A stretch of 5,645 bases of DNA from a virus. The stretch lies in the IMG/VR virus record IMGVR_UViG_3300020030_000032, positions 1 to 5,645 of that record, one strand, 5' to 3'. Each line of letters opens with the position of its first letter. Positions within the stretch are counted from its first letter, which is position 1. Of this stretch, positions 1-5,645 are shown piece after piece. A program made the translations under genes and the position numbers. The notes under the pieces were generated by a model. It ran no database searches and was not told the DNA's origin. It saw only the letters and a list, made by a program, of their open reading frames with translations.

Positions 1-121
1 AAACAGATTCGCGGAAAATCCGCAGGTCGGAGTAAGCCGCAGCCGATTCCAGCGCAACAGCGACAACAAAACGACCTTCAACACCGGCGACCTGATTCCG
101 GTCTATCTGGACGAAGTACTG
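1..121. repeat. Terminal redundancy, copy 1 (identical to 5525-5645); overlap of a circular genome written linearly
   Basis: Compared base by base: nt 1-121 (aaacagattcgcggaaaatccgcagg...ctggacgaagtactg) equal nt 5525-5645 with no mismatch. The repeat lies inside the capsid reading frame, which is continuous across the junction. It is therefore a circularisation overlap, not an LTR or att site. Unit length 5524 nt. Confidence 0.95.
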
Positions 122-1606
122 CCGGGTGACACACACCAAATCGACATGGCCTGCGTCATGCGTATGGCAACGCCCATCTTTCCGGTGATGGACAACGCCT
201 TTTGCGATTTCTATTTCTTCTTCGTCCCGAACCGGCTGCTCTGGCAGCATTGGAAGGAGTTTATGGGCGAAAACAAGGAAACCGCATGGGCGCCCAAAAC
301 CGAGTACAGTGTGCCGCAGGTGACAGCACCGACGGGCGGATGGGCCGAAGGTACGCTTGCAGATTATCTGGGACTGCCTACCAAGGTTGAGGGCATCAGC
401 GTGAGTGCTCTACCAGGCCGCGCATACGGCCTCATCTACAACGAATGGTTCAGAAATCAAAACGTGACGCAACCGACGCTCGTAGAGGTGACTGACGCAA
501 CCATGGCCGGCAAAAACGACGGCAGCGCTACCAATGACAGCGCCATCACTTTGGCGAAGCCTCTCAAAGCTGCAAAGGTGTTCGACTACTACACCGGGGC
601 GCTCCCGGAACCTCAGAAAGGCGAGCCGATTGCAATTCCGATGCAAGGAAATGCAAAAATAATGCTGTACGAAGAAAGCGAGCTGAAAACACCGTACGAC
701 CAAGAAGGGGCTTACACAATAACCAACTGGACCAACCCGAAAACTTACACCGGCGGCAATGAAGAGCAATCAGGACCAACCGGCACAAACATAGCAGGAG
801 ACCCGAGCGCCTCAGGCAGATGGGCAGGAGCAGACCTCTCGACCGTATCGGCAGCAACCATCAACCAGCTGCGGCAGGCATTCCAGATCCAGAAGCTACT
901 CGAAAAAGATGCGCGTGGCGGCACACGTTACCGCGAAGTACTGCGCGAGCACTTTGGGGTTATCTCTCCTGACTCCCGAATGCAAATTCCGGAATATCTG
1001 GGCGGCTACAGGCTGCCTATCAACGTGTCGCAGGTTATCCAGACGTCGAGCACCGACAGCACAAGTCCGCAGGGCAACACGGCAGCACTGTCTGTAACCA
1101 CGATGAACAAGTCTATGTTTACCAAGTCATTCACGGAACACGGCTTCATCATGGGGCTGGCCGTTGTCCGTACTGACCAGACGTATCAACAGGGAATCGA
1201 ACGTATGTGGAGCCGTAAAGGCCGGTACGATTACTACTGGCCGGTACTGGCAAACATCGGAGAACAGGCAATCCTGAACAAAGAAATCTATGCACAGGGC
1301 AACGCAAAGGACGAAGAGGCCTTTGGCTACCAAGAGGCATGGGCTGACTACAGGTACAAGCCCAGTAAGGTTACTGGACTTTTCCGCAGCAACGCAACTC
1401 AGAGCCTCGACAGCTGGCACTATGCACAGGACTACGACGCATTGCCCACACTGAGTACGGCATGGATGGAGCAGAGCGATACCGAAATGAAGAGGACGTT
1501 GGCGGTGAATAACCAGCCGGACTTCATCGCAGACTTCTACTTCATGAACAAAACGACTCGATGCATGCCGGTGTACAGTATCCCGGGACTCATCGACCAT
1601 CACTAA
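2..1606 (+). CDS. VP1: Major capsid protein VP1 (phiX174 F-like), codons 7-540; the 5' end is cut by the window edge and the true start is GTG at 5508
   Basis: The frame of listed ORF 146-1606 is open back to nt 2. It encodes NRFAENPQVGVSRSRFQRNSDNKTTFNTGDLIPVYLDEVLPGDTHQIDM ahead of the first ATG. These blocks (RSRF, TTF, G-L-P, LPGD, then PIFPVMDNAFCDFYFFFVPNRLLW, ARGGTRYREVLREHFGV, YLGG) are the conserved microvirus/gokushovirus capsid blocks as I recall them. Stop TAA at 1604-1606. Full protein is 540 aa when joined to 5508-5524. Confidence 0.93.
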   Translation, partial: NRFAENPQVGVSRSRFQRNSDNKTTFNTGDLIPVYLDEVLPGDTHQIDMACVMRMATPIFPVMDNAFCDFYFFFVPNRLLWQHWKEFMGENKETAWAPKTEYSVPQVTAPTGGWAEGTLADYLGLPTKVEGISVSALPGRAYGLIYNEWFRNQNVTQPTLVEVTDATMAGKNDGSATNDSAITLAKPLKAAKVFDYYTGALPEPQKGEPIAIPMQGNAKIMLYEESELKTPYDQEGAYTITNWTNPKTYTGGNEEQSGPTGTNIAGDPSASGRWAGADLSTVSAATINQLRQAFQIQKLLEKDARGGTRYREVLREHFGVISPDSRMQIPEYLGGYRLPINVSQVIQTSSTDSTSPQGNTAALSVTTMNKSMFTKSFTEHGFIMGLAVVRTDQTYQQGIERMWSRKGRYDYYWPVLANIGEQAILNKEIYAQGNAKDEEAFGYQEAWADYRYKPSKVTGLFRSNATQSLDSWHYAQDYDALPTLSTAWMEQSDTEMKRTLAVNNQPDFIADFYFMNKTTRCMPVYSIPGLIDHH

Positions 1607-1617
1607 AGAAAGGAGGA

Positions 1618-1645
1618 AGCCGGGGCAAAACCCGGCTATTTTAAT
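1618..1645 (+). terminator. Hairpin plus T-rich tract between VP1 and VP2 (attenuator-type terminator and/or structure bridging the SD to the VP2 start)
   Basis: agccggg (1618-1624) pairs with cccggct (1631-1637): a 7-bp GC-rich stem with 6-nt loop gcaaaa, followed by attttaat. It sits 12 nt after the VP1 stop. AGGAGG lies at 1611-1616 just 5' of the stem, and ATG 1646 lies 8 nt 3' of it. Confidence 0.55.
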
Positions 1646-2440
1646 ATGTTTCAAATCATACCAGCACTCATGACCGGGGCGAAAGTACTGGGCGGAGTAA
1701 GCAGCCTCATAAACGCAGGAACAGGCATTTTTAACGCACTCAAAGGAACCTCGGGAAGTGGCAGCTCCTCAGCTGACAGTTACAACAAAGCGCACGGCGA
1801 AGGCGGCTCTACCATGACGGGAGAGAGCGGAGTTGACGTAGATACGACGAAAAATCTAGGTCAATACTTCCTCCAGCAGGGTCAGCAAGCAGCCGGAATG
1901 CAGGCACTGCAAAACAATAAGAATTCACTTGCGGCTCTGGGCTTAAACACCCTTGGAGCAATACAGCAGGGCATTTACAACCGTATCCAGCAGGACGCAG
2001 CAATGTCTTACAACTCCGCAGAGGCAGCAGCCAACCGGGCATGGCAAGAGAGGATGAGTAACACAGCATATCAAAGAGGCATGGCAGACATGAAAGCAGC
2101 AGGGCTTAACCCTATACTTGCCTATGCACAAGGCGGCGCAAGCACACCGACAGGCGCACACGGAACAATCGGGCAAAGCTCCATAAGCGCACCAAATGTT
2201 GGGACGCAATCAGCAGGTATGCCCACAACATCCGGCACAGTAGCCAATTACAGCAAAACCAAGGCCGAGAGCTGGAACTGGACAGACTCAAGCGGCGAGA
2301 TGCACAGCAGCGGCTATAACAGCTATCAGACCGACTTCCCGGACTTGAGCCAGTGGCTCAACCAAAACAACAACAGCGGCAAAAAAACGACAATGGGTGG
2401 CGGTAGAAGCCACGGAGGAGGAGCAGGAAGGGGTAGATAA
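1646..2440 (+). CDS. VP2: Minor capsid / DNA pilot protein VP2 (H-like)
   Basis: 264 aa. Features: a Gly-rich hydrophobic N-terminus ([29 protein letters not shown]), a Q/A/N-rich middle, the conserved block [29 protein letters not shown] typical of gokushovirus VP2, and a Gly/Arg tail. It sits directly after VP1, the standard position. Confidence 0.88.
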
Positions 2441-3463
2441 ATGAGTTGCGCAAGACCACTCATCAGAGTATACAATCCAAATGACCACAATATAACGGGG
2501 TCAATCATGACCTTAGAGACATACCGGGAGAGAACACACAATCCAACAGCAACATATGAGAGCATCGCATACCGTACAGACGTAATGCTGCTGCCATGCG
2601 GAAAATGTCTGGGGTGCAGACTCAGACAGCGGCAGGACTGGGAAACGCGAATGCTGATGGAGTCAAAAACGCTGTCACCGGTATGGTTTTTGACCCTAAC
2701 ATGGAATCAAGAGTATGTGCCGGGTATGATAAGAGCAACCGGCGAAATTATAAGAGGCGCAGTGCATCAGTGGACAACCGGAGACGCGCCGGAAGTAGTG
2801 CAAATCCTACTGCAAGAAGACATGGTGCGCTTTAACAAGAGACTGCGCAAAAAACAAGAAATGTCCAATAAATGGGGCTTAGACCTGAGATATTTTTATT
2901 GTGGCGAATACGGCGAAAACACGGGCAGACCACATCATCACGGCATTTATTATGGTTTGGAGATACCAGACCTCAAGAAAAAAAGGGGTGATAATCCGTA
3001 CTTTGAAAGCGAAGAGATAAACAAAATCTGGGGCATGGGCAATGTCATCATCGCAGAGGCATCACCGGAAACAATGGCTTATGTAGCAGGGTATGTAACC
3101 AAAAAGACATACAGTAACGACAACAAAAGATACAGAGAACTAGGGCTGACGCCGCCTTATTGCTGCATGTCGAGGAATCCGGGCCTGGGCTACGACTACT
3201 ACACGAGCCACAAAGAAAAGATGTACGCAGATGATGGACTATACTTTAACGGCAAAAAAAGACCAATACCGAGGTACTTTGATAAAAAGTACGAGAGTGA
3301 GCAACCGGAAAAGCTGTGGGAGACAAAACGTAAGAGACAGGAGAGTGCAATCAATGCACTAAAGCTCAAGATGAGCAATACAGAGCTGACCATCGAACAG
3401 GAAGCAAGAGTCGAGGAAGAGACAAAACAACAGAGGTTTAGAAAAGCCAGAGGGCTATTATAG
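2441..3463 (+). CDS. VP4: Replication initiation protein VP4 (HUH superfamily rolling-circle endonuclease, phiX174 A-like)
   Basis: 340 aa. Cys cluster LPCGKCLGCRLRQRQDW. RCR motif 1 FLTLTW (nt 2687-2704). HUH motif RPHHHGIYYG (His codons 2933-2941). Twin-tyrosine motif AYVAGYVTKK (Tyr codons 3080-3082 and 3092-3094), comparable to YVAKYVNK of the phiX174 A protein. ATG follows the VP2 stop directly (taaATG), with purine-rich ggaagggg 6 nt upstream. Confidence 0.93.
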   Translation: MSCARPLIRVYNPNDHNITGSIMTLETYRERTHNPTATYESIAYRTDVMLLPCGKCLGCRLRQRQDWETRMLMESKTLSPVWFLTLTWNQEYVPGMIRATGEIIRGAVHQWTTGDAPEVVQILLQEDMVRFNKRLRKKQEMSNKWGLDLRYFYCGEYGENTGRPHHHGIYYGLEIPDLKKKRGDNPYFESEEINKIWGMGNVIIAEASPETMAYVAGYVTKKTYSNDNKRYRELGLTPPYCCMSRNPGLGYDYYTSHKEKMYADDGLYFNGKKRPIPRYFDKKYESEQPEKLWETKRKRQESAINALKLKMSNTELTIEQEARVEEETKQQRFRKARGLL

Positions 3464-3467
3464 TGTC

Positions 3468-3515
3468 AGTGGGCCTAATCCTATCAAGAAGAGGATTAGG
3501 CCCACTATTTATTTT
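3468..3515 (+). terminator. Rho-independent-type terminator after rep (perfect 15-bp hairpin plus T-rich tail)
   Basis: agtgggcctaatcct (3468-3482) and aggattaggcccact (3492-3506) are exact reverse complements, with 9-nt loop atcaagaag, followed by atttatttt (3507-3515). It begins 5 nt after the VP4 stop. Confidence 0.75.
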
Positions 3516-3566
3516 CGCTTATTATATATAACTTGTTGTAGCCGTAGTAGTAGGGGCTGTGGAAAA

Positions 3567-3732
3567 GTTGAAAACCATAAATTTGAAACATAACATCGTA
3601 AAAAATAAGCATATTTCACGGTTGAAAAGTTTGTTGAAAACTTGTTGAAATGTTGAAACACTTTACCAGACTAAAATCTATTTCGTATAATGATGTTGAA
3701 AAGTATGTTGAAAATGTTGAAAGTGTTGAAAA
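3567..3732 (+). repeat. Iteron-like array: 9 direct copies of GTTGAAA(A), all in one orientation, in a non-coding region
   Basis: Copies start at 3567, 3621, 3633, 3644, 3652, 3695, 3707, 3716 and 3725, and seven are preceded by T (TGTTGAAA). There are two 38-nt clusters of four (3621-3658 and 3695-3732). Their first 20 nt differ at one base (GTTGAAAAGTtTGTTGAAAA vs GTTGAAAAGTaTGTTGAAAA). Cluster starts are 74 nt apart. A degenerate copy tttgaaac is at 3582-3589, and a partial copy aacttgttg at 3530-3538 matches aacttgttg at 3639-3647. Confidence 0.85.
3662..3691 (+). promoter_or_regulatory. Candidate sigma70-type promoter located between the two repeat clusters
   Basis: TATAAT at 3686-3691 is a perfect -10. 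TTTACC at 3662-3667 gives an 18-nt spacer, or TTACCA at 3663-3668 gives 17 nt. Each is a 4/6 match to TTGACA. Host promoter rules are unknown, so this is tentative. Confidence 0.35.
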
Positions 3733-3867
3733 CTCGCACAGCGAGTAAGGAAAATCAATTTAGCTGAGCTCCGCCGTAGCTCCGCACAGCAAGCGCTTAC
3801 GCGTTCCAGAATAGAGGAGCAGGGGACGGAAGCTGACGAAAAAGTTTCAAAAAACTTTAAAAAAATC

Positions 3868-3896
3868 TTGGCTTTTTTAGAAAAATATAGTATAAT
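3868..3896 (+). promoter_or_regulatory. Candidate sigma70-type promoter for the small-ORF cassette
   Basis: TTGGCT (3868-3873), a 17-nt spacer, then TATAAT (3891-3896). An A-tract, UP-element-like sequence lies immediately upstream (aaaaaactttaaaaaaatc), together with a 7-bp AT inverted repeat aaagttt/aaacttt (3841-3847 / 3852-3858). It is about 29 nt upstream of ATG 3925. Confidence 0.5.
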
Positions 3897-3924
3897 AAAA
3901 TCACAGAAAGGAAAGATAAAAACC

Positions 3925-4110
3925 ATGATACACATGTATGAAATCCGAAAGCTCGAAAGAAGCGGAAAAGCAACCATCATCCAACAGCTAACAGCAGAAC
4001 CGAAGTCAGCGAAGCAAACATTCAAAAAATACGCGGAAGAAAACCCGGGAATCTACTCTCTGTACCAAGTTCACCGCGTAAGAGTATGTTTCACAGAAGA
4101 GGAGAATTAA
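3925..4110 (+). CDS. Hypothetical small protein, 61 aa (orphan, no recognisable family)
   Basis: This is listed ORF 3868-4110 trimmed to its first ATG (MIHMYEIRKLERSGKATIIQQL...). The listed start 3868 is a TTG inside the predicted -35 box. There is a weak SD (aaagga at 3907-3912, 12 nt upstream). The protein is hydrophilic with no TM segment. Coding status rests on ORF length in an AT-rich, stop-prone context and on tight packing with the next ORF. Confidence 0.5.
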   Translation: MIHMYEIRKLERSGKATIIQQLTAEPKSAKQTFKKYAEENPGIYSLYQVHRVRVCFTEEEN

Positions 4111-4112
4111 AA

Positions 4113-4295
4113 ATGAGAAAGCCTAGACTGAACAAAAACGCCATAGCAAAACTTAAAACCTATGGATACGCAGAATGCGGCAAAAACTACTACGAACTGA
4201 AAGACTACATCGACACAGAAGAAAATCATAAAACGGCGCTTGAATGGACAAACACAAGAACAGGAGACGCAAAAGCATTCGATTGGGAAAAATAA
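4113..4295 (+). CDS. Hypothetical small protein, 60 aa (orphan)
   Basis: ATG 4113 is preceded by GAGGAG (4099-4104, 8-nt spacing) and starts 2 nt after the upstream stop (taaaaATG). Sequence: MRKPRLNKNAIAKLKTYGYAECGKNYYELKDYIDTEENHKTALEWTNTRTGDAKAFDWEK. The alternative listed start ATG 4086 lacks an SD. A terminator hairpin follows immediately. Confidence 0.55.
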   Translation: MRKPRLNKNAIAKLKTYGYAECGKNYYELKDYIDTEENHKTALEWTNTRTGDAKAFDWEK

Positions 4296-4298
4296 ACT

Positions 4299-4324
4299 AA
4301 GAGGGCTTGACAAGCCCTCTTTTT
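4299..4324 (+). terminator. Rho-independent-type terminator closing the two-gene cassette
   Basis: aagagggctt (4299-4308) pairs with aagccctctt (4312-4321): a 10-bp stem (9 bp if the closing pair opens) with loop gac. It runs into a T-run (tcttttt through 4324) and begins 4 nt after the stop at 4295. Confidence 0.7.
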
Positions 4325-4353
4325 AATACAATAAAAGCAGAAAGGGAAATAAA

Positions 4354-4560
4354 ATGTACGACAGAGCATATTATCAACTGTATAAAGGATACAGAGGGCC
4401 GGAAACACCGAACGAATGTGAATACTTCATCCGAAAACTTTACAGACAGCTTAAAAAAGCGTATACTGTAGAAGAGGCGAAAGCCATCATAGAAGAAATC
4501 TACAAATACAGGAGCCAAAAGGCGGAAATGGAGATGAAACAGTGGCAATCATCAGTGTGA
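4354..4560 (+). CDS. Hypothetical small protein, 68 aa, Tyr-rich with a helical-looking C-terminal half (orphan)
   Basis: ATG 4354 with aggga (4343-4347) 6 nt upstream. Sequence: MYDRAYYQLYKGYRGPETPNECEYFIRKLYRQLKKAYTVEEAKAIIEEIYKYRSQKAEMEMKQWQSSV (10 Tyr in 68 aa). No TM segment and no family recognised. Confidence 0.5.
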   Translation: MYDRAYYQLYKGYRGPETPNECEYFIRKLYRQLKKAYTVEEAKAIIEEIYKYRSQKAEMEMKQWQSSV

Positions 4561-4661
4561 AGGAAGTCAAGAACGCCATCAAAATCATGATGGAAATCCT
4601 GGAGAAACTGGACGCGATTTATCACGCGTTGCACGACAAGGAGAATGACGGCAATGACTAA
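4542..4661 (+). CDS. Possible very small ORF (39 aa from GTG 4542; 34 aa from GTG 4557; 24 aa from ATG 4587) filling the gap before the basic peptide gene
   Basis: Frame open from 4455 to TAA 4659-4661. GGAG (4530-4533) lies 8 nt before GTG 4542. Translation: (M)AIISVKEVKNAIKIMMEILEKLDAIYHALHDKENDGND. Its stop overlaps the next start (ATGACTAA), a coupling-type junction. Not in the supplied track, no homology recognised, and the start is uncertain. Confidence 0.25.
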   Translation: MAIISVKEVKNAIKIMMEILEKLDAIYHALHDKENDGND

Positions 4662-4773
4662 ACGTACCAAGATGACCAGCGGTAAAGACAAAAAGGTCTT
4701 TACCCAGACGGCAAAAAAGACCAAGGCCGTCAACGTAAGCCCGAAAAACATGAGAGGAGGTACCAGACTGTAA
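4654..4773 (+). CDS. Small basic DNA-binding/packaging peptide (gokushovirus ORF8-like, functional analogue of phiX174 J), 39 aa
   Basis: Hand-translated and below the track cutoff: MTKRTKMTSGKDKKVFTQTAKKTKAVNVSPKNMRGGTRL. It has 9 Lys, 3 Arg and 1 Asp. The C-terminal MRGGTRL resembles the RGG-x-R-[LF] end of chlamydiaphage-type ORF8 peptides as I recall them. AAGGAG at 4638-4643 is 10 nt upstream. Its stop overlaps the next ATG (TAATG). Confidence 0.75.
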   Translation: MTKRTKMTSGKDKKVFTQTAKKTKAVNVSPKNMRGGTRL

Positions 4774-5015
4774 TGCTGAAACGTTATTATGCAATCTATG
4801 ACAAGGTGGCCAAAACCTTCAGCGGCCTCTTCGAGCAGCAGAACGACGCAGTTGCAAGCAGGCTCTTCGAAAGCCAGCAGAAAAACAAAGACAGCTTTAT
4901 CAGCGTCAAGCCGGAGGATTTCCGGCTGCACTACGTCTGCACGATGGAGGACGAGACCGGCGAAATCGTCGATAACACCAACATGTGCGTATGCGAGGGA
5001 AAGCCCAATGAGTGA
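4773..5015 (+). CDS. Conserved microvirus small non-structural protein, 80 aa (equivalence to chlamydiaphage VP5 uncertain)
   Basis: MLKRYYAIYDKVAKTFSGLFEQQNDAVASRLFESQQKNKDSFISVKPEDFRLHYVCTMEDETGEIV... fits the pattern I recall from many gokushovirus genomes (IYD-K-A--F---F---ND--A-R-F ... PEDF-L ... D--TGEI). AGGAGG at 4755-4760 is 12 nt upstream. The position just upstream of VP3 is typical. Confidence 0.75.
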   Translation: MLKRYYAIYDKVAKTFSGLFEQQNDAVASRLFESQQKNKDSFISVKPEDFRLHYVCTMEDETGEIVDNTNMCVCEGKPNE

Positions 5016-5511
5016 GTTTCGGAGCGCATACAGCGGACAGTTACGGCATACGAGCCTGACCGGCAACGGCCACGAGCCTAAGTATGAGTACAGGGTGACA
5101 GACGAGGGACGGGAGCTGGTAAAGACCGGCGAGACAGACGTCTATGCACTCATCCAGAGCAGACTGGATGAAACCAAAATCGAAAACATCATCAAGCGGG
5201 CAACATACGACCCTACCGCATTGGGTAGTCAGGACTGGCAGACCAGCGAGACGATGACCGATATTTCGGACGCACCGACAAACTACCACGAGTGGTACGG
5301 ACGTATCAAGGACGCAGAAGCAGAGTTTGACAAGCTGCCCATCGAGATTAAGAACAAATGGGACAATGATGTAGAAAAGTACATCATGGCCTACGGCACC
5401 AAGGAGTGGGCGAGCAAAATGGGCATTTCGACGAAAACAAGCGATGCAGCACAGGCTAATCAGAGCGAGTCCAAGGACAAAATGCACAAAAATAAGGAGG
5501 TGAGTGAGTGA
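5008..5511 (+). CDS. VP3: Internal scaffolding protein VP3, 167 aa
   Basis: This is the in-frame internal ATG of listed ORF 4789-5511, with gaggga (4995-5000) 7 nt upstream. Its start overlaps the upstream stop (ATGAGTGA). Sequence: MSEFRSAYSGQ...DVYALIQSRLDETKIENIIKRA...DISDAPTNYHEWYGRIKDAEAEFDKLPIEIKNKWDNDVEKYI.... The acidic, helical character, the LP-EI-K-F/W-N block and the position directly upstream of VP1 match gokushovirus VP3. The listed 73-aa N-terminal extension is an Arg/Ser-rich alternative frame of the 80-aa gene. Confidence 0.85.
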   Translation: MSEFRSAYSGQLRHTSLTGNGHEPKYEYRVTDEGRELVKTGETDVYALIQSRLDETKIENIIKRATYDPTALGSQDWQTSETMTDISDAPTNYHEWYGRIKDAEAEFDKLPIEIKNKWDNDVEKYIMAYGTKEWASKMGISTKTSDAAQANQSESKDKMHKNKEVSE

Positions 5512-5645
5512 ACCGCAACAGTGAAAACAGATTCGCGGAAAATCCGCAGGTCGGAGTAAGCCGCAGCCGATTCCAGCGCAACAGCGACAACAAAACGACC
5601 TTCAACACCGGCGACCTGATTCCGGTCTATCTGGACGAAGTACTG
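5508..5645 (+). CDS. VP1: Major capsid protein VP1, N-terminal part (GTG start), continuing at nt 1 across the circular junction
   Basis: GTG at 5508-5510 is the first start codon after the in-frame TGA at 5505-5507. AAGGAGG at 5494-5500 is 7 nt upstream. GTGA overlaps the VP3 stop. Translation: (M)NRNSENRFAENPQVGVSRSRFQ.... From 5525 onward this duplicates nt 1-121. Confidence 0.88.
   Translation, partial: MNRNSENRFAENPQVGVSRSRFQRNSDNKTTFNTGDLIPVYLDEVL
5525..5645. repeat. Terminal redundancy, copy 2 (identical to 1-121)
   Basis: Exact 121/121 identity to the window start. Confidence 0.95.

Follow-up and report, generated by a model that had tools for sequence, protein, structure and literature searches.

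A putative DnaA box, DnaA-trio and AT-rich module resembling a bacterial basal unwinding system downstream of the replication initiator gene of gut gokushoviruses

The stretch of viral DNA analysed here (the window; 5,645 nt) carries, downstream of a phage replication initiator gene, a dense array of GTTGAAA units that are probably DnaA boxes in the dialect of the Oscillospirales, 5'-TGT[T/G]GAAA[A/G]-3' (the reverse complement of TTTTCAACA / TTTTCCACA). Joined by a variant box, TGTGGAAAA, and by the TAG repeats, the gap and the AT-rich tract beside it, these units probably reproduce on the phage genome the basal unwinding system (BUS) of bacterial oriC, extended by two auxiliary box clusters. 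As judged from sequence comparison, the phage appears to recruit the host replication initiator DnaA.

Results

A same-strand repeat array in the spacer behind VP4

The window spans a circular gokushovirus genome in full (5524 nt), with window bases 1–121 recurring as 5525–5645, and its + strand carries all genes. VP1 (5508 across the junction to 1606) and VP2 (1646–2440) are followed by VP4/Rep, the HUH rolling-circle replication initiator (2441–3463; Pfam PF23343, 1.8e-14; phrog_942, 6e-104), by a spacer of 461 nt (3464–3924), by four small orphan ORFs, and then by the gene for an ORF8/J-like basic protein of 42 aa and by VP5 and VP3. GC content is 49% for the phage as a whole and 50–57% in the core genes, and it drops to 30–40% between 3460 and 4560. 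The module described here starts 5 nt past the VP4 stop codon and comprises ~230 nt.

GTTGAAA starts at positions 3567, 3621, 3633, 3644, 3652, 3695, 3707, 3716 and 3725, always on the + strand and within 3567–3731; it occurs nowhere else in the window, and reverse-orientation copies are absent from the entire genome. The original prediction had described nine same-strand copies with spacings of 12/11/8 and 12/9/9 nt in two clusters that are offset by 74 nt and led by 20-mers one base apart, and our recount bears this out (the leading 20-mers are identical at 19/20 positions). Enrichment of the 7-mer, proposed at the time as a check, is likewise evident: 200 dinucleotide-preserving shuffles contained 0.88 copies on average and never more than 4, and none reached the nine observed. 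A coding role of the repeats was dismissed, as + strand ORFs crossing them are only 25–32 aa long and the units, spaced by 8, 9, 11 and 12 nt, do not stay in frame. The longest ORF over the repeats (115 aa, – strand, 3678–4025, TTG start) spans cluster 2 alone, and two GenBank relatives have a ‘hypothetical protein’ annotated across this region for which the window offers no equivalent. Rfam covariance models gave no match in 3464–3924 at E ≤ 5, and ARAGORN detected no tRNA in the spacer.

The elements next to the first boxes are arranged as in a basal unwinding system

The BUS of bacterial origins consists of two co-oriented DnaA boxes, DnaA-trios and an AT-rich tract, whereby repeated 5'-TAG-3' represents the DnaA-trio (3'-GAT-5'), a motif for binding of DnaA to single-stranded DNA (PMC8287927, PMC6669920, PMC10721633). 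Its parts in B. subtilis are DnaA-box#6/#7, a GC gap, the DnaA-trios and an AT-rich region (Richardson 2016 and 2019; Pelliciari 2021). Published criteria for a BUS call for a box with at most two mismatches, a second box with at most four, a spacer not exceeding 16 nt and three or more NAN trios. Read along the + strand from 3507 to 3575, the phage DNA presents an AT-rich tract, AACTTGTTG, TAG CCG TAG TAG TAG, GGGC, TGTGGAAAA and (A)GTTGAAAA, with the two four-box clusters further on.

The trio-proximal box TGTGGAAAA (3558–3566, + strand; reverse complement TTTTCCACA) is a tenth, variant unit that abuts the lone first GTTGAAA copy; it fits the relaxed consensus TTWTNCACA and has one mismatch to TTATCCACA, i.e. 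fewer than the two allowed, and none to the box type of the host origins. The second, co-oriented box AGTTGAAAA (3566–3574, + strand) contains the lone GTTGAAA (3567–3573) and occupies the position of B. subtilis DnaA-box#6; it follows in tandem within the accepted distance of 0–3 nt and has three mismatches to the canonical box (four being the limit), a variant that is common in hosts. Boxes and trios are separated by GGGC (3554–3557, + strand), which corresponds to the ‘GC-rich’ gap of the BUS and has the typical short length (~4 nt, at most 16). The trio array TAG CCG TAG TAG TAG (3539–3553, + strand) consists of 3'-GAT-5' repeats reading outward from the boxes: three consecutive trios lie without interruption on the TGTGGATAA strand (3545–3553), followed by the CCG break and one more TAG, and in relatives there are five, either TAG GAG TAG TAG TAG or (TAG)5. 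The pattern TAGTAGTAGNNNNTGTGGAAAA is expected 0.00 times according to 200 shuffles. Beyond the trios, an AT-rich tract (3507–3531; A/T at 22 of 25 positions, including the 13-nt run TTATTATATATAA) takes the position of an origin unwinding element. A location next to dnaA/dnaN, as in a chromosomal origin, was not found, the module being placed between VP4 and the accessory ORFs. Because of this microvirus location and the lack of dnaA/dnaN neighbours, we term the element BUS-like rather than oriC.

The remaining boxes form cluster 1 (3620–3659, + strand; GGTTGAAAA, TGTTGAAAA, TGTTGAAAT and TGTTGAAAC, with start-to-start distances of 12, 11 and 8 nt) and cluster 2 (3694–3732, + strand; TGTTGAAAA, TGTTGAAAA, TGTTGAAAG and TGTTGAAAA, spaced by 12, 9 and 9 nt). 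All ten boxes share one orientation.

For comparison, the B. subtilis BUS reads 5'-TATAAAAAA-TAGTAGAAGTAATAGTAG-GGCC-TGTGGATT-TGTGGATAA-3' (Pelliciari 2021, Table S1, written there 3'→5' and reversed here), and the window reads 5'-TTATTATATATAACTTGTTG-TAG CCG TAG TAG TAG-GGGC-TGTGGAAA-AGTTGAAAA-3' on its + strand (~3519–3575). Both have in common the order of elements, their strand and polarity, the 4-nt gap and the 8-nt step from box to box, and the trios lie 5' of the boxes on the strand on which the box reads TGTGGATAA. For the combined pattern, the 200 shuffles likewise give an expectation of 0.00. The gap itself differs in sequence, being GGGC in the phage, GGCC in B. subtilis and GGGG or GGTA in the hosts considered below. 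Unlike the BUS, the phage module resides in a 5.5-kb ssDNA phage beside an HUH Rep gene and not beside dnaA/dnaN, its boxes all point one way, and the invariant AACTTGTTG is embedded at the junction of trios and AT-rich DNA.

Candidate nick motifs and further elements around the boxes

AACTTGTTG (3530–3538, + strand) stands out by column conservation: across 85 unique elements its conservation is 90% or higher, its columns are invariant in an alignment of 13 genomes, and the trio pattern does not explain it. It resembles CAACTTG^ATA, the cleavage context of phiX174, and is a candidate nick or recognition site for VP4; SpV4 has AACTTGATA. A hairpin at 3468–3506, with a perfect stem of 15 bp and the loop ATCAAGAAG, is the dominant structure of the predicted ssDNA fold. 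Across 86 unique relatives its loop motif (C)TATCAAG (reverse complement CTTGATA) is invariant and its stems covary, with two unrelated stem sequences as well as point compensations. The hairpin lies upstream of the proposed opening region, by 43–404 nt in relatives and ~60 nt in the window, and is a candidate Rep recognition or nick element, or alternatively a terminator. Candidate VP4 nick motifs are AACTTGTTGTAG on the + strand and CTCTTCTTGATAGGA in the – strand loop of the hairpin; the repeats sit 30–200 nt from the two candidate motifs. On the other side, cluster 2 is directly followed by a GC-rich hairpin module (3733–3835), which belongs to at least three alternative sequence families in relatives.

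The module is conserved among gut gokushoviruses

BLASTN of the spacer against GenBank phages retrieved 46–47 records, all of them gut Microviridae (from human, pig, dog, monkey, mink and raccoon guts), with 68–95% nucleotide identity in the repeat region; many of these relatives have core genes too diverged for megablast. Thus, the arrays that the original prediction proposed to seek in relatives do exist, and the repeat organization is conserved in other gut Microviridae. The layout in twelve fetched relatives, directly after VP4 and always on the same strand, is a lone copy, ~54 nt, cluster 1, ~45–55 nt and cluster 2; there are also relatives that are devoid of cluster 2. The module is present in 13 of 13 aligned GenBank genomes (window included) and in 46 INPHARED records. 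The 13-genome alignment features a near-invariant block upstream of the first copy, ATATA-TAACTTGTTGTAG-nnG-TAGTAGTAG-(4 nt)-TGTGGAAAAGTTGAAAA. Individual copies in relatives toggle among TGTTGAAAA, TGTGGAAAA, TGTGGATAA and TGTGAATAA, which all belong to the DnaA-box family, TGTGGATAA being the canonical DnaA box read from the other strand.

Scanning of IMG/VR for TAGTAGTAG-N3-6-TGTGGAAAA matched at least 119 stretches, and the matches listed include ~85 microvirus contigs of 4–6 kb. When IMG/VR loci were chosen by VP4 similarity alone, 38 of 48 carried the module (32 recognized by the pattern search and six by inspection); the other ten have at most two boxes, and their contigs end at or soon after VP4. 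All in all, the module occurs in more than 100 genomes of gut gokushoviruses. When the IMG/VR pattern matches, the VP4-selected loci and the GenBank loci are pooled, VP1 is 40–90% identical to that of the window (53 loci fall in the 40–50% band) and VP4 43–97%.

Within 90 unique elements, 817 boxes have the same orientation and 12 are reversed. Relative to the proximal box, conserved positions are 0, +8, +62, +74, +85, +93 and +137 to +166. The box at position 0 is found in 90/90 elements, as fixed by the search pattern, and the box at +8 in 98%; the cluster 1 positions (+62, +74, +85 and +93) are occupied in 46–88% and those of cluster 2 (+137 to +166) in 38–56%. The gap between trios and boxes always measures 4 nt and is variable in sequence (85 phage elements from the pattern search, which allowed 3–6 nt).

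In Chp2, phiMH2K and SpV4 we found no boxes, no trios and no TATCAAG hairpin, which argues for a lineage-specific module and not for an origin of the whole family. A plasmid source was rejected since PLSDB plasmids did not match, apart from four short spurious Acinetobacter matches. Absence from the classical gokushoviruses and from PLSDB plasmids therefore suggests a lineage-specific acquisition that has been kept under selection. When the arrangement was sought with canonical TGTGGATAA boxes instead, 28 viral stretches matched, and no microvirus was among them. As side observations, several contigs of tailed-phage size bear canonical BUS-like elements, and viral contigs of ~95 kb that match TAGTAGTAG..TGTGGAAAA share one common conserved stretch and have no other boxes.

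The same boxes populate chromosomal origins of Oscillospirales

With each GTDB species represented by one genome, a scan for runs of three GTTGAAA copies separated by 1–5 nt yielded at least 120 loci. Many of these matches are simple tandem repeats unrelated to origins, and none of the loci listed encodes microvirus proteins. Among the matches listed, five loci, all from Oscillospiraceae, Ruminococcus or Negativibacillus (L016, L053, L081, L093 and L120), have their arrays inside the dnaA–dnaN spacer, in the neighbourhood rnpA–rpmH / dnaA / dnaN / recF; seeding with the phage motif gives these host loci an ascertainment bias, and most are metagenome-assembled genomes. Counting both strands, TTTTCAACA and TTTTCCACA occur 5–33 times per dnaA–dnaN spacer in the five loci, that is, TGTTGAAAA and TGTGGAAAA are abundant there when read on the other strand, and the canonical TTATCCACA accounts for 1 of 88 boxes. 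Four of the five arrays end in two adjacent boxes, a 4-nt spacer (10 nt in one genome), a run of TAG and AT-rich DNA. The origin ends read TTTTCAACagTTTCAACA-CCCC-(CTA)5-aacatatatac at L053 and TTTTCCACagTTTCAACA-tacc-(CTA)5-actatatac at L081, and the reverse complement of the phage element reads GTTTTCAAC-TTTTCCACA-GCCCC-(CTA)3-CGG-CTA-CAACAAGTTATATATAATAA.

To compare the boxes themselves, weight matrices were built from 88 host boxes and from the 817 phage boxes of the 90 unique elements and evaluated at the positions that the search left free. T at position 0 has a frequency of 0.86 in both sets, T and G share position 3 at 0.81:0.19 in phages and 0.82:0.18 in hosts, with C never occurring, and A at position 8 has 0.62 in phages and 0.70 in hosts. 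The flanks are also alike, A-rich on the 5' side and T-rich on the 3' side, and neighbouring boxes are spaced by 8, 9, 11 or 12 nt in phages and by 8–12 nt in hosts. Accordingly, phage module and Oscillospiraceae/Ruminococcus/Negativibacillus origins share TGT[T/G]GAAAA boxes, flanks, spacings and an end composed of box-box, GGGG or GGTA in the hosts, (TAG)5 and AT-rich DNA. However, the host spacers are 400–1200 nt long and hold 5–33 boxes on both strands, whereas the phage module has ~230 nt and uses one strand. The GC content of the five origin-bearing loci, 34–40% as compared to 49% in the phage, counts against the host match.

Independently, published tables contain the same 9-mer: for Ruminococcus albus 7, the two oriC boxes predicted are both AAAAGTTGT, which equals TGTTGAAAA (Pelliciari 2021), and TGTTGAAAA is also the species-specific DnaA-box motif given by DoriC for one Chlamydophila strain. 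At the position that corresponds to C6 of TTATCCACA, TGTTGAAAA departs from the high-affinity box, so the notion of a dialect rests on origin location and abundance. Triple-box arrays of Oscillospirales were also seen away from oriC, beside zapA-, mraZ- and gyrA-like genes.

Discussion

Theta origins of plasmids and phages (P1 oriR, pSC101, F, RK2) are familiar cases in which a foreign replicon combines host DnaA boxes with an AT-rich region and an initiator gene of its own. These origins employ an iteron-binding Rep, whereas the phage initiator is a rolling-circle HUH nuclease and the boxes come with the full box–gap–trio arrangement. In the A-site of the ABC primosome (Masai and Arai), a hairpin with a DnaA box allows a single-stranded replicon to start its complementary strand through DnaA. 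There, the box is base-paired in the hairpin stem, whereas the phage lacks inverted copies and its boxes are unpaired in the centroid of the predicted ssDNA fold; presentation of the boxes by an A-site type of ssDNA hairpin was rejected on these grounds. For the same reasons, the boxes should act in the duplex replicative form.

The units could also be genuine host DnaA boxes that do not promote unwinding, serving to titrate DnaA against host initiation or to let DnaA act as transcription factor or growth-state sensor, which we consider unlikely. With ten boxes on every replicative form and a high copy number, the phage would provide a strong DnaA sink, and the arrays by zapA-, mraZ- and gyrA-like genes show that box clusters with non-origin roles exist in Oscillospirales. 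Yet, neither titration nor regulation requires trios, a 4-nt gap or an AT-rich tract, which are the most conserved columns of the spacer, and owing to this complete box–gap–trio–AT arrangement we favour DNA opening over mere titration or transcription control. A regulatory role could build on the promoter-like TTTACC-18-TATAAT between the clusters of the window (3662–3691, + strand), but this site is not conserved and lies outside the conserved module; a conserved strong promoter is located ~135 nt downstream of the last box. TATAAT is indeed present at 3686–3691, with TTTACC 18 nt upstream, as the original prediction had stated. Its view of a promoter straddled by two clusters of bound protein nonetheless applies only to the window and its closest relatives, since most of the genomes in the 13-genome alignment have TTGTGCAACATTTTG at this position or a deletion. 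The further suggestion that -35-like TTGAAA hexamers titrate RNA polymerase or a sigma factor lost its footing as well: TTGAAA agrees with TTGACA at 5/6 positions, but conserved -10 partners at 16–18 nt were not found, and only two copies have partners at all, which are weak (9/12 matches). An operator pair around the promoter in the manner of R1 parC would draw on the same TATAAT and face the same lack of conservation. Neither promoter-related version would account for the identity with host boxes, and we assign them hardly any probability. In this context, an R1 parC/ParR or omega-protein-heptad-like system was dropped because no DNA-binding protein emerged from the small ORFs (3925–4110, 4113–4295, 4354–4560 and 4542–4661), in which Pfam and PHROGs searches for DNA-binding families gave no credible match, ribbon-helix-helix included.

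The remaining alternatives concern the identity of the binding protein and the question of function as such. Like the iterons at the pMV158 ‘bind’ locus and those of geminiviruses and CRESS-DNA viruses, the phage repeats are direct repeats of one orientation near a Rep gene and a hairpin or candidate nick motif, and their place just downstream of VP4, close to candidate nick motifs, would suit iterons bound by the phage's own Rep. However, iterons are Rep-specific and covary with Rep, whereas the phage repeats match host origin boxes and stay constant even across Reps of 43% identity, the motif being the same at 43–97% VP4 identity. The identical motif with its flanks dominates host chromosome origins, where VP4 is absent, and Chp2, phiMH2K and SpV4 have a homologous VP4 but no such repeats. 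What mainly speaks against a phage-encoded binder is that the repeats equal host origin boxes and do not covary with VP4, and we regard VP4 in this role as improbable. What stands of the initial iteron idea is that a replication initiator very probably binds the repeats, whose layout is conserved, in a cooperative manner; what becomes unlikely is the phage initiator as the protein bound, given that the 9-mer is common to Oscillospirales dnaA–dnaN spacers. A comparably small chance is left for another oriC-acting host protein of these Clostridia such as a Spo0A-like regulator. The 0A box is TGTCGAA, and in B. subtilis oriC 0A boxes overlap DnaA boxes; TGTTGAA is a single mismatch away from it, and many Oscillospirales form spores. 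But origins must hold DnaA boxes and this 9-mer is the only abundant one in the five dnaA–dnaN spacers, the unit is 4 nt away from the trios exactly like DnaA boxes, and the variable position is T or G but never C in phage and host boxes. Finally, a functionless passenger piece of host origin DNA, gained by recombination, would be compatible with the low GC content shared with the adjoining accessory region and with the resemblance to host oriC. It is very hard to reconcile with retention in more than 100 genomes of only ~5.5 kb, whose proteins diverge down to ~40% identity and whose box positions and orientation are preserved.

If the module is a BUS copy, as we think probable, host ATP-DnaA would bind the ten boxes cooperatively in the double-stranded replicative form and, starting at the two boxes next to the trios, would oligomerize onto the trio-bearing + strand. 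DnaA would then open the adjacent AT-rich DNA (region 3507–3553), which holds the invariant AACTTGTTG and lies at a distance of 1–60 nt from the invariant-loop hairpin. Opening may provide the HUH nuclease VP4 with a single-stranded substrate for nicking, may load the host helicase, or may do both, and phage DNA replication would thus be coupled to the initiation potential of the host. A need for DnaA is not known for any rolling-circle ssDNA phage, and phiX174 has none; this counts against the explanation, as does the CCG break, which leaves the window with only three uninterrupted trios. As a tentative extension that we hold with considerable doubt, a gut gokushovirus lineage may have captured the origin-opening core of its host, so that the replicative form is opened by DnaA and possibly fired as a DnaA-dependent mini-chromosome. 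DnaA could in this case replace supercoil-driven melting in presenting the nick site to the HUH Rep; alternatively, it could permit plasmid-like, cell-cycle-coupled maintenance (a carrier state) without integration.

To our knowledge, microvirus replication is understood almost wholly from phiX174, and the origin and host factors of gokushoviruses are undescribed; full-text searches of the literature retrieved no account of either. The same searches, whose coverage mostly excludes subscription journals, found no description of a DnaA box, oriC or DnaA-trio module for Microviridae, gokushoviruses or phages. Foreign replicons with DnaA boxes are known, and so is the BUS as such; a rolling-circle ssDNA phage with a complete BUS-like module, apparently written in the box dialect of the host, did not turn up in these searches. 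The BUS-like elements on contigs of tailed-phage size hint that origin capture by phages is more widespread.

The sequence records consulted for these viruses give no host. Should origin capture hold true, the box dialect of a phage genome would be a signal for host prediction, here pointing to Oscillospirales; it offers a clue to Oscillospiraceae or Ruminococcaceae at the level of order or family only. In turn, the phage boxes may serve as comparative evidence that TGTTGAAAA is a working DnaA box in this important group of gut anaerobes. With a concrete DNA of 230 nt and a named protein, the proposal is directly testable. A conserved DnaA box, trio and AT-rich module next to the Rep gene would be the first known hint that a rolling-circle ssDNA phage depends on the chromosomal initiator of its host.

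Genomic surroundings of the BUS-like core

The window is a circular genome of 5524 nt; its positions 1–121 are repeated exactly at 5525–5645 as a terminal redundancy, and the VP1 reading frame, which starts with a GTG codon at 5508, crosses the circle junction. Five nucleotides past the stop codon of VP4, the gene for the rolling-circle initiator (Rep), begins a hairpin with a perfect 15-bp stem (3468–3506), whose loop ATCAAG is unchanged among 86 unique relatives while its stems covary. The complement of this loop reads CTTGATA, the nick consensus of the phiX174/pC194 type. The hairpin could represent a Rep site or a terminator. In SpV4 (L326), the sequence AACTTGATA, the phiX174-type cleavage context, is found at 1640–1648 on the strand that encodes the annotated capsid gene. 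Chp2 carries neither AACTTG nor CTTGATA. Alignment of 13 genomes (A1) revealed that most relatives (L001, L002, L004–L010 and L012) possess a purine-pyrimidine and partly palindromic tract of ~45 nt with alternating GCGCGCAC/GCGTGC (columns ~236–280), which separates the hairpin from the AT-rich region and is absent from the window.

Some BLASTN matches to the spacer among GenBank phages (INPHARED H89–H98, e.g. KT264800, KT264801 and MG945430) cover only the basal unwinding system (BUS) and box cluster 1 (query 16–152). These relatives lack cluster 2, which is therefore dispensable in part of the lineage. Directly 3' of cluster 2, the window harbours a GC-rich hairpin module (3733–3835) without a match in Rfam, and at least three alternative sequence families occupy this position among relatives. 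These families have in common CGCACGGC followed by a GGCGC-loop-GCGCC hairpin. The module may serve as complementary-strand origin or as a structured leader. A low-GC accessory module (3840–4560) encodes three orphan ORFs of 60–68 aa each and has its own sigma-70-like promoter (TTGGCT-17-TATAAT; 3868–3896) as well as a hairpin terminator (4299–4321). Gene content at this position differs in relatives, a peptidase M15 being among the genes present there.

Related box arrangements in larger viral contigs and in bacteria

Among the matches listed, BUS-like elements also occur in non-microvirus IMG/VR contigs of 9 kb to 160 kb (L296/L305/L316, L304, L309, L313–L315, L319 and L320, as well as L208/L219/L295, L238/L260, L226 and L242). 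Here, an AT-rich stretch, (TAG)3–6, a gap and TGTGGATAA or TGTGGAAAA are followed by several further DnaA boxes, so that the BUS-like elements are complete. They may represent phage origins, phage-plasmids or stretches of host origin DNA. Among the matches listed, L187, L191, L192, L199 and about 20 more slices of ~95-kb IMG/VR contigs match TAGTAGTAG-N6-TGTGGAAAA, in all cases inside one highly conserved stretch, which has neither additional boxes nor an AT-rich flank. This match is most likely coincidental and probably lies inside a gene.

In Oscillospirales genomes, the triple box GTTGAAAACTCnGTTGAAAnnGTTGAAAA was also observed distant from dnaA (L024, L031, L034, L040, L048, L054, L112, L128 and L132, among the matches listed), in the neighbourhood of zapA-like, mraZ-like and gyrA-like ORFs. 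Such triple boxes may represent clusters of DnaA boxes that serve in regulation.

Follow-up and report, generated by a model that had tools for sequence, protein, structure and literature searches.

A gut gokushovirus genome with a probable modular slot for small accessory genes between conserved expression signals

Microviruses dominate many gut viromes and, in the passages of PMC9239249 drawn on here, are regarded as nearly free of accessory genes, with little gene exchange. What are the small genes that follow the replication-initiator gene in the genome described here, and do they form a unit of their own? The source is a gut gokushovirus, a 5.5-kb ssDNA phage. The window (the whole stretch of 5,645 nucleotides that was analysed) is a complete circular genome of 5524 nt with a 121-nt terminal redundancy, a circularity that a preliminary description of the same DNA did not record. 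That description saw a self-contained, moron-like cassette of orphan genes: a promoter, two packed frames with an internal Shine-Dalgarno (SD) sequence, a terminator and a third, Tyr-rich frame. All of these features are present, at the coordinates listed in Table 1. As we argue below, the words ‘self-contained’ and ‘orphan’ do not hold, and a slot for swappable small genes under conserved signals, with cargo that acts on the host, seems to us on balance the best overall explanation.

In the window, VP4, the replication-initiator gene, is followed by an iteron-rich intergenic region and a promoter (P1) with its 5'UTR and SD, and about 400 nt further by a hairpin (T1). Pfam and PHROG profiles recognise VP1, VP3, VP4, VP5 and a J-like gene. 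In the same searches orfA, orfB, orfC and orfD have no significant match, which separates them from the VP1-5 and ORF8/J families, as the preliminary description held for its three frames. Searches with the four proteins and with whole family alignments against Pfam, PHROGs and PADLOC returned nothing significant, nor did the orfA, orfB and orfC families match any PDB sequence profile. The three frames are short and rich in A (41-47%), and no GenBank relative has them annotated. Their GC content (orfA 0.425, orfB 0.393, orfC 0.406) is indeed the lowest among all coding regions (VP4 0.459, VP1 0.543), that is 0.39-0.43 against 0.46-0.54 in core genes; the intergenic region next to them (0.35) and orfC, itself a conserved gene (0.41), are just as low. 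They are also hydrophilic, as first described: the maximum 19-residue Kyte-Doolittle mean stays below zero (A -0.14, B -0.54, C -0.29), and no transmembrane-like stretch was found in any of the three by this measure.

Table 1. Features between VP4 and VP5 in the window (positions are those of the whole stretch)
Feature	Coordinates	Strand	Description
A-rich tract	3840..3867	+	UP-element-like, with short inverted repeat AAAGTTT/AAACTTT (3841-3858); read directly
Promoter P1	3868..3896	+	TTGGCT (3868-3873)-17-TATAAT (3891-3896); scan match, 10/12
5'UTR	3897..3924	+	Conserved, with Shine-Dalgarno AGAAAGGAAAG (3905-3915); upstream alignment across loci
orfA	3925..4110	+	61 aa; first cargo module; small family, predicted beta-beta-alpha-beta, restricted to gokushoviruses
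orfB Shine-Dalgarno	4099..4104	+	GAGGAG, within orfA 3' end, 8 nt before orfB ATG; read directly
orfB	4113..4295	+	60 aa; second cargo module; invariant MRKPRL N-terminus, predicted one helix and four-stranded beta-meander
Hairpin T1	4299..4324	+	Conserved intrinsic-terminator-like element; 10-bp stem, 3-nt GAC loop, then T5 (stem-loop 4299-4321)
Possible promoter P2	4307..4332	+	Putative, overlapping T1; TTGACA, then TACAAT (4327-4332), 14-nt spacer here
orfC	4354..4560	+	68 aa, 10 Tyr; SD GAAAGGGA at 4340-4347; conserved gene of the clade
orfD	4542..4661	+	39 aa, GTG start, GGAG at 4530-4533; absent from the preliminary description
J-like gene	4645..4773	+	42 aa, basic DNA-binding protein; phrog_10695, E 4.9e-9; kept in relatives
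VP5	4773-5015		Abuts the orfC-orfD-J string

We begin with the signals that frame the small genes. A promoter scan of the window by itself is weak (10 sites vs 5.1 expected), and it is because P1 and its 5'UTR recur in many independent genomes that the promoter stands beyond chance. Across these gokushoviruses, in about 30 loci, the consensus reads TTGACa-17/18-TGnTATAAT, and with its downstream part TTGAC-17/18-TGnTATAAT-ATAATCAMAGAAAGG. A comparable A-run lies upstream of the -35 element in about 30 related loci. The promoter first described, with its A-tract and inverted repeat, is thus found again well beyond this genome. In 34 aligned upstream regions P1 stands before the leading slot gene, be it A, B, X70, Cys55 or W59, and is missing in two (L047, L050); the motif ATAATCAMAGAAAGGAAGGTG is likewise kept 5' of the first slot gene across loci. 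By its spacing and conserved position, P1 has the marks of a real sigma-70/sigma-A-type promoter. In relatives without the hairpin it is the only promoter identified upstream of the downstream genes. If P1 is the principal promoter of the phage, as it may well be, the slot genes would lie nearest to it and would probably yield the most abundant transcripts.

The terminator first noted at the other end is equally well preserved. Across 27 loci, 98.9% of the alignment cells in the T1 stem pair and compensatory changes affect 6 of the 10 pairs, a covariation score reached by none of 500 shuffles. The hairpin recurs after most cargo types and is absent in Cys55-type genomes. Its T-run is five residues long in the window against 7-12 in most relatives. 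Judged from a structure kept in evolution, T1 qualifies as an intrinsic (Rho-independent) terminator, and it may attenuate transcription into the morphogenetic genes in the manner of the leaky phiX174 terminators. Its apex carries TTGACA (4307-4312), with TTGAC invariant in 27/27 loci, and 17 of 28 loci have a -10-like hexamer exactly 17 nt past TTGAC(A/G). Within the clade of the window this spacing varies from 14 to 18 nt and tracks the length of the T-run. A second promoter, P2, overlapping T1 is possible on these patterns, and in many lineages T1 would then also carry the downstream promoter, with the -35 element in the hairpin apex. Given the short T-run and 14-nt P2 spacer in the window, the downstream genes here probably depend on read-through from P1, in which case the A+B unit would not be transcriptionally self-contained. 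Filamentous phages have an ssDNA origin that mimics a promoter; a complementary-strand origin of this kind was considered for T1 and appears unlikely, because the -35 would fall within the loop and the -10 in DNA that does not pair.

What lies between the two signals changes from genome to genome. P1, the 5'UTR and the hairpin are kept in about 30 gokushovirus loci irrespective of the gene between them, and genomes with 84-96% identical VP4 hold other genes, or remnants, at the same place. The window carries A+B; relatives carry A+B, B+A, A alone, B alone, A with an M15 peptidase, a Cys-rich 55-aa gene (Cys55), other small families or decayed deletion remnants, the small genes being about 55-70 aa long. 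Among the remnants are MKNL-stop with an internal deletion of Cys55 (L004) and the 3' end of Y66 (L010), and a truncated A occurs in L003; the genomes with remnants were assembled from metagenomes and carry the flag UNVERIFIED, so that what they say for dispensable cargo depends on assemblies of uncertain viability. This pattern also decides against ‘self-contained’: the promoter with its 5'UTR and the hairpin stay whatever the cargo, and P1 is the one promoter seen for the downstream genes where the hairpin is missing.

A tight pair of genes could still be a functional pair. The 2-nt gap and the internal SD, both as first described, suggest co-translation, and the A-B order recurs in L027, L040 and L058-L062, which is what a toxin-antitoxin-like or otherwise obligate two-protein system would look like. 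Against this, about 21 loci have A but not B (A is alone in L013 and L021) and about 17 have B but not A, while the two stand together in 9, once in reversed order (L041). Since A and B themselves served as the queries that found these loci, the counts carry a sampling bias. At least five other genes are seen as partners of A, the histories of A and B differ within A-B genomes (57% and 83% identity, respectively, to L058), and no toxin or antitoxin matched in PADLOC, Pfam or the PDB. We therefore regard the pair system, one of the roles proposed in the preliminary description, as very improbable. A second proposal, that the proteins bind the adjacent GTTGAAA array, fares no better, because the array is there whatever the cargo: 5-9 copies are found in most genomes whose slot contains X70+B2, Cys55 or nothing but remnants in place of A and B.

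The borders of the modules can be read from the alignments. Junctions fall at 3733, 4108 and 4342-4352. Nucleotide similarity to B-only genomes begins at 4108, which places a module junction between A and B. Identities to other genomes form a mosaic. Compared with L058, VP4 is 84% identical, A 57%, B 83% and C 90%; L048, which lacks A, shows 96% identity in VP4, 60% in B and 90% in C; and compared with L057, A is 86% and C 91% identical while another MKKPRF-type gene replaces B. On this sequence evidence the slot modules are exchanged gene by gene. Altogether, conserved P1 and T1 signals of the genome backbone very probably flank variable cargo in a modular accessory slot. The term moron-like keeps part of its force, since a promoter, two packed genes, a terminator and accessory cargo are all there; the promoter and terminator, however, belong to the backbone and are not borne by the cargo. 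Our literature search for gokushovirus promoters and terminators, or for a described variable slot between VP4 and VP5, returned nothing specific.

Are the three frames genes at all? Short, A-rich frames left unannotated in every GenBank relative could be chance openings in non-coding DNA, and all three recur in many independent genomes, which lifts them beyond chance. The orfA family comprises 43 homologous protein clusters from contigs no longer than 6 kb, with homologues in 6 GenBank and 18 IMG/VR genomes, while the gene is absent or truncated in GenBank close relatives; the orfB family comprises 28 clusters, with homologues in 1 GenBank and 23 IMG/VR loci. Frame length stays constant across divergent sequences that number from dozens to hundreds, start codons (that of orfA in its family alignment) and SDs are conserved, and median dN/dS is 0.35 for orfA, 0.31 for orfB and 0.24 for orfC. 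The preliminary description had named frame decay in the closest relatives, or absence of purifying selection, as an outcome that would tell against its reading; all three frames are under purifying selection. AF2 models of A and B reach a pLDDT of about 91 (90.7 and 90.9). Chance frames are therefore a practically negligible explanation. The frames are not orphans either, with dozens to more than a hundred homologous clusters each in other microviruses.

The families have no visible kin outside this group. A, B and C lie nearly all on microvirus-sized contigs (about 5-7 kb), and 185,579 species genomes of bacteria and archaea contain neither B nor C, nor prophage copies of them; that scan covered these two families, the A alignment being too diverse for it. 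No orfB relative was found in bacterial or archaeal genomes. An exhaustive HMM search of 1.84 billion representatives with the orfA profile gave 31 matches, most of them 51-97 aa long and aligned across most of the profile; the rest, long proteins matching in multiple short stretches, are probably low-complexity noise, and no link to a larger or annotated protein emerged. Foldseek searches of the A and B models against the PDB gave no match with E <0.1 or TM >0.5-0.6, so that confident folds stand without a significant PDB neighbour; orfB lacks a Pfam or PHROG match as well. Against BFVD, the sole match of the orfA model is an uncharacterised Microviridae protein of the same family. Among the candidates rejected are phage p56 (the Ung inhibitor) for orfA, where the Foldseek match was not significant, and a Pur-alpha repeat for orfB, which ranked at the top and was likewise non-significant. 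Sequence evolution and predicted structures show A and B to be genuine proteins with a fold, subject to purifying selection and confined to microviruses.

The third frame of the preliminary description belongs elsewhere. It exists and is Tyr-rich, yet orfC is found at full length (65-90% identity) in all 9 GenBank close relatives that span the region, in 4 of 6 further IMG/VR close relatives and in Logan/JGI loci spanning it, and it overlaps orfD; its place in the cassette thus falls away. Every close relative with this gene-cluster type has it. In two others (L035, L050) a 75-aa family, F75, replaces orfC just upstream of the J-like gene, and hhalign relates the two with a probability of 69% (E 4.5e-5). 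The orfC family holds at least 140 protein clusters, and the protein is probably helical. In GenBank KT264799 the orfC homologue is labelled ‘VP5’, and the true Phage_ORF5 gene sits downstream of it. orfD shares 19 nt with orfC and 17 nt with the J-like gene, is 79-91% identical in close relatives, and its family (MALISIKDVKQAI...) also occurs in distant gokushoviruses. orfC and orfD are part of a conserved, overlapping orfC-orfD-J core string leading into VP5 and are not slot cargo. The survey of relatives, which the preliminary description had proposed, finds the cargo present in some close relatives and replaced or absent in others, and orfC conserved.

What the cargo does has to be judged without a guide from homology: profile, PDB and Foldseek searches gave no activity-suggesting homologue or structural neighbour for the slot proteins. 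One view is that A, B or both are small nucleic-acid- or polymerase-binding regulators of phage replication or transcription, acting at P1, at T1/P2 or at the origin. The two genes adjoin an origin-like region, and A (41-54% identity across distant lineages where VP4 shows 33-45%) is about as conserved as the core genes VP4 and VP1, a level that fits a role in the phage cycle better than one in an arms race. orfB has its invariant basic N-terminus, a feature common to a second family (MRKPRF/MKKPRF) at the same position in L001, L002 and L057, and the Pur-alpha repeat mentioned above is among its top-ranked, non-significant matches. On the other hand, P1, T1 and the iterons are kept in genomes that lack A, B or both, no helix-turn-helix, ribbon-helix-helix or other DNA-binding signature was seen, and both proteins are near-neutral in overall charge. 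We consider regulators of this kind unlikely. A lead apart from this argument is the predicted fold of orfB, a helix with four strands, which may resemble that of small phage RNA-polymerase-binding proteins such as Xp10 p7; proteins of this type are not among the 50 Foldseek matches listed for orfB.

The neighbourhood of the M15 peptidase raises another possibility, that the slot is a lysis locus in which A, B or both are non-membrane lysis effectors or accessories replacing the peptidase of other lineages. A lies directly upstream of the peptidase, or one gene away, in the same slot in L015, L017-L020, L024 and L034, and in L022, L031 and L033 a hairpin stands between the two; the window, for its part, has no lysis gene recognisable by Pfam or PHROG. 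Roux et al. suggested that the M15 peptidase serves as an endolysin, and they observed that gokushovirus M15 peptidases often adjoin an unknown ORF (PMC3394797). Yet A, B and C have no hydrophobic segment, which excludes a holin or an E-like membrane protein, and Pfam, PHROG and Foldseek gave no similarity to a cell-wall enzyme or known lysis protein. Moreover, A or B is found alone in the loci counted above, and L004 and L010 retain only remnants in the slot. A lysis module strikes us as improbable.

Content as hypervariable and lineage-specific as that of the slot could also serve superinfection exclusion, that is, slot proteins that block secondary infection by related microviruses. The known microvirus case, which Kirchberger and colleagues reportedly described in 2021 (PNAS), is a hypervariable region of temperate microviruses; by that account it lies inside the pilot protein VP2 and not in a separate gene slot. 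The slot proteins are soluble, with no envelope-targeting signal, and since no prophage copies of the C or B families turned up in the genomes scanned, the lineage looks strictly lytic, a life style in which exclusion benefits less. We rate this role as quite improbable.

Our best guess, a tentative one, is that the cargo proteins are dispensable, promoter-proximal factors of host interaction, for counter-defence or host takeover. Each would be dispensable, turn over quickly and act on the host singly, not as a pair. The slot genes resemble an Acr-like locus in being small, hypervariable and promoter-proximal, and general searches for anti-defence homology (Pfam, PHROG, Foldseek against PDB and BFVD) found nothing. 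A bolder version of the slot reading, possible and on the unlikely side, would have a fixed cargo slot heading the main operon, with P1/5'UTR and T1 (doubling as the P2 -35) as both expression signals and recombination landmarks. Between them at least eight unrelated small families (A, B, MRKPRF, X70, Cys55, Y66, Z55, W59) and the M15 peptidase would be shuffled gene by gene, the small proteins being counter-defence or host-takeover effectors. If this were true, the slot would open an unexplored repertoire of such effectors in ssDNA phages.

Several uses follow from the slot itself. In the window and its relatives, an ssDNA phage of 5.5 kb has a defined site at which small genes can be swapped while the signals for their expression are conserved. 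The rule gives a simple way to find microvirus accessory genes missed by annotation (A, B, C and D are unannotated in GenBank relatives). It also yields a small collection of proteins, each about 60 aa long and with a confident fold model, that have no known relatives and are candidates for anti-defence, takeover or lysis screens. In addition, anyone engineering synthetic gokushoviruses would find in the slot a natural site of insertion that comes with its promoter and terminator. All this is of limited practical weight until the host is known and a function shown.

How does the slot compare with known systems? A moron, in the concept of Hendrix and Juhala, is an independent promoter-gene-terminator unit between backbone genes of tailed dsDNA phages. 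The likeness lies in the promoter, short cargo and intrinsic terminator, in cargo present or absent among close relatives, and, as far as the equally low intergenic region and orfC allow, in a GC content below that of the structural genes. In gokushoviruses, however, the promoter and terminator are backbone features at fixed positions and the cargo alone changes, whereas the whole unit, signals included, is not present or absent together among relatives. P1 probably also feeds downstream essential genes, and the carrier is a 5.5-kb ssDNA phage for which no link to lysogeny was found. An integron shares with the slot a fixed, promoter-led cargo site and differs in that no integrase or attachment site was seen here. 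In phiX174, few constitutive promoters with leaky intrinsic terminators set gene dosage. The window shares the one-strand gene order and a promoter followed by partial terminators, including a terminator-like hairpin after VP1 (1618-1637); we know of no variable cargo slot in phiX174 and of no phiX174 terminator with a -35 hexamer in its hairpin apex.

Closer to the presumed function, a conserved early regulatory sequence before variable small genes has served as an anti-defence hallmark in archaeal viruses (Bhoobalan-Chitty et al. 2024, PMC11065993). The gokushovirus slot resembles these sets in its conserved strong promoter motif before variable small genes. This is an analogy only, with other viruses and hosts and no Aca-like regulator found in the window by Pfam. 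Closer in descent, M15_3 peptidase insertions are known in Gokushovirinae and Alpavirinae (Roux et al. 2012, PMC3394797). They use the same interval between VP4 and VP5/VP3, and orfA homologues are the unannotated ORF directly upstream in many of these loci. The window, in contrast, has no peptidase. Homologues of its cargo are confined to microviruses; the peptidase, by comparison, came from bacteria or dsDNA phages. Finally, the parts of Kirchberger et al. (2022, PMC9239249) that we draw on describe small microvirus accessory proteins of about 65 aa on average, with no function assigned, alongside peptidase genes. The slot families, A and B among them, match this class in size and in their patchy spread across lineages; to what those parts describe, the present genomes add the fixed slot, its conserved promoter and terminator flanks and the gene-by-gene shuffling between them.

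Nt 1-121 of the window recur exactly as nt 5525-5645; the window is therefore a circular genome of 5524 nt, circularly permuted. All genes lie on the plus strand. In GenBank the window is nearest to gut gokushoviruses recovered from the faeces of humans, pigs and dogs, at 83-86% identity over 82-87% of the genome. The terminator-like hairpin directly 3' of the VP1 stop (AGCCGGG-GCAAAA-CCCGGCT, then a T-rich tail) is analogous to the post-capsid terminator of phiX174.

Features of the window, in order
Feature	Position	Strand	Remarks
VP1	ends 1606	+	runs across the window-end junction
Terminator-like hairpin	1618-1637		
VP2	1646-2440	+	
VP4	2441-3463	+	replication initiator
Intergenic region	3' of VP4		460 nt, GTTGAAA repeats
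Inverted repeat	3468-3506		perfect 15-nt arms, 9-nt loop
GTTGAAA stretch	3621-3735		
GC-richer stretch	3733-3867		between iterons and P1
Promoter P1	3868-3896		TTGGCT-17-TATAAT
Small-gene run	intergenic region to J-like gene	+	
orfA	3925-4110	+	
GAGGAG	4099-4104		
orfB	4113-4295	+	
Hairpin T1	4299-4324		stem-loop 4299-4321, then T5
Predicted promoter P2	4307-4332		overlaps T1
orfC	4354-4560	+	
orfD	4542-4661	+	39 aa, GTG start; SD GGAG at 4530-4533
J-like basic protein	4645-4773	+	phrog_10695
VP5	4773-5015	+	Pfam Phage_ORF5
VP3	5008-5511	+	Chlamy_scaf

The preliminary description had read P1 to orfC as a self-contained accessory cassette of orphan small genes. Its elements are in place: the promoter, the 2-nt gap between orfA and orfB, the GAGGAG, the hairpin with its T-run, 10 Tyr among the 68 residues of C, hydrophilic products, and a GC (0.39-0.43) below that of every other coding region. 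A promoter scan of the window is not compelling by itself (10 sites against 5.1 expected), and we judge the features real because they are conserved in relatives. A, B and C are also unlike the standard microvirus proteins, with no Pfam or PHROGs match, but they are not orphans. In a collection of 5.8 billion proteins, and leaving out the window's own entry for orfA and orfB, there are 43 homologous clusters for orfA (61-86% identity), 28 for orfB (51-83%) and at least 140 for orfC. Homologues are near-constant in length, and nearly all sit on contigs of ~0.5-7 kb, which are whole or fragmentary microvirus genomes; a few orfC homologues lie on 8-16 kb contigs, which may be concatemer assemblies. 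Unannotated homologues were found by tblastn in further gokushovirus records (more distant orfA homologues in five, 41-54% identity; orfB in one, 62%), and IMG/VR adds 18 orfA and 23 orfB loci. The frames are conserved and under purifying selection (median pairwise Nei-Gojobori dN/dS 0.35, 0.31 and 0.24 for A, B and C). AlphaFold2, run with family alignments, gives confident small folds for A (beta-beta-alpha-beta, pLDDT 90.7) and B (a helix and four-stranded meander, pLDDT 90.9). A, B and C are genes.

To compare gene content, 18 query proteins were mapped by tblastn onto the first 56 related loci fetched, and then onto six more. The interval from VP4 to the J-like gene divides into two zones, and the one directly after the intergenic region (zone 1) is combinatorial in content.

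Gene content of zone 1 (X70, Cys55, Y66 and MRKPRF/MKKPRF are other small-gene families)
Content	Loci
A+B	window, L027, L040, L058-L062
B+A	L041
B alone	~17 loci, among them L045, L048 and L051 (close relatives)
A alone	L013, L021
A then M15 peptidase	L015, L017-L020, L024 and others
A + Cys55 (Cys-rich, 55 aa)	L023
Cys55 alone	L005-L008
X70 + MRKPRF type	L001, L002
A (86% identical) + MKKPRF type	L057
Truncated A + Y66	L003
Remnants only	L004 ('MKNL-stop' and Cys55 with an internal deletion), L010 (Y66 3' end)

The close relatives with B alone match the window at 93-96% in VP4, whereas their B is merely 60-62% identical. Nucleotide similarity to the closest relatives stops at ~3722-3732 and restarts at 4342-4352; in B-carrying relatives it restarts exactly at 4108, and in A-carrying genomes it spans ~3856/3881 to 4110 or 4324. 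These breakpoints place module junctions at gene boundaries and indicate separate histories for A and B. On this comparative evidence, orfA and orfB occupy a modular cargo slot.

Several loci show further variation. The MRKPRF/MKKPRF family holds the orfB position (L001 4163-4360, L002 1689-1886, L057 651-875) and shares with orfB a basic N-terminal motif and the spacing of conserved residues; it is probably a distant orfB homologue. Its L057 member is internally duplicated, with WHWVLQRAE twice. L003 has, between hairpin and orfC (~3970-4045), an extra, strongly hydrophobic ORF starting MVDVIQSIAIMLLSIAVIINAK, absent from the window and possibly encoding a membrane or lysis protein. VP5 fragments are inverted or duplicated in L007 (857-1045) and L011 (1-178), both 'partial genome' records, and are probably assembly artefacts.

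The signals flanking the slot do not follow its cargo. Across 34 loci, a single consensus (A-run, TTGACa, 17-18 nt, TGnTATAAT, ATAATCAMAGAAAGGAAGGTG, ATG) describes the 100 nt that precede the slot's first gene, be that gene A, B, X70, Cys55 or W59 (a further family); two of the 34, L047 and L050, lack P1. Alternative 'MWYN...' N-termini in some database entries are the translated -10 box of P1. The alignments thus assign promoter and hairpin, conserved across different cargo, to the backbone, and a self-contained unit is not supported. P1 would be the principal promoter; in Cys55-type genomes it is the sole promoter identified upstream of the downstream genes. A Firmicute-like host is suggested by features seen in ~30 loci, namely the extended -10, an A-tract upstream and strong Shine-Dalgarno sequences (AAAGGAAGGTG); the Faecalibacterium-like M15 peptidases that Roux et al. 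(PMC3394797) noted fit with this.

Of the first 56 loci, 28 carry the hairpin T1, as does L058. Its stems vary (for example GGGC/GCCC, GAGGC/GCCTC, CCGGAG/CTCCGG, CGGGG/CCCCG) around an invariant apex, TTGAC. Over 27 sequences 98.9% of cells pair, six of ten pairs show compensatory double changes, and the covariation score was reached by none of 500 shuffles. TTGAC(A/G), which is TTGACG in three loci, is followed at exactly 17 nt by a -10-like hexamer in 17 of the 28 loci. This spacing points to a second promoter, P2, overlapping the terminator and predicted in the window and in L022, L031, L033, L036 and others. In the window's clade the spacing (14-18 nt) tracks T-run length (5-10), which is predicted to set terminator quality and promoter spacing alike. 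The window, with T5 and a 14-nt spacer, would express its downstream genes by read-through of a weak T1. Cys55-type genomes lack the hairpin, and their cargo abuts orfC.

orfC does not belong with the cargo. It is full length in all nine close GenBank relatives spanning the region (65-90% identity), occurs in L045, L048, L049, L051 and L057-L060, and joins an overlapping string with orfD (19 nt) and, through orfD, the J-like gene (17 nt). orfD had been missed; its family (MALISIKDVKQAI...) is widespread in gokushoviruses, unannotated in the GenBank relatives and without match in Pfam or PHROGs. A 75-aa family, F75, takes the position directly 5' of the J-like gene in L035 and L050, both close relatives, as well as in other lineages. 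Homology of C and F75 is plausible but not proven (profile-profile probability 69%, E 4.5e-5, 29 columns). In L003 (KT264799.1) the GenBank CDS named 'VP5' (4049-4255) is an orfC homologue; the true Phage_ORF5 gene lies downstream (4468-4707) and is not annotated as VP5.

Upstream of the slot, the window has nine GTTGAAA copies, most in two clusters, and close relatives match their stretch at 92-95% identity, a higher conservation than in the adjoining coding DNA. A slot protein had been proposed as the array's DNA-binding partner. This is contradicted by most genomes without A and B, which keep the array at 5-9 copies; since it is present whatever the cargo, a core protein, for example VP4, is its probable partner. 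The inverted repeat directly 3' of the VP4 stop (AGTGGGCCTAATCCT / AGGATTAGGCCCACT), conserved in L004, L006 and L010, could be a VP4 terminator or an origin-associated hairpin. The GC-richer stretch holds short palindromes (CTCGCACAGCGAG, GAGCTCCGCC..GCTCCGC) and is shared with L050 and L057 only; at most other loci its place is taken by another conserved motif, CGCACGGCGCACCGCGCCTAsCGCATGAC.

As to function, searches of the slot-region proteins against Pfam, PHROG and PADLOC, and by sequence against the PDB, returned no match, and Foldseek found no significant neighbour of A or B in the PDB. In BFVD the only match, to A, was a Microviridae protein from the family itself, also uncharacterised. 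The A profile, run in an exhaustive HMM search, retrieved the small family; the few long proteins that also came up match over short stretches, probably of low complexity. A search of 185,579 genomes of bacteria and archaea found neither family B nor family C, and so gives no prophage or host clue. The independent distribution of A and B contradicts an obligate pair, including the toxin-antitoxin-like pair once proposed. The proteins are small and soluble, their genes are the promoter-proximal ones of the operon, and they are exchanged by recombination gene by gene and can decay; this fits dispensable host-interaction factors, for example counter-defence or takeover proteins, a reading we hold tentatively. 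Regulation of the phage cycle would suit the conservation of A, about that of core genes across distant lineages, yet we think it unlikely. The recurring A-M15 adjacency speaks for a lysis-related role, which is less likely still; a membrane lysis protein is contradicted, as the proteins have no hydrophobic segment. Superinfection exclusion seems the least likely of these four roles. The slot, whose significance is for now limited, is of moderate interest as a discovery rule and engineering site.

Small accessory proteins averaging ~65 aa, as well as peptidase genes, are reported from microviruses (PMC9239249), and M15 peptidases beside an ORF of unknown function from gokushoviruses (PMC3394797). 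Our literature search found no description of a fixed slot, of conserved P1 and T1/P2 flanks or of gene-by-gene shuffling. Promoter, gene pair and terminator had been called moron-like. A tailed-phage moron is inserted as a complete unit together with its signals, whereas here P1 and the hairpin are backbone; what stands is the architecture, which works like the morons and plasticity loci of tailed phages.
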